Part shown: piece by piece, positions 1 through 64,000 of the stretch
How the letters are laid out: each line of letters begins with the position of its first letter
Position numbering within the stretch: the stretch's first letter is position 1
Translations under genes and position numbers: made by a program
Notes under the pieces: generated by a model
Told to the model about the DNA's origin: nothing
The model's database searches: none
The model's input: the letters and a program-made list of their open reading frames with translations, nothing else
Virus record (IMG/VR): IMGVR_UViG_3300021170_000016
Span: 2,320-66,319 of that record
Strand: one strand, 5' to 3'
From: a virus
Length of the DNA: 64,000 bases

Positions 1-74
1 GCGGCGCGCTTCGCCCTGGCGCGCTTCACGTAGAGATATCGTTCGGTCAGCTCGTCGAATTTATTCGTTTCCAC
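1..74 (-). CDS. 5' part of a gene running off the window (METNKFDELTERYLYVKRARAKRA...)
   Basis: AAGGAG RBS then GTG at 74; frame open to window edge. Confidence 0.6.
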   Translation of the reverse strand, partial: METNKFDELTERYLYVKRARAKRA

Positions 75-144
75 AGATTGCTCCTTGAGCCATGTGTCAA
101 AGTCATGTTTAATCCAAATACCTTTAATGTCAAGCAGCCACAGC

Positions 145-1698
145 TCAGCCATCGGCTACCTTTCGATACAGGTCCATGATGGCCTGCTGACCAGCCGCGT
201 CGTCATCGAGCACCTTGTAGAGTTCCCACTCCAGCGGGTGCGCGGCGATGCGAGCGATGGTCATCTTGTTCTTCTGGCCTGCGCGGTTGAAGCGCTCGAT
301 CACCTGGGAGTAATCCTCATTGCCGTAGATCGGCGCGTAGTTGATCAGGAGATCGGCCTCGGTGAGGTTGAGGCCGTGGGCCATGACCTTGGGATGCGCG
401 AGGAGAATGTGGGGGTCGGGCTCGGTCTTGAACGCTGTGAATATCTTCTTGCGGTTGGTCGGTGAGACGTCGCCGTTGACGACGCCCACGGTGTAGTCGT
501 CCTTCTTGAGCTTGGCCTCCAGGTCTCGAATGATCCCCTTGAACGGGACGATGATGATGACCTTGGCCTTGGCACTCTCGATGATCTCCACAAGCGTGTT
601 GTAGCGCGGCTGGTAGTTGATGGTGAAATACTCGCCGGTCGTCGGGTTCTTGATGCACCCGCAGAGTATCTGGCGAAGCTTGATGATCTTGTCGGCCGCA
701 TTCACAGCCGTGACTTGGTGCGCGGCGATCTCTGTCGCCATCTCGTTTTTCATCTCTTTGAACTTGTGCGCCTGCTCCGTCGACATCTTCGTCTGGAACT
801 TGATGGTGGTCACAGGCGGTAGCGTGATGCAGTCCTTCTTCTCGAAGCGGATCGCCGGCTGCATCGCCGCGTAGACGATCTTCATGGCGTTGGGCTTACG
901 CACCCACTTGTATTGGTTGATTGGTATCTCGACCTCGCGCCGCCACGTCCCTTTGAACTGGGAGACCGCGTTGGGGTTGATGATCCTGATCTGCGACCAC
1001 GCGTCGGAGGGGAGCTTGGGGCAGGGGCCGCCCGTCAGCCACCACACGCGCTGATCCTTCCGGATCATGCTTTTGAGCGCCTTGTAGAGATCGGTGCCGG
1101 GCTCGCGGAACTTCGAGCCCTCGTCCACGATGACGAGGTTGATGTCCTTCCGATCGTGGACGCCGTGCCACACCTCCTTCGAGACGACGCCGTCGTGGTT
1201 GAAGATGAAGAAGTCCACGTTGGCGGCCATCGCCTTGGCGCGCTTCGCGGCCGAGCCGTGTGCCTCCACCCAGGTGCGGTGGTAGACAGTGTCAAATATC
1301 TCCTGCTCCCACACCGGCTCCAGCGTGCTTAGGGTGGAGATGATCGCGGCGCGCTGGATGACTCCATCGAGCATGAGCTTGTCGGCCGCCCACAGCGCCG
1401 GCTTGGTCTTCATCGTGCCCGGCTCGCTGAGGTTGAAGCAGCGTGGGTGGAGGCGGAGGAAGTTGAACATCTCCAGCTGGTGAGCGAACGGCGTGGCCCG
1501 GCCGGGGAACTCGTAGTCCATCGGCATCGGTGCTTCGATGCCTAGGTTCCGCAGCACGCGCACGTTGTCGATCGAGAACTTCACCGCGACGTTGAACTGC
1601 GGGTGGTCGATCGTCCTACTCTGCGGGATGCATGCGCGTAGCATGAACGGGTCAACTACGCGCAGCACCAGCGAGTTCGTGGCGGCGTGAACATACAT
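145..1698 (-). CDS. SNF2-family (SF2) helicase
   Basis: PFAHQ Q-motif, degenerate Walker A EPGTMKT, VIVDEG, LTGGP, HGLNLTEA, ERFNRAGQ. Confidence 0.9.
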   Translation of the reverse strand: MYVHAATNSLVLRVVDPFMLRACIPQSRTIDHPQFNVAVKFSIDNVRVLRNLGIEAPMPMDYEFPGRATPFAHQLEMFNFLRLHPRCFNLSEPGTMKTKPALWAADKLMLDGVIQRAAIISTLSTLEPVWEQEIFDTVYHRTWVEAHGSAAKRAKAMAANVDFFIFNHDGVVSKEVWHGVHDRKDINLVIVDEGSKFREPGTDLYKALKSMIRKDQRVWWLTGGPCPKLPSDAWSQIRIINPNAVSQFKGTWRREVEIPINQYKWVRKPNAMKIVYAAMQPAIRFEKKDCITLPPVTTIKFQTKMSTEQAHKFKEMKNEMATEIAAHQVTAVNAADKIIKLRQILCGCIKNPTTGEYFTINYQPRYNTLVEIIESAKAKVIIIVPFKGIIRDLEAKLKKDDYTVGVVNGDVSPTNRKKIFTAFKTEPDPHILLAHPKVMAHGLNLTEADLLINYAPIYGNEDYSQVIERFNRAGQKNKMTIARIAAHPLEWELYKVLDDDAAGQQAIMDLYRKVADG

Positions 1699-1701
1699 CG
1701 T

Positions 1702-2184
1702 TCAGTGCTTCGGCATCGCCGCGGCCATCTTCCCCATCGTCGCGAACGGGGCGAAGGGCTCCATCATCTTGAGATGACACTGCACGAACTCTTCGCCCTT
1801 CGCCATGTCGTAGTCGGCGAGCGTGCCACCCTTCTGAAGCACAGCCTGCACCTCGTCGAACAGCACGAGGAAGCGCTCGAAGTCTTCCAGGTTGTCGTTG
1901 TTGACGACGAAGGCGAGATGCTCCGCCTGATGGATCATCGTGAGGAACGCCTTCTGCATCTCCGTCGGCTTCTCCGCGGCGGTCTTCTTGAACTCGACCA
2001 CCATAAAGACGCCGGGCTTGACGGCGTGGAGATCGCTGATCCCGTTCTTGCCGAACTGGTTGGCGGGCGGCATCCAGTGAAACCAGCCGTGCTTGTCCAG
2101 CAACGCCTTGGCCTTGCGCTTCACGTCCTTCTCGACGAGGTGTGCTTTCGTCATAGACTTCCCACTCCTGCTTGGTTTCGGCAC
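1702..2184 (-). CDS. VRR-NUC domain nuclease
   Basis: EKDVK...GISDL...VEFK...PTEMQ motif pattern. Confidence 0.8.
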   Translation of the reverse strand: MPKPSRSGKSMTKAHLVEKDVKRKAKALLDKHGWFHWMPPANQFGKNGISDLHAVKPGVFMVVEFKKTAAEKPTEMQKAFLTMIHQAEHLAFVVNNDNLEDFERFLVLFDEVQAVLQKGGTLADYDMAKGEEFVQCHLKMMEPFAPFATMGKMAAAMPKH

Positions 2185-2366
2185 TCGATCGTGCCTTCGA
2201 GCCGTTTCACTCTCGCCTCAGCGTCGCGAGCGCGCTGAAGGTATTGGTTGTTGGCGGCGAGCAGCTCATCGATGCGTGCGTCCTTCTGCGCGATCGTCTG
2301 CTGCAGCTCACATATCTTGGTCTCGCGCAGACGCATCGTCGCGTCGACGTCGTAGTCTTCATTCAT
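2151..2366 (-). CDS. hypothetical coiled-coil protein
   Basis: ORF packed in operon, GGAG RBS. Confidence 0.65.
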   Translation of the reverse strand: MNEDYDVDATMRLRETKICELQQTIAQKDARIDELLAANNQYLQRARDAEARVKRLEGTIECRNQAGVGSL

Positions 2367-2616
2367 TGGGGTCTCCTAGATGCACGCCGCGGTCCTTGGC
2401 CCAGCGCTCGAAGACCGCGAGGGCGAAGTCCTTGTCGCTGAGAATCTGACCGTCGGTCGACCGCACGAAGCGGTTGACGATGTCGAAGAGCCGAGCGCGC
2501 TGGAAGTAGATCGCCTCCAGCTCCGTTTCGTAGTTCCGACGCTTCTCGTTCGTCGGCGAGCGTTGCAGCTCGGCGCGGATTTCGCCTTCAGTCATCGCGC
2601 TCATCCTGTCTGACAC
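2359..2616 (-). CDS. hypothetical protein
   Basis: operon-packed ORF; start uncertain. Confidence 0.6.
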   Translation of the reverse strand: MSDRMSAMTEGEIRAELQRSPTNEKRRNYETELEAIYFQRARLFDIVNRFVRSTDGQILSDKDFALAVFERWAKDRGVHLGDPNE

Positions 2617-2875
2617 GAGGGGCCTTCACTGGGGGTGGATCGGGCGGCATGTCCTTGCGCCGGGCCACGAGCGCGGCGTAGGCCAGCCGCACATGGTCGA
2701 TGCGCCCGCCCGCGATGGGGAACTGACGCACCATCACCGCGAGGTCCGCGTCGTTGGGCGAGTAGGGTAGGAGCATGAACCCATACTTGCGGAGCTGCCG
2801 GAGGAACTCGTCGGGTTCGAGACCGCCGACAGGATACTCGCCGAGGTCAGTGACGAGGTTGTGGAAGTCGCTCAT
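2588..2875 (-). CDS. hypothetical protein
   Basis: operon-packed ORF, ATGA overlap with upstream gene. Confidence 0.65.
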   Translation of the reverse strand: MSDFHNLVTDLGEYPVGGLEPDEFLRQLRKYGFMLLPYSPNDADLAVMVRQFPIAGGRIDHVRLAYAALVARRKDMPPDPPPVKAPRVRQDERDD

Positions 2876-2994
2876 GGCCGGTGATCTCCATGGAGTATCT
2901 TGTTCATCTGCGCGATGTCGCCGCGGATCGCATCAAGGTCCATTGCGATGATGAAAGTCAAGATGATCATCACAAGGCGGAACACGAGCTTCAT
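2872..2994 (-). CDS. small membrane protein (MKLVFRLVMIILTFIIAMDL...)
   Basis: GGAG RBS, TGATG overlap, one hydrophobic segment. Confidence 0.6.
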   Translation of the reverse strand: MKLVFRLVMIILTFIIAMDLDAIRGDIAQMNKILHGDHRP

Positions 2995-3689
2995 CAGCGC
3001 TTCTCCTTCTTCGGCTTCCAGTGCTTGCAGTCGGTGACTGGGCACCAGCCATAGCAGAGACCGCTGGGCTTCGGCGGCCACGTGTCGGTGTCGTAGGCGG
3101 TCTTCAGGTTGGTGAGAGACGGGATGAACTGCGCCCACAACTGAGGTATCTCCGCACGGCCATAGACGTAGCGCTCGACAGCCTTCTCATAGTCGCTCTC
3201 TTGCGTCCAGTAGAAGAAGGCGTCGACCACATTGATATCGGGATACATCGCGAATGTCCAGAGCGCGTTCTGCACGAGCTGCCCTGGCTTCGGCTTCCGC
3301 TTGCCGGTCTTGTAGTCCACGATGCGCGCACGCTGCGCGAGATACTCGACCTTGGTGTAGTCGATGACGCCGCGCCACCACACCCGGTCGCTGAAGTAGT
3401 CGGACACCGGCCTGAGCTGCTTGTCGAGCGCGACCTTCTGCTCGGTGAAGAAGAAGCCATCCCACGCCTCCATGCGCTGCATGAACTTCTCGTGGTGGCT
3501 CAGCTCCTGCGGCAGCTCGATCCTGGTCCCCTGGCGATCCTCGAACGCCTTGTGGACATAGCGGCCCCACTTCGCTTCCTCGGAGTCAGCCTCGAACGGA
3601 AAGCGCTTGAGATTGCGCACCTCGTTGAACTGCTTGAGGCACTGGTCCGCCTGTTCGAGACCGGTGAAGCTCCAGGGCTTGGCTTTCAT
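2994..3689 (-). CDS. PD-(D/E)XK Cas4-like exonuclease
   Basis: WSFT..C, G..VH, RGVID, VDYKTGK, Q, C..C.V..C. Confidence 0.85.
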   Translation of the reverse strand: MKAKPWSFTGLEQADQCLKQFNEVRNLKRFPFEADSEEAKWGRYVHKAFEDRQGTRIELPQELSHHEKFMQRMEAWDGFFFTEQKVALDKQLRPVSDYFSDRVWWRGVIDYTKVEYLAQRARIVDYKTGKRKPKPGQLVQNALWTFAMYPDINVVDAFFYWTQESDYEKAVERYVYGRAEIPQLWAQFIPSLTNLKTAYDTDTWPPKPSGLCYGWCPVTDCKHWKPKKEKR

Positions 3690-3928
3690 TCGTCCCTCTC
3701 AGCAAGTCTTGACAGACGATACTTCACCACGTGTGGTTTGACACGAAGCTTCTTCGCGATCTTTGCAATCCCACCAGGGCATCCACTATCCTTGCGCGGA
3801 CGTCCTGTCGAGCCGTGATACTTAAGACGTAGCTCAATGAGCTTCTCGTCGCTGATGGGGAAGGGTGTCCGCGGATATGCTCGGCGGAAGCCCTTCCCCC
3901 TTTCGAAGAATGCGACGGGCGGGGCCAT
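3686..3928 (-). CDS. putative HTH DNA-binding protein
   Basis: GIAKIAKKLRVKPHVVKYRL HTH-like segment. Confidence 0.55.
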   Translation of the reverse strand: MAPPVAFFERGKGFRRAYPRTPFPISDEKLIELRLKYHGSTGRPRKDSGCPGGIAKIAKKLRVKPHVVKYRLSRLAERDE

Positions 3929-4485
3929 CAGAGGTTGATGAGCCCAAGGTGTTTGACGATGCCTTGCATCCACCACGCCTGCGCCAGGGCGTCGTCGAGC
4001 GCGGTGTGACCGGTGCCAACGTCAGTCGACTTGATACTCGGCGCGAGCGCCTTGAGCGTGCGGAAGCAGCGGTCGGCCTTGTATCTCCACGGACGCTCCT
4101 GGCCGACGCGACCGTAGGCGTTGGAGACCACCACGTTGTCGAACGTTGCGCCGTTGCCCCACACCGGCACGAAGCTGTCGGAGCCGTAGAACTCGGTGAG
4201 ACCGAAGAGGGCGTTGACGAGATCGACCTCCTCCATCGCGCGGATGGCGTCGCGCGCCGCGGCGCGATCTGGGTGCATCCACCACCCGACGGTGTCGACA
4301 TCCATCTGCATACCGTAGCGGGTGCCTGCGCCCTCGACACGGACGTGGAAGCGCTCGGTCGTCTCCATCAACTCTTCAATGGTCGCTGGACAGTAGAACG
4401 GGTCGAACTTCACTGCCCCGATCGAGAGGATAGCCGCGAAGCTACCCTTGCCGAGGGTCTCGATATCGAGCATCATATGTTTCAT
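3928..4485 (-). CDS. DEDDh 3'-5' exonuclease (Rv2179c/DUF5051-like)
   Basis: MLDIETLG, WGNGATFD, RCFRTL, HTALDDA. Confidence 0.85.
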   Translation of the reverse strand: MKHMMLDIETLGKGSFAAILSIGAVKFDPFYCPATIEELMETTERFHVRVEGAGTRYGMQMDVDTVGWWMHPDRAAARDAIRAMEEVDLVNALFGLTEFYGSDSFVPVWGNGATFDNVVVSNAYGRVGQERPWRYKADRCFRTLKALAPSIKSTDVGTGHTALDDALAQAWWMQGIVKHLGLINL

Positions 4486-4578
4486 GGTATCTCCTTGTTG
4501 GTAAGCCCCAGGGCTCCGGCGTGCTCACGCGCGTATCGCCGACAGGCCCTGGGGTCACTCCGGTAGCGAGCCGGAAGC

Positions 4579-4929
4579 TCAGTAGTTCGCCTTGATGCCG
4601 CTGATGTGCGCGGCGAGATCGGTGTCGTGACGGACCTTCGCGTCGTAGCCGACGCCTCCACCGGTCGACGCGACCGGGTTGTCGCAGACGTCGATCACGA
4701 ACTTCATCGCCATCGCCGCCAGCTGGATCGCCTCCTTGCGACGACGACGCAGACAGTCGTGGTCCTTCGTGGGGTTGATCTTGATTTCGTCCCACAGCTC
4801 GTCGAACTCCTCGCGGATGACCGAGGCTCCTTCGTGGACGCCGCGCATGGGGCCATGCAGGTGCGTCGATCGTTCCAGCTCGCGCGACACCTCATTGGCG
4901 ACGCCGAGTATCAGCAGAGTGCTAGTCAT
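4579..4929 (-). CDS. MazG-like NTP pyrophosphatase-fold protein
   Basis: REEFDELWDE...KEAIQLAAMA acidic helix pattern. Confidence 0.5.
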   Translation of the reverse strand: MTSTLLILGVANEVSRELERSTHLHGPMRGVHEGASVIREEFDELWDEIKINPTKDHDCLRRRRKEAIQLAAMAMKFVIDVCDNPVASTGGGVGYDAKVRHDTDLAAHISGIKANY

Positions 4930-5152
4930 GTGTGATCCATAGAATGGCGGCCAGCGTAGCTGAGAACGCCCAGAATGGCCAGAACCATTTGTCGATCAAG
5001 CGACGCCGTCTAGCCTTGCGCGCCGCACGACGGAGGCGAGCGAGCGCCTCCATCTCTCTGAGACGCTGACCGATCTCACGGTCAGCCAGCCACCGCGGAT
5101 CGCCGCGGTTGACGCGGAGATGCAACCCCGCGATTTCGGGGAAGTCGCTCAT
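4922..5152 (-). CDS. hypothetical membrane protein
   Basis: basic stretch plus C-terminal TM segment. Confidence 0.6.
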   Translation of the reverse strand: MSDFPEIAGLHLRVNRGDPRWLADREIGQRLREMEALARLRRAARKARRRRLIDKWFWPFWAFSATLAAILWITHD

Positions 5153-5391
5153 AGGCTGCGTGCGCGACCAGCGATGATACGCTGCGAGACGGCGATGTCC
5201 TGAAGCGCTTCCGAGATGCGATGGATCGAGCTGATCACCTGCTCGCCGACAAGGAGCGCTTGGACTTGCAGATCGCTGTTGATGCGATCGGCCTCATCGC
5301 GGAGACGACGGTGCTCGCCGTGGTCGCTCGCGCCGTGCATCGCGTGCTGGGTGGTCTCCATCTCACGCAGTAGGCTTCGTATCTTTTCCAC
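5149..5391 (-). CDS. hypothetical protein
   Basis: GAGGAG RBS, operon packing. Confidence 0.65.
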   Translation of the reverse strand: MEKIRSLLREMETTQHAMHGASDHGEHRRLRDEADRINSDLQVQALLVGEQVISSIHRISEALQDIAVSQRIIAGRARSL

Positions 5392-5410
5392 TCACTTCTC
5401 CTCTATGTTT

Positions 5411-5429
5411 GAGTCAATGATCTTGACTC
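5411..5429. promoter_or_regulatory. 19-bp dyad element copy 1
   Basis: GAGTCAATGATCTTGACTC, intergenic. Confidence 0.85.
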
Positions 5430-5434
5430 GGTTG

Positions 5435-5875
5435 CTACCCCTTGAACGGATGAGCCGAGCCGAAGCTGGCCCACAGCAGAAGCTTCGCCTGCTTCTCCTT
5501 GAGCACCTTGACCTCATCCTGGAGGTCCTCGATCAGCTCCAGCAGGACGCCCTCGCCCTTGGGCGTGCGCACCTTGCTCTTCTTGAAGAGCGAGCCGAAC
5601 ATATCCATGCGGACGGACATCACCTGGGCTTTGGAGCAGGAGAACTTTTTGTTGAAGTGCTCGGCGACGGTCTCGTCGTCTTCGTTCTTGTCGATGTAGG
5701 AGCACAGCCGCTCCGCACGATCCAGCTCCTCCGGGTTCATCACCCGGATGCGGGTCTGCAAGTATTCGTAGATTTCGTGTTTCTCGGGGAACGAGAGGTG
5801 GCGGAAGGGAGCGGCTTTGTCTTCCTTCGCGAGATGAGACCGTGGGGTCTCGATAGTGTGGAGGGCTTCAACCAC
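5435..5875 (-). CDS. hypothetical protein
   Basis: ORF with typical codon usage. Confidence 0.7.
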   Translation of the reverse strand: MVEALHTIETPRSHLAKEDKAAPFRHLSFPEKHEIYEYLQTRIRVMNPEELDRAERLCSYIDKNEDDETVAEHFNKKFSCSKAQVMSVRMDMFGSLFKKSKVRTPKGEGVLLELIEDLQDEVKVLKEKQAKLLLWASFGSAHPFKG

Positions 5876-6181
5876 TTATTTCTCCTTTGTCTTCTCGACG
5901 TTCTTGATCATCGAACCGTCCGCACGTCGAGGAAACGATCGGTTCTGGTGCGGCGTCTCGCCGCGTAGATTGCTGGGCTTGTCCGAGCCACCCTTGCTCA
6001 ACGGGGCCTTGTGGTCGTTGTCCTGGCTTTTCTTGATGATACCAAGCTTCAGCGCTGTGCGTCGGTCACGGTGGCGCTTCGCGTTCTCGCTGTCGCTGCC
6101 CGTCCCGCTCTCGCCCCGCGCCTTCTGCGTCGCATACTCGCGCTTGAGGTTGCGCACATAACCTTTGCTGCTGGGCATCAC
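5876..6181 (-). CDS. HNH endonuclease
   Basis: DNDHKAPLSKGG...SNLR...HQNR. Confidence 0.75.
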   Translation of the reverse strand: MMPSSKGYVRNLKREYATQKARGESGTGSDSENAKRHRDRRTALKLGIIKKSQDNDHKAPLSKGGSDKPSNLRGETPHQNRSFPRRADGSMIKNVEKTKEK

Positions 6182-6259
6182 GCTTCTCCTGCGGTGTCAT
6201 CGAGCGGGCGAGACGCTTCATCGCCCAATAGTCCCGGCCGTTGATACGACACTCACCCA

Positions 6260-6577
6260 TTAAAGTATACGGCCAGCGGCGACCGACGCGTCAATCAGCT
6301 CCTTAAATGCTTGGAGTGACGGCGGTAGTGGTTTCTCACGCTGCGCGAGCGGATCGTCCGACGAGGGAGCCCACTGCATAGCCTGCATCTCCTTCTGCAC
6401 GAAGGCTTCCCACGGCGTGTAGACAACTTTGGGAGGCGGCTCACGTCTCGGGTCCATCGCTGGATCATTGAACTGACGAGCGAGACCGTGCCACCAAACC
6501 CAGCGGCCATCAACGAGCCTCACAGGTCGCCATGCGAACCAGTAGTGTGGTGTGCCGCGAGCGTGGCCAAAGATCAC
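6260..6577 (-). CDS. hypothetical protein
   Basis: WFAWRPVRLVDGRWVWW motif common in phage small proteins. Confidence 0.65.
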   Translation of the reverse strand: MIFGHARGTPHYWFAWRPVRLVDGRWVWWHGLARQFNDPAMDPRREPPPKVVYTPWEAFVQKEMQAMQWAPSSDDPLAQREKPLPPSLQAFKELIDASVAAGRIL

Positions 6578-6768
6578 GACGCCGGCTCCTCTTCAACCCT
6601 CACGAGCTTGTAGCCCATCGTCTCGAAGCGCTCGCGCGTGAAGGGCTCCTCCCACGGATCGGCGAGACCCTGGAGCGTGACGAAGCGCTTGTCGCCGTCC
6701 TCGCGGAAGCCGAGCACCTTGTAGCGCTTCTTCGTTTCGACGTTCTCGAAGTAGACTACGGTCGTCAT
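6574..6768 (-). CDS. hypothetical protein
   Basis: operon-packed ORF. Confidence 0.7.
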   Translation of the reverse strand: MTTVVYFENVETKKRYKVLGFREDGDKRFVTLQGLADPWEEPFTRERFETMGYKLVRVEEEPAS

Positions 6769-6914
6769 TGGTCGTGATCCTCTTCGTTGTCCACGTCTTC
6801 TTCCAGCGCCATCTTCTTGAGTTCGAGGTCGTTGATGATCTCTTCGATGTCCATGCCGTCATCCAGATACTTCTGGACCAGTTCGGCAAGCTCTGCGGCG
6901 AAGTCCTTTTTCAT
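6765..6914 (-). CDS. small acidic protein (MKKDFAAELAELV...)
   Basis: ATGA overlap with polymerase stop, very acidic. Confidence 0.65.
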   Translation of the reverse strand: MKKDFAAELAELVQKYLDDGMDIEEIINDLELKKMALEEDVDNEEDHDQ

Positions 6915-8887
6915 GCTGCTTCCTTCCACTCTTTCATCGCGCCCCAGTTGGGGCCATGCTTGCAGTCGAACGGTAGCGGGATCGGCGGGGTGAAGCCCCA
7001 CGCGTCTTTGTAGGGTAAGTTGTTCAACATCTTCGACAGGACCGCGCGAGCCTCGATCACCTTAGCCTTCGGCACGAAGAAGTAGAGACCGTCGTGCATG
7101 TCCAACACAAACTTGATACCGTTCTGCCGGCAGTAGGACCGGATCACCGCCAGGGCGAGATACTTCTGGTCGGCACCGGTGCCTTGGATGGCGTAGTTGA
7201 TGGCGGTCGAACCCATCGACCAGCCGAAGCTGCCGCCCCAGTCGCCGATGATCTTGACGCGTCGTCCTGAGATGGTCTCAACGTATCCTTGCCGCTTCGC
7301 TAAGTCAATTTGACTCTTCCAAAACTGAGGCACGCGAGTGTAGGTCTGCGGGTAAACGCCGTGGATGTGCTCAGCCTGCGACATCACCAGCGGAATGTCG
7401 TAGTCGGTGCGCGCCGTCGAGAGCAGCCTCTTGGCCGACGTGCGATACTGGAGCGAGAGGTTGCCCACCTTGCCGAGCATGCGCCCGCCCTGCGGCCCGG
7501 AGATGCGCTCCTCCTTCGCCTTGAGGCGCGTGAGGAACTCCTTGTAGTCCATCTCCAGGATGCGCGAGCCCATGTAGCTATGGGCGTCCTCGCCCGGCAG
7601 GCACATCTGGCACATCGTCTCGTCGCCGGACTGCACCGCCATCCAGCGATACTCCTGGCCCGCGGCGTCGAACTCCATCAGCTCATAGCCGGGCGGCGGG
7701 ATGATCTTCTCGCGGAAAATCTTGTCGCGTTTCTCTTGGTGGATCGCATAGCCGGTCTGCCGCTGCGCCTTCGAACCCTTCTTACCCTGCGTGGACGAGT
7801 AGGTCATGCGCCCGGTGTAGGTGGAGAAGACGTGCGCTTCCGGATGCGTGCGACCGTCGGCATTGTAGTCGACCGACTCCAACACGTTGTCGACGAACTT
7901 GGTGACGCGGTTCAACGACTGACGATATTCATGCAGGTGTTTGACGTTGTCCCACCCGTCGAGCGCCAGCTCGTGCAGCACCTCCTTGTCGGTGGAGTAA
8001 GACTCGTTGCCCGTCGTTTTCGACGTGTTCACCTTCATGACCGGGCACTGCCAGACATCGAAGAGAATCTTCTGGAGCTTCTGCGGCGAGCGCACGACCA
8101 GCTCGGTCACGCTCTGCTTCTTCTTCGCCGCGGTCTTGGCAAGCTCCGGCCAGATGGTGAGTGCGTGCGGCTCGATCAGCGGCCCGAGGATCGCGAGCTT
8201 CTCGCGGGCGGTCTTGAGCAGCCCAGCCTGGAGATCGTGCGCTGAGAGGGTGTCGACCGGAAGGCCCCGCAGGTTCGCAGCGGCGACCATGGGCAGGCTT
8301 TCCGCCTCGATGAGCACCACGGCGCGCTGCTTGGGCGTCAGGCGCTCCCACCAGTGCTGCGTCGCGTTATAGGTGTGCTTCGTGTCAAGATCGTTATACG
8401 CTTGGAGGACGGCGCGCGCCTCGGGGCTCGGGTCATGGAAGTCGATACCCTCGCCGTAGGTGGCCTCCTCGGGGCCGTAGAGCAGCTCGACCACGCTGCC
8501 AGGACCCTTCAGCTTGAAGTGCTGCTTGTCCTGCGGCCGGGTCTCATACTCAGGCTCGACGACGGCGTGCTTCCAGACGAGCATGCCGTCGAGCCAACGG
8601 CAGGCCATCACTTCGTCTTCGAGATCGAGCGCAAGCAGGCACTGGATATCGAAGACGGTGTTCCACCCGACAATGTAGCGACGAGCGGCGCGAGCCTCCT
8701 CAAGGAAGCGCTTGCACCGCTCTCGCGTCGGGTAGAGCCCGGTTGCTCCAGTCCAGTCTGGATAGACCGAGAGACTGGTCAGCGAGAACTTGCCCTGGGC
8801 CATGCGCCACGGTTGCAGCGCATGCTCAGGTAGCTCGCCTGTCGTCTCGAAGTCGAACGCCGTAGCGTGAAGTCGATCCCAGATCAT
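6911..8887 (-). CDS. polA: DNA polymerase family A with 3'-5' exonuclease domain
   Basis: FDFETTG ExoI, TYTGRMTYS, motif A FDAAGQEYR, motif B RMLGKVGNLSLQY, INYAIQGTGAD, motif C MHDG. Confidence 0.92.
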   Translation of the reverse strand: MIWDRLHATAFDFETTGELPEHALQPWRMAQGKFSLTSLSVYPDWTGATGLYPTRERCKRFLEEARAARRYIVGWNTVFDIQCLLALDLEDEVMACRWLDGMLVWKHAVVEPEYETRPQDKQHFKLKGPGSVVELLYGPEEATYGEGIDFHDPSPEARAVLQAYNDLDTKHTYNATQHWWERLTPKQRAVVLIEAESLPMVAAANLRGLPVDTLSAHDLQAGLLKTAREKLAILGPLIEPHALTIWPELAKTAAKKKQSVTELVVRSPQKLQKILFDVWQCPVMKVNTSKTTGNESYSTDKEVLHELALDGWDNVKHLHEYRQSLNRVTKFVDNVLESVDYNADGRTHPEAHVFSTYTGRMTYSSTQGKKGSKAQRQTGYAIHQEKRDKIFREKIIPPPGYELMEFDAAGQEYRWMAVQSGDETMCQMCLPGEDAHSYMGSRILEMDYKEFLTRLKAKEERISGPQGGRMLGKVGNLSLQYRTSAKRLLSTARTDYDIPLVMSQAEHIHGVYPQTYTRVPQFWKSQIDLAKRQGYVETISGRRVKIIGDWGGSFGWSMGSTAINYAIQGTGADQKYLALAVIRSYCRQNGIKFVLDMHDGLYFFVPKAKVIEARAVLSKMLNNLPYKDAWGFTPPIPLPFDCKHGPNWGAMKEWKEAA

Positions 8888-9069
8888 CCGAGCAGCGCAG
8901 TCATCTTGCTCAGATGATGGTGCTCTTCATCGTGCCTGTGATCGATGTGATCGAGCAGCGCGCGGAGGTCGGCCTTCTCGACCGTCATCGGCCAGCCGTC
9001 GGGCTCGCGGCTTGAGCAGCTCGCCAGCCGCGCACGCAGCTCGTGGATAATCTCTTCGACAGACCTCAT
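8884..9069 (-). CDS. hypothetical protein
   Basis: GGAGG RBS, ATGA overlaps. Confidence 0.6.
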   Translation of the reverse strand: MRSVEEIIHELRARLASCSSREPDGWPMTVEKADLRALLDHIDHRHDEEHHHLSKMTALLG

Positions 9070-9341
9070 GCTACCCTCCATACACCGATACCAAGCACTG
9101 CGCCACGCTGGTCTTCGTCGCTCAGCAACCACTGCCCGAGCTTACCACCGACGCGGGCCATATAGCAGAGCCGTGTCTCAAACTTGAAGCCGAGGTTGCG
9201 GCCGGTGTGCCATGCGAGCGACGCGAGATTGTTCCGGTCTCTGTCAGGGACGAAGAAGAACTCGCCGACCTTGAGAGACGCCCAGGGATAGACTGGCTTG
9301 CGGCCACCGTGATGGATCGGCGGCGGGACTGATGGCTTCAT
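9066..9341 (-). CDS. hypothetical DNA-binding protein
   Basis: GRKPVYPWASLKVGEFFFVP...GVWRVA pattern of small phage DNA-binding proteins. Confidence 0.65.
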   Translation of the reverse strand: MKPSVPPPIHHGGRKPVYPWASLKVGEFFFVPDRDRNNLASLAWHTGRNLGFKFETRLCYMARVGGKLGQWLLSDEDQRGAVLGIGVWRVA

Positions 9342-9374
9342 CTGCAATGACCTCTTCAAATAAAGGGTGGCGCA

Positions 9375-9404
9375 TTCATATACGCCACCCCAACTGCTGT
9401 CAAC
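9375..9404 (-). promoter_or_regulatory. sigma70-like promoter
   Basis: TTGACA followed at 15-17 bp by TATATG/TATGAA on minus strand. Confidence 0.5.
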
Positions 9405-9744
9405 CGCGCTCTGGGTTCCACGCCGCATTCAGCGCAATCACGGCGATGAAGAGACCCTTGTGAAAGATGGGCACCTCGCCGAACACGCCCGCGGGAACCA
9501 ACTCCATGATGTCCTTGAGCCTGACGCCGGTGCTCGGGATGGAGACACCCATCCCTCCGGTCTCAAGGGTGATGACCTTGGGCTTCTCTGTGACGACGAC
9601 CGCGCCGAGACTCTCCAGCCCCGCCGTCAGCCGCGTCTCGATGCGTCGCACGCGATCGAGTATCTCGCCCACTGGGTTCATGATGACCTTGGTCGGTTGG
9701 ACGATGCGCTGATCGCGCTCGTGTCTCATCTCTGGATCGCTCAT
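9400..9744 (-). CDS. hypothetical protein
   Basis: GGAGG RBS; EILDRVRRIETRLT. Confidence 0.7.
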   Translation of the reverse strand: MSDPEMRHERDQRIVQPTKVIMNPVGEILDRVRRIETRLTAGLESLGAVVVTEKPKVITLETGGMGVSIPSTGVRLKDIMELVPAGVFGEVPIFHKGLFIAVIALNAAWNPERG

Positions 9745-9959
9745 TGTCGCCCTCCTGTTTTGACGCTACGCACTCTGAACTTATCGGGGTAGGTGCGTTC
9801 GTCACCCCGACCGTAGGCTTCCGAGTATCCAGTGCAGATACCATGGGAGCAGTAGAATGTGCCGTGAATGTTGTCCCTGGCTTCGCGCACGGCGGCGCGT
9901 CGACTGATCGGCTTGTTGAAGCTGATCGTGACCAGCACTTGGTGATGGAGCTTACGCAT
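9741..9959 (-). CDS. hypothetical protein
   Basis: GGAGG RBS, operon packing. Confidence 0.6.
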   Translation of the reverse strand: MRKLHHQVLVTISFNKPISRRAAVREARDNIHGTFYCSHGICTGYSEAYGRGDERTYPDKFRVRSVKTGGRQ

Positions 9960-10800
9960 CCTCCAGCTCCTCCTCGCGCGGCCCGAAGGCGTGCATGAAC
10001 CCCGTCATGGATTCAAGTATCTCGCTGGCCTCGCTCGCCACTGCCTTACGAGTGATGGCGTTGGTGCGGAGGTCCTTCGCCTCGTAAGGCGTGAGGCTCT
10101 TGGCGATGCGCTCGCCGAGCGCCTTCAGCTCCGGATCGTCCGTGAAGTTCAGCTCGGGCAGCATCTCGACGATGTCGCGCAAGTTGCTCACGGTCGTGTC
10201 GCGGAAGATTTTGTCAGGCGTCCCCATCGCCTCGGCGAAGTGCGTGAGAGGCTTCATCAACTTCTCATAGAGCCCGCCCACGGCCTTCGTGATACGCGAC
10301 TGCATCGCGTTGTCCTCTTCGAGGCGGAAGTCATAGGCGGTGCTGATGCCGTCGATGTCGAAGCGCACGTAGAACTTGTGGCGCAGTGCATCGGGCGATG
10401 GGTAGTCGTTCGGGTTGAACATCGTGCCCATGCGGAACTCCGCTTGGTCGCGCGCCGTGAGATACTTCCTGGTGAGGAACTCCTCGACCTCCACCATGGC
10501 CTCGTCGCGCAGCGCGGCGTGCTCGTTCATGAAGGGCTGGAAGCGCTTGCGCGTGATGAGCCGATCGCCGCTGTCCTTCCACGGCAGCGTGTTCTTATAG
10601 AAGTGCGTGCGCACCGCGCTGAACTTGCTCACCACCCCCTTGAGACTCTCCTTGGGGACGAGGTGCTTGTTCACGCGCGCCGCGTCGTCGTCGGCGTGGG
10701 CTCCCTGCGTCACTTCACGCGTCTTGGCCTTGTCGAGCCGGTGTCCCATCCACATCCCGATGGTGATGTTGATGGCCATGCAGTTGGTTTGAACACTCAT
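9952..10800 (-). CDS. DUF3150-like protein
   Basis: helical 282 aa with TLPW...NDYPSPDALRHKF...ELNFTDDPEL; usual companion of AAA/vWA genes. Confidence 0.55.
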   Translation of the reverse strand: MSVQTNCMAINITIGMWMGHRLDKAKTREVTQGAHADDDAARVNKHLVPKESLKGVVSKFSAVRTHFYKNTLPWKDSGDRLITRKRFQPFMNEHAALRDEAMVEVEEFLTRKYLTARDQAEFRMGTMFNPNDYPSPDALRHKFYVRFDIDGISTAYDFRLEEDNAMQSRITKAVGGLYEKLMKPLTHFAEAMGTPDKIFRDTTVSNLRDIVEMLPELNFTDDPELKALGERIAKSLTPYEAKDLRTNAITRKAVASEASEILESMTGFMHAFGPREEELEDA

Positions 10801-10823
10801 TTTGAACTACTCCTTCGTTGATT

Positions 10824-10842
10824 GAGTCAAGATCATTGACTC
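10824..10842. promoter_or_regulatory. 19-bp dyad element copy 2
   Basis: GAGTCAAGATCATTGACTC upstream of RBS of 10800 gene. Confidence 0.85.
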
Positions 10843-10845
10843 GGT

Positions 10846-11202
10846 TTACAGCCTCTGCACCACATACTCGTAGGCGTCGGGGCCGATCTTGCGGTGGATC
10901 ATCGCGAGGTGTCGCGAGCCCGCCTTGTGCTCGATGCTGCTGAACTCCTGCATGAGGTTCGTCGAGAGATCGCGAACGAACTCGAACAGCTCGATGACCG
11001 GCTTGACGCCGTCGTCGATCATGACGGTCCCGGCGAACGCCGTGCCGCGGGCATAGACCAGCTCCTTGGCCGCGCCGCTCGTCAGCCAGGACGACACCGC
11101 GTAGCTGTCGCAGACCAGCTCCAGCGTCGAGCTACCTTTCGTAAACGTGTTCTTCTTCGTCCTGGCGGTGATGTTCCGCAGCCGCGCGTCCTGGTTACCC
11201 AT
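10846..11202 (-). CDS. hypothetical protein
   Basis: operon-packed ORF. Confidence 0.7.
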   Translation of the reverse strand: MGNQDARLRNITARTKKNTFTKGSSTLELVCDSYAVSSWLTSGAAKELVYARGTAFAGTVMIDDGVKPVIELFEFVRDLSTNLMQEFSSIEHKAGSRHLAMIHRKIGPDAYEYVVQRL

Positions 11203-11668
11203 TATACTTCTCCGTCTGTTTCAGCGCTTTTACATACAGGTTCGCGAAGGCTTCAGAGCGCTTAGACTGACCCCTCGTTGTGCCGTAGAATCCCATGCAT
11301 ATCAGTCGGAACTGCTCCGCATTCGAACCCTGTCCAGACTTCATCACCGCCGCCATGATCGCGGCGTCCTTCGTCTCATACTTCTCGACCGGCCCGATCG
11401 CGACCCTCGCGCTGTCCATCACCGTCGCTGCGAAGCGATCGGTCACGAGATACTCACCATTGAACAGCACGATGTGCGAGCACTCGTCTGGCGCTGAGTG
11501 CCACACCTTGTCGAACGTCTTGGTCCCTGTGTCATAGGTGTGCTTGATGAACCCGTTTGGTCCAGTGAACGTCACTACGACATACCGAGCTTCTGTCAAG
11601 GCGTCGGCCTCCATCCCGAAGGAACCATTCCCCGCGGACATTGCTGGATGTTCACGTGCTGACCCCAT
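11195..11668 (-). CDS. hypothetical protein
   Basis: operon-packed ORF; KYETKDAAIMAAVM motif. Confidence 0.65.
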   Translation of the reverse strand: MGSAREHPAMSAGNGSFGMEADALTEARYVVVTFTGPNGFIKHTYDTGTKTFDKVWHSAPDECSHIVLFNGEYLVTDRFAATVMDSARVAIGPVEKYETKDAAIMAAVMKSGQGSNAEQFRLICMGFYGTTRGQSKRSEAFANLYVKALKQTEKYNG

Positions 11669-12041
11669 TGGACACCCCTGCTGCCCAACCCATGGTGCTT
11701 GGAGCAGGTTCCTCCTCAGGCGCGCGGCTGTCGATGAGAGCCATCGCCATCAACGCAGCCTGCTTCTTGCGGTTGCTGAACCGCTGCGTGACTGTCCACT
11801 CATATACCGGCCACTGGTCATTCGCGCGCGGCAGCCAGCGCACGATGTGGAACATGCGATGACGGAACACAAGCAGCGTCGTTGCTGTAACTTGTCGCGT
11901 CATGTTGTTGCAGAGGTTCTGGAGCGCGTGCGGCTTCCACAGTTTTACGGACTCCCACATGTGAACCTGTCCCTGAGTGCAGTAGGCGATCGGGATATAG
12001 GTCGGCTCGTTTTTCAGGTAGTTCCACTTCGATTTGCTCAT
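11652..12041 (-). CDS. hypothetical protein
   Basis: operon-packed ORF. Confidence 0.65.
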   Translation of the reverse strand: MSKSKWNYLKNEPTYIPIAYCTQGQVHMWESVKLWKPHALQNLCNNMTRQVTATTLLVFRHRMFHIVRWLPRANDQWPVYEWTVTQRFSNRKKQAALMAMALIDSRAPEEEPAPSTMGWAAGVSNGVST

Positions 12042-12406
12042 CGCTGTTGCTCCAGCATCTTCTTCGCGTGACCGAGCGCGGCATTGTAGTCGTCGAACAT
12101 CGGCAGCGTATCGCGCGTGAATGCTCCTGGCTGGAACACCACGAACGGAGTGCTCGCCTTCTGCATCTCCTGCTCGAACTTCGTCAGGCTCGGGTCAGGG
12201 TTGCGCTTGACGATGGCGATGCCTGCGCCCACGCGGCTGCACAACCAATCGAGCGTGACCGCATCGTCGCCGTTCTCGCCAGTGACGCGGTCATACTCTG
12301 ACACACGCCCATTCCTATGGACGAGCGCGAGCCAGTGATATGTTGCTACCTTGCGCATCATACCCTTCATCAGATACTTAATGGCGTCGGAGATGTGATC
12401 GTTCAT
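12038..12406 (-). CDS. hypothetical protein
   Basis: ATGA overlap with vWA gene. Confidence 0.65.
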   Translation of the reverse strand: MNDHISDAIKYLMKGMMRKVATYHWLALVHRNGRVSEYDRVTGENGDDAVTLDWLCSRVGAGIAIVKRNPDPSLTKFEQEMQKASTPFVVFQPGAFTRDTLPMFDDYNAALGHAKKMLEQQR

Positions 12407-13560
12407 ATGCGGATCGTCATCGCCCAGTCGGGCGCTTTGTGGTTCGTGTTGCTCAACACGATGAGAGGGAACGGCGTCGGGCTCTCGGGCCATGGCGTGT
12501 AGCAGTCCGTCACCAGCACGCACACGATGGGGTCGTAGCGCTCGATGAACTTGAGCGGCTTGCGCATGTCCGTCCCGCCCCCGCCTGTCGGATGCAGCAC
12601 CACCTCGTCATGCGGCTCGAAGACTTCTTCGAGATTACACTCATCATCGTCCGCCCAGATCACACGGATGCGATCGGGCTTGACCACCTCACGGATCGTC
12701 TCCAGCTCGTGCCCAGTCTGGGCGAAGATAGGCGAACCGGTCAGCGAGCCGGACGTGTCTCCGATCACGACAAGCTCGCCCATCTTCATCGATCGACGCG
12801 TGGGCAGGTAGACCTCGAAGCGCCGGTTGCGATGGTTCCAGCTCTCTTCGTCCTCTGCAAACTTGGTCGTGTAGTTGTAGAGCAGCTCCTGCCACGTCAG
12901 CGGCGGGTTCACGATGCCGTCGACAAGCTGGGCCAGCTCACCCTTCATCTGGCCGCACATGCGTGCCGCCGTGGCTGCCTGGATCACACGCTGGGTGATG
13001 CGCCGCTCGACGATCGCCCGCTCGTCGGGGTTCATGTTGGGCTCAAGCAGATCGCCCATCAGGTCTCCGCCTTTGCCGCCCTTCGCCTTGGTCTTCTGCT
13101 GCTTCTTCAGGATGGCCAGCAGCTCGGGGTAAATCTGCTCGGCCGACATGCCGGCGAAGTTGACGCGCTCGCCTTCGAACTCGTGGAGATACGCCTTATC
13201 CCATATCTCGAACTTCGCAGCGTGAAGCAGCAGGTTGATGGCGAAGTCGCACGCGATGTTCCACAGCTCGGCGTCTCGTCCGCCACGACGCAGCCCATGC
13301 TTGAGTGCGATGTGCATCACCTCATGGGCCAGGACGAACAGGCGCACGGCCTTGCTCAGCGACTCCATGAACTTCGGGTTGTAGAAGATGCGGCGCATAT
13401 CCGTCGCCGCTGTCGCCATGCCGCCATTCCTTGCAGCCATCACTGCGCACTCGGCCGCGGTCCACTCGACCATCGGCGTCTCAAGCAGCAGCGTCGCGAA
13501 GAACACATGCTTCAGTAGCATCTGCGACTTGACAAGACTCATTGCATCATGCGTTGCCAC
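12403..13560 (-). CDS. DUF2201-type HExxH metallopeptidase fused to a vWA domain
   Basis: TAATD, LAHEVMH, WNIACDFAIN; MIDAS DTSGS, GGGGTD, VTDCY. Confidence 0.88.
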   Translation of the reverse strand: MATHDAMSLVKSQMLLKHVFFATLLLETPMVEWTAAECAVMAARNGGMATAATDMRRIFYNPKFMESLSKAVRLFVLAHEVMHIALKHGLRRGGRDAELWNIACDFAINLLLHAAKFEIWDKAYLHEFEGERVNFAGMSAEQIYPELLAILKKQQKTKAKGGKGGDLMGDLLEPNMNPDERAIVERRITQRVIQAATAARMCGQMKGELAQLVDGIVNPPLTWQELLYNYTTKFAEDEESWNHRNRRFEVYLPTRRSMKMGELVVIGDTSGSLTGSPIFAQTGHELETIREVVKPDRIRVIWADDDECNLEEVFEPHDEVVLHPTGGGGTDMRKPLKFIERYDPIVCVLVTDCYTPWPESPTPFPLIVLSNTNHKAPDWAMTIRI

Positions 13561-13747
13561 GTTTCATCTCCTTCGTTAATTGTAGCTGACGAACTACCTC
13601 AGCTTCGGTGAGTGATAGTATATAGGCGATGCGCGATGTGTCCAGCCCAGCGCGCCACAGCGAGCGCACCCTGTCTGACTTTCGACGCACACCATGTGAA
13701 CGGCGCGGCGCGCGGCTGATGCGCATGTCCTGAGTAAGCCAGTGCAT
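13547..13747 (-). CDS. putative HTH protein
   Basis: LWRAGLDTSRIAYILSLTEAEVVRQL; GGAGG RBS. Confidence 0.55.
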   Translation of the reverse strand: MHWLTQDMRISRAPRRSHGVRRKSDRVRSLWRAGLDTSRIAYILSLTEAEVVRQLQLTKEMKRGNA

Positions 13748-13931
13748 GTTGTGCCTCCTTCATCCTGCGCTCGAACTTCCACTCGTGTGGACAGGTGCAT
13801 ATATCCGGACCACTGTAGTCCCAGTAGGAACAGTCGCGATGGTGCTCTTTCGCAACCTCTGGACTGAAGATCACTGTCCCCGCGGGATACATTTGCCGAG
13901 TCGCACACCATCTTGCGTTAGGCTTCATCAC
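13599..13931 (-). CDS. hypothetical protein (Cys/His cluster)
   Basis: HHRDC...CTC; overlaps next gene. Confidence 0.45.
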   Translation of the reverse strand: MMKPNARWCATRQMYPAGTVIFSPEVAKEHHRDCSYWDYSGPDICTCPHEWKFERRMKEAQHALAYSGHAHQPRAAPFTWCASKVRQGALAVARWAGHIAHRLYTITHRS

Positions 13932-14443
13932 GCCACAGCCTTTCGCATGCGCCGCTCGAACTCAGTGAATGGAAGTAGCTGGTCGGCTAGCTCGTCGCGC
14001 ATATCTTTGATGGCGTCCTCGTCGTCGCTCTCGACGCCCCATAAGGACGCACGCTCTGAGCGACCGCTCTCGGTTATATAGTTCACGACGACGCCGACGT
14101 ATCGCCACTTACTGTCACACCAACCTTGCAAGCGGTCGAAGTCCCACTGAACAGCCGCCTCGATGCATTGTTTCTGCGTCAGGCCGTGCTCCTTCGCCCA
14201 CTGTGCCCCTTCAGGATGACCCCAGCCTTCTCGCTTGGCCTTGGCCATCGTCTTCTGCCAGTCGTAGTAGTGGAAATGATTGCCGTCGCGATGCAGCACA
14301 CGTTCACCCGGTCGCTTGTTGCTACCATGACGCGAGCTGACGACGCCATATCCACTATCTTCCCACGGCGGTTCGCGGTCGTCGTCGACGATCTCCATCG
14401 TGAAGTCGAAGCCCTCGTATGTGAAGTGCTCAGTCATCATCAT
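13928..14443 (-). CDS. hypothetical protein
   Basis: WRYVGVVV...ASLWGVESD phage motif. Confidence 0.75.
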   Translation of the reverse strand: MMMTEHFTYEGFDFTMEIVDDDREPPWEDSGYGVVSSRHGSNKRPGERVLHRDGNHFHYYDWQKTMAKAKREGWGHPEGAQWAKEHGLTQKQCIEAAVQWDFDRLQGWCDSKWRYVGVVVNYITESGRSERASLWGVESDDEDAIKDMRDELADQLLPFTEFERRMRKAVA

Positions 14444-14786
14444 CCTCGTTGGTGATTAGTGCAGCGACGCCTTGAGTCAATGATCTTGACTCGGGTATCT
14501 CCATCAACGCGTTGACGCCGCGCTGGCGTAGCATGATGGCGATATGTCCGTTGCGGTCCTGGTGAACGCGCACCATCGCGCGCTCGACGAGCTTCGCCAC
14601 ACACGAACAGCTCTTGCCTTGGTTATCGGTGAACGAAAGCACGCGCGTAGTCGGACGCGGAGGTTTGATCCACTCCGCTCGCACGTGCCCCATTGAGACC
14701 TTCTGCAACGCGAGCGTCTCACCCGGCGAGAGCGGACGATCCGCGCCGAGACACTCGTCGCTCGGACACGTGCGATGGCTGCACAT
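14430..14786 (-). CDS. hypothetical protein
   Basis: fills gap downstream of ATPase. Confidence 0.55.
   Translation of the reverse strand: MCSHRTCPSDECLGADRPLSPGETLALQKVSMGHVRAEWIKPPRPTTRVLSFTDNQGKSCSCVAKLVERAMVRVHQDRNGHIAIMLRQRGVNALMEIPESRSLTQGVAALITNEDDDD
14474..14492. promoter_or_regulatory. 19-bp dyad element copy 3 (inside 3' end of a CDS)
   Basis: GAGTCAATGATCTTGACTC. Confidence 0.85.
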
Positions 14787-14788
14787 TC

Positions 14789-15856
14789 TCACTGCCAGAT
14801 CGCCTTGTTCTCCTTCGAGAACTTGATGAAGGCATTGGTCTGGTAGAGCGGGTCGCCGACGCGAGCCGTCGCGAGGTTCCACGCCATCACGCGGAACTCA
14901 GGGTTCATGCGCGACAGATACGTGTCGTAGGGGTCGGCCGTCTTCGGGTCCATCGAGCCGCTGATGGACAGCGCCATCGCATACTGCATGCCGGGCTCGT
15001 CCGGGCCGTAGACCTCAGCCTTGGTCGGCTCCTTGAGCACACGTGGCATGAGCTTCGTGACCTTCTCCCAGTGCTCGATGAAGCCATACAGCTGCATCTG
15101 GTTACCAGTGCCCACAGAGCCGGCGATAGCGGCTTCTTTGAGCCACGACGGCATTGTAGTGTCCGCCAGATACATGCCTGCCCTGACCCACGAGCGGCCC
15201 GTCGCGAAGCACTTCTCGGGCTTCTCTGGGTTGAACGTGTGAAGCAGCTGCTTCTGCCACGTGAGGAAGGCGATGACGAGCGCGGGCACGCCACGCTTCT
15301 GCGCATCCATCGACCAGTCCTTGATGTTGGGCTCGGTCTCGGCCCACGTGATGCGGTTGTCGAGCGGTGACGGCATACGGTTGCCGATGCCCTTGTCGCT
15401 GGCGCGGTTCATGGCGCAGCTGATCCGCACGTTGTCCATGAGCACATGCTCGCCGATGCGCCGCGCCTCCATCAGCTGGTAGCAGATCGCCAGCACCGAC
15501 TGGTTCGCGTGGTTCAGCTCATCCAAGAACAGGTTGATGATCGGCCCGTTCTCATCGAAGTTGGGGTTGCCCTTGAACGGCAGCGTCGACGCTGGATACC
15601 ACGTCGTGCTCTTGTAGCCGTCATGCGTATCGACGCCGGGGAAGCCCCGGAGATCGACGCTGTCATACTGACCCATGAGGAACGGCAGGAAGATCGCCCC
15701 CGACTCCTCGGTCGCCTGCTTGTTGCCCTCCGTCTTACCGCAGCCTGACGGGCCGACGAAGCCCACCACGTTGTTGAGACGAAAGCACACGTGCTTAATC
15801 ATCTCCTTCATCTGCTCGATGCTGATGGTGTGCATCGTGTTCACTGCTACCGACAT
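14789..15856 (-). CDS. MoxR/CbbQ-like AAA+ ATPase
   Basis: GPSGCGKT, DLRGFP, LFLDELNHA, AMNR, PLDNR. Confidence 0.88.
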   Translation of the reverse strand: MSVAVNTMHTISIEQMKEMIKHVCFRLNNVVGFVGPSGCGKTEGNKQATEESGAIFLPFLMGQYDSVDLRGFPGVDTHDGYKSTTWYPASTLPFKGNPNFDENGPIINLFLDELNHANQSVLAICYQLMEARRIGEHVLMDNVRISCAMNRASDKGIGNRMPSPLDNRITWAETEPNIKDWSMDAQKRGVPALVIAFLTWQKQLLHTFNPEKPEKCFATGRSWVRAGMYLADTTMPSWLKEAAIAGSVGTGNQMQLYGFIEHWEKVTKLMPRVLKEPTKAEVYGPDEPGMQYAMALSISGSMDPKTADPYDTYLSRMNPEFRVMAWNLATARVGDPLYQTNAFIKFSKENKAIWQ

Positions 15857-15878
15857 GCTACTTTCTCCTTCGTTGATT

Positions 15879-15897
15879 GAGTCAATGATCTTGACTC
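15879..15897. promoter_or_regulatory. 19-bp dyad element copy 4
   Basis: GAGTCAATGATCTTGACTC upstream of ATPase RBS. Confidence 0.85.
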
Positions 15898-15985
15898 GGT
15901 TGAGGACATGATTGGACCCTGGCGAGTCGACGCGACCAAACGTTCCCCACCAGGGTCCTTACCTACGCGTCATGCGCAGGTATCT

Positions 15986-16852
15986 CTATGCTGCCAGCGG
16001 CAGCTCTAATGTCAAGGGGCAGCGCCGGAACGGAAACTGTCCTTTGACGCGTTGTTCTTCGGGCAACTCGTTGATCAGGTCTTGCCGCGCGTCCTTGACT
16101 TTCTCCTCATACTTCTCCCAATCGACCGCAGCACTCCACGCTTGGTGCTCGCCATCGTCTTCATACATCGCGTAGAAGACACGCTCGTCGAACTCGCGGC
16201 TACTCTGCGCCGGCACCCAGTGAGTTGTATGCAGCCCCGCCGCACGCCGGCCACGTATCTCGAACTCTGTGAGACCGGGCAGGCTCTTCTCCGCCCTCAT
16301 CTTGAGTGCAGAGCTAAGCAGCCAGCCAAGCTCGCATGCGTCCCAATTCGTCAGCTCGACGCTCTTGGCTCGCGCCACCGGGTCGTTGTCGCCGTGTTTA
16401 TAGCCATAGCGCGCCTCCTCCTCATACAAGAGGGCGAACGTCGCGAAGCCATCGGCTTTGCGACACTTCGCGAGCAGCCGCTTGGCGACGCTCAGCTTGA
16501 CCTCGGCCATGTCGCCGCCCACGTGGCGCAGCCCGAGGTCAAACCCGAGGTCCTCACTGGCGAACTTGTCGAACGCGTCAGTGTGATACGAATGCATCGT
16601 CTCGACGAGCTTCGAGTTGTCCGTGCAGTCCCACAGCATACACAAGAGCGTGTCAGCGCTCAGCCTCAGCGCCTCGGGGTGGTTCATCTCGAACCGGAGA
16701 TCGTCCTCGTGATACTCAAAGTCGTCCGAGCCAGTGATATACTCGATGTGTGACGAAGCCTCGCTGTCGCCGCATTGCTCGTAGTTGAGCCCGTTACTAG
16801 GTAGTTCGATCGTCAGCCATGTTGCACGAGACTTGCGTTTGCATTTCGACAT
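15986..16852 (-). CDS. hypothetical protein
   Basis: AAGGAG RBS, 288 aa. Confidence 0.75.
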   Translation of the reverse strand: MSKCKRKSRATWLTIELPSNGLNYEQCGDSEASSHIEYITGSDDFEYHEDDLRFEMNHPEALRLSADTLLCMLWDCTDNSKLVETMHSYHTDAFDKFASEDLGFDLGLRHVGGDMAEVKLSVAKRLLAKCRKADGFATFALLYEEEARYGYKHGDNDPVARAKSVELTNWDACELGWLLSSALKMRAEKSLPGLTEFEIRGRRAAGLHTTHWVPAQSSREFDERVFYAMYEDDGEHQAWSAAVDWEKYEEKVKDARQDLINELPEEQRVKGQFPFRRCPLTLELPLAA

Positions 16853-17090
16853 TGTAGTCTCCTTTCATTTGATCAGCTATCTTCATGCGCCCCTCGAACT
16901 CTGTCTCAAGGCACGTCCACACACCATTTCCGCCAGCCGCCAATGATCGTCCGCCTCTCCTCCAGCGGCAATGGACGCAAGACCCGTAGGTCGGACCCCA
17001 GTGGTTCGTCAGCTGCGTCTCACGCACACCACAGTCGTGTTCGTAAAGCTTATGCGTCATCGGCGTGTAGAGTATCTGAGTCAAGATCAT
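16797..17090 (-). CDS. hypothetical protein (CxxC)
   Basis: ORF; start uncertain. Confidence 0.5.
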   Translation of the reverse strand: MILTQILYTPMTHKLYEHDCGVRETQLTNHWGPTYGSCVHCRWRRGGRSLAAGGNGVWTCLETEFEGRMKIADQMKGDYNVEMQTQVSCNMADDRTT

Positions 17091-17096
17091 TGACTC
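17078..17096. promoter_or_regulatory. 19-bp dyad element copy 5 (supplies a TGA/ATG gene junction)
   Basis: GAGTCAAGATCATTGACTC. Confidence 0.85.
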
Positions 17097-17449
17097 ACTG
17101 TCGGCTTACGACGCGCACGCCGCAGCTTCTGCACCCACTTCTCCACGTCGTAGTCAGTCGCGCCGTCCACGCCAGGATGTGCCACCCGATACATGGCGTG
17201 ATGGAAGCGCGACGCGTCGCCGTGGTCGCCGAACATGGGCGCGTTGACGCTGATACTCTGCGCCTCGAACTCGGCACACATGGTGCGCACCTGCTGCGGC
17301 AGCTCGAACAGCTCGGCCTCCGCATCGCACGTGCCATCCATCACACGGATCGACGCCTTGGTGAGATAGGCGTCGAGCTTCTTGACGGCGAGCATCATCT
17401 TCAGGATCGGATAGACCGATCGCACCTTGCGCTCCTTGTCGTCCATCAC
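17087..17449 (-). CDS. hypothetical protein
   Basis: GGAGG RBS, operon packing. Confidence 0.7.
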   Translation of the reverse strand: MMDDKERKVRSVYPILKMMLAVKKLDAYLTKASIRVMDGTCDAEAELFELPQQVRTMCAEFEAQSISVNAPMFGDHGDASRFHHAMYRVAHPGVDGATDYDVEKWVQKLRRARRKPTVSQ

Positions 17450-17673
17450 TTGCCCTCCGTGAACGCCTTGACCGCGGCGTGGTCCTGCATTGTCGCCAAA
17501 GGCGGGCGATCCCTCCGACGCACTTCAACAACAAACAGCTTGCTCTTGAAGTTCGGGTTGTCTATGCGGAATAACGTGACGAACTCCGCAATCAGTTCGT
17601 CTTCCACAGTTGGAACAGACGCGAGCACACCAGCTATAGCCGCATAGTGGCGTGCATTAAACATAGCCATCAC
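17446..17673 (-). CDS. hypothetical protein
   Basis: HYAAIAGVL...DNPNFKSKLF phage motif. Confidence 0.7.
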   Translation of the reverse strand: MMAMFNARHYAAIAGVLASVPTVEDELIAEFVTLFRIDNPNFKSKLFVVEVRRRDRPPLATMQDHAAVKAFTEGK

Positions 17674-17897
17674 ACATCTCCCAGTTCATCGAGCGGATCG
17701 TGGTTCCAATCCGCAATTCGCTCTTCGTTGTCACGCATCTGACGCTGCGCTCGCGCATCGATAGCCCTCACGACCTTGGGCCACGGAGTGGTAGCATCGA
17801 CGCGCTCCATGTCGCGCGCCGCCTGCGCCTGCTGCTCCTTCACCTGACGCTTGCGCGAGCGCTCGCCCGCTGCGTCGAGCCACATTGATCTACCCAT
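17670..17897 (-). CDS. hypothetical protein
   Basis: GGAGG RBS. Confidence 0.65.
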   Translation of the reverse strand: MGRSMWLDAAGERSRKRQVKEQQAQAARDMERVDATTPWPKVVRAIDARAQRQMRDNEERIADWNHDPLDELGDV

Positions 17898-17935
17898 TGC
17901 AGATGTCCTCCTTCACGCCACTGATCGTCGCTACC

Positions 17936-18238
17936 TTAGCCGCGGCCTCGCGCATCTCCGCCTCGAAGCGCTGAGGGATCGGCACGTTGCGCAACGCGCA
18001 TCGCGATCACTTCGCCGTTGAGCCGCGCGATGTCAGCAACCAGCTCGCTACGCGGCGCGCATCCTCGCCGAAACGCCCCGTCATAGAACGACTCGTGAAT
18101 GGACTTAGGCTCGCCCCAGCTCGCGAGCGCCTCGTCAAGGGCTGTGTTGCCCCGCAAGCGGTGTTGGTGATAGCCCTCCTCGCGCGCCAAGATGCGCCAC
18201 ACAGGCTCGCCTGGGAACCGCTTCCAGAAGGGCTTCAT
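17936..18238 (-). CDS. hypothetical protein
   Basis: GGAGG RBS, ATGA overlap. Confidence 0.65.
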   Translation of the reverse strand: MKPFWKRFPGEPVWRILAREEGYHQHRLRGNTALDEALASWGEPKSIHESFYDGAFRRGCAPRSELVADIARLNGEVIAMRVAQRADPSALRGGDARGRG

Positions 18239-18447
18239 GATAGCCTCCGTGTGCCGAACTCGCGGATGACGACGCCATAGAACGAGCGAACCGCGTCGCC
18301 CAGCTGCTGGCCTTCGGCGCGATGGGCGCGAGCCGCTTCGAGCCTGTCTTCGAGCGTCTCGAACTCGCTCTGCGATGGCGGCGTAGGCGGGATCACCTTG
18401 CGCGTGCCGAAGTGTGTGAGATAGGGACGACGTTCACATGTCAACAT
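18235..18447 (-). CDS. hypothetical protein
   Basis: GGAGG RBS before ATG 18447. Confidence 0.6.
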   Translation of the reverse strand: MLTCERRPYLTHFGTRKVIPPTPPSQSEFETLEDRLEAARAHRAEGQQLGDAVRSFYGVVIREFGTRRLS

Positions 18448-18485
18448 GTTGGCCTCCGTGATTGTGGTGGAGCGATCGGCTGGCT

Positions 18486-18504
18486 GAGTCAATGATCTTG
18501 ACTC
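18486..18504. promoter_or_regulatory. 19-bp dyad element copy 6, extended by GGCTGGC/GCCAGCC arms
   Basis: GAGTCAATGATCTTGACTC. Confidence 0.85.
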
Positions 18505-18580
18505 GCCAGCCTAGCCTCGTTTCCGAGGCGCGTTCATGATCGCCTCCTGTTGTTTGCAACAATACGCATTCAACAACCAG

Positions 18581-18609
18581 ATAGTAGCATACAATTAACT
18601 ATATGTCAA
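18581..18609 (-). promoter_or_regulatory. sigma70 promoter
   Basis: TTGACA-17 bp-TACTAT. Confidence 0.75.
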
Positions 18610-18930
18610 GCCCGCTGCTTTGTGGAGCCACTGCATATTCTCATCGAGCGCGCTTGGATTGTCGCCGCGGCGCTCAAACATATAACACATGGCCGCAGCC
18701 TCGAAGCTCGTGAAGCGCATGTCTGGCTTGCCTTCCACCAGCACGTAATGAACACCCTTGCGGTTGCGCACCAGCCGCACACGCGCGATATATGTAGCAA
18801 GCACGCGATCCAACGGTCCCCAACTCGTCAGCTCTTCTATCTTGCTCTCGTTGCCGTCGTGCAGCTCGATGGCCTGCCACGAGTCGCTGATCAGCCCAAG
18901 GCTCGCTGGCGTCACGTCTGCATACCTCAT
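18595..18930 (-). CDS. hypothetical protein
   Basis: ATGA overlap, GGAG RBS. Confidence 0.6.
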   Translation of the reverse strand: MRYADVTPASLGLISDSWQAIELHDGNESKIEELTSWGPLDRVLATYIARVRLVRNRKGVHYVLVEGKPDMRFTSFEAAAMCYMFERRGDNPSALDENMQWLHKAAGLTYS

Positions 18931-19265
18931 CGGTTCATCTCCATTGTGGCCACCATGATAGCAACGTCTATGTCTGCGTAGCCTCGTCTCAGCGCGCGCT
19001 CTGCGAGACTCCGGTCCTGCAACCATGCTCGGACGCTGACCGAGCGCTTGGGTGGATAGATGCAATATAGTCCACCACCATCGCGAAGGATCAGCCACGT
19101 CTGATAAGCTGCGAGCGTGTTGAGCGTGTGCCACGTCTCGCCGATCGAGACATAGCGCCCTTCGCGCGTCACCTGCCCGATGAGTTGAAACACCTCAGCC
19201 GCCTCGGGCAGCACGTGCTTGCTCGTCAGCCTGCGCAAGTGCTCCGTTGGTTCGCCTGCCATCAT
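18927..19265 (-). CDS. hypothetical protein
   Basis: GGAGG RBS. Confidence 0.65.
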   Translation of the reverse strand: MMAGEPTEHLRRLTSKHVLPEAAEVFQLIGQVTREGRYVSIGETWHTLNTLAAYQTWLILRDGGGLYCIYPPKRSVSVRAWLQDRSLAERALRRGYADIDVAIMVATMEMNR

Positions 19266-19603
19266 TCGCCTCCTCTCAAGAACAGAGCCAGCCGCCTGCG
19301 CGCTTCGAGCTTGCTCAGCGCCTCCTGGCCCTGCGCACGCGCGAGACTCTCCTCGCGATGTATAGCCGTGCCGCGCAGCTTGGGGTCATACTTGGTGAGG
19401 TATGCTCGCCTCTCTTCACTGATTTGAACCGGTCGCAGTATGTCGCGCTCGCTTCGATCGCCCGACGCGATGCGCTTGCGAATCGTCTGATACGACAAGT
19501 CCTTCGCTCTACCAAAACGGTGATAGATTTCGATCGCCGTCATTTGATTACCATAGAACTCAATGGCTGGCACAACTCGATCGGTCTTACGCTTGCGGCC
19601 CAT
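19262..19603 (-). CDS. putative HTH DNA-binding protein
   Basis: MTAIEI...LSYQTIRKRIASG. Confidence 0.6.
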   Translation of the reverse strand: MGRKRKTDRVVPAIEFYGNQMTAIEIYHRFGRAKDLSYQTIRKRIASGDRSERDILRPVQISEERRAYLTKYDPKLRGTAIHREESLARAQGQEALSKLEARRRLALFLRGGE

Positions 19604-19904
19604 TGTCCTCTCCTTTGACCCAGAACGGCCAGCGATAGCCGTCTATATAGTTATGCTCGCCGTTGTATCGTCCGCTCGTCTCCATCATCTTCGCCTCGAA
19701 CTCCGTGACGCGCATTCCCCCAACATCCGATCCGCAGCCTGGGCATCTATTGTGCGACAAGCTACCAGCCGGACTCTCCACCATGACGATATCGCACGGC
19801 TCGCAGCGCATCACGTAGCTTGCCCAAGGTTGACTCTCCAGATGCTTGCGCAATCGCTCCGCGCGGGGCTTGGTCCATGGATCGAGATACTCCTCACCGC
19901 TCAT
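19587..19904 (-). CDS. putative Zn-ribbon protein
   Basis: CEPC...CPGC. Confidence 0.6.
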   Translation of the reverse strand: MSGEEYLDPWTKPRAERLRKHLESQPWASYVMRCEPCDIVMVESPAGSLSHNRCPGCGSDVGGMRVTEFEAKMMETSGRYNGEHNYIDGYRWPFWVKGEDNGPQA

Positions 19905-20116
19905 TGATCCACTCCCTTGACGCTTCGCCCGCGCGGCTTGCCTGCCGGCATAATAAGTCGGCCAAGCTGCTCGTCAGTGACCACGCAATCAGCAACCATT
20001 AACTTATTTATACGTTGTCGCATGGCGTGCGGTGATGGATGCGGCTCTCTACCGAGCGTGCAAAGCTGATCGATCGTCCACCATTGCCCGTCAGGCGTGC
20101 CTATCGAAATCGTCAT
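19901..20116 (-). CDS. small basic, putative DNA-binding protein
   Basis: AGGAGG RBS; TIDQLC...AMRQRI...KPRGR. Confidence 0.6.
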   Translation of the reverse strand: MTISIGTPDGQWWTIDQLCTLGREPHPSPHAMRQRINKLMVADCVVTDEQLGRLIMPAGKPRGRSVKGVDQ

Positions 20117-20133
20117 TTGATCCTCCTAGGGGC

Positions 20134-20152
20134 GAGTCAAGATCATTGACTC
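20134..20152. promoter_or_regulatory. 19-bp dyad element copy 7, just downstream of a promoter
   Basis: GAGTCAAGATCATTGACTC. Confidence 0.85.
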
Positions 20153-20162
20153 AAGAGGAGGC

Positions 20163-20191
20163 GATTAAGCACATAGAGACTATCATGTCAA
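20163..20191 (-). promoter_or_regulatory. sigma70-like promoter
   Basis: TTGACA-17 bp (ending GC)-TTAATC. Confidence 0.55.
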
Positions 20192-20192
20192 A

Positions 20193-20545
20193 TTAGAGAG
20201 TTCTTGGACAACTCGTCGGCGCGATTTGGACGGCGCAGCGAAAAGTATAGTCACGCGCGGAGCGCCTGTTCTCTAAGGCGAGCGCTATGCTTGGCTGAAA
20301 TGGATATACGATCTCATGGGAAGTCAAGGTAATAGAGACGTTTTAGATATTAGGGGTGAGGAGGTGCGAGCGCGCAATCGGTGAGGAGCAGTCAAAATGT
20401 CTCTATATAACCTACATTCTTTTCAGAAGTATATCCTTACAGACTCATTCCTGGCCAAACCCTAGGGTCCTGGCGTTCCGCAAGTGTCCAACCTAGCAAG
20501 ATGGTATAGGAAAACAGGGTGAGGAGTTGTCCAAGAACTCTCTAA
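20193..20545. repeat. perfect 22-bp inverted repeat around an AT-rich non-coding spacer
   Basis: TTAGAGAGTTCTTGGACAACTC (20193-20214) and GAGTTGTCCAAGAACTCTCTAA (20524-20545). Confidence 0.9.
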
Positions 20546-20603
20546 ACCTCTTAGAAGCGGCTCAAAGCAGCTTAAAATATCTTAGTAGTAATATACACAT
20601 ACG

Positions 20604-20630
20604 AAAAAGCCCGGGATTGCGCCCGGGCTT
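20604..20630 (-). terminator. Rho-independent terminator
   Basis: AAGCCCGGG/CCCGGGCTT stem with T-run on minus strand. Confidence 0.8.
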
Positions 20631-20656
20631 CACCTATTAAAGTGTTGTGTGGTTGG

Positions 20657-21310
20657 TTAGGTCGCTTCGGCCGGCGTCACATCCTTGACCTTCATGGCGC
20701 GCGCCATGTCGACGGGGAAGCGTCGCAGAAGGTCGCCAACGTCGCCCTTGACGAGAGCCGCGTTCATGTTGACGTTCTTTTTGATGAGCCGCGCGATGCG
20801 AAGCGCGAAGGTATTCATGTCCGCGGCCGACTCCCAGCGAGTCAGCGCAGGAAGCAGCGCCTCGGGCAACTGCGCCTTGTCCTTGGACTTGTCCTTTTCG
20901 GCGACCTTGCTCGGTCGCGCCTTGCGCTTCGTTCCGTCTTGCGCCGACGGAGCGCCAGCGAGGAGTCTGATTTGGCTCCAAGTAGCAATGGCGACGCGAC
21001 ACGCGTTGTGCTGCGTCAAGGTGCGGTGTCCGTCGCCCGCGCCATCCTTGTAGGGTTTGAGGGACAAGATCGCGAGCGCAGCCTTTTCGGTCTTGCAATC
21101 CAGCGACGCAGCGACGCGGCCTGCCTTGTATGCGTCGGCAATGGACGCAACCTGATCTTTGTTCGCCCAGTCGAGCTTGCACGCCTTGATAGCGTCCACG
21201 ACGGTCTGGAGCGAGCGGCCTTGAGCGCGCGCTGCAACGAAGACTGCGTTACGGTTTGTATCTGTTGAGTTAGACATATGAGATTCCTTCGTTCGGTTTA
21301 AGCAAGGCAC
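20657..21310 (-). CDS. hypothetical early protein, paralog of 21728..22360
   Basis: WSQIRLLAGAPSAQDG motif; likely starts at MSNSTD after AAGGA RBS. Confidence 0.75.
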   Translation of the reverse strand: MPCLNRTKESHMSNSTDTNRNAVFVAARAQGRSLQTVVDAIKACKLDWANKDQVASIADAYKAGRVAASLDCKTEKAALAILSLKPYKDGAGDGHRTLTQHNACRVAIATWSQIRLLAGAPSAQDGTKRKARPSKVAEKDKSKDKAQLPEALLPALTRWESAADMNTFALRIARLIKKNVNMNAALVKGDVGDLLRRFPVDMARAMKVKDVTPAEAT

Positions 21311-21331
21311 ACTACGTGCCCCGCAAGAAAC

Positions 21332-21360
21332 AACCTAATTGAACGTATGGCATAAGTCAA
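21332..21360 (-). promoter_or_regulatory. sigma70 promoter
   Basis: TTGACT-17 bp-TAGGTT. Confidence 0.65.
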
Positions 21361-21367
21361 GAGGCCT

Positions 21368-21386
21368 GAGTCAAGATCATTGACTC
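21368..21386. promoter_or_regulatory. 19-bp dyad element copy 8, 7 bp upstream of a -35 box
   Basis: GAGTCAAGATCATTGACTC. Confidence 0.85.
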
Positions 21387-21532
21387 GGCGCGGGGGTTGC
21401 TTGTTGCAGAAATTCTTCCGTGCGAAGGGGTGGGCAGGGGGATTTTGGCGATGCGTAGAGTGAGTTCACCATCGCCCACGCATTTTTTCTCAAAATTTGC
21501 GAAATCAACACCCTCAAAAGTATCAACTGGAT

Positions 21533-21566
21533 AAAAAAGGAGGAGGACCCTTGCGAGTCCTCCCCA
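21533..21566 (-). terminator. Rho-independent terminator
   Basis: GGAGGAC...GCAA loop...GTCCTCC then TTTTTT on minus strand. Confidence 0.8.
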
Positions 21567-21614
21567 GTCAAGCCGCGCACAGGGCGTTGGGGGCTTGGAT
21601 GTGCGCGGCGTCCC

Positions 21615-21725
21615 TCAAAGTAGGGCGGCGCAGGAGGCGAGAAGTCCCATTACGAACCCTGCTGCGCCGCAGAGCATGATGAGGGCCCAGGGGACCGGCT
21701 TGTTGTCGTCCTCAGGGTCGAACAT
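21615..21725 (-). CDS. 36-aa membrane micro-protein (MFDPEDDNKPVPWALIMLCGAAGFVMGLLASCAALL)
   Basis: manual translation; GAGG RBS; lies between gene stop and terminator. Confidence 0.6.
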   Translation of the reverse strand: MFDPEDDNKPVPWALIMLCGAAGFVMGLLASCAALL

Positions 21726-21727
21726 GG

Positions 21728-22360
21728 CTATGCCGCCTCACGCTGCTTCTCGATGACCTTCACCGACATGATGAAGTCGTGGAAGGCCGACCGGTAGTCG
21801 CCCATCTTCACGTGTGCGTTCCGCTTCTCGAACGCAGTGATCGTGTCGACGAGCCACGTGGCGAAGGTAGCGACGTCATCCGGCGCTGCGACGCGAGGGA
21901 AGACTTTCGCGACGACGGGTGCGAGCGCCTTGGGGGACGTCACCGTCTCCGCGGCGGTAGGACGCGCCGTCACGGTGTTGTCGTTCGCGCCGGTCGTGGT
22001 CCTTGCGGCCCGCTTCGCCGGTGCGGCCCTGGTCGAGCCGTTGCGTGCGTTGGGTGCGCCTGCGAGGAGCCTCACGTTGCTCCAGCTGGACACCGCGGCG
22101 CGGTAGGCGCGCTGCTGAAGTTCGGACCTCTCCGTGCCCGAGAGCTTCATCACCTCCATCGCGGCGTCGCGCGAGGGCAGGCTGAGATACCCTGCGATGT
22201 GTCCGAGACGGAACTCGGATGCGATCAGTGCGACCGCCTCCTTGTCCGACCACTTGATCTTTGCGGACTTGAGCAGGTTGGCGCACTGGTAGGTTTCCCA
22301 GCCGGCCGTGCGGGCGGCTTCGTAGAGGTCGTTCATGAACTTCGTCACCTTGGCATTCAT
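21728..22360 (-). CDS. hypothetical early protein, paralog of 20657..21310
   Basis: WSNVRLLAGAPNARNG motif; AGGAG RBS. Confidence 0.8.
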   Translation of the reverse strand: MNAKVTKFMNDLYEAARTAGWETYQCANLLKSAKIKWSDKEAVALIASEFRLGHIAGYLSLPSRDAAMEVMKLSGTERSELQQRAYRAAVSSWSNVRLLAGAPNARNGSTRAAPAKRAARTTTGANDNTVTARPTAAETVTSPKALAPVVAKVFPRVAAPDDVATFATWLVDTITAFEKRNAHVKMGDYRSAFHDFIMSVKVIEKQREAA

Positions 22361-22443
22361 ACTCGTTACTCCTGGTTGGTGGGGATCGTTCCCCGAGGTC
22401 TCCCCTCATTCATGGATTGCTGTGATTAGCTACCCATAATCAC

Positions 22444-22472
22444 ATCCTAGCATGCCCATATCCTTATGTCAA
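22444..22472 (-). promoter_or_regulatory. sigma70 promoter
   Basis: TTGACA-17 bp-TAGGAT. Confidence 0.75.
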
Positions 22473-22551
22473 GCCCTTCTTTGAGATAGGTTAATGGGCC
22501 GGGAACCCGACATAATTGACAAAACTGCGGCGGGTGGGGCATAAACTACCC

Positions 22552-22722
22552 ATGCCGACGCCCAAACCCGCCCTTATCGCCGTCAAGATGTCGTCGAAGC
22601 TCGCTCGCGCGCTCGGTGCGAAGCCCGCGGTCATGTTTGGGAGGTCGACCCTCCATCTGCCGGGCGGGCACATACTCGTTCGCGGCGATTTCTTCAGTTG
22701 GTTCGTTTGGAAGATGCAATGA
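22552..22722 (+). CDS. hypothetical protein
   Basis: ATGA coupling to the next gene. Confidence 0.45.
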   Translation: MPTPKPALIAVKMSSKLARALGAKPAVMFGRSTLHLPGGHILVRGDFFSWFVWKMQ

Positions 22723-23150
22723 ACGCCCTCACGAAGCCCATCGGTGCCTTCAAGGACCCTGCAGAGATCGGGTATCCCCCGACGCTGCCGGTCGAGATCG
22801 CGCTGCGTGAGTATGACGTGAAGACGATCTGCGAGGCGTATGGGATCGACTCAGAGCAGTGGGATTCGATCCGCACCAACCCGATCTTCATCAGCGACCT
22901 CAAGGCGCGGCTCGTGGAGCTGCAGACCGACGGAGTATCCTTCAAGATGAAGGCGCGGCTGCAGGCGGTCGAGTATCTCAAGCAGATGTGGACGCTCGCC
23001 GGGAGCAACGAGACGCCCGCGGCGGTGCGCGCGGACCTCATGAAATTCGTCGTGCGCGCGGCGGGGCTCGACGGGTCGAAGGACCAAGCGGCGGCGGCCG
23101 GCGCGGTCCTGGGCAACGCGCTGTCAATCACGCTGCACCTGGGGAAGTGA
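22698..23150 (+). CDS. putative terminase small subunit
   Basis: position before TerL, helical HTH-like N-terminus, C-terminal ITLHLG; likely starts 22719. Confidence 0.6.
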   Translation: MVRLEDAMNALTKPIGAFKDPAEIGYPPTLPVEIALREYDVKTICEAYGIDSEQWDSIRTNPIFISDLKARLVELQTDGVSFKMKARLQAVEYLKQMWTLAGSNETPAAVRADLMKFVVRAAGLDGSKDQAAAAGAVLGNALSITLHLGK

Positions 23151-23215
23151 CATGCCCCTCATCGCGATGTGGATGGCTTGGTGGACGTTGTTCTTCGCAC
23201 AATGGGAGCAGTGAC

Positions 23216-23398
23216 ATGGCGAGACAGTTCGAGATCACGCGGCGCGACGGCTACGTGTTCCTCTGGTGGCAGCAGGAGCTGGTCGCGACGATGTCCGAGA
23301 GCGAGTGGAGCTACGCGCTCGCGCACGCGACAGTCGCCCCGTCGAAGCGCGAGGTCGACCCTTTCGCGGCCGGCGCGGGCGAGCGGGTCCACACGTGA
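23216..23398 (+). CDS. hypothetical protein (MARQFEITRRDG...)
   Basis: GGAG RBS, protein-like composition. Confidence 0.55.
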   Translation: MARQFEITRRDGYVFLWWQQELVATMSESEWSYALAHATVAPSKREVDPFAAGAGERVHT

Positions 23399-23478
23399 TC
23401 CGCGCCGCGCTGGAGTTTGCCATCGGGGCCGCCTTCGTGGTAGGAGGGCTGATCCTCCTCTACCTCCTCCCGATGTGA
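23395..23478 (+). CDS. 27-aa membrane peptide
   Basis: GTGA overlap; single hydrophobic helix. Confidence 0.45.
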   Translation: MIRAALEFAIGAAFVVGGLILLYLLPM

Positions 23479-23488
23479 GAGCACGACC

Positions 23489-23716
23489 ATGGCTGCGATG
23501 ACAACCAACTCTTCCGTGCCGCCCGCTGTCCCTGCCGGTGGCAAGAAGCCCAACCCATTCGCGAAGAAGGGTGCGGCTCCCGCGGGCAAGGGGAAGGCCC
23601 CGGCCGGCAAAGGGGCCTCGCGCATCCCGCCCGGTGCGAAGCAGATCGGTTCGGCGAAGACCGGCCCGCTCGACGGCAAGACGCTCGCCAGCATGAAGAA
23701 CTCGATGAAGTTCTGA
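23489..23716 (+). CDS. small Lys/Gly/Pro-rich protein
   Basis: ORF ending 1 nt before TerL. Confidence 0.6.
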   Translation: MAAMTTNSSVPPAVPAGGKKPNPFAKKGAAPAGKGKAPAGKGASRIPPGAKQIGSAKTGPLDGKTLASMKNSMKF

Positions 23717-23717
23717 C

Positions 23718-25277
23718 GTGTCCGCGCACAACACCATCGACTATAAGCCCGCGCCGACGGTGCGGGACTTCATCGTCGACTACACGCCGGGTAAGCTGTT
23801 CTACGATTGGATCGTGGGTCCGGTCGGTTCGGGCAAGACGACGGGCCTCTTCATGAAGCTCGTCTACATGGCGCAGATGCAAGCGCCGCAGCCCGACGGC
23901 ATCCGGCGCTCGCGCGCAGTCGTCGTGCGCAACACCGCCCCGCAGCTGAACGACACCACACTCACGTCGTGGTTCTATTGGTTCAAGCCGGGGCAGGCTG
24001 GTAGCTGGTCCATCACCAACAAGACGTTCGTGCTGAAGTTCGGCGACGTCGAGTGCGAGGTGCTCTTCCGCCCGCTCGACACCGCTGATGACGTCAACCG
24101 CGTGCTCTCGCTCGAAGTCACCTTCGTGCTTATCGACGAGTTCGTGCAGATACCCAAGGCGATCGTCGACGCGCTCTCTGCCCGTTGCGGACGCTACCCC
24201 GCGAAGAAGGACGGCGGCGCGACCAACTGGGGCATGTGGGGCTCGTCCAATCCGAGCACGGAAGACAACTGGTGGTTCGACCACCTGCATGGCCGATCGG
24301 TGAAGAGGTTCTTCCGGTCGACGGGTAACGCAGACGCCGATCGTATGATCCGCGAGTTCGAGAGGAACCGCGGTGTCGACGGCGCGTTTGCTATCGGCAC
24401 ATTGGACGGTGGCACGGTGACGATCGGCGACGTCAACGAGACATACTTCAAGCAGCCGTCCGCGCTCGGGCCGGATGCGGAGAACATCGAGAACCTTCCC
24501 GGCGAGCGCGGCTATTACGATAGCGTGACGAAGGGGAAATCCGATGAGTGGATCAAGCAGTTCGTCGAGTGCGAGTGGGGCTTCTCCGTCGCGGGCAAGC
24601 CCGTCATCGCTGCCTTCAAGCCGCAGCGTCATATCTCCCACCAGCTGCTGCGATACAACCCCCATCTACCTTTGGTGGCCGGCTTCGATCCTGGTCTTGC
24701 TGGTAGCGCTCTTGTTTTCGGGCAGCAGGACTTTCATGGTCGACTCCTAGTGCTGGGGGAGTTGGTGCAGGAGAACATGGGTTCGGAGAGGATCATCAGT
24801 GAGCGACTCAAGCCATACCTTCGTCGAAGATTCCCCGATGCTCGACTTATCGTTGCCCCTGATCCTGCATCCAACAATCGCGGCCAGCGTGATGAGGTTG
24901 CAGTCATCCAACCCTTCAAAGATAAGTTCGATGTGTCCATTGAATCCAACAACCGACTGCCGTTGCGGGTTGACGCATTGGATCACTTCTGCACCTATCT
25001 CACCGATGTCGGCGAGGCGCTGCTGGTAGACGAGAACATGTGCCCCAACGTCGTGCGCGCGCTCAAGGGCGGCTGGCGCTTCGCAATGGACTCGAAGAAG
25101 GACCAGATCAAAGGCGTTGATCCGGAGAAAAATGCGTGGTCGCATGTGGGCGACGCGACAGGCTATTTGGCGCGCTACTTCCACCGCCAGCAGGTGCGCG
25201 AGTTGCGTTACGGCGTGAAAGGCGGTAGTAGATTCGTTCCGCCGCGCAAATTCGGCCCGAGCTACCATCAGACGTGA
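23718..25277 (+). CDS. terL: terminase large subunit
   Basis: GPVGSGKT, VVRNT, VLIDE, SNP, GFDPG, HVGDA. Confidence 0.93.
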   Translation: MSAHNTIDYKPAPTVRDFIVDYTPGKLFYDWIVGPVGSGKTTGLFMKLVYMAQMQAPQPDGIRRSRAVVVRNTAPQLNDTTLTSWFYWFKPGQAGSWSITNKTFVLKFGDVECEVLFRPLDTADDVNRVLSLEVTFVLIDEFVQIPKAIVDALSARCGRYPAKKDGGATNWGMWGSSNPSTEDNWWFDHLHGRSVKRFFRSTGNADADRMIREFERNRGVDGAFAIGTLDGGTVTIGDVNETYFKQPSALGPDAENIENLPGERGYYDSVTKGKSDEWIKQFVECEWGFSVAGKPVIAAFKPQRHISHQLLRYNPHLPLVAGFDPGLAGSALVFGQQDFHGRLLVLGELVQENMGSERIISERLKPYLRRRFPDARLIVAPDPASNNRGQRDEVAVIQPFKDKFDVSIESNNRLPLRVDALDHFCTYLTDVGEALLVDENMCPNVVRALKGGWRFAMDSKKDQIKGVDPEKNAWSHVGDATGYLARYFHRQQVRELRYGVKGGSRFVPPRKFGPSYHQT

Positions 25278-25285
25278 GCTGACCA

Positions 25286-27535
25286 ATGGTGCCTTCATCG
25301 TCGATCGCCCAGCCTGATCCGAGCCTTGTTCCGCCTGGGGTCGACGTCCCGAATGCCGAGAACGCTCCCGTTCGCAAGCTCGATCCGGTCGAGCTGCAGC
25401 GGCTTGGCTCGAAGCTCGGCCTGCTCTTCACGCAGTATCGCTCCGATCGGCGCTTGGCCGAGCTACGGTGGCTTCGCTGCGAGCGCCAGTATCTCGGCAT
25501 CTATGACCCTGACGTCGACAAGGAGCTGAGCGCGCAGCGCTCGCGGTCATACCCCAAGGTGACGCGCGTCAAGTGTCTCAGCGTGCTCTCCCGTCTTATG
25601 AGCCTCATGTTCCCCGGCAACGAGAGGAACTGGGAGCTGACCGCGTCCCCCTCCATGGACATGAAGATGGAGGACGTGCAGGCGGCCATCAAGCTCGCGC
25701 AGAAGCGTGACGCCGATGCGGGCGATCCGCCGAAGCCGACCGATCTTGACTACGTCTTCACCGCCATCAAGCAGCTCGCGGCGAAGCGCGCCGAAGACCT
25801 CACGGTGATGATCGACGGACAGATGCAGGAGCTGGGCGGACATCAGACGCTCGACTACATCGCGCTCAACCGATCGGTCATCAAGTCCGGCATCGTGTTC
25901 GGCGTCGGCCTCCTCGAAGGTCCCTACGCGATCGAGGCGAAGAAGACAGTGTGGAAGGCAGGCCCCGACGGACAGCCGAAGCCGTCGCAGAAGACCATCT
26001 ACAAGCCATGCTTCGAGTGGGTGCCCATCTGGGATTTCTATCCGGACATGAGCGCCAAGCGCTTCGAGACGATGGACGGCTACTTCGTCCGCAAGGTGAT
26101 GTCGCGCGCGCAGGTGCGCAAGCTCGCCGATCGCCCGGACTTTTTCGAGGACGTCATAACCGGCTTCCTCGAAAAGAACGCGATGGGGAACTGGCGTCCG
26201 CTGGAGTTCGAGACCGAGCTGCGCGCGATGGGCGTCAAGTCCAACACGAATGAGCAGAAGACCGAGACGTCAAAGTATGAGATTCTCGTGTGGCACGGTC
26301 AGCTGTCCGGCCAGATGCTCTACCTCGCCGGCATCGATGTGGAGCCCGCCAAATGGGGCGACGACATGGACGCCGAGGTCTGGATGATCGGCGAGAATGT
26401 GATCAAGGTCACGCTCAATCCGTGGAAAGAACTTGGAGTCGATGTGAAGACGTTGCACTCGTTCGTATTCGACGAGGATGATACAAGCCCGATCGGCCAG
26501 GGGCTCCCTGTCATTATGCGCGACAGCCAGATGGCGATCAGCGCGGCATCGCGTATGCTGCTCGACAACGCGAGCGTCATCTGCGGGCCCAACCTCGAAC
26601 TCAATACCGATCTGCTCCGGCCCGACCAGGACCTCACGAGCATGAGCGCCTACAAGTTTTGGTATCGCGAGGGCACCGGCAACGACGCGTTGCAGCCCGC
26701 GGTGCGCGAGATCGAGGTCAAGTCGCATCTCGACGAGCTGCGTGAGGTGATCCACCTCTACATGGACTTCGCGGACCAGGAGACATTCGTTGGCCCGGCG
26801 ACGGGCGGCGATATGACCAAATCCAACAGCGAGCCGATGCGCACCGCGGCGGGCGCGAGCATGATCCGCGGCGACGCCGCACTACCGTTCAAGGACATCG
26901 TGCGCAGCTTCGACACCTTCACGCAGTCGGTGCTCGACTCGATCGTGCAGTTCAACCGAAAGCTCAACCCCGACGAGACTCCGGAGGCCGACTACGACAT
27001 CATCGCGCGTGGCGCGACGTCCCTTGTCGCGAAAGAGGTGCGCGGGCTCCAAATGGACCAGCTCGCGACGACGCTCCTCGACGAGGAGAAGCGCGAGATT
27101 AACTTCCGCAAGTTCTCGCGAGCCCGCCTCAAGGTCCGGGACATGGACGATCTGCTGGTGAGCGACGAGGAGTCGGATCGTCGTGCGAAGGCGGCCAACG
27201 ATAGCGCCACGCAGCAGCAGGATATGATGCAGAAGACGGCGGAGGCGACGGTTCGCAAGCTGCTCTCGGATGCGTTCAAGAACATCGCGACGGCCCAAAA
27301 GAACATGGCCGGCGCAGATGCCACCAACGTCCAGACCGCCCTCGATCTCTTGGAGCGAGGCATGGCTGGCGCACTCAGCGGAGATCAAAGTGGACAGACG
27401 GGAGCGACTGCGGCGGGAAATCCTCCTCAAGGAGGAGCTGTGGAATCGGCGGGAGGAGTTCCGGCCGGTGGCGGAGCTGCTCCAGCTGCGGGTGGAGTCG
27501 GCCCAGGAGGAGCTGCTGGTGGCGGAGCCGGCTGA
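25286..27535 (+). CDS. portal protein
   Basis: 749 aa after TerL; WDFYPD, RTAAGASM, Gly-rich tail typical of podovirus portals. Confidence 0.85.
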   Translation: MVPSSSIAQPDPSLVPPGVDVPNAENAPVRKLDPVELQRLGSKLGLLFTQYRSDRRLAELRWLRCERQYLGIYDPDVDKELSAQRSRSYPKVTRVKCLSVLSRLMSLMFPGNERNWELTASPSMDMKMEDVQAAIKLAQKRDADAGDPPKPTDLDYVFTAIKQLAAKRAEDLTVMIDGQMQELGGHQTLDYIALNRSVIKSGIVFGVGLLEGPYAIEAKKTVWKAGPDGQPKPSQKTIYKPCFEWVPIWDFYPDMSAKRFETMDGYFVRKVMSRAQVRKLADRPDFFEDVITGFLEKNAMGNWRPLEFETELRAMGVKSNTNEQKTETSKYEILVWHGQLSGQMLYLAGIDVEPAKWGDDMDAEVWMIGENVIKVTLNPWKELGVDVKTLHSFVFDEDDTSPIGQGLPVIMRDSQMAISAASRMLLDNASVICGPNLELNTDLLRPDQDLTSMSAYKFWYREGTGNDALQPAVREIEVKSHLDELREVIHLYMDFADQETFVGPATGGDMTKSNSEPMRTAAGASMIRGDAALPFKDIVRSFDTFTQSVLDSIVQFNRKLNPDETPEADYDIIARGATSLVAKEVRGLQMDQLATTLLDEEKREINFRKFSRARLKVRDMDDLLVSDEESDRRAKAANDSATQQQDMMQKTAEATVRKLLSDAFKNIATAQKNMAGADATNVQTALDLLERGMAGALSGDQSGQTGATAAGNPPQGGAVESAGGVPAGGGAAPAAGGVGPGGAAGGGAG

Positions 27536-27662
27536 TCTTCACCGACTGCAGGGCGCGGCGGTGGCGCTCAACGCGATGCTCAAAATCTTCACTGTTCCGC
27601 GGCCGGTCATCAAGCCCGACGAACCGCCCGCGGCTCCCCTTGATGGTATTGAACTCTGGTAG
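27390..27662 (+). CDS. small helical protein overlapping the portal C-terminus
   Basis: GGAG RBS then GTG; LHRLQGAAVAL motif typical of post-portal genes. Confidence 0.7.
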   Translation: MDRRERLRREILLKEELWNRREEFRPVAELLQLRVESAQEELLVAEPADLHRLQGAAVALNAMLKIFTVPRPVIKPDEPPAAPLDGIELW

Positions 27663-27676
27663 CGAAAGGATGAGTT

Positions 27677-28702
27677 ATGGCTGGTGAGACAAAGGTAGAG
27701 ACCACGGACGACTTCGAGGCGGCCTTCGCGCAGATTGCGGATGCAGACGCGAAGGGCACGGAGGTCAAGATCGAGCCTCAGGTCGAAAAGACCGCGGAGC
27801 AGATCGAAGCGGAGCGTGTTGCGGCTGAAGCTGCAGCGGCCGAGAAGACAGCGGCTGACGCCGCAGCGGCGGCGAACGCCGGCAAGACCCCCGAGCAGAT
27901 TGAGGCCGAAGCTACCGCGGCGGAAGAGGCTGCGGCGAAGAAGGCCGCGGACGATGCTGCTGCCGCCGCTGCTCAAGTCGCTGCTGCGGCCGATGAGCGT
28001 CTCGCTGCGACGGTTGCGAAGGCGGTCAGCCAGACCAACGCCGAGGCTGCGGCGGCTGAAGCTGAACGTCAGCGTGCGGCGGCTGCGGCGGCGAAGGAGC
28101 CTCCGGCGCTTCTCACCGCCGAAGAGATGGCGGTCGTTCGGAAGTTCGAAGAAGAGTTTCCGGATATCGCCAAGGCGCAAATGATCCAGCGTCGCGCCGA
28201 ATACAAGCAGATCGTCGGTCACACGCTCGATCAGGTCCAGAAGTATGTCGGCGAGCAGATCGAGCCGCTCGCCAAGCTCTTGGCGAACCTCGCCGAGCGC
28301 ACGCATGTCGGCGATCTCCAGAAGGAGGTCCCGAACTACGACAAGCTCGATGTCGCGACGCTCGCGGCGTGGGTCAAGACGCAGCCGGCATACATTCGGA
28401 CTGGAATGGATGAGGTCATGCGCAGCGGTTCGGCCACGGACGTCAAGGACCTCGTCACGCGGTTCTACAAGGAGACAGGGACGACGCCTCCGGCTGCTAC
28501 GCCGGCTGCGAAGACCCCCGAGGAGACCGCTGCGGCTGCTGCGGTCGATGCGAAGACCAAGAAGGCGGTCGCCGCGCTCGCGCCCGTCGTCACCAAGCGT
28601 AGCAGTGTCGCGGCTGCTGCGGAGCCCGCGGACTTCGACGGTGCATTCGCCGCCGCGGCGCGCGAGCTGGAAGGTATTGACGGCGGTCGATTCACGCGTT
28701 GA
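27677..28702 (+). CDS. capsid scaffolding protein
   Basis: Ala/Glu-rich, DFEAAF and DFDGAF ends, precedes MCP. Confidence 0.75.
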   Translation: MAGETKVETTDDFEAAFAQIADADAKGTEVKIEPQVEKTAEQIEAERVAAEAAAAEKTAADAAAAANAGKTPEQIEAEATAAEEAAAKKAADDAAAAAAQVAAAADERLAATVAKAVSQTNAEAAAAEAERQRAAAAAAKEPPALLTAEEMAVVRKFEEEFPDIAKAQMIQRRAEYKQIVGHTLDQVQKYVGEQIEPLAKLLANLAERTHVGDLQKEVPNYDKLDVATLAAWVKTQPAYIRTGMDEVMRSGSATDVKDLVTRFYKETGTTPPAATPAAKTPEETAAAAAVDAKTKKAVAALAPVVTKRSSVAAAAEPADFDGAFAAAARELEGIDGGRFTR

Positions 28703-28724
28703 AATTTTCTGGGGGCGGACCCGG

Positions 28725-28753
28725 TTGACAGACACGACGTTTATACGTTAAGT
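28725..28753 (+). promoter_or_regulatory. promoter for the capsid gene
   Basis: TTGACA-17 bp-TTAAGT. Confidence 0.5.
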
Positions 28754-28844
28754 GTCTTCCAACTGAGCTGCCCCCAGCTGCTATGCAAGCGGTAGTTGGA
28801 CGGACCTAGTCGGTATCAAGTTTTGAACCTGACAGGAGTCCCAC

Positions 28845-29918
28845 ATGGCCGCCGCAGTCACCACCTATGGCGATATCTCCCCCGCCGTCGCCGCGTATTC
28901 CGTGGTCCGCATGCTGAAGCGTGCGATGCCCTACCTTCACATCGAGAAGTTCGGTCAGAGCTACCCGCTCCCGACCAACTCGACGAACACCGCCAAGTTC
29001 CGTCGTTACTTCCTGCAGGGCGCTGCGGGCGCGGCCGGTCCCGACAACGGCGGCGGCACCAACGGCGCTGGCACGGCGTTCTTCATCCCGCTGGCGACCA
29101 CGCCGCTTGTCGAGGGCGTCACGCCCGAAGGCACGCTGCTCGCCAACCAGGACTACACCATCACGCTGCAGCAGTATGGCAACTTCGTCACGATCACCGA
29201 CGTGATCGAGGACACCCATACCGACCCGGTTCTCCAGCAAGCGACCGACACGCTCGGCGAGCAGGCTGCGGTCACGGTCGAGACGCTGCGCTTCAACGTC
29301 CTCAAGGCCGGCACCAACGTCTGGTATGCGGGCAACGTCGCGAGCCGCACGCTCATCTCCACCGCGATCTCGCTCACCGATCAGCGCCGAGTGACGACTG
29401 GCCTCAACCGCCAGAACTCGAAGAAGATCAGCTCGGTCATCGCGTCCACGCCGGACTTCAATACGAAGTCGGTCGAAGCGTCCTATATGGCGATCTGCCA
29501 TCCGGACCTGGAGACCGATCTGCGTTCGATGACCGGCTTCAAGGTCGTCGCGGACTACGGCCCGCACACGACCCCGTTCGAGGGCGAGATCGGCTCGGTC
29601 GAGCAGGTTCGGTATCTCACGTCCACCATCTTCGCGCCGTTCCTCGCGGCCGGCGTCGTGGTCGCGACCGCGCCGCTACTCCGCTCGCTCGGCGGCGTCA
29701 ACATCGACGTCTATCCGATCCTGATCTTCGGCCGCGACGCCTTCGGCATGGTCCCGCTGAAGGGCAAGTCGTCCATGACCCCGATGGTCGTCAATCCGAA
29801 GCCCGCCGCGTCCGACCCGCTCGCCCAGCGCGGCACGGTCGGCTGGAAGCTTTGGCACGGCACCATCATCCTGCAGGACGCCTTCATGGCTCGCCTGGAG
29901 GTCGGCTGCACCGCCTAA
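28845..29918 (+). CDS. major capsid protein (N4-gp56 family)
   Basis: EKFGQ, KFRRY, EGVTP, QYG...ITD, DPLAQRGTVGWK. Confidence 0.92.
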   Translation: MAAAVTTYGDISPAVAAYSVVRMLKRAMPYLHIEKFGQSYPLPTNSTNTAKFRRYFLQGAAGAAGPDNGGGTNGAGTAFFIPLATTPLVEGVTPEGTLLANQDYTITLQQYGNFVTITDVIEDTHTDPVLQQATDTLGEQAAVTVETLRFNVLKAGTNVWYAGNVASRTLISTAISLTDQRRVTTGLNRQNSKKISSVIASTPDFNTKSVEASYMAICHPDLETDLRSMTGFKVVADYGPHTTPFEGEIGSVEQVRYLTSTIFAPFLAAGVVVATAPLLRSLGGVNIDVYPILIFGRDAFGMVPLKGKSSMTPMVVNPKPAASDPLAQRGTVGWKLWHGTIILQDAFMARLEVGCTA

Positions 29919-29923
29919 TAGCT

Positions 29924-29958
29924 GAGGGGTCGAGTCAGATCGGTCTGACTCGCCTCTC
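29924..29958 (+). terminator. hairpin after MCP; variant of the dyad element
   Basis: GAGGGGTC-GAGTCAGA-TCGG-TCTGACTC-GCCTCTC. Confidence 0.5.
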
Positions 29959-29979
29959 TCACCCCTCGGTTCTTGGAGA

Positions 29980-30432
29980 ATGAACATGACGCTCAACACG
30001 AACGGCCCGGCCCCTCTGATGGAAGCTGGTGGCATCGCCAGCGCGGCCTACGGTCAATACACCGGCGACGGTTCCGGTGCGATTACGATCCCGCTTGGCT
30101 TCTCGCCGATGGGGGTCAAGGTCTGGAACATGACCGACCACCTCTACTGGGAATGGAACGCCGGCATGGCCGCGACCCATTCGCTGATGACGACCGGTTC
30201 GACCGGCGTGATCACGGATGACACCAGCTCGGCGATCGTTTCGAACCACGTGATCACGTCGAATACCGGCGCGGGCGTTTACGATCCGGGCCAGAACGGC
30301 GCGGGTGAGGGCTCGCTTATCAACACGACCTTCTCGGTCGATGCTCCGGATCAGACGAAGCCGAAGCTTGTGCTCGCCAGCGCCTCGCTGAATATCAACG
30401 GCAAACTCTACTGCTGGGAAGCGATGGGCTGA
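29980..30432 (+). CDS. putative capsid decoration protein
   Basis: follows MCP; GQYTGDG...LGFSP..VKV motif. Confidence 0.55.
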   Translation: MNMTLNTNGPAPLMEAGGIASAAYGQYTGDGSGAITIPLGFSPMGVKVWNMTDHLYWEWNAGMAATHSLMTTGSTGVITDDTSSAIVSNHVITSNTGAGVYDPGQNGAGEGSLINTTFSVDAPDQTKPKLVLASASLNINGKLYCWEAMG

Positions 30433-30488
30433 TTTGTTGGCGAGGTCTTCGGACCTCGTCGTATCCTTCTCTGGCTGGAGTGGTGGTC

Positions 30489-30725
30489 ATGTCTCTTGTT
30501 ACGAACCAAGCGTTTATGACCGCTGTAATCACTCCTTCGGGTAGCGCTGGGGCGGTCAGTGTCCCTGGGCTCCAGGTCGGCGATCGTGTCATCCTCCAGG
30601 TGAGTTCGGTCGATGGTCGAATCGGGAACTATGAGTCCGTCATTTCCGTCGCTGATGAGGTCCAGCAGCTGGCTGGATGGGGTGATGGCGGGACAGTGAC
30701 CCTTACGATCCTCCGCCTGAATTGA
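30489..30725 (+). CDS. hypothetical virion protein
   Basis: GGAG RBS; VPGLQVGDRV. Confidence 0.6.
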   Translation: MSLVTNQAFMTAVITPSGSAGAVSVPGLQVGDRVILQVSSVDGRIGNYESVISVADEVQQLAGWGDGGTVTLTILRLN

Positions 30726-30726
30726 C

Positions 30727-31041
30727 GTGTCCTACTACCCTGATGAGGCTCCTATGAGCTATGGCAGCGGCTGTGTCCGGATCGATCGCAAGGCCAATGG
30801 CTATTGCGTCCAGGTGACCGATCCCGCGATCGTCGCGAAGAACAACAAGCGCGACTCCGGCAAGGGTTACACGCCCTACCAGAGCCCCGAGCGCGAATAC
30901 ATTTTCAAGTCGGTGGACGAAGTCGTGAAGTTCATCACCAAGAACCTCGACAAGGCTCTACCGAAGGATGAAGCCGTCGACTCCTTCGAGTCGGCATTCG
31001 ACAAGGCCGCTGCGGCGGTGTCCAAAGAAGAGAAGGACTGA
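30727..31041 (+). CDS. hypothetical protein
   Basis: RIDRKANGY...EYIF motif. Confidence 0.7.
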
Positions 31042-31046
31042 CGCCG

Positions 31047-31532
31047 ATGACTGTTGTCATGAAGACTCTCGACGAGACCCAGAATGGTCCGATCGGTCCC
31101 GAACTCAACAAGATCAACTCGAACTTCAAGACCCTTGCGACCGCGGTCAACGCGGGTGTCACCGGCCCCACCGGCCCGACCGGTGCAGGCGGCCCGACAG
31201 GCCCCAACGGTGGCCCGACCGGCCCGACAGGTCCTACCGGCACGACCGGGGCGACGGGCCCCACCGGCGCAGGTCCCACCGGCCCCACCGGTGCGGGCGC
31301 GGCGCAGACGGCGGGCACCTTCGTTCTCAATGGTGCGACTCCAGTCGTTGTGGCGGCTGCAGCGGTTACGGCGAACTCCGTCATCGTCATCACGCTGAAG
31401 ACCGCGGGTGGCACGCCGGGCGGTGCCTCACTCACTGGTCCGGATGTGGTCACGATCACGCCCAGCACTGGGTTCCACGTCGCCGGTCAAGCGACCGACA
31501 CGTCGACCTACAACTATCTCATCATCGGCTAA
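31047..31532 (+). CDS. short collagen-like (GPT) head or tail fibre protein
   Basis: Gly-X-Y repeats plus C-terminal beta domain. Confidence 0.75.
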
Positions 31533-31589
31533 TCGCCGGTGGTGTGATGAAGCCTCGATAACCTTGCCTTCGAACAAAGGAATCGTATC

Positions 31590-31883
31590 ATGTCTGCTGC
31601 ACTGAAACTCGGCTCGAACATCCCTCCGACGATCAAGCCCGGCTACGTCCGGATCATGTTGGAGGACTCCGACAAAATCCCTCCGACCGGCCAGTTCTTC
31701 GGCCTCAACGGCGCTGGCTTCATGCTGCGCGCCGGAGAGGAGGCGGACGTGCCGACTGGGATCATCGAGATTCTCGACAACGCCGTCGAGTCGCACGCGA
31801 TCAAGAATGGCTCGAACCAAGTCGTCGGCTATCGCAACCGCCATCGGTTCCCCTACCGGGTGATCCGGAGGGTTGAGGACTAA
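31590..31883 (+). CDS. hypothetical virion protein
   Basis: AAGGA RBS. Confidence 0.7.
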   Translation: MSAALKLGSNIPPTIKPGYVRIMLEDSDKIPPTGQFFGLNGAGFMLRAGEEADVPTGIIEILDNAVESHAIKNGSNQVVGYRNRHRFPYRVIRRVED

Positions 31884-32656
31884 TGAACCTCTCCCAGCTT
31901 CTCGACGAGCTGCGTCATGGGATTCTCCATGACCGATCCGACCAGATCGCCGGGAGCGAGCCCGACTACCTCTGGTCGGATGATCGTCTGACCAACTACA
32001 TCAATGAGGCCCAGCGCAAGATGGCGCGCGAGGGCCTCATGATCCGCGACGGGACGACGCCGGATTGCTGTCAGGTCCGGACGGTCGCCGGCCAGCAGGA
32101 ATACACGCTGCACCCGTCGGTGGTGGCAGTGATTTCCGCGAAGATGGATGAGGATATGGCGGACCTCGCGCGCGCAGGTCACTCGCCATTCCAGACGTAT
32201 CACACTCCCGATACCTACTTTTTCGACCCCTCGCAGCTCTCGACGGTGCCGCCCGGAAAAATCCTCGCGTTCGGCACGGACGAGGAGGTGGCTCCGGATG
32301 ACGACGGCTCGATGAGCACGATGGTGCTGCGAGCGTTCCCGGTGCCGGATGCGGCGCACGACGGGATCATCATGCGCCTGCGCGTGGTTCGTGGTCCGCT
32401 CAACGATCTCGTGAACCCGTTGGACGTCCCTGAAATCCCGCGGGACCATCACCTCAACATGCTTGGCTGGGCGGCCTATCTCGCGCTGCGCATCGTGGAC
32501 CACGATCTTGGAGACCCGGAACGCGCTGAGGGCTTCAAGACCCAGTTCGAGATGGACGTCGCCGCGGCCAAGAAGGAAGCGATGCGTAAGCTCTTCACGC
32601 CGAGCCAGTGGGGCTTCGGTCGCAACGGCTGGTCATTCGAGAGGGACTATCAATGA
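31883..32656 (+). CDS. head-tail adaptor-like protein
   Basis: YLWSDDRLTNYINEAQ, GQQEYTL, PEIPRDHH...WAAYLA. Confidence 0.7.
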   Translation: MNLSQLLDELRHGILHDRSDQIAGSEPDYLWSDDRLTNYINEAQRKMAREGLMIRDGTTPDCCQVRTVAGQQEYTLHPSVVAVISAKMDEDMADLARAGHSPFQTYHTPDTYFFDPSQLSTVPPGKILAFGTDEEVAPDDDGSMSTMVLRAFPVPDAAHDGIIMRLRVVRGPLNDLVNPLDVPEIPRDHHLNMLGWAAYLALRIVDHDLGDPERAEGFKTQFEMDVAAAKKEAMRKLFTPSQWGFGRNGWSFERDYQ

Positions 32657-33108
32657 CGCGGTTCTGGTGGATCGTCTCGACGCTTGTTTTCATCTTCCTC
32701 CTCTTCGCTTCGGTCCAAGCGATCCATGCGCAGACGATTGTCGTTGGCGACAGCATCGCGTTTGGCACCGGTCATGCGATGGGCGTGCGCACCTACGCGC
32801 GTGTTGGTGCGGGCTCGTGCGAGATCGCACGCTACAAGTTTCCGGCTGCGGATACGATCGTGGTCTCGGCCGGCATCAACGACGCGCCGGGTCAGTGTGT
32901 CAGAAAATTGTATGCACGCTTCGGACACGCTCGCGTGGTGGTGATCCTCCCGAAGGGCATCAACTCCGCACGCGCGCACGTGGCCGCGGTCGCAGCGGCC
33001 TATGGATACACTACGATCAGCTACCGCACGGTGGGACGAAGCTTTCACCCACGGTCCTACCCTGAACTTGCCGCGGCCATTTGGGGTCGCCTGGGAGCCC
33101 GCCAATGA
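32653..33108 (+). CDS. secreted SGNH/GDSL hydrolase-like protein
   Basis: signal or TM segment; VVGDSIA, VGAG, AGIND, FHP blocks. Confidence 0.7.
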   Translation: MTRFWWIVSTLVFIFLLFASVQAIHAQTIVVGDSIAFGTGHAMGVRTYARVGAGSCEIARYKFPAADTIVVSAGINDAPGQCVRKLYARFGHARVVVILPKGINSARAHVAAVAAAYGYTTISYRTVGRSFHPRSYPELAAAIWGRLGARQ

Positions 33109-33286
33109 GTGTCGCCGATAGCCGCCGTGCGAAGAAGCGTCTCCAGCAGCGCTATGGACGCGCGCAGAAGGTCAAACTTGAAGCTCTGCGCGAGGAAGCC
33201 CGGCGCAAGGGTAAGAAGTAGCCGCAGGTTGCGATCTCCGGACAAAATCGATATGGTGCGGCTCCACGTCATAAGGACCGCCCGAG

Positions 33287-34036
33287 ATGGCCGACGATCT
33301 CACGCCTCAACTCCCCACGATGCCTACCCAGACGCGGTATCCTACGGTAGCCGGCCCTCGTCCGCTATTCCCCGGGAACACCCGCCCGGCACTCACTCCG
33401 GCTGACGCCGCGGCGCTCCAGCAAGGTATGTCGGGCCGCGCCGCGCCCGTTGGTCCTCCGGAGCCGATCATCGCGACTCCTGTGCCGACCCCTGTCACTC
33501 CGGTTCCGACCGCACCTGCTCTCACACCTCCGCAGACCCCGGCGACGAATCCCTACGCGCCGGGTGGCGTCATCCCTCCGGTAGCTGGTCCGGCCGCGGT
33601 CGCCGCATTCCAGAAGAGCCTCGGTGGTGCTCCGGCTCCGTCTCCAGCGCCGGCCGTTGATCCCCAAGCCGGACAGATTCGGTTCATCGACAAGAACTCT
33701 CCGCGCGTCGCCGCTGCGCCGGATGTCATCCGTGGTGGTGTTCCAGGTGCAAGTGGCGGCCTCACGTTTGGACAGCTCTCGTCCGCCGCTTCGTTGGTCC
33801 CTCCGATGCGCTCGCCCGCCGAACGCGCGGCACACTCGCTACTTGATACCTATGAGGCTGAGCATCAGGCTCAACTCAATCTCCTCGCCGCGCAGAAGAG
33901 TGGTGACGCACAGGCGATCAGTGATGCGCAAGCTACGGTCGCCAACTTCAACACAGATGTGATGAAGGCCCACAAGCAGAATATGATGGGCATCGTCAAT
34001 TCGACTCTTGGTTTGACAAACTTCCTTGGTCGTTGA
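33287..34036 (+). CDS. Pro-rich internal virion protein
   Basis: AAGGA RBS; precedes giant protein. Confidence 0.65.
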   Translation: MADDLTPQLPTMPTQTRYPTVAGPRPLFPGNTRPALTPADAAALQQGMSGRAAPVGPPEPIIATPVPTPVTPVPTAPALTPPQTPATNPYAPGGVIPPVAGPAAVAAFQKSLGGAPAPSPAPAVDPQAGQIRFIDKNSPRVAAAPDVIRGGVPGASGGLTFGQLSSAASLVPPMRSPAERAAHSLLDTYEAEHQAQLNLLAAQKSGDAQAISDAQATVANFNTDVMKAHKQNMMGIVNSTLGLTNFLGR

Positions 34037-34046
34037 GGAGTGATAC

Positions 34047-37000
34047 TTGGCGTTTCCTCCGAGCCCAGATTCGGCGTGGCTCGCCGATCTACCTAAGCTT
34101 GGCGCTCCTCCACCGCCCGCACCGACAGGCTTCTGGGCGAACCCGGTTGTCTCGTCGATCGCGAGCGGCTTCGGCAAGCTCGGTCAATCCGAAGCTGAGT
34201 TCGTGCAAGCGGGTGGCGCTGCGCTTGGCCTCCCTGGTGTGGAGGCTGCAGGCGCGCGTGGTGCGGAGCGCGCTAAGGCCAACACCGCGTTGTTCGCCCG
34301 GCCTGATCTTGAACAGCAGGGTATGCTGAGTTCGCCGTCGTCGTTCATCTATCATCTCGGTCAACAGCTTCCGACCCTGGTTGCGGCCGGCGCGGGTGCT
34401 GAGGCTCTCCCGGCGATCGGTGGTGCTGGTGCTCTCGCGCGCGCCGCGCGTGCTGGTGTGTTCATGCTCCCCTCCGCCGTCGGCGCGAACGTCGAAGAGC
34501 AGCAGGCGCAGACCCCTGGTGAGCTGACGCAGGAGGGTGCGATCAAGGCCATCGCGCTCGGTGCGCCCGAGGCTCTTGCACAAGGCTTCGTTCCCGGCAG
34601 CCTCGAACAGATTTTGGAGAAGGGTGCTGCGGGTCAATGGGCTCATCGCGCATTGGTTGGTGGTGCGTCTCTTGGCGCGTATCAGGGTGTGCAGGCCGGC
34701 GCGACGCGAGCGATCACGGACGCGGCGTATCATCCGGAGATGGGCTTCTCCGATCGCGCGGAGAACGTCGTCAAGGCGGCGCTCGAAGGTGGTATCACCG
34801 GCGCGGTCTTTGGTGGCGCGATCCACGCGGTCTCCGGACAAAAGGTTTCGGTCAATGCTCCGACCGAGGTGATCAATGACGCGACTGCCAAGGTGCTGGA
34901 GCCGACTCAGGATCAGGGCGGTCAGAACCTCAGTAATATGCAGCTACCGGCTCCGCAGCCGCTACTGCAGATCACGGACCAGCGCACGTCGCCCGGCAAC
35001 ATCGGGACACCGACGGAGCGGCCGATCGCAGTCAATACCGCTGGCGAGGCGTCCGCTACTCCGACCGACGTCATGCCCGGCCAGACGATCTTCGGAGGCC
35101 AGGGCGGCGCGTCGACCGATGTGGCTGCAGCGTCGCGCGCCGGAGCGCAGAAGGCTCTACCTGCACCGACGCCTCCTGTCCCTGACGTTGTTGCACCTCT
35201 TGCAGAGACCCCAAGCGAGGACCTCCGCACTCTGCACACTGCGCTCGCCGCGCAGGACACGATGGACACCGCCCAGAGTGGCCAGTTCCAAGAGGTCCGT
35301 GCGGAGTTGGCGAAGCGCACCGTGCCCGGTCTCAAGATCGGCGAAGGGAATCTCTTCACACCCGAGGAGGTCGCAGCGCGCGCACCGCAGGTTGCTGAGG
35401 TCAAGGCCAGTCTCGATCTACCTGAGAAGGCGCAGAACACGCCCTGGTTCAAGAACCTCAACGCTGCGAACGAGCCTGAGCTGATCAACGCGATCGACGC
35501 GGAGCTGAAGTCGCACGATCGCGTCTCGAAGGCGGACGCGACCGCGGACAATCCGATGCGCAAGGCCACCAAGGTCCCTGACTGGCTGCAAGAGCTGGCG
35601 AACGACAAGGGCTTGATGGATGGTAGCAAGCCGTCGTCCCCTGCGGAGAAGCTCGAAGGCTTGACGGAGATCGATAAGCCGCGCGCGCAGGCTGTGGTCG
35701 ACGCCGCGACGAAAGTAGGTGGAGCGCAGCTGCGCGCCGCGAACCGCAAGATGGCCGACATCAACGCGCAGATCGAGCAGTTCACCGCTCTCGATGCGGT
35801 GCATCAGGAGGCCGCGCGTCAGCTCGCCGACGCGAAGACTCCGAAGGACCCGGCGACGGGAACTCCGATCGCGCAGCCGGACCTCACTGTCAAAGCGCGC
35901 CCTGCGCCGACCGGTCTTGATCCAGCGGTGCAGGCGAAGTGGGACGCTGCGGACGCGATCGTGCGCGGGAACAATTCCGACGCTATCAAGAACCAAGCGC
36001 TCGCGCATCAAGCCGCTCTCGAAGCTGGACAGTCGGTGACGAAGCAGACGCTTGCGAAGCTCGGGTCCGATGCGAAGAAGGAAGCCAAGAGCTACTCTGG
36101 TCCGGATCGTTCGATTGTGGAGGATGCAAATGCCGTTCAAGAGCGAAGCGCAGCGCCGGTGGATGCACGAGAACCATCCGGAAATGGCGGCGGAGTGGGA
36201 GGCGGAGACGCCGCCAGGGCCGCTGCCTCACCACGTGCCAAAGACCTCGCCCAAGGCAAAAAAGCCGTCGAAGCCCTTGGGAACAAGTTTGCTGGCGAGG
36301 CAGAGACATCAAAAACGGCTAAGGGGCCAGTAGCTCAAGAGAAGCTCGCGCCGGAGTGGGCGCATGCTACCGCGGACGCGCGCCAGGGTGAGGTCATCTA
36401 CTCCCATCCGGACGGTGAGCATGTTGTGGTCCGTTCTTTCGATGCATGGGGCGAGCCTCAATATCAGATGCATAGTCACACCGGTGTCATCCCCGATGAG
36501 AAGGTGACGCAGGCGTTGGAGAAGGCAATCACGCAGGACAAGTTGCAGGATAAGTTCGAGGCCCAGAAGAACCCCGAAGGTCCGTGGAAGGGAAAGGACG
36601 ACTCCGTCGTCGGGACCACAAACGTTCCGCTTGAGAATGTCGGACTTGTCGGAGACTGGCTACGACAAGTCGGGCTCGGCAATGTCAAGGTCGCCCTCGT
36701 CAATCCGCTCGACGCTCGTGGGGCCGCCGCCACGCGCGAGGGATTGAATGGTGACTATCAGGCTGCGCGTCGCGCCGGTGTCGCCGCGTCGGACGGCAGT
36801 ATGAACAGCTTCGGCCCGAAGCTCAACGACTTCTACATGCACACCGATCCAACTCTGTCGCCCGAGAAGACGATCGATACCCTCGCGCATGAGACTGGGC
36901 ACATCGTGGAGAAGACTGCACTCCTCAACGCATCTCCTGAGACGAAGCGTGCGATTAATGACGCGTATGCGAAATACTATGCGAAGGCCAATGCGCTGCC

Positions 37001-40000
37001 GCTCCAGGAGGCGATCAAGCTCACTCGGCTTCGTTCGGGGACTGCTGACGCGTCCGCGATGACGCCTGAGAAGCAGGCGGAGTTTCGTCAGTATGTCACG
37101 AGCTTCTCCGAGTGGTTCGCTGATAACGTCGCGCGCGAGCTGACCTCGGCGCGCGAGCCTCTCAGCGTCGTTGGGAAGTTCTTCTATAACGTCGCGCAGA
37201 AAGTTCGCCAGCTACTGCAGGTGATGACGGGCAACCACCTTATGCCTGATGAGGGCGTCGCCAAGTTCATGCAGGACCTCCGGGAGAGCGCGCGTCGCAG
37301 CCCCGACATGTGGTCCAACGACGTCACGCGTGGACGCGGCGGCGATCGTATCCCCGCGCCGTCAGCGGAGCAGCTGAAGCAGTCGATCGCGCCGAAGAGC
37401 CCGGAGGAGGCCAACCGTCGTCTCATGGCCTCAGTCAAGAGCCTTGATCCGATCTGGCAGAAAGTTGCAGAGACGGTCCCGACGCTCCCGACTGCACTTC
37501 GCAAGCAGGCGCTCATCGCGCAGAGCTTCACCGGCATCGTGAACATCGCTGGAAAGTATCTTAAGACCGCGCCGGCATATCATGACGGTTTCACGAACCG
37601 TGAGGCTCGCACCGGGATGAAGGACAAAACCGACTCGGTTTCGCACCGCGGGTTCTTGGCCCTGAAGCCCGAGCAGCAGAAGCCCGTCAATAGCATGCTT
37701 GCGAAGCTGAACGCGAACCCTTGGTTCCTCGATCCACGCAAGCCGATCGGTGACTACGCGAAGGTGATCTCGGACAACCCGAAGGACGCCGACGCGATCC
37801 GCGCGCTCCACCGCGAGTTGGTTGGTGACTGGAGCCGACTCCAGCAGGCTAGCCTTCACAAGGTAGTCGAGTCTATCTTGTCGATGAACCAGACGAAGGG
37901 TCTCCAGGCGAACGTCGCCCTCATGCACTCGGCTGTCGAGATGTGGGCTGGCAAGTCCGGTATCAATCTGTTCGGTGATGGTCACATCAACCCAGATGAG
38001 GCGTTCCGCACGCAGCCGACTCTCCACGACGACCCGACGAAGGCCCAGTTGTTCTATGCCGCGGCGCATAGCCGCATGTTGAACGCGATCAAGGACCATG
38101 TCGCCGCGAGCAACGATCCGTTCTTGAAGCCCCTGATGGAGCATGTTCAGGAGTCGAAGGCGCTTATCGACACCGGTATCTACTCGCCGCTGACTCGTGA
38201 GAACTACGATCACTTTGTATCGGGGCGGCTCGCGACCGATGATGCTGGACGTCCCAAGGCTGGCGTGCAGCAAGCACTCAGCGACGCCATGCAGAAGGCC
38301 GACTTCAGTCTTGGTATGTCTTATGACCCGAGCAGTTCGGTGGTCATGACCAAGATCAAAGACCTCGCGACGATGAACCGTCTCCACGGCATGTTCACCG
38401 AGCTGGAGAAGTCTGGGGTCATCGAACCCGGTTCGAGCAAAGCTGGGCACCCGGATGACCCATCGTCGATGGGTAGGATTGGCACGCCGTTCATTCAGCG
38501 GATGATCGAGGGGTTCAAAAGCACGATCGAGAAGTCCAACATCGACGACGCTGCGAAGGATCGGTTGCAGCGCGCGATGGTCGCGCAGCTCATGGACACA
38601 GTCTCCGATCGCTCCACGCTGCCCAGCATGCAGAAGAGGAACTTCACGTCCGGCTTTGACCCTGAGATGGGCAAGGCCGCGGTCATGCGCGCCCTGAACA
38701 GCTCGCGTGCTTCGACCGCGGTCTCATCCCGCAGTGAGATGGCGCGTCTCGCTCAGGCGATGATCGATGAGACGAACGCTGTGAAGGGCGATCAGACAAT
38801 GAAGCCATCGGAGCGTGAGATCGGTTCGGATGCGCTGCGCGAAATCCTGCGCCGTGAGGCCGAGCAGGCGTGGCACATCCCGCACAGCTTCATCGATACG
38901 ATCAAGTCCGGCATGCATACAATCATGGTGGGCCTCAACCCGGCCTATACTCTCACAGCGATGTCCCAGGTCCCGACACTACTTCACCCCGAGTTGGCGA
39001 AGCAGTTCGGCTATGGCAAGTCCGCGGTCGCGATCGGCAAGGCAACTGGTCGCGCGTTCAATATCATGCGCGCTGTCTTCAACAGCCCCGATGGATGGAA
39101 TGTCGGCTTCCGCGAGGACGCACTTCGCAAGGCTGGTATCTCGGAGCGCGACATCCAGACGGTGATGAAGCTAGAGAACGCCGGTAAGATGACGAGCTTC
39201 ACTCAGGCGATGTCAGAGCTTGGAGAAGGTTCATCGCCGGGCCGCCAGATGTATAAGAACATCTCGAACGCGATGGGTGTCTACGCGGAGCAGCTACCGC
39301 GTGTCATCGCCGCGTTGACCGCTGGCGACCTCTACGCGAAGCGTCCGATCGCTGGCAAGACGCGCGATGAGTATGTCAGCGAAGTCGTGAGCAACTCCCA
39401 ATTCAACTGGGGTCCTGGCGAAGCCTCGCGCCTGACGAGCAAGCGTGGCCCGCTCGGTGCAGCGACGCAAATTTCGCTCGCGTTCATGCAGTATCAGACG
39501 AACATGGTGCAGAAGCTCTACACCGAGATGCACGCGGCGTTCGGTAAGGACGGCCCGCAGGCACAAAAGGAGGCCGGCAAGTTCCTCGCTGCGCATATGG
39601 TCAATGTGATCGCCATCGCCGGCACGCTCGGCCTCCCTGGCGCGGCGTTCGTCGCTGGTGCGTTCGACAAAATCTACCAGCAGCTGACGGGCCGCGACGA
39701 TATGGACATCCAGGGTCTGTATCGCACCTACCTCGCTCATACGTTCGGTGCGGATGTCGCAGATGTCATCGCGAAGGGGCTCCCGCGTGCGGCCGGTCTT
39801 GATCTCTCGAAACTCGGGGACGCGAACCTCATCCCCGGCACCGGGTTCATGACCGATAAGCGTAAGTGGGAGGACGCGTCGAAGGACTGGCTGAAGTCGA
39901 TGGCCGGTGCAGGTGGCAGCGAGGCGGGCAACCTCATCCTCGCGTCGCGCGATCTGATGAACGGCGATTACATGATGGCCGCTACGAAGTTCCTTCCAGA

Positions 40001-40454
40001 GGGCGCGAAGGGTTTGGCTGAAGGTGCCTACTACTCGATGCATGGATACGTCGACAAGGACGGTGTCCCGCTCCCGATCGGTTCTCCGTCGGCGCTCGAT
40101 ATCGTCTACGCGACGCTCGGGTTCGATCCTGCGCGTCTCGCGCAGTATCAGGAGGCGAAGCGCATCAGTGGTGGTCTCGAAGCCCAGCGTGAGTTCCGCT
40201 CGCAGAACATCACCCAGCATCTCGTCAAAGCGCAGATGACGGGCGACTCGTCCGCGCTCGGCTCGTGGCTCAATGCTGCAGCAGAGTTCACGACCGAACA
40301 TCCAGGTATGCCGAGCCCGCTGACGAGCATCGGGACGAACTTCACCGAGCACGCGCGCCAGGGTATTCTCGCCAAGGCGCTCGGTGCGCCGCTCGGTGTT
40401 GGTGTCCTCGATCCCAACCGTTCTGCGACGGGCTTCTTGAGCACGCCTCAATGA
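34047..40454 (+). CDS. giant internal virion/DNA-ejection protein with a zincin-like motif
   Basis: 2135 aa, GAGGAG RBS, LAHETGH...SEWFAD, helical C-terminus. Confidence 0.75.
36130..36333 (+). CDS. nested +1-frame gene ([28 protein letters not shown]...)
   Basis: GGAGG RBS; resembles a recurring small phage protein type. Confidence 0.65.
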   Translation: MPFKSEAQRRWMHENHPEMAAEWEAETPPGPLPHHVPKTSPKAKKPSKPLGTSLLARQRHQKRLRGQ

Positions 40455-41404
40455 GCCCGCCCGACTTCACATTCGGCGGAGGTCCCAACCAGCCAACTCG
40501 CCCGCCAATTCCGAGCACGCAGGCACCACCAGGACAAATCGGCAGCCCTGGGTTCGGAGTAGGCTTTGGCGGTGGACCTATCGGCGGAGATGTATCTGGC
40601 GCGGTGCGTCCTACCAACGCGAGCGGAGGTCCTAATTGGATGGGGCCTCCTGGGCCTCCAGGACCCCCAGGTCCTCAAGGCCCATCAGGTGGCGGACCTA
40701 CCGGACCAACAGGAGCACAAGGAAATGCAGGACCAACAGGACCCATTGGTGCAGCCGGCTCAGCTGGGCCCACAGGACCTACCGGCCCTACGGGCGCGAA
40801 CGGAAGCGCTGGAAGCGCTGGTCCGACTGGGCCAACTGGACCCACCGGCGCTGGCGGTGCTGCTGGGTCTCAAGGGCCCACAGGACCTACCGGGCCTCAG
40901 GGATCGGTTGGCAGCGGTGGGCCAACTGGTCCGACAGGCTCCACCGGTGCAGGAGGTCCCACCGGTCCTACCGGCACCACCGGCGCAGGCGGCCCCACCG
41001 GACCAACAGGAAGTAGCGGAGTAGCTGGGCCTACCGGCCCGACGGGCTCCACAGGTGCGGGCGGACCTACCGGCCCGACAGGCTCCACAGGTGCGGGCGG
41101 ACCTACCGGCCCGACGGGCTCCACAGGTGCGGGCGGACCTACCGGCCCGACGGGCTCCATAGGTGCAACCGGTCCAACCGGCGCGACGGGTGCAACCGGT
41201 CCAACCGGAGCGACAGGACCTACTGGCGCAACGGGGCCCACCGGCTCGACGGGCCCCACCGGAGCTGTTACAAGACCGAGGACCGCGCGGATTGTGAACC
41301 CGCAAGATTTCAATCCCGGCGACAACTTCACACTCGCCGCTTGGACCGTCGGCACTCCCGCCGCCGTTGATCTGTATCAGCATGCAGCTCTAGGAGGGTT
41401 GTGA
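40451..41404 (+). CDS. collagen-like (GPT) fibre protein
   Basis: long Gly-X-Y tract. Confidence 0.85.
41025..41160 (+). repeat. 36-bp tandem repeat, about 3.5 copies ([12 protein letters not shown])
   Basis: GGACCTACCGGCCCGACGGGCTCCACAGGTGCGGGC units. Confidence 0.8.
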
Positions 41405-41405
41405 G

Positions 41406-41831
41406 ATGGCCTTTCAACAGAACGCCACGCCGACATTTACGAAGCAGCCGCAGGCTTCGCGTGTCACCATCGCCGTCGCAGACACGACGACGGCGAAGAC
41501 GGTTCTCACTGCTGGTCCGAACGGTTCGAAGCTCATCGGACTTTTTGCATCGACGACCGACACCAGCCTTTCGAACATTCAGGTCTCGATCACGAACGGC
41601 GGCACACAGTATAACATGTGGGTCGTTCCGATCCCGCTCACGTCGGGCACCGCCGCGGCGTCGCCGTCGTCGGTCAACCTCCTGAACGCGACGGATGCTG
41701 TCGGCCTTCCCGTCGATAACGACGGCAATCCGTTCTTGTATCTTGTTTCCGGAGATACTTTGACGGTGAATGCGCTCGCGACTCTCGCGGCCGGCATCGT
41801 CACGGTCCACGCGATTTACGCGGACTTCTAA
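41406..41831 (+). CDS. virion/tail protein
   Basis: GGAGG RBS; beta-rich, ends YADF. Confidence 0.75.
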   Translation: MAFQQNATPTFTKQPQASRVTIAVADTTTAKTVLTAGPNGSKLIGLFASTTDTSLSNIQVSITNGGTQYNMWVVPIPLTSGTAAASPSSVNLLNATDAVGLPVDNDGNPFLYLVSGDTLTVNALATLAAGIVTVHAIYADF

Positions 41832-41832
41832 G

Positions 41833-42825
41833 ATGGGTGACTTCGCACCAAATCCTGGAAGTCGTGGGAAGCAGGGCGCGCTGAACAAACTCAGCGCGCT
41901 CTTCAAACGTTTGGTCGTCGTCAACTTCAATGCCGCGCCGGCTCCACCAGCTATCAACGGCGCGATGATCCAGATTGTGGGGGCGGATGGCGCTCAACCT
42001 CGTCTCTCATGGGATTCATTTGGGTCACAAGGTTCCTTGTTCTTTCGTCGCGCGAACACATCTCTTGCTGCTCCTACTGCTTTACAAGCGAACGATGCGA
42101 TTGGAGTCATTCAAGGGTTTGGCTATGGCGCAACAGCATACTCAAGCAATCGTCGAGCACAAATTCTTTGTGCAGCCTCCGAAAATTGGACTGACGCCGC
42201 TCAAGGGACGTATTGGGCTTTCTACGTTGCGGTCGCGGGTAGCACGACTGTTGTCGAGGCGATGCGTGTTCAGACTAGTGGTGGTGTCTCTGTTGGTGAT
42301 GCAACGTTTAACACGACTGACCCAGGGGCCGGCAATCTCGCAGTGAAGGGTGCTATCAGCGCAGCCTCGATCAATGCGAGCGCCGTCCCGACCGGAGCTA
42401 CTTACCAAAGCGGTCTTTTATCTCCCACCGCTCCGAATAGCACCGTCACCACCCAGATGCAGGGTCTTGCCGGAGCGATCACACCGACGAAGTCCGGCAA
42501 GGTCATGGTCACGATCAGCGGGACAGTCATCTCCAGCGTCACGACCCATGGCGTAGGTATCTTGTATTCAATTCGCTACGGCACCGGCGCAGCCCCGGGT
42601 AATAACACCGCGGTCGCTGGAACTGGTGTTGGTGGTCAGCAGGAGTTTACGAATCCTGCGGCGGCGACTGCGGCGGGCGACATCCACGCGCCCTTCTCGA
42701 TCTCTGCCGTCATCACCGGGTTGACGCTCTCCACCGCTTACTGGCTCGATCTCGCCGCGCTCGCGATTTCCGCCGCGAGTCAGGTCAGCCTTTCCAACGT
42801 GTCCATCTGTGTGATAGAGCTTTAA
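41833..42825 (+). CDS. tail fibre/spike protein
   Basis: [14 protein letters not shown] fibre motif; Ala/Thr/Gly-rich. Confidence 0.7.
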
Positions 42826-42838
42826 TAGGAGTCCCGCC

Positions 42839-44514
<1,676 letters not shown>

Positions 44515-44518
<4 letters not shown>

Positions 44519-45765
44519 CCCAGCTAAGCGGCATCCTCGCCGTTCGTCGCGAGACGAGCGTCCCTGCGGCTGCGACATTGGACCCCGCCAATCAGGGGTC
44601 TCATGTCACGCTGAGCAACAACAACCTCGCGATGGTTGTTGCGAACGGGCAGTCGGGCTCGGTGCTGTCGTCCACTTCGAAGAATGCCGGCAAATGGTAT
44701 TTCGAGTGGACGATGACTGCCTACCCCTCTGCGGGGTATCTCGGTATGGGGATCATCGACACGAACTTTACGCATGAGCACGGCGTCGGCTACGACGACC
44801 CGAACAACCACTCGATCGGCGCGCTGTTTACGTCGGGTGGAAATCAGGTCTCGCGCAACTCTGTGAACATCGGCTCGTTCATGTCTGGAGCTGGAGCCGG
44901 CAACGACATCTGTGCCTGCGCTGTCGACTTCGACAACCTCACCGTCTGGTTCAGGAACGTCACGCAGAACTCGAATTGGAACAACAGTGGCACCGCGGAC
45001 CCCTCGAACAACATCGGTGGCTTCGACTTCTCCACCCTCATCGGCACCATCTACTTCGCTGCGGCTGGGTGGCAGGCCGCTGGCGCGACTGGTCAGATAA
45101 CCGCAAACTTCGGGAACTCGTTCGTCGGCGCTCGTCCCAACAAGTTCAAGCCGTGGGGTCCGTCGCCCGCGCCTCTGACGAACATCACCCTTGACGCAGC
45201 TAATCTCGGATCGGGCGTGACGCTGAGCACGGACAAGCTGACGGCGACGCGTTCCGGCAATGGTTGCGCTCGCACGACGAACTCGATGAACAGTGGAAAG
45301 GTCTACTTCGAAGCGACCCTCCATGGGGACGGCGGCGGCAACGCTTACGTCGGGTTCGGCCTCGTCAATGGCTCCTTCGGGATGAGCAACTCGGCCGGCT
45401 TCGACGGCGGCGGGAATAGTATCTTCAGCTATGACAACGATGGGGTCTACATCGCCGGCTCGGTCATCGGCGGGTGGTCCTCTACGTTCCCCGCGATCGG
45501 CGACATCGCAGCCATCGCAGTTGATTTCACCAACAAGCTCTACTGGGCCAAGAACCTCTCTCGTGGGAATATGTATTGGAACAACAGCAGCAGCGCCAAT
45601 CCTGCGACTGGAGTCGGCGGGATTAGCTTCAGCAGCGTCACCGGGCCATACTATGCTGCGGTTGGGTTCTTCTCGACAGGCGGCTCTATGACGATCAATC
45701 TTGGGTTCTCACCTTTCACCGGAGCGATCCCATCCGGCTTTAATTTCTGGGATAAAGTATCATAA
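44515..45765 (+). CDS. tandem SPRY/B30.2-domain protein (possible receptor binding)
   Basis: two copies of TLD.AN.GS.VTLS..L / GK.YFE / A.AVDF. Confidence 0.75.
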
Positions 45766-45768
45766 GGA

Positions 45769-46887
45769 GTGAGCATGAAAATCTGTGTGTATGCTATCTC
45801 GAAGAATGAAGAGCAGTTCGTCGATCGCTTCGTGGAGGCGGCGCAGGATGCGGATATGATCCTGGTCGCCGATACCGGGAGCACCGACGGGATGGTCGAC
45901 AAGCTCAAGGCTTGGAATCGACCGAGTTCTTCGCATCCTCTCGGCATCAGGGCTGAGGTTGTCGTCCGCGACATCTCGATCAAGCCCTGGCGCTTCGATC
46001 ATGCGCGCAACGCGGCGCTCGCTTCGATCCCTGCTGACATTGACATCTGTGTGAGCCTCGATCTCGATGAGGTCCTGCAGCCCGGCTGGCGCGACGAGAT
46101 CGAGCGCGTGTGGAAAGCCGGCGAGACGACCCGTCTCCGATACATGTTCGACTGGGGCTGCGGGATCGCGTTCTGGTATGAGAAAATTCACGCGCGCCAC
46201 GGCTACTTCTGGCACCATCCCTGCCACGAGTATCCGATGCCGGACGGACGGATCACCGAGGTTTGGGCCGACGCGTCGCCGGACTTCCTCATGGTGATCC
46301 ACAAGCCGGACAACACAAAGAGCCGCGGTCAGTATCTCGATCTCCTGAAGCTCTCCGTCACCGAAGACCCGCACTGTCCGCGCAATGCCTTCTACTACGC
46401 TCGCGAGCTTTCGTTCGTCGGCCAGTGGGAGGAGTCGATCAAGGAGTGCGATCGGTTCCTCGCGCTACCGCGGGCGACGTGGCACACGGAGCGCTGCTAC
46501 GCCCACCGTGTGAAGGGACGCTGCTACCAGGAGATGGGCGATTGGCACAACGCCGAGGTCCAATTCATGCTGGCCGCGGCCGATGCGCCTGAGACCCGCG
46601 AGCCGTGGTGCGAGCTGGCGAAGGTGATGTATTTCAACAAGCGTTGGCACGAGTGCTTCGCCTACGCCATGAAGACGCTCTCGATCACGGATCGCCACAA
46701 GGTCTATACCGTCGACCCCGAGGTCTGGAGCCACTGGCCGCACACCTGGGCCTCGATCGCCGCGTGGCAGCTGGGCCTCAAGGACGTCTCGAAGGAGCAG
46801 GCCGCGCTCGCCTTTGCTCACGCCCCAGAAGATGCTATGGTCAAAGGGAACCATGAGTTCTTCGGGAAACAGAGCGATGCTGGGTAA
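45769..46887 (+). CDS. GT2 glycosyltransferase with TPR repeats
   Basis: ISKNEE, DTGSTD, FDHARN, SLDLDE, HE, TPR helices. Confidence 0.9.
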   Translation: MSMKICVYAISKNEEQFVDRFVEAAQDADMILVADTGSTDGMVDKLKAWNRPSSSHPLGIRAEVVVRDISIKPWRFDHARNAALASIPADIDICVSLDLDEVLQPGWRDEIERVWKAGETTRLRYMFDWGCGIAFWYEKIHARHGYFWHHPCHEYPMPDGRITEVWADASPDFLMVIHKPDNTKSRGQYLDLLKLSVTEDPHCPRNAFYYARELSFVGQWEESIKECDRFLALPRATWHTERCYAHRVKGRCYQEMGDWHNAEVQFMLAAADAPETREPWCELAKVMYFNKRWHECFAYAMKTLSITDRHKVYTVDPEVWSHWPHTWASIAAWQLGLKDVSKEQAALAFAHAPEDAMVKGNHEFFGKQSDAG

Positions 46888-47038
46888 CGGCGAAATCGGG
46901 CACGCAGCCCTCGGCGAGGTGGACGAGACGATCGCCCCCTCGCCGGCTTATTCCGCGACCGCGGAGTTCGAATGGACGGTCTCCGCGACCCCTATATTCG
47001 TGTGGAACGACGACGGGTCGACCTTTGAGTGGGAGTGA
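46877..47038 (+). CDS. small acidic virion peptide
   Basis: MLGNGEIGHAALGE motif. Confidence 0.55.
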   Translation: MLGNGEIGHAALGEVDETIAPSPAYSATAEFEWTVSATPIFVWNDDGSTFEWE

Positions 47039-47041
47039 GCT

Positions 47042-47449
47042 ATGTCGTTCGTTCGCAAAACTCTTCTCACGCTCTCGGGTCGGTTCCTCGTCCCTGGGTT
47101 CGCTGCAACCGCGGCCGATGGTGACGGGGATACGGACGACACGCTCCCGCAGCCGCCGCAACCGAGTTCGGTTGTGTGCGTGCTCTACTACTACCCCCCG
47201 CTCGCGCCGTCGCCGCAGATCAACACGCCGCCGACCCCCGCGCCTTCTCCCTCCGCCGCGCCTTCGCCGTTGACCGCCACTGTCACCCTCACGTTGGGGA
47301 CCGATGGTCAGACGTGGTCGGGTCAGTGGGATTCAAGCGTCGCTGAGGGACGCGTCGACTGGTTCGTCTACAGCTCCGGCTCCGTGGTCGCTGCCGCGCA
47401 GGGCAACTTCGTCGTGAAGGCCAATAACGCGAACCTTTCGGTGCGCTGA
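47042..47449 (+). CDS. virion protein
   Basis: GGAG RBS, TGATG coupling. Confidence 0.65.
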   Translation: MSFVRKTLLTLSGRFLVPGFAATAADGDGDTDDTLPQPPQPSSVVCVLYYYPPLAPSPQINTPPTPAPSPSAAPSPLTATVTLTLGTDGQTWSGQWDSSVAEGRVDWFVYSSGSVVAAAQGNFVVKANNANLSVR

Positions 47450-48675
47450 TGGCGAACCCGAAGAAGCCGGCCAAGCCGGTCAAACCTCAGAACGATAGCG
47501 TCGAGTTCCGGAAGTTCGTCGGGCTTAAGAACGTTGTCGAGCGCGAGCGTCTCGGGCCCGACGAGCTGGAGCTGGCGATCAACGTTGACCTGGACGATGT
47601 CGGTCAGCTACGTCGCCGCCAGGGCAGCCGGCGTGTTGCGACCGGCAAATGGTCCAACCTCATGACCGCGCTCAACGGACGTATCTACGCGGTGAACAAC
47701 GGCTCGCTCGGGCGCATCTACCCGAACTTCTCATTCGCTGCGCTCGCTCTCGGGTTCAACCAGACCGACATACTCGCGAACGTTCAGGTCGCCGACAACA
47801 TCTACTTTTCGTCGCCGTCGCAGTCTGGCATCATCAACACCGCGCAGGATACAGTCGGGCCGTGGAAGGGACCTTCGCTCCCGCCGCCGACGATCGCCGA
47901 TCCACTCGATCCGAACGCCGCGCCTGCGCCAGCGCTGCCGGCCGGCAAGTGGTGGTATTCGCCCGTCGTCAATCCGCGCGCGACGCTGCCGCCCATCGGT
48001 GGCAAGATTTTGGGGACGCCGCCGCAGGCCGAGTTCCTCGCCTACTTCCACGGTCGCATCTATCTTGCGCAGGGTCGGACGCTCTGGCACACCGAACTCT
48101 ACAACTACAACTACGTGAACTCGACGAAGGGCTTCTACCAGTTCGAGGGCGACATCACGATGGTCGGGTCCGTCACCGACGGTATCTATGTTGGCACCAC
48201 CGAGGGGTTGTGGTTCATGTCCCTCGCGTCGCGGATCGAGGGGCACCCAGCCGGCGCGTTCAAGCGCGTGCGCGTGATGGACAGCGGAGTGATCCCCGGA
48301 TCGATGGTCTATATCCCCGGCGAGCTTGCGAACCCCGCTCAGGTGGGTCTCAACGAGGACACCCCACTAAAGGTGTCGATCATGTTCATGACGACGGCCG
48401 GCTACTGCGTCGGCCAGGACGGCGGGCAGGCGGTCAACTTCAGCGAAGACAAGTTCATCTTCCCAGACTCGGCGAGCGCGAGCGCCATGTATCGGTTCCA
48501 GCAGGGCATCCACCAATACGTGACCGTGCTCAACAGCGCCGGATCGCCAATGACCAGCACCCGGATTGGCGACTATGTGGACGCCACCCTCCGGAAGGCC
48601 GGCACTTGGCAAGAGAGCAGTGATGGTATAAAGATCACAGAGACCTTGGTTGCGACCTATATCCCGCACCATTGA
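47449..48675 (+). CDS. tail tubular/nozzle-like protein
   Basis: FVGLKN...INVDLDDVGQLRRRQG, GRIYLA beta-propeller pattern. Confidence 0.65.
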   Translation: MANPKKPAKPVKPQNDSVEFRKFVGLKNVVERERLGPDELELAINVDLDDVGQLRRRQGSRRVATGKWSNLMTALNGRIYAVNNGSLGRIYPNFSFAALALGFNQTDILANVQVADNIYFSSPSQSGIINTAQDTVGPWKGPSLPPPTIADPLDPNAAPAPALPAGKWWYSPVVNPRATLPPIGGKILGTPPQAEFLAYFHGRIYLAQGRTLWHTELYNYNYVNSTKGFYQFEGDITMVGSVTDGIYVGTTEGLWFMSLASRIEGHPAGAFKRVRVMDSGVIPGSMVYIPGELANPAQVGLNEDTPLKVSIMFMTTAGYCVGQDGGQAVNFSEDKFIFPDSASASAMYRFQQGIHQYVTVLNSAGSPMTSTRIGDYVDATLRKAGTWQESSDGIKITETLVATYIPHH

Positions 48676-48686
48676 GGAGACTGACC

Positions 48687-49226
48687 ATGGAACTCGACAT
48701 CGCGCCCGCCCGCAAGGACACCGATCCGCTTCTCTCGCGGCTCAAGGGCCACGGCCACTATAAGTTCGAGTTGATCCGTGACGGCAAGAAGGTCGACGAG
48801 TGGGAGGTGGACAACCTCGCCGTCAACCAGGGTCTCAACGACATGCTCGCGGTCTACTTCCAGGGCGGGTCTCAGAAGACCTCCTGGTTCATGGGCCTCT
48901 TCCAGGGCAACTACGCTCCGGTCGCCACCGACACCGGCGCGAACTGGGCTGCCAACGCCACCGAGTGCTCGTCCTATTCGAGCCCGACGCGCCCGGCATG
49001 GACCCCCGCCGCGCCCGCGTCGCAGCAGATCACGAACGCCGCCAATCCCGCCTCATTCACCTTCAACGCGAACGTCACGATCTATGGCGCGGCGATCGTC
49101 TCGAACAATGTCGTCGGTGGCGTCGCCGGCACGCTCTTCTCCGAAGCGCAGTTCGCCTCGCCGAAGCCCGTCCAGAATGGCGACAACCTGCTCGTGACCT
49201 ACGGCTATACGATCGCCTCCGACTGA
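48687..49226 (+). CDS. virion tail protein
   Basis: NLAVNQGLN...ASFTFNA...LFSEAQF...GDNLLVTY. Confidence 0.7.
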   Translation: MELDIAPARKDTDPLLSRLKGHGHYKFELIRDGKKVDEWEVDNLAVNQGLNDMLAVYFQGGSQKTSWFMGLFQGNYAPVATDTGANWAANATECSSYSSPTRPAWTPAAPASQQITNAANPASFTFNANVTIYGAAIVSNNVVGGVAGTLFSEAQFASPKPVQNGDNLLVTYGYTIASD

Positions 49227-49238
49227 CGGAGGTAGGCC

Positions 49239-50348
49239 ATGACGACCTTCACCGATACCGAGAGCCAAAGTCTCGGTATCCACGACACCGTGTCGTTTGT
49301 CGCGCGTCCAGGCGCGGTCATCGCCGAGAACATCGATCTCAACGACACCACGCTGTTGAAATACCAGCCCGGTGCGGTCGTCGCTGAGAACATCGACATC
49401 CACGAGACGATCATCGCATCCGCGCGCTTCAAAGAGGTGCTCACGGAGATCATCAAGCTGCACCCAGCCGCCGCGCCGACGATTCTCGCCGCGATCCAGG
49501 AGAACCTCGACATCAATGATGTGACGGTGGTCACGCTCGCGGCGTTCCTCGCGGAGCGGCTCGGCATCCACGATGTGATGACCGGTATCTCGAACCTGAA
49601 GGTCACGATCTCTGAGCAGCTCGATATGCAGGCTCAGGTCGTGTGGTTCCTCGGAGGGTTCCTCTCCGACACCCTGATATTCACGGAGCAGCTCTCGCCG
49701 CTATGGCGCTACGCGCGCACGATCTCCGAGAACCTGGACATCAACGATACGGTCACGCCGAAGCTTGTGATGCGTATCACCCTCGCGGACAATGTCGACG
49801 TCACCGACCAGACCGCCCTGCAGGCTCTCTACAAAGCCTCGGTGATGGACAACATCACCATCTCGGTCGCGTTCGTCGATCCGGGCGGCGGCTTCACGAC
49901 GTGGGCGGTGAACACCCGCACCGGCGCGGTCACAGAGTATCAGGACTTTGTCTACAACAGCTTCGCCCAGATGGGGCATCACTTCCTCGGGGCGTCCGCC
50001 CAGGGTCTCTACGTTCTCGATGGAGCGCTTGATGATACCGCCTCGATCGTCGCTCGGGTCAAGAGCGGCTCCGCTCAGTTCAGCGGTTCCCACTTCACCG
50101 CATTCGACGCGATCTACCTCGGCCTCCGCGTTTCAGACACCGGGAGCGACTGGCTACTTAAGCTCCGCGCCGGTGATGGCCGAGAATACGTCTATGCGTT
50201 TCGACCCCTCAACCGCCGAACGACGAAAGTTTTTCTGGGGAAGGGGCTCCGCGCGCGCTACTTCTCGTGGGAGCTGATCACGGCCGGCGAGGAGTTCGAC
50301 CTGGACGCAATCGAGTTCGTGCCAATCGGATCGCACCGGAGGACGTGA
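49239..50348 (+). CDS. tail protein with about 20-aa repeats
   Basis: repeated E(N)LDI.D units; C-terminal TWAVN..GAVTEY..YNSFA...GKGLRARY domain. Confidence 0.7.
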   Translation: MTTFTDTESQSLGIHDTVSFVARPGAVIAENIDLNDTTLLKYQPGAVVAENIDIHETIIASARFKEVLTEIIKLHPAAAPTILAAIQENLDINDVTVVTLAAFLAERLGIHDVMTGISNLKVTISEQLDMQAQVVWFLGGFLSDTLIFTEQLSPLWRYARTISENLDINDTVTPKLVMRITLADNVDVTDQTALQALYKASVMDNITISVAFVDPGGGFTTWAVNTRTGAVTEYQDFVYNSFAQMGHHFLGASAQGLYVLDGALDDTASIVARVKSGSAQFSGSHFTAFDAIYLGLRVSDTGSDWLLKLRAGDGREYVYAFRPLNRRTTKVFLGKGLRARYFSWELITAGEEFDLDAIEFVPIGSHRRT

Positions 50349-51004
50349 TGTGGATTCTCTCGACGTTCAAGCGCCAGCCGCTCGCGCAGCGGTTCCTAGA
50401 TAGCCTGCAGGGAGCTGCGCCCGGCCGTGTCCTGGTCGACGGTGGCGATCCCTACGACGGTCTTCAGCTACCTCCAGGATGGACCTATGACTACTATCCA
50501 GACAACATCGGATACCTGCCGCGGTGCAATCAGGTCTTCTTCGAGAACCCAAACGAGCCATGGTATGGGATTGGTGGGGACGATATCGTCGTCCCTCCGC
50601 AGCCAGGATGGGACAAGCGGCTCATCGATGCGGCAGGGCCCCTCGGTTTTTCGAACTGCTCCGATTCGGGGTATAAAGACCACGAACCCTTCCCCACCGG
50701 AGTTCACATCTTCGGTGGTGATCTTGTCAGGGCAATGGGTTTTATCGCCGTTCCTGGTTGTCGTCATACATACGCGGACGATGCTTGGATGAACCTCTTC
50801 GCGGCGTTTCCCGGCCTGCGCGTGACGTGCAACGACATCCGCATCGAGCACCTCCACGTCAACCGCGGGCTCGCCGTCAACGACGAAGCGCACCAGAAAG
50901 CCTATGCGTTCGTGCGCCAGGACTACGAGGCGTGGGGCACGATCCGCGCGACCGGTGAGTGGGATCGCGCCATGGAGCGCGTCAGGATCGCGAGAGGCGG
51001 ATGA
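50348..51004 (+). CDS. GT-A fold glycosyltransferase-like protein
   Basis: VDGGD, CN, IGGDDIV, HTYADDAW, IEHLH. Confidence 0.65.
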   Translation: MWILSTFKRQPLAQRFLDSLQGAAPGRVLVDGGDPYDGLQLPPGWTYDYYPDNIGYLPRCNQVFFENPNEPWYGIGGDDIVVPPQPGWDKRLIDAAGPLGFSNCSDSGYKDHEPFPTGVHIFGGDLVRAMGFIAVPGCRHTYADDAWMNLFAAFPGLRVTCNDIRIEHLHVNRGLAVNDEAHQKAYAFVRQDYEAWGTIRATGEWDRAMERVRIARGG

Positions 51005-52980
51005 CCTTCAAGCCTCCCTGGTCCCTCCCGACGAGTGATGGTGTTGACGTCGGCGAGCCTGTCATGCAGCTCCCGCCGTCGATCCACTTCACGGTCGACG
51101 CGACGAAGGCGTTCCTCGATACGATGGGGCCCGCCATCACCTCGGTCGCTGATCAAATCGTCGACTTCTACAGCCCGAACATCACCCAGTTCGTGCAGCA
51201 GCAGCGGCGGCTGAACGCGATCAGTGGTATCGCGCAGGCGTCGAACCGGATGTCCCTCCCTGGTCTCGATCTGGAGCATGCCAAGAACCAAGGTATCGAG
51301 CACATCCGCATCAGAGTGCAGCCGGAGAGCGCGCCGCCGCAGTCGTTCCAGATCACGGTGGACGTCAATCTCGACGGCTACGTGGCGTGGGTTCACAACT
51401 GGTCGAAGTTCCAGGCCCCCCAGGTGGACAACCAAGCGATCGACTTCGTCGTCAACGGCTACGGTGTCCTGACGAACTACACGCCAGACGACGATCTCTT
51501 CGTGACGAACAACCCTCCGGAGTTTGGTGCGGCGCTGACGCAGGCCACCGTCATCGTCATCGCTGCGTTCGGGAATACCGCGCTCCGGTGTCAGTCGCTG
51601 CAGGATGACGCGAAGGGCTTCAACCCCTTCACGAAGACGCAGGGCAGCGGTGGCGCTGCACCGACGTGCGTGCCGGCGCGCAAGGACGTCCCCGCGAGCG
51701 GCCCGGTGCCGTCGCATAAGGACCTCCTCGGATACTTCATCTTCAACTGGGGCGACCGGCTCAACCCCGACACGTGGTCCTATAACGGCCGTCAGAGCGG
51801 CGGGTCCAATCAGACGTTCGACATGAACTTCCCGAAGGAGTTCGTGATCAAGATCATCGAGTTCAAGAGTCCGCAGAACAGCCCGCTGAAACCGACCAGC
51901 TCGAACGTCATGTGGTCGCAGACCCACAACTTCCCGCCGCTGAGCCAGCTCGGCCAGAACGGCGTCGATTTCACCTGTGCAGAGTTTTACAATCGTGCGG
52001 TGTTGCGATCGGTGCAGCGGTCGTGGAAGCTGCAGACGACGACGCCTGCGGACATCCTCCTCGCCAACGACAAGCCGCTCTACTTCGCGAACGACGGCGG
52101 CGATCCGTTCAGCGATCTCGCGGCTGGACGCTACTTCGCGATGTCGTTTGATCTATCCACGCAGAAGTCGCCCGCGGACGCAGCGACCTTCGGCAACGCG
52201 AACACGCCGACGCCTCCAGCCATCCCCATCACCGCCGCGATGCTGTCTGTCCAGCAGGCGAACCAAGCCGCGGCGATTGCCCATGGCGCGGCATACACCG
52301 CAGCCTATAATACCCTCCAAGCAGCCTACTCCGCGCTCGCGCTTGCGAACTCTCCGATCATGGACTTCGCGCAGCTGACCGGCGTTGGGTTCGCCTACAC
52401 GTATGTGCGCGATCCGACGCCCGCGCATCTCTCCGCGCTGCAGACGGCATTCCCGACGCTGTGGCCGGACCTCATCACCTACGCTCAGGCTTCAATCGCT
52501 TTTCAAAACAACCCCAGCACAGCGAACGCTGCTGCGCTCGCTGCTGCTCAATCCGCGAGTCCTGGTGTGGAGGCTGTTACTTTTGGTGACGCTCTTGGTG
52601 TGATCGCGAACAGCGACGCATATAACTACTCGATCGCGTATCAGGTGAATTACGACAAGGCGATTGCACAGGGACAAACTATCGCTCAAGCGCAAGCCGC
52701 TGGAGCCGCGGCGACCGCACAGGGGCAGACCGCCTTCATCGCGTCGGAGACCGCCTTCATCCAATATGCGACCGACAATGGACTGACATCCCAGGCCGCC
52801 GCGGCGACGACCGCAATGAATAATGTGCCCCCGGCCCAAAGCGCCTACATTACTGCGTTGATCGCCTTCAACCCTCAGCACATGATCGCCAACAACTACC
52901 AGGGGATCAGCCAGTTCAACTACCGGATCATCACGGTGACGAAGGGGGTTTACTCGATCGGCCCCTGGTCCCAGGGCTAA
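51001..52980 (+). CDS. hypothetical virion protein
   Basis: 659 aa, ATGA coupling. Confidence 0.75.
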   Translation: MTFKPPWSLPTSDGVDVGEPVMQLPPSIHFTVDATKAFLDTMGPAITSVADQIVDFYSPNITQFVQQQRRLNAISGIAQASNRMSLPGLDLEHAKNQGIEHIRIRVQPESAPPQSFQITVDVNLDGYVAWVHNWSKFQAPQVDNQAIDFVVNGYGVLTNYTPDDDLFVTNNPPEFGAALTQATVIVIAAFGNTALRCQSLQDDAKGFNPFTKTQGSGGAAPTCVPARKDVPASGPVPSHKDLLGYFIFNWGDRLNPDTWSYNGRQSGGSNQTFDMNFPKEFVIKIIEFKSPQNSPLKPTSSNVMWSQTHNFPPLSQLGQNGVDFTCAEFYNRAVLRSVQRSWKLQTTTPADILLANDKPLYFANDGGDPFSDLAAGRYFAMSFDLSTQKSPADAATFGNANTPTPPAIPITAAMLSVQQANQAAAIAHGAAYTAAYNTLQAAYSALALANSPIMDFAQLTGVGFAYTYVRDPTPAHLSALQTAFPTLWPDLITYAQASIAFQNNPSTANAAALAAAQSASPGVEAVTFGDALGVIANSDAYNYSIAYQVNYDKAIAQGQTIAQAQAAGAAATAQGQTAFIASETAFIQYATDNGLTSQAAAATTAMNNVPPAQSAYITALIAFNPQHMIANNYQGISQFNYRIITVTKGVYSIGPWSQG

Positions 52981-53038
52981 GGTTGCTGCGCAGCGCATAT
53001 TGCGCTAAAAGGGTCGCTTGCTGATCGTGAGCTGACCA

Positions 53039-54925
53039 ATGGCCATCATTCCCTCCTTTGTGCTGCCGCCGACGGCCGATGCGCGATTCGCCCAGGGCCC
53101 CCAGGTCTGGGGCGATCCGAACTCCATGTTCAACACGGCCCAGCAGCTGCTGAAGATCAGCGAAGCCTACATCGCCGCGCTCGAAACGCAGGCTGGCCAG
53201 CTTGCCGCGCCGACGATCAACCCGAGCTTCCCCGTCATCGCCGCCGCGCCGACGCCCGCCACCGCTCAGCAGCCGGCGCTGATCGACGTGACGTGGAACA
53301 TCCCGACGCAGCCCGCGCCGTTCAATGGGACGATCAGCCCCGCGCCCCTGCCGGGCCCGTTCAATATCCCGCCGCCCACTCTGATCTTCCCCGCCGCGCC
53401 TGCGCCGTTCAATGGCGCGCTGCCGGCCGCGCCCGGTCTCGATCTGAACTTCACCTACCCGTCGCCGAGCATCAACCTGCCCTCCGCGCCGCAGCTGTTC
53501 TCGCTCGACAACGTGGACTTCTCGCCGTTCAACATCCCTGCGTTCAACGTGACGGTGCCACAGCTGAACATCGCGGTGCCGAACGTCATCCCATATCAGG
53601 AGGGTGCGCTATTCACGTCGTCGCTGCTGACGACGCTCGAAGCGAACCTGCAGGACGCGCTCGACAACGGGAGCTGGACCGGCCTGCCGCCGAACATCGA
53701 GACGAGCCTTTTCGATCGCGCACGTGAACGCGAATACAAGGCGCAGGCAGACGCCAAGGCGGACCTCGATCGCATGGAGACGATGGGCTGGGCGCTCCCG
53801 CCCGGCGTGTGGATCGACGCCCATATCAAGCTCATGACCGAGACGCACTACACACTCGCCGGCCTCAGCCGCGAGATCATGGTCAAGCAGGCCGAGCTGG
53901 TGCTGGAGAACACCGTCAAGGCCCGCTCCGAGGCGACCGCGCTGGAGAGCAAGCTGATCGACTACGCGAACCAAGTCGCGCAGCGCGCCTTCGAGGCCAC
54001 GAAGTATGCGACCGAGGCGAGCATCGCGCTCTACAACGGCGCGGTGCGGTCCTACGAGGTGTCCCTCAAGGGCTACGAGACTCAGGCCCTGGTCTACGAC
54101 ACGCAGATCAAAGGTATCTTGGCCAACGTCGAGGTGCTCAAGGCCCACATCGAGTTCGAGAAGGTCAAGACCGACATCAACACCGCGCTCATCGCCCAAT
54201 ACAAGGCGTCGATCGAGGCGCAGACGCTGGTGCTCGAAGTCGCCAAGACGCAGCTGCAGATCATCGAGACGCAGGCGAACGTGCAGAAGCTCAAGGTCGA
54301 AATCTTCGGCGAGCAGATCAAGGCGTTCGTCGGCGAGGTCAACGCGTATCAGGCACAGATCGACGCATACAAGGCGCTGGTCTCAACTCAGGGTGTGATC
54401 GAGGATGTCTACAAGACTCAGGTGGAAGCTTACGCTGCTACAGTCAATGCTGGAGTGGCGGAGGTCAACGCCAATGTGGCGGTGTTCCGCGGGCAGGTTG
54501 AAGCTTATCAAGCGCAACTTGCGGGTTTCAAAGCCGCCGTTGAATCTATGGTGGGACAAGCCACAGCGGCTTCACAATTCAACACGGCCGAGGCCGAGGT
54601 ATATCGTGCTGCCGTCGCTGCCATTTCATCCTACAACGATACGCTGACGAAGCAGTGGGAAGCCGTCATCAACGAGCAGGAGAAGATCGCCGAGATCGCG
54701 GTCCAGGCGGCCAAGGCCAACGGCGATCTCTACATCGCTGCGCGCGGTCTTTCGCTTGACGCGAGCAAGGTTGGGGCGCAAGTGTCGGCGCAGCTCGGCG
54801 CGGCGGCGCTCGGTGCGATCCACTGGGCGAACAACTCGTCCTGGGCGATCGGCATCAACGAGAACCTCAACTCGTCGCAGTCCACTTCGACGACGACGAA
54901 CACGAACACGAACATCAGCGTCTAA
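53039..54925 (+). CDS. internal virion protein (Pro-rich N-terminus, coiled-coil C-terminus)
   Basis: GWALPPG, periodic Y..QV.AY repeats. Confidence 0.8.
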   Translation: MAIIPSFVLPPTADARFAQGPQVWGDPNSMFNTAQQLLKISEAYIAALETQAGQLAAPTINPSFPVIAAAPTPATAQQPALIDVTWNIPTQPAPFNGTISPAPLPGPFNIPPPTLIFPAAPAPFNGALPAAPGLDLNFTYPSPSINLPSAPQLFSLDNVDFSPFNIPAFNVTVPQLNIAVPNVIPYQEGALFTSSLLTTLEANLQDALDNGSWTGLPPNIETSLFDRAREREYKAQADAKADLDRMETMGWALPPGVWIDAHIKLMTETHYTLAGLSREIMVKQAELVLENTVKARSEATALESKLIDYANQVAQRAFEATKYATEASIALYNGAVRSYEVSLKGYETQALVYDTQIKGILANVEVLKAHIEFEKVKTDINTALIAQYKASIEAQTLVLEVAKTQLQIIETQANVQKLKVEIFGEQIKAFVGEVNAYQAQIDAYKALVSTQGVIEDVYKTQVEAYAATVNAGVAEVNANVAVFRGQVEAYQAQLAGFKAAVESMVGQATAASQFNTAEAEVYRAAVAAISSYNDTLTKQWEAVINEQEKIAEIAVQAAKANGDLYIAARGLSLDASKVGAQVSAQLGAAALGAIHWANNSSWAIGINENLNSSQSTSTTTNTNTNISV

Positions 54926-54935
54926 GGAGCCGGTC

Positions 54936-56150
54936 ATGGCTATCAACGTCGGCGAATATCTCGGTCAGAAGTATGACATCCTCCGTCAGCAGGCGACCGA
55001 CGAGGGGCAGCTCAAGCGCGCCCAGGCTTCGCTCGTGTCGTCCCAGGCGGCTACCAACCCTGCCGAGGCCGCTGCGCGGGAGGCCGCGGGTTATGGTGCG
55101 GCTGCGCAGAGTCAGGGTGCGGGCGCATATTCGCGGGCTCTCGCGGCGGCCGAGCCGGGCCTTGCATCCAGCGAGATCGGGCTGCGTGGCGCTCAGACCG
55201 AAGAGGGGCAGGCCACTGCTGGCCTCACGCGCACGCAGAACCAAAACATCGGCTCGCAGGTGCCGCAGTATCTCCTCGATCTGTTCGGCAAGCGGTCGAG
55301 CGGCAGCGGGATCGACCTACCCACGCTCAACAACTTCTCGAAAGGAACCGACAACGTGAAAGGTCCTGCTCCCAAGGCCGGTGCGAAGACCACCGACACG
55401 ACGCCTGCCATGCTGACGCCCGGCGAGGCTGTCCTCAACAAGGCCGCGACCGAGCACCTCGGGCGTGACACGATCGACGTGCTCAACGCGATCGGCAACA
55501 TCAAGCTCGGCCAGACCGACGTGGCGCAGCAGCCCGCGGGCCCGCCGACGCACGCCGACATCCACGGCGCTGGTGGCATCCCCGGCTACGCGCAGGGCAG
55601 CTCCAGCACCGGCCAGATCGATCCGATCGCCGGCCAGGGCGGCACGTGGGGACCGAGCGGCGACACCCCCGCCCCTTCGGGCAACACTGGTCTCCGATCG
55701 TCCCTGGGTCTTGGCGTGCCCCGTCCGGCCCCCGCCCCGAAGCCGATCGGCTACGAGAGTGGCACGTCCATGGTGCCCGGCTATAGCGATGGGACGAGCG
55801 ACGTCGGCGATGGCTCGGGTGGGAACCAGAACTACCACAACGACACCATCATGAAGGCGCGCGGCCAGTCCAGCTCACCGTCGATGGGCGACCAGAACGT
55901 CCGCGAGGGCGACACCACCTCTTCGCCCAAGACGCAGACGGGTGGGGCCACCGGCTACGCCAAGGGCACGTCCAAGGTCCCCGCAAAGGGCGGCGGCAAG
56001 CCCGCGGCGAAGGGTGGCAAGGGCATTACCCCCGAGCTGATCCAGGCCATCATGAGCCTCGGCAAGGGCGGCGGTGGTCTGATCCCTCCCGGCCAGGGCG
56101 CACCGATGCCGATGCCTATGCCCCAGGTCGCGCCGGGACCGCAGCAGTGA
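54936..56150 (+). CDS. internal virion/ejection protein
   Basis: AAGGAG RBS; DTTPAMLTPGEAVLN motif; repeated GYxxG. Confidence 0.75.
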   Translation: MAINVGEYLGQKYDILRQQATDEGQLKRAQASLVSSQAATNPAEAAAREAAGYGAAAQSQGAGAYSRALAAAEPGLASSEIGLRGAQTEEGQATAGLTRTQNQNIGSQVPQYLLDLFGKRSSGSGIDLPTLNNFSKGTDNVKGPAPKAGAKTTDTTPAMLTPGEAVLNKAATEHLGRDTIDVLNAIGNIKLGQTDVAQQPAGPPTHADIHGAGGIPGYAQGSSSTGQIDPIAGQGGTWGPSGDTPAPSGNTGLRSSLGLGVPRPAPAPKPIGYESGTSMVPGYSDGTSDVGDGSGGNQNYHNDTIMKARGQSSSPSMGDQNVREGDTTSSPKTQTGGATGYAKGTSKVPAKGGGKPAAKGGKGITPELIQAIMSLGKGGGGLIPPGQGAPMPMPMPQVAPGPQQ

Positions 56151-56368
56151 TCTCGTGGATCAAAGCCCACCTCGTCGATGATGTGAAGAGCGCGCACTGG
56201 TTCTGGACAGTGCAGCTTGCGATCTTCTGGAGCGGGTTCTCCGGCCTCATGCTTGTGTGGCCCGCTCTCGTCGCGTATATCCCGCTCCCGATGTTCTTCG
56301 TGCTGTCGATCGTCTTCAGCATCGCGCTCGGACTCGCGCGGCTCTTCAAACAACCGGGGCTCCAATGA
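56147..56368 (+). CDS. holin-like membrane protein
   Basis: two TM segments directly before endolysin, ARLFKQP end. Confidence 0.7.
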   Translation: MISWIKAHLVDDVKSAHWFWTVQLAIFWSGFSGLMLVWPALVAYIPLPMFFVLSIVFSIALGLARLFKQPGLQ

Positions 56369-56838
56369 ACCGACTTCAGAAGGCGGGCGCGGCCAGTGCG
56401 ATTGCGACGATGGCCACCGGTGTGGTCGGCGGCTTCGAGGGCCTCCGACAGATCGCCTATCCCGATCCTGCCACGCGCGGCTATCCGTGGACGATCTGCT
56501 ACGGTCATACCGGCCGCGACGTCAGCCCCGGCGAGCACGCTGCGCTCGGCGAGTGCAAGCGGCTGCTGCTGAAGGACCTCAACACCACCGCCAACGGCCT
56601 TGAGAACTGCGTCCATGTGCCGCTGCCGGACACGCGCTATGTCGCGCTGCTGTCGCTCGGCTACAACATCGGTGTCGGCGGTCTCTGCCGATCGAGCATC
56701 GTGCGCGATCTCAACGCTGGTCGCACAGCACAGGCATGCGCGCGCTTCCCGAGCTATAATCGTGCGGCCGGCATCGTCTTCCCCGGCCTCACGCGTCGTC
56801 GTCTGAAGGAAGAGGAACTGTGTGAGGAGGGTTTGTGA
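56365..56838 (+). CDS. GH24 lysozyme endolysin (SAR-like N-terminus)
   Basis: FEG...YPD...WTICYGHT, YNIG, GLTRRR..E. Confidence 0.92.
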   Translation: MNRLQKAGAASAIATMATGVVGGFEGLRQIAYPDPATRGYPWTICYGHTGRDVSPGEHAALGECKRLLLKDLNTTANGLENCVHVPLPDTRYVALLSLGYNIGVGGLCRSSIVRDLNAGRTAQACARFPSYNRAAGIVFPGLTRRRLKEEELCEEGL

Positions 56839-57077
56839 TGGTGTTCACTCTGGAGACGAAGCTCATCGCGATGGGCGTCTCGCTGTTCGTTCTGGTCGCC
56901 GGCTACTTCGTGTGGCAGACACACGAGCGCAACATCGGCTACAATCACGCTGTCGCCGACATTCAGGCGGCCAACGCCAAAGCAGGTCAGCTCGCGACGC
57001 AGGGTCAGCTGAGCGTCGAAGACTGCTTTACGGCGGGCGGCACATGGGATAGGGATAACGGCACCTGCTCACATTGA
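56835..57077 (+). CDS. i-spanin-like membrane protein
   Basis: N-terminal TM, helical, C-terminal Cys pair. Confidence 0.55.
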   Translation: MMVFTLETKLIAMGVSLFVLVAGYFVWQTHERNIGYNHAVADIQAANAKAGQLATQGQLSVEDCFTAGGTWDRDNGTCSH

Positions 57078-57089
57078 AAGGTTGTCGTT

Positions 57090-57383
57090 ATGGACCCCAT
57101 CACCCTCATCATCGGCGCGGTGCTCGGTGGCGCTGGCGCTGGCCCGCTCGGCGTGATTGCCGGAATGGCCTCGGCCTCGATCTACGGCTTCGGCCTGCGC
57201 AAACTGAAGGCGCTCGTCATGCCGGCGATGACCAAGGCCAAGGCTGAGGTGATCGCGATCGACAAAGGCATCGCCGCCAAGCTCACGGCGCTCGAAACCG
57301 ATCTCCACCTTCGCTCCGCGACTTCAGCGCCGGTGATCGCCGATCTGCCGCCCGCCACCCCGCCCGCGCCTCCGGTCGCGTAA
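57090..57383 (+). CDS. membrane protein
   Basis: Gly-rich hydrophobic N-terminus. Confidence 0.65.
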   Translation: MDPITLIIGAVLGGAGAGPLGVIAGMASASIYGFGLRKLKALVMPAMTKAKAEVIAIDKGIAAKLTALETDLHLRSATSAPVIADLPPATPPAPPVA

Positions 57384-57393
57384 GGAGGTCGCC

Positions 57394-57804
57394 TTGAAGC
57401 ATCTCTATCTTCTCCTCTGGATTCCAATCGGACTCGCGGGCTGTGCGAACCGCCCCGAGCCGGTCGACCATCCCTGCGGCGTCATCACCGACAGCCTGCA
57501 GAACGTCAACGCCACCTCGCGGGTCGGCCAGGAGCGCCTGGACGTCCACTTCGAGCGCGGTGAGCGCGCCGGCTGCTGGAAGCGCGTAGGGCACCTGCCT
57601 GTGCTGGCCGACGCTCCCAAGGCTCATCCACACGTCCGGAAGCCGAAGGCCCATCCAGCGCCCGTCTCTGTGAAGCCTGAGCCGGTTCCAGCCCCGATCG
57701 TCGAGCCTGCGCCGACGCCGGCACCCGAGCCGGCCCCTCCGCCACTTGACGAGACCTTTATGGGTAAAGTCAGGGCGCACCTGAACTCCGGCGTCAAGTG
57801 GTGA
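57394..57804 (+). CDS. lipoprotein (o-spanin-like, Pro-rich)
   Basis: AGGAGG RBS, LAGC lipobox. Confidence 0.65.
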   Translation: MKHLYLLLWIPIGLAGCANRPEPVDHPCGVITDSLQNVNATSRVGQERLDVHFERGERAGCWKRVGHLPVLADAPKAHPHVRKPKAHPAPVSVKPEPVPAPIVEPAPTPAPEPAPPPLDETFMGKVRAHLNSGVKW

Positions 57805-57807
57805 TGC

Positions 57808-58185
57808 ATGACACAGGACCCGACGCCCCAGCTATGGTTCGGCATTAACGTGGCGTCGGGTTCCGCCCTGCTCGCGGCGCTCTTCTCGTGGCTCCCGACA
57901 GCCATTGGCATGGTCGGCGGTGTGCTCCTGATCGTGCGCCTGTTCATCGAGATCAAAGAGAGCGTGACCTATCGCACCTTCATGGCGGATCGGCGCGAGC
58001 GCATCCGGGTGCGTAAGCTGCGCAAGCTTCGCGCTCGCCAGAAGATCATTGAGGCCAAGATCATCGCAGCCGATCGCGTCAAGAAGGCGGTCGTCGAAGC
58101 TGCTCAGATCGTGGAGTCGGCGAAGACGGATGCAGCCTTGACCAAGGTCCAGGACAAGGCGATCGATCAGTTCACCAAGGACTAA
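57808..58185 (+). CDS. membrane protein (second holin-like)
   Basis: two TM segments and basic coiled tail. Confidence 0.6.
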   Translation: MTQDPTPQLWFGINVASGSALLAALFSWLPTAIGMVGGVLLIVRLFIEIKESVTYRTFMADRRERIRVRKLRKLRARQKIIEAKIIAADRVKKAVVEAAQIVESAKTDAALTKVQDKAIDQFTKD

Positions 58186-58592
58186 TCCAAGCACCAGTTC
58201 TCAACCACCGGGTCGATGGCGAAGCCGCAGCGGCGATCGTCGTGGAGCACCGAGGTGACGTAGGCTTTCGCGTTCTTCACGATCGTCGTGGAGACCTCGT
58301 AGCCGAGGTGGCCCAGCTCAGCGATCGACCACGTCTCAGCCTCGTATTCCATGATGTGTGGGGGTATCTCACGGACGGACCACGAGTGGTGTCTCGCATG
58401 GTAGACCTCGTGCAGGAAGACCTGGAGGTTGTGCACGCCGGTGATCGGCGGGCAGTAGATCACATGGTCGTCGAAGAGACAGAGACCGGTGTGGTAGCGC
58501 TTGTTCACGTCCAAGGTCGCGGCTATCCACCCGCGCGGTTTGTATTTGCTGAGCAGCCGGATCGCGGTCTTACGGTCGATGCGATCCGGCAT
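58182..58592 (-). CDS. HExxH metalloprotease-like protein (SprT/ImmA-like)
   Basis: FLHEVYHA...MEYEAE. Confidence 0.65.
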   Translation of the reverse strand: MPDRIDRKTAIRLLSKYKPRGWIAATLDVNKRYHTGLCLFDDHVIYCPPITGVHNLQVFLHEVYHARHHSWSVREIPPHIMEYEAETWSIAELGHLGYEVSTTIVKNAKAYVTSVLHDDRRCGFAIDPVVENWCLD

Positions 58593-58620
58593 GGCTCTCT
58601 CCTTGGGCGGGGAGGTCTTC

Positions 58621-59019
58621 TTACAGTTTCGGGACCCGAATATCCAGGGTCTTGGGGTTGAGGAGCCAGTAGGGCTTCTTCTGCTCCTTGCACCACTCGA
58701 TCTCCATCTGCACGCCCTTGCTCTCCTTCCAGCCCGGCAGATCAGCGATCAGCAGGCCGCAGGCGGCGTCGAACAGCGGCTTGTCGGCCGCCATCCAGAA
58801 GCCGTGATCGCGCGCGTCGACCTCGTCCTTGGTGTGCATCGCGATCCCATGGGTGTGAGCGATCGGGCAGTAAATTGGTAGACGCAGCAGCAGAAGCCTA
58901 GCGGCCAGCTTTTGGGCGACTGTGTTGGCGTCGTCGAGGCCGTGGACCCACTTCGAGTAGGGGGTTGCGAGGTAGTAATACCCCCGATCGTTCCAGAGGT
59001 GTCTCGCGTGCGTGCTCAT
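58621..59019 (-). CDS. DUF1937 / nucleoside deoxyribosyltransferase-like protein
   Basis: YYLATPYS, PIAHTH, GWKESKGVQMEI. Confidence 0.75.
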   Translation of the reverse strand: MSTHARHLWNDRGYYYLATPYSKWVHGLDDANTVAQKLAARLLLLRLPIYCPIAHTHGIAMHTKDEVDARDHGFWMAADKPLFDAACGLLIADLPGWKESKGVQMEIEWCKEQKKPYWLLNPKTLDIRVPKL

Positions 59020-60641
59020 GCTCTATACCCTTCATAGGTCGGGAAGACGATCGTTCGCTTGCCCGAGGCGTAGGTCACTACCTCGGCGTGATGCCAAGCG
59101 CCCGGACCTTTTGAGGCGTATTTCAGATCGAGTCGCGAGCTGGTGCCGGCGACGTAGGCGGCTTCCAGGATGCGGGGCTCGTGGGTGTGAGCTGTGTTGA
59201 CACGCTCGACGATCTTGGCCAGCCCAGAGGGGCTCCCACGCGATCCTCGCGGGCCGACGTCGCCGTGCAGGCCGCACTCGATCGGCGCGGTGTCCTGGCA
59301 GATCAGATAGCTCTGCCCCTGGTGAAGGAAGAGCACGTCGTTGAGGGGCAGGCCGCCGTGCTGGAGTGCGTAGGCGTGTGCGCTGAAGGTCTCGCCCTCG
59401 CCCGCGTCGATCGCGTCCCACCACGCGGCGTTGAGCTTGTGCCAGATGCCGGCGTTCTCCGCGTCGGCCGCGGCGTCGGTGTTCTTCAGCCACGTGTGCA
59501 GGTGGTTGTTGTGGTTCGAGGGCACGTGGATCGACTTCGACCAGGAGCGGATCGTGCTGTGGAGAAACTCCGTGGTGTCATAGAGCATCTCCTTGATGCT
59601 CTCGTTGTGGCCGCCCAGCTGGCGCAGGACACCGCGCTCGTGCGGGTCCTTGATCGTGTGATGCGAGCGCGCCTTGAAGCTGAAGCTGTCGTGGAAGAAC
59701 TGGTGTCGGGGCTTCAGCTCGTCGAGCATGTTACCGCTGCGGACGTAGCTGTGACGCCTCAGACCCCAAAGCACCTCGGCGATATCCCAGTCGATCTCTT
59801 CCAGGTGGATGTCGCCCCAGGTGATCGCTTCGACGGGCGGGCCCGGCAGGATCGCGCCGTCCTTCACGAGCACGTCCAGGTCCTGGAACGCACCATCCTT
59901 GTCCATCCCGATCTGACGCGTGTAGAACGTGCCGTTCGGCTTGATCTCTGCGATTGTCGCGCCGTAGGTGTGGTGGAACTCGGCCTTCTGGCCGGCGTTG
60001 CGCTGGACGTAGTTGGGCCGCGTGATGACGCCGGTGGTCATGATCGCCTTGCCGGGACGGCCGGGCATGACGGGCACGCACTTCAGCGCGATCTTGGCGT
60101 GGGGGAAGATAGCCCATTTATCGCGGGTGTTCGTGTCCCATCCGGTGAGGGGGTCGGTGGCGGTCGGCAGGATGTTCGCGCGACCATACCACTGCAGCCG
60201 CGGCGCGAGGTCCACCACGTCGATGTTGAGGAGCGGCACGACGCTGTGGGCGAACGCGCCGGCCTTCACCAACTCGTCGACTCGGTTCTCCTCGAACAGC
60301 GCCTTCTGATAGGTGAAGCCTCCGATGAGCAGCTCGCCGCCGCGGTGCGCCGCATAAGCCTGGAGGTTTGCGAGCGCGCCCTCGTTGAGCGCGGTGTGGT
60401 CCTGCACGGCGGTCATGAGCACGACGCGCGTCTTGGCGGGCTCGGCCGGCACGGTGCGAGTCAGCTCGGTCTGTAGCTCTTCGATCGAAGCCGGTTTGAC
60501 CGGATCGCGTCGCAGGCGGTTCTGCAGCGTGCTGCGCGAGATACCAAGCTTCGCAGCAGCCTGTGATTGGTTTCCGCCCGCCTCTCGCATGGCGTCGTGC
60601 GTTGCTTTGATGACATCGGGAGGCAGGCGGAGAGCGGCCAT
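59016..60641 (-). CDS. T5 A1-like protein: N-terminal Fis-type HTH plus calcineurin-like phosphoesterase
   Basis: GNQSQAAAKLGISRSTL; AGQKAEFHH, WGDIH, FHD, SNH, LHG, AHTH, SGKR. Confidence 0.75.
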   Translation of the reverse strand: MAALRLPPDVIKATHDAMREAGGNQSQAAAKLGISRSTLQNRLRRDPVKPASIEELQTELTRTVPAEPAKTRVVLMTAVQDHTALNEGALANLQAYAAHRGGELLIGGFTYQKALFEENRVDELVKAGAFAHSVVPLLNIDVVDLAPRLQWYGRANILPTATDPLTGWDTNTRDKWAIFPHAKIALKCVPVMPGRPGKAIMTTGVITRPNYVQRNAGQKAEFHHTYGATIAEIKPNGTFYTRQIGMDKDGAFQDLDVLVKDGAILPGPPVEAITWGDIHLEEIDWDIAEVLWGLRRHSYVRSGNMLDELKPRHQFFHDSFSFKARSHHTIKDPHERGVLRQLGGHNESIKEMLYDTTEFLHSTIRSWSKSIHVPSNHNNHLHTWLKNTDAAADAENAGIWHKLNAAWWDAIDAGEGETFSAHAYALQHGGLPLNDVLFLHQGQSYLICQDTAPIECGLHGDVGPRGSRGSPSGLAKIVERVNTAHTHEPRILEAAYVAGTSSRLDLKYASKGPGAWHHAEVVTYASGKRTIVFPTYEGYRA

Positions 60642-60655
60642 ATCAGTGTTCCTTT

Positions 60656-61024
60656 TCAGCTCGCCGCGCCCTGGGCGGCGGAGATCATCTTGGCGAACCA
60701 CTCTGGTGTAGCAGCTCCCTTGCCGATGAGGCAACCGTCTGCACCGAAGCCGAACAGCCAGATGTAGCCATCAGCCTTTTCCTTGGGCTGCGTCGCCACA
60801 CTCATCGTGACCGGCTCCTTGCCCTTCGGGATGCTATCGCGGTTCTCTTTGATGAACTCCGCGACTTGCGGCGACGTGAGATCGACGACCTTCGCGCCAG
60901 GGTTGCGATCGAAGATTGACTGCCGTGTGTCACACAGCTTGATGGCTTCCTCTGCAAACGCACCGGTGCCGATGATGACGCCCGCACAGATTGCAGCGCC
61001 GAAGACTAGAGCATACTTCCACAT
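60656..61024 (-). CDS. secreted/periplasmic protein
   Basis: signal peptide with AFA cleavage, two Cys in mature part. Confidence 0.65.
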   Translation of the reverse strand: MWKYALVFGAAICAGVIIGTGAFAEEAIKLCDTRQSIFDRNPGAKVVDLTSPQVAEFIKENRDSIPKGKEPVTMSVATQPKEKADGYIWLFGFGADGCLIGKGAATPEWFAKMISAAQGAAS

Positions 61025-61038
61025 AGCACTCTCCTCTA

Positions 61039-63981
61039 TCAGGGCTGCGGGTCAGCGGGCGGCCCATCCGCTTTCGAGACCTTCGGTAGCATGGCGGCCA
61101 CGTCGGGGTGGTTCAGGTTGACGGTGAAGCACCACGAGCGGCCCTTAGCGAACAGGGTGCCCTTGCCCAACTCCTGGCGGGAGTTGGTGTCCGTGACAAT
61201 CCCCTGTGCATTGAGCGCCTTGAGTATCTCGACGGAGTAGCGGTTCGCGCGGTTGCAGTAGGTGCGGAAGTCCTGCTTCAGCACATGGATGATCCCGCTC
61301 TCCATATGGTGGTGCGCGAGTATCTGGCCGTGCTTGTTCTCCGAGAGGATGTTGGGCTCCAGCTTGCCGCTCACCTTCTTGGTCTGGACGATGCTCCCGT
61401 TGATGTGCGCGAGGTAGTCCATAAGGGTCGCGAGCGGCGAGGTGGAGTCGCGCTGGGCGTCGATCGTGTCGCGCATCTCTTCGAGCTGCTCGGCGATGAA
61501 CCAGTCGCGCAGGTATTGGAGATCGTAGTTGAAGTAGCCCATCTTCTGCGCGATGTCCCCGGCGACCAGGGACGAGGCGATGTCGGCGAACCAGAAGCGT
61601 TCGTGCGACTTCATGCTGGCCTTGGTGGCGATCTCGTCGAGCGTTTTCAGGACGGCGGCTTTGACCTTGTCGACCTTGGCGACGACGAGACGCATGTAGT
61701 TCTCGCCGATCCAGCCGTAGTTCTCATACAGCTCGCGGAGGTAGGCGTCGGCCTGGACCGGTGTGTGAACGCCCAGGTCCTTCTCGAAGCGCATCTCCAG
61801 CACGCGCACCGCACCAGCGGCACCTGCGGAGTTGTTAATAGACAGCAGGCCCTGAAGGCTGACATTGGCGGTGCTCATGATGATCGAGGCGCGCTCGTCG
61901 CCGGTGAGCGACGCTTGCTCTGTGCCGGTGCGATCGGCCCTGACACGTGGACCCATCTGCGTGGAACCCATCGCGAAGTCCTTGGCAATCTCCTCCTTCA
62001 TGGAGGTGATCTCATCCAAGCACGTGGGGAGGTTGTTGAGGATGCCCATGCGTGTGTTGCGCACGGTGTCGGTCGCGCCTTTGGCCGTGCAGTTGATCGC
62101 GGACTTCTTCGGGTTGCCCCAGATCGCCGCAGCGGTGTAGAGCGCGGAGGACTTCGACGCGCCGGTCTCGCCCTGGGCGTGGATGATGACACCATTGTGA
62201 CCAGTCATCCAGAAGAGCGGAGACGCGAGGCTGGCGAGGATGAACAGCTGGTGCTTCACGTAGCGGCGATCGTTGTAGAAGCTCATCAGCTCCACCTGCC
62301 GCTGCAGCGTCCCTTTCTGCGTGAGGTAGTTGCGCGAGGTCGCTGCGACCTTGGAGAGCTGCACAGACGAGTCGCTACCATCCGGTAGGATGATCTTGCT
62401 CGGGAGCACGAACTTGGTATTGTCGTCCACCCATCCCAGGTGCGTGTGCTGAACAGCCGTCGGTGAGAGGCGGATCAGCTCTTGGATATACGCGCTCATG
62501 TAGCTCTTCAGCTCCCCGAAATTAGACGTGTAAATGCCATGATTAGCGAGTCGTGTCTGCAGCTGCTTATCGTCAACGAAGGTGGCAGCATCAATCGAGA
62601 TGTCACGCGTCGCACCGTGTGGTAGGTGTGCGCGCCACTGTTGCGATTCAATCTCGCGCGCCGTGCTCGTCGAGCGCTCAAGGGGATAAAGGTCGTAAGG
62701 GTATATCTTCCTCTCATAGGCCCGGCCTTCCTTGCTCTCCAGGATGAGCACGATACCACCTTCGCGCGAGCGCTTCCAGGGGAGCGGTGGATCGGCGATC
62801 TCGCGTTCGGTGATGACGCCAGCCACGACCTCGGCGACGACCGGTGGTGGAGCCTTCTCTTCGAGGCGCGCGGCCTCGGTCGGGAACTTGGCCCGCTTGA
62901 TGAAGGGGCAGGTGTGGCAGAGGTGAGCGTTCGCTTGCCCGCACGAGTCCTCCATCTTGGAGCAGCTGACTGCTCCAGACATCTTGTCTTTCCACTGGTC
63001 GAACTTCGCATCGCATGTGACCGGATCGTAGTCGCGGTGTCCACGCGAGATGTGGTGGAAGTGCTTGCGTCCGTTCTGCACATAGTTCAGCGCGCCGGCC
63101 ACCGCATACCACTCCGGCTCATTGCTCGTCGCGCCCTCCACTGCGGCGATGCGACGCATCTGCGCACACGCTGTAAGGAGCGAGACCATCGTCGGGAGCG
63201 GACGATCGAACGTCTGCTGCGTGTTGCTACCGAGCGCCGCTGCAAACGTGGACGGCGCGGCCTTCGCCGCCGCGCGCGCCTTGACTACAATGTCGTTGTC
63301 GTCGATCGCCTTGTCGAGCAGCTTGTCCAGCGCCTCGATCGTGATAGGTGTCGTTTGCTTGTAGACGACGACCGGACGCTTCTCGGTCTTCTTCAGGTTC
63401 CACGTGCCGGCGACTCTCAGGACGCTGGCGGTATCGGTCGTGCGTGTGTTGTCGATTTTGAGCCCGAGGTGGTGTGCCAGCGACTTGAACTTCGCAGCTC
63501 TAGCAGCCCACTCATCAGACCCAAGATCACGATCGAGCGTCCAATAAACGTGCAGCCCCCCGCCAGAAGAAACAACCATGGGGATTGGTAGACGAGTAGC
63601 AGACACAAAAGATTGAAGGCCAGCGACAGCGTCAGCTTGATTCGAATACTTCTTGTCATTGTCAGCCTCCACGTCCAGGTCGAAGAAGAAGATACGTGAC
63701 GAGCGCATGTTGAGCTGCGTGCGCACGCGCCAGCCGCCGACCCACGGCTTGTCTTCCTTGTCGGCGTCGCGGTGGTGATGGTGGTCCCAGACCCGCTCCT
63801 CCTTCAGCGTGTGCGTCGCGAAGAAGACGTTCTTGGTGTCACCGATCGAGTCGACGAACGCCGCCGCCGCTTCGATCGTCTCGAAGACGTGGTGATCGTA
63901 TCCCTTCTGGGGGAACGGGGTCGCGATGCAGTATAGCCCTTCGTCAAGCCATACTGCTCGCAAGAACTCGATGGGGGTCAC
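61039..63981 (-). CDS. primase (RepB/AEP-like) fused to a DUF927 helicase
   Basis: FFDLD, SGGGLHVYW, VLRVAGT, C..CPF, LGW, GETGASKS, CLDEIT. Confidence 0.85.
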   Translation of the reverse strand: MTPIEFLRAVWLDEGLYCIATPFPQKGYDHHVFETIEAAAAFVDSIGDTKNVFFATHTLKEERVWDHHHHRDADKEDKPWVGGWRVRTQLNMRSSRIFFFDLDVEADNDKKYSNQADAVAGLQSFVSATRLPIPMVVSSGGGLHVYWTLDRDLGSDEWAARAAKFKSLAHHLGLKIDNTRTTDTASVLRVAGTWNLKKTEKRPVVVYKQTTPITIEALDKLLDKAIDDNDIVVKARAAAKAAPSTFAAALGSNTQQTFDRPLPTMVSLLTACAQMRRIAAVEGATSNEPEWYAVAGALNYVQNGRKHFHHISRGHRDYDPVTCDAKFDQWKDKMSGAVSCSKMEDSCGQANAHLCHTCPFIKRAKFPTEAARLEEKAPPPVVAEVVAGVITEREIADPPLPWKRSREGGIVLILESKEGRAYERKIYPYDLYPLERSTSTAREIESQQWRAHLPHGATRDISIDAATFVDDKQLQTRLANHGIYTSNFGELKSYMSAYIQELIRLSPTAVQHTHLGWVDDNTKFVLPSKIILPDGSDSSVQLSKVAATSRNYLTQKGTLQRQVELMSFYNDRRYVKHQLFILASLASPLFWMTGHNGVIIHAQGETGASKSSALYTAAAIWGNPKKSAINCTAKGATDTVRNTRMGILNNLPTCLDEITSMKEEIAKDFAMGSTQMGPRVRADRTGTEQASLTGDERASIIMSTANVSLQGLLSINNSAGAAGAVRVLEMRFEKDLGVHTPVQADAYLRELYENYGWIGENYMRLVVAKVDKVKAAVLKTLDEIATKASMKSHERFWFADIASSLVAGDIAQKMGYFNYDLQYLRDWFIAEQLEEMRDTIDAQRDSTSPLATLMDYLAHINGSIVQTKKVSGKLEPNILSENKHGQILAHHHMESGIIHVLKQDFRTYCNRANRYSVEILKALNAQGIVTDTNSRQELGKGTLFAKGRSWCFTVNLNHPDVAAMLPKVSKADGPPADPQP
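63417..63659 (-). CDS. nested +1-frame two-TM membrane protein inside the primase gene
   Basis: GGAGG 6 nt before ATG; T-ending codon patch in the host gene. Confidence 0.5.
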   Translation of the reverse strand: MTRSIRIKLTLSLAFNLLCLLLVYQSPWLFLLAGGCTFIGRSIVILGLMSGLLELRSSSRWHTTSGSKSTTHARPIPPAS

Positions 63982-64000
63982 AGCGCGCTCCGACTGTGCG

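Follow-up and report, generated by a model that had tools for sequence, protein, structure and literature searches.

Can a stretch of DNA inside a giant phage virion gene also carry a second, complete gene in another reading frame? This question is raised by positions 36130-36333 of the window analysed here, a 64,000-nucleotide stretch of the IMG/VR record IMGVR_UViG_3300021170_000016 (positions 2,320 to 66,319 of that record). The window belongs to a complete 66-kb soil phage genome, and the locus lies in a 2135-codon, plus-strand gene of the virion structural module (34047-40454), located between terminase/portal-like genes (23718-27535) and a tail-fibre gene (42839-44518). A first-pass annotation had proposed that a real gene was absorbed into, or overprinted within, this giant ORF. 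A similar layout is known from the embedded spanin genes (lambda Rz/Rz1 and T7 18.5/18.7), where a small gene likewise lies wholly inside a larger gene of the same strand, in another frame and with its own start. According to PMC6139136, spanin genes are often missed by automated annotation, and loss of the upstream gene's stop codon is one possible route to spanin embedding.

Results

A small ORF in the +1 frame of the giant gene

The small ORF starts with an ATG at 36130, comprises 67 codons and ends with a TAG at 36333. It is contained entirely within ORF 34047-40454, on the same strand and one base ahead, i.e. in the +1 frame. A GGAGG at 36119-36123, read from the sequence as Shine-Dalgarno-like, stands 6 nucleotides 5' of the ATG. 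A second ATG in the same frame, at 36124 and directly against this motif, is unlikely as an alternative start. Coordinates, frame and motif are as the first-pass annotation gave them, and the layout, with its own Shine-Dalgarno-like motif and start, is the embedded out-of-frame architecture of the Rz1-in-Rz type. No sigma-70-type promoter within the giant gene was found in 35600-36800, and a search of sequencing runs recovered the stretch from one DNA run only, probably that of the source soil sample, with no RNA run listed. Since 18 ORFs of at least 30 amino acids (aa) occur in 1.5 kb and the GC content of the window is 62%, a length of 67 codons in an alternative frame is not beyond chance.

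The giant frame passes through the overlap as an atypical linker

GC contents by codon position are 0.65/0.47/0.74 for the whole giant gene. In the overlap they are 0.75/0.60/0.50 in the giant frame and 0.61/0.51/0.76 in the small frame. The stretch without a giant-frame GC3 signal (below 0.58 in 50-codon windows) extends from 36057 to 36326 and encodes a Gly/Ala/Ser-rich linker in the giant frame, which bears out an earlier impression of a low-complexity linker with atypical codons. This is the sole sustained GC3 dip in 2135 codons, accompanied by one other isolated 50-codon window beginning at 34557, and it is solely in the overlap stretch that codon-position GC moves to the small frame.

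A central module (residues 769-1093; 36351-37325), with HETGH at 36888-36902, starts 18 nucleotides past the nested stop. It is common to 41 viral loci, whose alignments begin at giant residues 765-769, except for one locus that begins at 810. A search of PDB sequences gave no match for this module or for the window portal. Toward the C-terminus, residues 1485-2089 (38499-40313) constitute a PLxRFG domain, with 173.7 bits against the NCBIfam model NF032893 (cut-off 100) and an E-value of 7e-25 against phrog_11358, and tblastn gave matches to giant proteins of F116-like, Atu_ph08 and PEp14 phages. The giant is thus of the PLxRFG type. The small gene is situated in a variable, module-shuffled part of it, and the element as a whole is found at module junctions: one 228-aa module precedes the nested gene in locus L057 and follows it in L030. 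A fixed pairing with the central HExxH module was rejected, as 39 of the 41 module loci have no MPFKS ORF within 3 kb. Nor does such an ORF occur anywhere, at E<=0.01, in five complete genomes that contain the central module; these genomes also lack a homolog of the window portal and are therefore distant phages. For clean insertion boundaries, no close enough pair of giants with and without the small gene was found.

The peptide belongs to a large family of small proteins

The nested peptide had been described beforehand as a recurring stand-alone small phage protein, and this description proved sound: there are 27 stand-alone homologs of 41-93 aa, at least 502 loci on viral contigs, and 4210 matching cluster representatives at E<=1e-3 (750 at E<=1e-10). 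The best stand-alone homolog in a search of 5.8 billion proteins is 75% identical (E 4.3e-13), and the family profile, built from alignment A1, matches the window with E 9.2e-26 (87 bits, model positions 1-49). Judged by these two E-values, the homology of the 67-aa peptide is beyond chance. Stand-alone phage homologs of this kind had been named beforehand as what would support a real gene.

The conserved core (codons 1-36; 36130-36237) ends in the pattern TP..LP and contains 12 columns that are invariant among the 28 sequences of alignment A1. It starts at the initiator Met, M1-P2-F3-K4-S5 being invariant and present in the window peptide. The match begins at residue 1-3 in 140 of the 150 best representatives, and the same is true of most long forms; with few exceptions, these 36 residues form the very N-terminus, whether the protein is a basic one of 40-100 aa or a longer one. 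The core is predicted by AlphaFold2 to form a helical hairpin (helices at 6-15 and 17-26; pLDDT 84-92 across residues 1-30), and a helix at 54-65 in the tail is weakly predicted. The Pro/Lys/Arg-rich basic tail (codons 37-67; 36238-36330) is similar to that of L083, and basic tails are found in free and nested members alike. With 13 K+R against 6 D+E, the 67-aa product has the composition typical of the short, basic-tailed family members.

Searches for a known function returned little. Pfam hmmscan gave no family for the window peptide (E<=10) or for 28 family members (E<=1), the LPD families included in Pfam did not match the small peptide, and NCBIfam held no family for the small protein. 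Among PHROG families, phrog_1375, of unknown function, was weakly matched by 11 of 28 family members (best E 5e-5). Foldseek found no structural match in the PDB at E<=0.001, and the neighbours in the ESM Atlas were viral clusters without a name plus one lead, DUF3008 (PF11450), the nearest Pfam-bearing cluster by features (score 0.81). DUF3008 has a similar KS.AQ..R start; the Pfam results place neither the window peptide nor the 28 members in it, and a literature search on DUF3008 found no paper. A literature search likewise found no description of the nested layout or of the MPFKS family. Complex prediction for the small protein (alignment A1) with the window portal-like protein (A3) scored 0.00 against a mark of 0.32, a result that speaks neither for nor against a complex.

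In cultured phages, tblastn with three family peptides detected free-standing copies in seven records of FlowerPower-like Streptomyces phages and one further match, in Phage C75C1, within an unannotated gap between two annotated CDS. A nested copy was not found in cultured phages by tblastn, the sensitivity of which is limited for so short a query.

The nested layout recurs

The best 80 of the at least 502 viral loci were classified with the profile. In 22, all distinct and all in the same +1 frame, the small gene is nested in an ORF of at least 1000 aa; these copies range from 33 to 64% GC and lie at 22-38% of the giant's length where the ORF is complete. Eight more (5 distinct, same frame) are nested in ORFs of 300-999 aa, and in 11 the gene starts no more than 20 nucleotides past the stop of a giant ORF. 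The rest comprise 9 long forms, 29 other free copies and 1 locus without an ATG. Nested copies are not to be counted as independent trials, because one old capture spread by recombination would look the same as repeated captures, all being in one frame.

The closest relative, L083/L084, whose giant is 36% identical overall, has a 71-codon nested ORF preceded by AGGAGG. In the window's portal group (80 loci, portal 51-76% identical), 12 loci carry the small gene, representing 9 distinct peptides; all nine are nested in the same frame, eight at giant residues 560-666 and one at 303, and seven have a clear Shine-Dalgarno-like motif. The frame is intact in L083/L084 and eight further distinct members of the portal group, so that neither a lack of homologs nor a frame broken in relatives, which the first-pass annotation regarded as fatal to its proposal, was encountered. 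Such motifs precede the nested ORF in mid- and high-GC relatives, most of which keep them, and no obvious one was seen in low-GC marine nested copies. Of the portal-group loci, 22 extend as far as a long ORF; the small gene is missing from 12 of these and is accessory and dispensable. In L188, one of these 12, the long ORF lies upstream of the portal. More widely, the small gene adjoins portal genes of four PHROG families, or is in or after giant virion genes.

It had also been anticipated that gene callers would miss the small gene. The window peptide has no 100% match in the protein collection, where the window portal protein (P0265) is present.

Variation in the overlap follows the small frame

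Calculated for each codon position of the small frame, column entropy amounts to 0.60/0.40/0.92, which means that the giant's wobble position varies least. Across 12 pairs (721 codons), nucleotide differences number 173/142/249 by small-frame codon position, and amino-acid changes are fewer in the small frame than in the giant frame in every pair. In the 120 codons downstream, alignable pairs display the ordinary giant-frame pattern (e.g. 27/27/61). The window/L083 pair, taken alone, has no frame asymmetry (29 versus 31 amino-acid differences in 66 codons). Codon choice points the same way as the 12 pairs: all 20 nested copies encode Phe3 by TTC, where TTT would create a TAA in the giant frame, and free copies use TTT 18 times and TTC 12 times. 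In 25 of 30 free copies, the other frame is stopped within 28 codons. As read from these comparisons, substitutions, codon choice and codon-position GC show selection on the small frame. Absorption or overprinting within the giant, as proposed at the outset, accords both with this periodicity and substitution pattern and with the free-standing members that are closed in the other frame.

Discussion

A separately translated gene is the favored reading

We infer, with a probability of roughly 80%, that 36130-36333 is a genuine, separately translated gene, and the locus appears to be a well-supported case of one DNA stretch encoding two proteins. On the transcript of the giant virion gene, GGAGG would guide ribosomes to the ATG at 36130, and translation of 67 codons in the +1 frame would yield a small basic protein. 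Read in the giant frame, the same nucleotides would give a low-complexity linker that joins the variable N-terminal part of the giant to the central HExxH module. The small frame would be the older reading, the giant having acquired the small gene at a junction of its modules, after which selection would have held both frames open.

What such a product might do is a matter of more tentative proposals. The hairpin may need a free N-terminus and could serve as a docking module of accessory head-internal or ejected proteins, of which the present protein, hairpin plus basic tail, would be the minimal form; we consider this possible, at well short of even odds. Just as possible is that the gene is real and its product a host-directed or DNA-binding accessory effector, for counter-defence or host take-over, whose hairpin binds a conserved host component or nucleic acid. 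The latter would suit the absence of a copy from 12 of 22 informative portal-group loci, the basic tail, and the placement in a region of the giant that is variable and whose modules are shuffled. It would also suit a core that is very strongly conserved across phages with portals of four PHROG families. As this core is far more conserved than the adjoining portals and giants, a conserved host or nucleic-acid target would fit at least as well as a docking site in the virion. Long forms with Pfam hits bear enzyme and DNA-binding domains (InPase, NUDIX, GNAT, SNF2, SET, HU, lysozyme and metallopeptidase). However, Pfam, NCBIfam and structure searches revealed no homology to any characterised effector, and tight siting by portal and internal-virion genes is equally expected of packaged proteins. 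The two proposals also overlap, in that an ejected effector may need both properties.

It is improbable that a free gene was swallowed when its neighbours fused, and that the +1 ORF is an undecayed, untranslated relic. The free-standing and just-past-giant-stop layouts are plausible precursors of such a relic, and the window/L083 pair lacks a clear frame asymmetry. Nevertheless, about 31 distinct nested copies are intact from 33% to 64% GC, most of the mid- and high-GC ones keep a Shine-Dalgarno-like motif, constraint is strongest at the giant's wobble position, and small-frame amino-acid change is lower in all 12 pairs.

A programmed -1 frameshift, in which translation starts at 36130 and slips at A_AAA_AAG (36258-36264 in the small frame) to yield a hairpin-tagged C-terminal two-thirds of the giant, is highly improbable. 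The heptamer is in the correct phase in the window, and long proteins with an in-frame N-terminal hairpin do exist. On the other hand, the 25 nested ORFs include just 3 with a canonical heptamer, at no conserved place and in two of them inside the core, on which grounds a fusion cassette of the dnaX type was rejected. Furthermore, the two longest in-frame forms, L002 (1152 aa) and L062 (1393 aa), have no BLAST match at 1e-4 to the C-terminal parts of the giants, and an origin as a tagged C-terminal part is not supported.

Equally improbable is that the ORF arose by chance, or that conservation acts on DNA or RNA (through a recombination junction or an RNA structure) instead of on protein: alternative-frame ORFs are common at 62% GC and the element sits at module junctions, with the 228-aa module before it or after it, but variation concentrated at the third codon position of the small frame disfavors this reading, as do a peptide conserved from 33% to 64% GC, free copies closed in the other frame and the E-values of both homology searches.

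Comparison with known systems

A spanin identity for the nested gene was rejected: the 67-aa product has no Cys, and hence not the lipobox of an o-spanin (Rz1), it has no lipoprotein signal, and the locus is a structural module, not a lysis cassette. Spanins also occur as separated genes, the counterpart here being a small gene just past the giant's stop. In contrast to the spanins, the host here is a 2135-codon virion gene whose overlap is read as a linker, the overlap is found roughly one third of the way along the host gene and not near its end, and the small-gene family is much larger and mostly free-standing.

The cultured member, gene 48 of Streptomyces phage FlowerPower, has the same N-terminal core and a basic tail; it stands free, flanked by a small "peptidase" gene and the holin gene, whereas the window copy is nested. 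The host ORF resembles the polyvalent, DarB-like giants with a PLxRFG C-terminus (Iyer et al. 2017, PMC5512222; NF032893), being such a multi-module giant in a structural operon. Most domain types of the MPFKS long forms occur in the polyvalent-protein repertoire described in PMC5512222, InPase, lysozyme and SNF2 being named there; the words "overlapping," "frameshift" and "linker" do not occur in the main text of that paper.

By analogy only, the capsid-targeting sequences of T4 internal proteins and the cargo-loading peptides of encapsulins also place a short terminal peptide on unrelated cargo, some of it small and basic. The T4 signal is about 10 residues long and is cleaved. No sequence relation to it is claimed.

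Conclusion

Some 31 distinct phage genes, from 33% to 64% GC, keep both frames, and standard gene callers drop the small one. A large family of small proteins (4210 clusters), with no Pfam entry, is thereby brought to light, and many phage proteins, including some with enzyme domains, appear to bear MPFKS as an obligate N-terminal module. In uncultured phages, the giant "polyvalent" genes for virion proteins are shown to be mosaics whose linkers can hide further genes. A broader and more speculative conjecture, which we hold to be less probable than either proposal on function, is that phages widely use the MPFKS hairpin as an address tag, dependent on a free N-terminus, to load accessory cargo into heads or send it out with the DNA. 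On this view giants would not carry the hairpin in frame at all, keeping it instead as an out-of-frame mini-gene at their module junctions, and hidden +1-frame linker genes would be regular in giant genes of phages and conjugative elements, the coding content of which would be systematically under-annotated. If the hairpin is a packaging or ejection tag, it would offer a handle on how accessory proteins enter heads, and possibly a tool for cargo loading.

Results

The small ORF, as read out from the sequence, starts with an ATG at 36130 and ends with a TAG at 36331-36333 (plus strand, 67 codons), and an SD motif, GGAGG, lies at 36119-36123 of the same strand, 6 nt 5' of this ATG. Another in-frame ATG, at 36124, stands directly against the SD and does not match the start of the protein family described below. 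The small ORF is wholly contained in a giant ORF of 2135 codons (34047-40454, plus strand), offset one base ahead of its frame. No sigma-70-like promoter was found within 35600-36800, and the small ORF, if translated, would use the mRNA of the giant gene itself. The record of which the window takes up 64 kb is a viral sequence of 66,319 bp rated complete by CheckV; only one sequencing run, a soil metagenome, was found to hold the stretch and is probably its source. At 62% GC, an open alternative frame is unremarkable; what is remarkable is the peptide content. The ORF is SD-led and intact, belongs to a large protein family, and is kept open together with the frame of its host. The small ORF has an in-phase dnaX-type heptamer, A_AAA_AAG (36258-36264), at which a -1 slip would lead into the giant frame. 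Other nested copies do not conserve this heptamer.

The first-pass annotation had described the peptide as a recurring stand-alone small phage protein, and the searches bear this out: 27 stand-alone homologs of 41-93 aa were recovered (best E 4.3e-13), and relatives occur on at least 502 viral contigs. An alignment of 28 sequences has 12 invariant columns, and the resulting profile matched the record at E 9.2e-26 and, of 1.84 billion cluster representatives, 4210 at E<=1e-3 and 750 at E<=1e-10. The family has no match to a Pfam or NCBIfam model, and 11 of the 28 members match phrog_1375, of unknown function. The core, i.e. the first 36 residues, forms the extreme N-terminus in 140 of the 150 best representatives and begins 9-38 residues in for the other 10; it is also N-terminal in most of 95 longer proteins (170-1282 aa). 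The main exception seen is a 1029-aa database protein, P0060, with the hairpin internal and in frame at residue 482. The N-terminus of P0060 shows a weak LigD phosphoesterase match below threshold, and its gene may have been fused or mis-called. Few of 127 long forms scanned carry a Pfam domain, most frequently DUF5661 (seven) and InPase (four), with SNF2 helicase, HU, GNAT, lysozyme, SET, NUDIX, cupin, DUF6782 metallopeptidase, DUF6321 and DUF6582 seen once each. A family match also lies at 6001-6069 of Phage C75C1 (OQ984151.1), where two annotated small CDS leave 64 nt unannotated between them, possibly as an unannotated or degraded copy; the same GenBank record has a giant CDS spanning its origin.

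Where close relatives carry the small gene, its frame is intact. The closest giant (L083/L084; 36% identity overall, 51% in the centre) keeps the nested ORF, with 71 codons, one added residue after Pro2 and AGGAGG upstream. Among 80 loci picked by homologs of the window's portal-like protein (portal identity 51-76%), the small gene occurs in 12, as 9 distinct peptides, all nested and in the same frame, eight at giant residues 560-666 and one at 303; a clear SD-like motif precedes seven of the nine. Of the 22 such loci that extend to an ORF of >=900 aa, 12 lack the small gene, one of the 12 (L188) being doubtful, and this counts against a core role. In the giants of this group (L124-L203), an N-terminal domain of 250-450 aa and the C-terminal parts are conserved, and the middle (roughly residues 300-900) is highly variable and holds the nested gene when present.

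About 31 distinct nested copies, the window's included, were counted in all. The best 80 of the at least 502 viral loci were classified with the profile. Where the small gene was nested, its host ORF measured >=1000 aa at 22 loci (22 distinct) and 300-999 aa at 8 (5 distinct). At 11 loci (10 distinct), the small gene started <=20 nt 3' of the stop codon of a >=1000-aa ORF; it headed in-frame long forms at 9 (6 distinct), and was otherwise free at 29 (25 distinct); one locus (1 distinct) had no ATG. Within this set, all nested copies are offset from the frame of their host ORF just as the window's copy is. Nested copies lie at 22-38% of the length of complete giant ORFs, in genomes of 33% to 64% GC. 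The C-terminal halves of the giants are homologous (up to ~1200 residues) whether the small gene is nested in them or starts just 3' of their stop, and thus it can take either of two places with respect to one kind of giant gene. In five low-GC marine loci (L048, 9871-11076; L044, L074, L076, L079), it is nested in the +1 frame at residues 50-65 of a ~400-aa ORF, which has no PHROG match and lies directly 3' of the portal gene, presumably where a scaffold gene would be expected.

Sequence comparison shows that selection on the overlap acts chiefly on the small frame. All of 20 distinct nested copies have TTC as their third codon, where TTT would create a TAA in the giant frame; the 30 free copies use TTT (18) and TTC (12), and 25 of them meet a stop within 28 codons in the giant-equivalent frame. 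In nested copies, the three small-frame codon positions have column entropies of 0.60/0.40/0.92, so that the wobble position of the giant is the least variable; in free copies the values are 0.61/0.45/1.30. In 12 pairs, which are not independent as some loci recur, nucleotide differences by codon position numbered 173/142/249 over 721 codons, and amino-acid changes were fewer in the small frame in all 12; taken by itself, the window/L083 pair shows nearly equal divergence in both frames (29 versus 31 residues). The 120 codons downstream show the ordinary giant-frame pattern in alignable pairs (27/27/61, 28/25/62 and 5/4/16). The atypical codons earlier noticed in the giant are real: its frame has GC of 0.75/0.60/0.50 by codon position in the overlap, against a genome signature of 0.65/0.47/0.74 that the small frame keeps (0.61/0.51/0.76), and nowhere else in its 2135 codons does GC3 show a sustained dip.

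The giant ORF sits in a structural module with genes for the large terminase (23718-25277), the portal-like protein (25286-27535) and a collagen-repeat tail fibre (42839-44518). Its residues 1485-2089 form a PLxRFG domain (NF032893; 173.7 bits, curated cut-off 100) and match phrog_11358 and the C-terminal parts of giants in F116-like, Atu_ph08 and PEp14 phages, variously annotated as DarB-like, helicase, methylase or structural. A 379-codon GTG ORF (40265-41404, plus strand) in the ORF-finder listing overlaps its last 190 nt. At 18 nt 3' of the nested stop begins a central module of ~325 aa (36351-37325, plus strand), with an HExxH motif, HETGH, at 36888-36902. It is common to 41 viral loci, and the giant sequence flanking it is barely or not alignable in six relatives; five complete genomes with the module have no homolog of the window's portal. 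No sequence match to it was found in Pfam, PHROG or PDB. The module resembles a shuffled metallopeptidase-like cassette, as yet uncharacterised. A 228-aa module, 75% identical between two marine phages, ends at the nested gene in L057 (residues 623-850) and starts just after it in L030 (giant residues 2-228 counted from the nested gene). On such alignments, the small gene behaves as a marker of module junctions, with modules rearranged around it.

Discussion

Embedded phage genes are textbook knowledge, Rz/Rz1 being the example. Our literature search turned up no paper about the family, nor about genes nested within giant polyvalent ones, and the terms "overlapping", "frameshift" and "linker" are absent from the main text of PMC5512222. 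Internal initiation would yield a separate basic protein of 7.6 kDa, modelled by AlphaFold2 as a helical hairpin (residues 6-26; pLDDT 84-92 for residues 1-30) with a low-confidence tail; in the giant, this DNA would encode a flexible spacer.

We tentatively favour, at a probability of roughly 0.3, a docking module that requires a free N-terminus and is carried by accessory head-internal or ejected proteins. This reading is favoured because the small gene adjoins portal genes of four PHROG families and lies inside or right after giant virion genes, because the hairpin is found at the start of proteins with polyvalent-repertoire domains (PMC5512222), and because none of the giants at the best 80 of the at least 502 loci contains the hairpin in frame. 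About equally likely is a host- or DNA-directed effector, which fits the accessory distribution of the small gene and the very high conservation of its core. The product has no Cys, which rules out a spanin.

The free-standing existence of the family and the codon periodicity point to the small frame as the older of the two. A neighbouring gene was likely captured as modules fused; for embedded spanins, a comparable origin via stop-codon loss is discussed in PMC6139136. All nested copies may have descended from one such capture.

Follow-up and report, generated by a model that had tools for sequence, protein, structure and literature searches.

The stretch of DNA analysed here (hereafter the window) comprises 64,000 nucleotides, positions 2,320 to 66,319 of the IMG/VR record IMGVR_UViG_3300021170_000016, and belongs to a 66-kb dsDNA phage. 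On its minus strand lies a gene of 980 codons whose product combines an N-terminal region resembling the AEP-type primase-polymerases with a helicase part of the DUF927 or SaPI-Rep-like kind. The N-terminal region contains a DxD at residues 101-103 and an SSGGGLH at residues 138-144, which, following the motif definitions DxD and sGxGxH, we take to be AEP catalytic motifs I and II; across 40 homologs, neither FFFDLD nor SSGGGLH varies. The Pfam search matched this product to DUF927 only (PF06048; E = 1.5e-22, 81 bits against a cut-off of 22.6) and to no Prim-Pol family. Among the PHROGs, phrog_2478 ("DNA polymerase/primase") was matched at 2.6e-10 over residues 97-225 and phrog_8841 at 1.9e-28, and the PDB profiles 8tch (9e-13) and 5dgk (1e-11) were matched together with, weakly, the PrimPol AEP 6zp9 (E = 0.054) and LigD-Pol (0.27). 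Homologs of the gene number 266 at E <= 0.001. The preliminary description had placed a hidden gene inside "the primase catalytic region," a designation that is backed by these motifs and by weak profile matches. The features of the locus are as follows.

61039..63981, minus strand: host gene, 980 aa, with an AEP-like primase-polymerase N-terminal region and a DUF927/SaPI-Rep-like helicase part (Pfam, PHROG and PDB profiles)
63487..63666, minus strand: patch of T-ending codons, primase codons 106-165 (codon counts, sliding windows)
63666..63670, minus strand: GGAGG, a Shine-Dalgarno-like (SD-like) motif 6 nt upstream of the ATG, spanning primase codons V104-E105-A106
63657..63659, minus strand: ATG start, built from primase codons N108 (AAT) and D109 (G..)
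63417..63659, minus strand: candidate overprinted ORF in the +1 frame, 80 codons plus stop, the first ~52 codons being common to relatives
63504..63659, minus strand: conserved part of the ORF, alternative-frame (alt) residues 1-52 (alignment, hydropathy and charges, AlphaFold2)
63540..63635, minus strand: predicted hydrophobic core, alt residues 9-40, equivalent to primase codons 116-147 (codon counts)

The ORF is wholly nested in the 980-codon gene, at an offset of 322 nt and in the +1 frame, and consequently the third base of each primase codon is the second base of an ORF codon. Neither its open frame nor its start codon is unusual by itself: in synonymous randomisations of the stretch, a 52-codon +1 frame stays open in 66% of cases and an ATG appears at the same spot in 19%. 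The arrangement GGAGG-N4-9-ATG occurs 31 times in 128,000 positions. No ORF spanning 63487..63666 was found on the plus strand, and an antisense gene across the patch was rejected on this ground.

The codon usage of the primase gene changes sharply over this segment. The third base is T (T3) in 29 of the 60 patch codons, as against 87 of the other 921 codons of the gene, whereas A at the third position (A3) is not enriched (5/60 against 65/921, a background of ~7%). In 20-codon windows across codons ~106-165, T3 rises from 0.05 to 0.50-0.60 while GC3 falls from ~0.9 to 0.30-0.45, after which both return. The patch gives the highest T3 of any 50-codon window (0.52) among 15,062 windows drawn from 75 crude gene calls (mean 0.126, sd 0.07). 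Another T3 island in the window, at 56257, corresponds to the holin gene, seen there through the extended endolysin frame. Thus, the ORF at 63417-63659 and its translation exist as the preliminary description gave them, the GGAGG that it took for a ribosome-binding site is in place, and the abrupt shift to T-ending primase codons that it reported is borne out by both the sliding plots and the counts.

For comparison, 67 primase homologs with DNA covering the region were available, namely three that carry the ORF and 64 outgroups (59 distinct). The three carriers beyond the phage of the window are L073, L071 and L066, with 72, 71 and 63% primase identity, respectively. In each of them the +1 ATG recurs at the corresponding position, preceded at a distance of 6 nt by an SD-like motif, and the frame that it opens runs for at least 52 codons without a stop; each also has the T3 patch (0.32-0.48 against 0.14-0.22 in the rest of the gene). 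The ATG is present in 4/4 members of the clade, whereas ATG, GTG or TTG occurs at this position in 0/64 outgroups. Likewise, an SD-like core is found in 4/4 against 6/64; it reads GGAGG in L073 and L066 and GGGAG in L071, where it is formed through a GGA Gly codon although the primase residue differs. Conservation of the ribosome-binding site, start and frame in related primases, which had been proposed as a check, is therefore seen in the three closest relatives, and as a set these elements are absent from the 64 outgroups. A recombinant origin of the patch combined with a closed frame in homologs had been named as the outcome that would speak against the gene; the frame is indeed closed in 51 of the 64 distant homologs (open in 13/64), but within the clade it is open with the same ATG, and no donor of the patch was found. 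When the patch is left out of the tree, the four carriers fall together (support 80/93), with the non-carriers L063, L069 and L065 as their sister group. This distribution, narrower than that of the host gene, is consistent with a single origin, and the comparative support accordingly amounts to one gain kept in four lineages. Searches of IMG/VR with single-protein patterns found no closer relatives. Further relatives known as proteins, P0002-P0007 (57-65% N-terminal identity), have N or D followed by D, E or A at the site of the start and could thus accommodate the ATG, a necessary condition only, whereas P0008-P0009 do not. As a separate observation, L003/L032 and L075, on other branches of the family, have a different ORF that starts with ATG in the +1 frame, over the Walker-A region, where T3 is locally enriched.

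When the core codons of the four clade sequences are pooled, the T3 enrichment is found to depend on the second base of the primase codon. It is strongest where that base is C (33/39, or 85%, where the flank has 11% and outgroups 12%), present where it is T (47% against 11%) or A (62% against 34%), and lacking where it is G (29% against 26% and 25%), so that GGN-type codons show none. In other words, enrichment is confined to codons in which a non-T base would give Arg, Pro, His or Gln in the +1 frame. The xCN codons are the most instructive, since in the +1 reading xCT gives Leu and xCG gives Arg: of the 39 in the core, 33 end in T, 4 in C, 2 in A and none in G, whereas the flank has 94 ending in G, 48 in C, 23 in A and 21 in T, the ratio of T to A being 33:2 against 21:23 (p = 6e-6). 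As far as composition can tell, this dependence on the second base fits selection on the +1 product, whereas AT-richness, rare codons or C-to-T hypermutation would not account for it.

The predicted product is accordingly hydrophobic. The mean hydropathy (KD) of its core is 1.64, as against -0.60 +/- 0.33 in synonymous randomisations, none of 20,000 of which matched it, so that the value is beyond chance. Core KD is 1.35-1.97 in the other three carriers and at most 0.36 in outgroups, and only 2/128 +1 core residues of the clade are charged, compared with 410/2048 in outgroups. A mean KD of ~1.6 over 19 residues is the usual threshold for a transmembrane segment. Maxima over 19 residues in the four carriers are 1.96, 2.74, 1.59 and 2.14; a mean of ~1.6 over at least 19 residues is thus reached, with L071 borderline. 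The four share a single hydrophobic stretch, some 32 residues long (alt residues 9-40), with basic residues on either side, in the N-terminus and beyond residue 40. The two transmembrane segments originally proposed are not confirmed: AlphaFold2, run on the four-sequence alignment, predicts a single helix over residues 3-63 (mean pLDDT 70.5, and 84-90 over residues 11-40), and the hydropathy dip with Pro at residue 27 occurs in the window and L071 only, the stretch being continuous in L073 and L066. In the C-terminal third of the stretch (residues ~30-40), the primase SSGGGLHVYW motif leaves little freedom of sequence, and outgroups look similar there. The tails vary, with ORF lengths of 52, 66, 80 and at least 53 codons among the four carriers, the last of these ending with its contig. 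A soil sequencing run is probably the source of this DNA; in a groundwater run, one 166-nt contig matches 63336..63501 with 3 differences and reaches only the unconserved tail of the ORF.

No relative of the peptide came to light in databases. A profile of the four sequences found no homolog at E <= 10 among 5.8 billion proteins, the ESM Atlas gave no usable match, and none of the four peptides matched a Pfam family at E <= 0.1, the microvirus lysis protein E family included. PHROGs and PADLOC gave no match to the peptide, and tblastn and blastn searches of 50,697 phage records with the peptide and the patch gave none either.

The patch could be a decaying relic, left by a short-lived overprinted gene or by a one-off mutation or recombination event, the ORF being now untranslated or nonfunctional. 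Some results lean this way: over all third positions of the patch, a four-taxon F81 fit finds maintained T3 and decay of a ~79%-T ancestor nearly equal (lnL -255.7 and -257.2), and with root and equilibrium both free the model prefers decay, from T = 0.8 at the root to an equilibrium of 0.15 (lnL -251.8). Moreover, the patch as a whole has no higher synonymous identity than the flank, xTN codons turn over faster in the core (15/42 identical against 108/160), and the alt proteins diverge fast, the carriers being only 38-42% identical, with tails of differing length. The absence of raised synonymous identity and the fast change at xTN indicate a constraint on composition, not on sequence. On the other hand, the 33/39 xCT codons exceed what neutral decay would leave at the third-position rates of the flank, even from an all-T ancestor (P = 5e-5 with pi_T 0.11, and 3e-4 with pi_T 0.2), although P becomes 0.045-0.09, non-significant, if the local rate is at most half that of the flank. 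Of the same-family xCN pairs, 29/36 in the core agree in their third base, whereas 61/131 in the flank do so (p = 3e-4, from pairwise counts that are not independent). In addition, all four carriers have kept the ATG, the SD-like motif and the open frame despite a flank synonymous identity of 42-57% in five of the six pairs (75% for L073-L066), L071 holds the SD core through its Gly codon, and an ancestor with 80% T and 0-7% A would itself be unexplained without selection on the +1 frame. The retention of Leu-coding T's thus resembles selection, beyond neutral decay at flank rates, and a relic is considered unlikely.

Explanations that dispense with an independent peptide altogether are less probable still. 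Origins of replication inside initiator genes are familiar from lambdoid phages, and the patch might be a DNA or RNA signal of this sort, an origin or unwinding element, an internal promoter, or a run of ribosome-slowing rare codons between motifs I and II, with the ORF as a by-product; any T3-rich patch automatically yields a stop-free hydrophobic +1 frame, local GC is low (0.51-0.54 against 0.62), and the genome makes little use of T-ending codons (T3 about 9-13%). However, the enrichment is in T and not in A+T, both over the patch and at xCN codons, and it follows the preceding base as the +1 amino acid predicts, with none at GGN-type codons. No iterons or promoter-like sites were found in the patch, its RNA structure is ordinary (z = +1.7), and an SD-like motif and ATG conserved exactly at its 5' edge, in a spacing that recurs as seldom as stated above, would be left unexplained, so that this reading appears rather improbable. 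The sharp edges of the patch look mosaic, as a segment recombined from a low-GC donor would, and L066 and L073 differ at 8.5% of amino acids in the flank but at 35% in the patch; strand-specific C-to-T deamination with non-synonymous changes purged would also serve, since NNC to NNT is always synonymous. Nevertheless, the 50,697 phage records hold no DNA or protein match to the patch, the homologs of lowest GC reach a T3 of only 0.21-0.27 there, and such a donor should bring high A3 as well. Deamination cannot turn the xCG codons, 51% of xCN in the flank, into the 0/39 of the core, and the patch recurs in four lineages at the flank divergence given above; a recombinant or hypermutated segment is thus very improbable. 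The least probable of all is a programmed +1 frameshift, which would append a hydrophobic tail to an N-terminal primase fragment. In the four carriers no stop interrupts the +1 frame over the 26-97 codons that precede the ATG, which suits a frameshift, but the sequence there is Arg/Ser-rich, unconserved and variable in length, no conserved shift-prone site was recognised on reading the four sequences by eye, and the conservation of SD-like motif and ATG would have no explanation.

It is therefore likely, judging from codon composition and comparison of relatives, that the primase gene harbours a clade-specific overprinted gene in its +1 frame, encoding a membrane peptide of ~50 residues. Such a gene would have a single origin, in the forebear of a small soil and freshwater phage clade, and would lie between and across primase motifs I (DxD) and II (SGGGxH). 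Its start codon may have come from codon N/D108, as xAT, and a following codon starting with G, and its SD may have formed as GTG-GAG-G or GTG-GGA-G. G/C-ending primase codons would then have become T-ending by synonymous change, the +1 frame coming to read Leu, Phe, Ile and Val in place of Arg, Pro and Ser. Ribosomes would initiate internally on the replication-operon mRNA, and the resulting peptide of ~50 residues (52-80 with the variable tails), with its basic N-terminus, ~32-residue hydrophobic stretch and basic C-flank, would insert in the host cytoplasmic membrane.

The case is probably a new example of the known phage habit of writing one gene over another. In phiX174, lysis gene E within gene D shows the same traits: an ORF that lies entirely within an older gene, in its +1 frame, T-ending host codons that supply second-position T and hence a Leu-rich transmembrane segment, and a distribution narrower than that of the host gene (PMC8227390). 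T3-richness extends throughout the phiX174 genome, which made the hydrophobicity of E nearly free (PMC8227390). Here, by contrast, the genome is rich in GC3 (0.81) and the T's appear to have been installed locally, leaving a footprint; furthermore, the host gene is a primase-helicase, whereas D is a scaffold gene. Of the E-in-D geometry invoked in the preliminary description, the small hydrophobic +1 product is supported by clade conservation, the T3 pattern and its retention; the two-segment form is not. The T7 gene 4 protein is a primase-helicase of another kind than the prim-pol/DUF927 type found here. In its +1 frame, too, genes are annotated, 4.1 and 4.2, both only as hypothetical proteins (NC_001604), and the first ~58 residues of the 4.2 product are strongly hydrophobic. 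Unlike the present ORF, 4.2 lies at the 3' end of gene 4 and runs past its stop, outside the primase catalytic core, and its product has no similarity to the peptide (E = 0.33). In phage lambda, Rz1 lies in the +1 frame of Rz, the two encoding a two-component spanin. This is again a tailed-phage gene embedded in another and encoding a small envelope protein (PMC5295617, PMC6139136). Rz1, however, is an outer-membrane lipoprotein that partners the product of its host gene, whereas the host gene here encodes a cytoplasmic replication enzyme. A lipobox-like Cys36 occurs in three of the four carriers (Ser in L073), is imposed by the primase G-L-H codons and comes after an atypically long leader of 35 residues. 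The lipobox pattern of o-spanins has an invariant Cys after a short signal peptide, and their genes lie in or beside an i-spanin gene; an Rz1-like o-spanin was rejected on these points, the host gene here being a primase. T4 Imm and phi29 p16.7 are small early phage membrane proteins encoded by free-standing genes. They resemble the predicted peptide in size class, in having a hydrophobic helix and in expression with early or replication genes; no homology is to be expected, but the analogy forms the basis of our guess at its function.

None of the functions listed in the preliminary description, namely exclusion, lysis control and host takeover, gains support from these results. If the gene is real, it may encode an early-expressed accessory protein acting on the envelope, in superinfection exclusion or host takeover; this is a tentative guess by analogy, and a function outside those considered here is just as conceivable. 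A membrane tether for the replication machinery is a less likely role. A part in lysis timing is quite unlikely, because the phage has a separate pair of a holin-like gene and an endolysin at 56147..56838; for the same reason, single-gene lysis in the style of phiX174 E is not expected. The peptide was also considered as a holin and rejected, given this pair and the lack of a PHROG or Pfam match. It is tempting, though improbable, to speculate that membrane-peptide genes have been born repeatedly and independently inside phage primase-helicase genes, the coupling through a shared mRNA being itself functional; the present clade, the L003/L032 and L075 branches and T7 gene 4.2 would then be examples. 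In that event, the coupling could hold the replisome at the membrane or set its timing there, or start exclusion once the replication genes are expressed, and T3 islands in GC-rich phage genomes would serve as a general detector of such genes.

Small phage membrane proteins nested out of frame are invisible in annotation because standard gene callers never report such genes, and proteins of this sort often act on the host envelope. An overprinted hydrophobic gene in a GC-rich genome would leave a testable footprint, namely a local island of T-ending codons whose strength is set by the second base of the codon. The arrangement suggests that even where an enzyme is essential, its catalytic core is open to overprinting, by way of the variable loop that separates two invariant motifs. 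The practical importance seems modest for now. If the peptide is real, however, its gene, present in one clade and absent from the sister group, would be a young and datable de novo gene that is well suited to the study of protein birth.

The gene that holds the candidate overprint is part of a minus-strand replication operon in a window of 62% GC. The features concerned are these:

61039..63981, minus strand: replication protein (the primase), 980 residues
63659..63417, minus strand: +1-frame ORF within the primase gene
56147..56368, plus strand: holin-like gene, 73 residues (phrog_1356, 4.5e-6; DUF7940)
~56365 (probable start Met, where the holin-like gene ends), plus strand: endolysin (phrog_7, 1e-44) of the lysis pair 56147-56838

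The preliminary description placed the ORF in the catalytic region of a primase, which is reasonable on the basis of motifs and weak profile matches. Pfam recognized DUF927 alone (residues 451-690, 81 bits); a 40-homolog profile matched the SaPI Rep-type helicases 8tch (9e-13) and 5dgk (1e-11) and, weakly, the PrimPol AEP domain (E 0.054); and PHROGs assigned residues 97-225 to “DNA polymerase/primase” (2.6e-10) and residues 399-958 to “DNA primase/helicase.” Two motifs, FFFDLD (99-103) and SSGGGLH (138-144), do not vary across 40 homologs. The downstream neighbor (60656-61024, minus strand) has no PHROG match, and its 122-residue product carries a signal-peptide-like stretch at the N-terminus; the next product, of 572 residues, is a homolog of a “DNA transfer protein” (phrog_1745, 2e-134). 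The window comprises the final 64,000 bases of a 66,319-base record; because the two ends of this record repeat one another, the record is taken to be a circular or terminally redundant assembly, with the genes upstream of the primase at its start. Record bases G000:C1:3-113 repeat the primase start at 66190-66300 (window ~63871-63981) over 111 bases, or 37 residues, at 97% identity in one comparison and 100% in another.

[quoted passage not shown] The abrupt turn to T-ending primase codons is likewise borne out: the share of T at the third position (T3) is 29/60 in codons 106-165 (the patch) versus 87/921 in the rest of the gene, and GC3 is 0.43 versus 0.84, with A3 the same in both. The patch holds the highest T3 of any 50-codon stretch (0.52; mean 0.126, sd 0.07) across the window's 75 crude gene calls. 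When synonymous codons were redrawn 20,000 times for primase codons 101-165 according to the codon usage of the gene, a 52-codon +1 frame was open in 66% of the draws and an ATG was present in 19%; thus, the ORF and its ATG mean little by themselves in this GC-rich DNA. Only the hydropathy (KD) of the core, which comprises ORF residues 9-40 and primase codons 116-147, exceeds chance, its value of 1.64 being matched by 0/20,000 draws (-0.60 ± 0.33, maximum 0.73), so that the genuine signal lies in the T3 patch, equivalent to +1 hydrophobicity. The observation made in the window is confirmed, and ORF 63659..63417 is probably an overprinted gene.

A search with the N-terminal 300 residues of the primase identified 266 homologs in the database, of which the nearest is 65% identical. 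Pattern scans yielded 59 loci in IMG/VR, 13 in metagenomes, and 2 in genomes; 67 of them cover the region. The full set of features occurs in just three of these 67, the closest ones, each from a separate metagenome (L073, L071, and L066; 72, 71, and 63% identical to the window primase over the first 159 residues). Each carries a +1 ATG at the homologous site, with an SD-like motif 6 nt before it (GGAGG, GGGAG, and GGAGG, respectively), and its +1 frame is open for at least 52 codons; T3 is 0.32-0.48 inside the patch versus 0.14-0.22 outside, and the core KD is 1.35-1.97. In L071, primase residue 105 is the family consensus Gly, encoded by GGA, which preserves the GGAG core. Conservation of the ribosome-binding site, start, and frame in related primases, which had been proposed as a check, thus holds in the three closest relatives, while none of the 64 outgroup sequences (59 distinct, at most 52% identity) has ATG, GTG, or TTG at the homologous spot. 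The +1 frame is open in 13/64 outgroups and an SD-like 4-mer is found in 6/64; no T3 patch was detected in any of the 64, and their highest +1 core KD is 0.36. In a tree built without the patch, the window phage and its three relatives (the carriers) cluster together (80/93), with the non-carriers L063, L069, and L065 as their sister group, and this grouping suggests a single origin with retention in four lineages.

Each codon of the alternative frame consists of the second and third bases of a primase codon and the first base of the next. Primase codons with C at the second base (xCN; Ala, Pro, Ser, and Thr) are read in +1 as Leu when they end in T, Arg when in G, Pro when in C, and His or Gln when in A, and xGN codons ending in C or G yield Ala or Gly, which are tolerated by a membrane helix. 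When the cores of the four carriers were pooled, T3 was 33/39 at codons with second base C (11% in the flank and 12% in outgroup cores), 18/38 with T (flank, 11%), 8/13 with A (flank, 34%), and 6/21 with G (flank, 26%; outgroups, 25%). This asymmetry is exactly as the +1 amino acids predict. Charged residues make up 2/128 of the +1 core in carriers versus 410/2048 in outgroups. The third bases of xCN codons are T 33, C 4, A 2, and G 0 in the core and G 94, C 48, A 23, and T 21 in the flank; C-to-T deamination cannot produce the absence of xCG, which reads as Arg in +1, and the T:A ratio (33:2 versus 21:23; p = 6e-6) speaks against simple AT-richness and against selection for rare codons. Neither iterons nor promoter-like sites were found in the patch, no plus-strand ORF in the window spans it, and its RNA shows, if anything, less structure than shuffled sequences (z = +1.7). 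A recombinant low-GC3 segment, the refuter suggested originally, found no donor among 50,697 phage records, and even the lowest-GC homologs have a T3 of just 0.21-0.27 in the homologous stretch. A frameshift fusion is unsupported: the +1 frame upstream of the ATG is open for 26-97 codons in carriers, and this part, rich in Arg and Ser, is not conserved. The three carriers other than the window phage also have an in-frame ATG five codons before the start, which by eye lacks a preceding SD-like motif.

A more serious rival is that the T's are the decaying remnant of a once T-rich segment. Third positions in the flank have diverged far among the carriers, with codons for the same amino acid identical at 42-57% in five of six pairs and at 75% between L073 and L066. 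Over all patch third positions, a four-taxon F81 model gave lnL -255.7 for a stationary T of 0.44 and -257.2 for a 79%-T ancestor decaying to flank composition, too close to tell the two apart; the freest F81 model favors decay over maintained T3, and we counted this result against an overprinted gene. On the other hand, for xCN codons only, with an all-T ancestor and flank-derived branch lengths, decay would leave at least 33/39 T at P = 5e-5 (equilibrium T frequency 0.11) or 3e-4 (0.2); P = 0.045-0.09 requires a local rate at most half that of the flank, and the fitted patch rate is 0.92-0.95 of the flank's. In pairwise counts, which are not independent, the third base is kept in 29/36 same-family xCN pairs in the core versus 61/131 in the flank (p = 3e-4); in xTN pairs, turnover is quicker in the core (15/42 identical, versus 108/160 in the flank). 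Since xCN codons are retained while xTN codons turn over, constraint appears to act on Leu-coding positions and hydrophobic composition, not on exact sequence. The other carriers' peptides are 38-42% identical to that of the window. Within the clade, amino-acid divergence of the primase is raised in the patch (patch/flank ratios 1.04-4.07; mean 0.94-1.23 in comparable outgroup pairs), reaching 35% in the patch versus 8.5% in the flank between L066 and L073. In this pair, the difference is 8.5% over the first 103 residues and 35% over codons ~113-160, rising abruptly near codon 113; judging from the sequences, dual-coding conflict, diversifying selection in either frame, or local recombination could each account for it.

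The four predicted alternative peptides share ~52 residues, with a basic N-terminus (e.g., MTRSIRIK), hydrophobic residues 9-40, and basic residues past 40; ORF lengths vary through the tails (52, 66, and 80 codons, plus one of at least 53 that is truncated by its contig end). Maxima of KD over 19 residues are 1.96, 2.74, 1.59, and 2.14. The two transmembrane segments originally proposed are not established, as AlphaFold2 with a four-row alignment predicted one helix (mean pLDDT 70.5) and a mid-stretch hydropathy dip with Pro27 occurs in 2/4 peptides; one long transmembrane helix or a tight hairpin is possible. Residues ~30-40 (LLAGGCTFIG) are the +1 reading of primase SSGGGLHVYW, and outgroups look similar here (e.g., ..VAACMLIG). 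The invariant Gly-rich motif may have offered a ready hydrophobic seed, from which the gene would then have extended upstream across the variable loop that separates motifs I and II. A role in lysis is less likely because the phage has a separate holin-like gene and endolysin. Our preferred guess, given the replication-operon position, small size, and fast divergence between close relatives, is an envelope-acting accessory (exclusion or host takeover), and a membrane tether for replication ranks second; both guesses are drawn by analogy with known systems.

The comparison with phiX174 gene E within gene D is apt in principle: T-ending D codons give second-position T and a Leu-rich transmembrane domain in E, and +1 de novo proteins in general are enriched in hydrophobic residues (PMC8227390). 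According to the same paper, phiX174 is T3-rich genome-wide, whereas in the window phage the T's form a local island in a GC3-rich genome. In phage T7, gene 4, likewise a primase-helicase gene, contains two ORFs annotated in its +1 frame, 4.1 and 4.2; the N-terminus of 4.2 is very hydrophobic, but its sequence is unrelated to the alternative peptide and it is annotated just as hypothetical. A literature search of limited coverage turned up no report of overprinting within a phage primase of the prim-pol/DUF927 type. Elsewhere in the window, a “T3 island” at 56257 is the holin gene read in an over-extended endolysin frame, and weaker T3-rich stretches (0.36-0.42) inside long genes at 52444-52650, 34272-34480, and 27923-28130 (all plus strand) are unlike the primase case, their +1 frames having stops or being Arg-rich. 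In other branches of this primase-helicase family, a different +1-frame ATG ORF of 57-62 codons with a hydrophobic product occurs in L003 (3275-3448), L032 (same peptide), and L075 (3332-3520), with T3 locally enriched (0.48 versus 0.09; 0.42 versus 0.16). It overlies the Walker-A region (window primase residues ~601-657); L007 and L076 keep its ATG and open frame but not its hydrophobicity. By its sequence, this ORF may represent a second, independent overprinting event. L038 has an 89-codon +1-frame ATG ORF (2663-2932) at primase codon 417, with T3 of 0.46 versus 0.17 and a hydrophobic N-terminus. The probable overprinting in the +1 frame of the window phage's primase gene comes with a clean compositional test.
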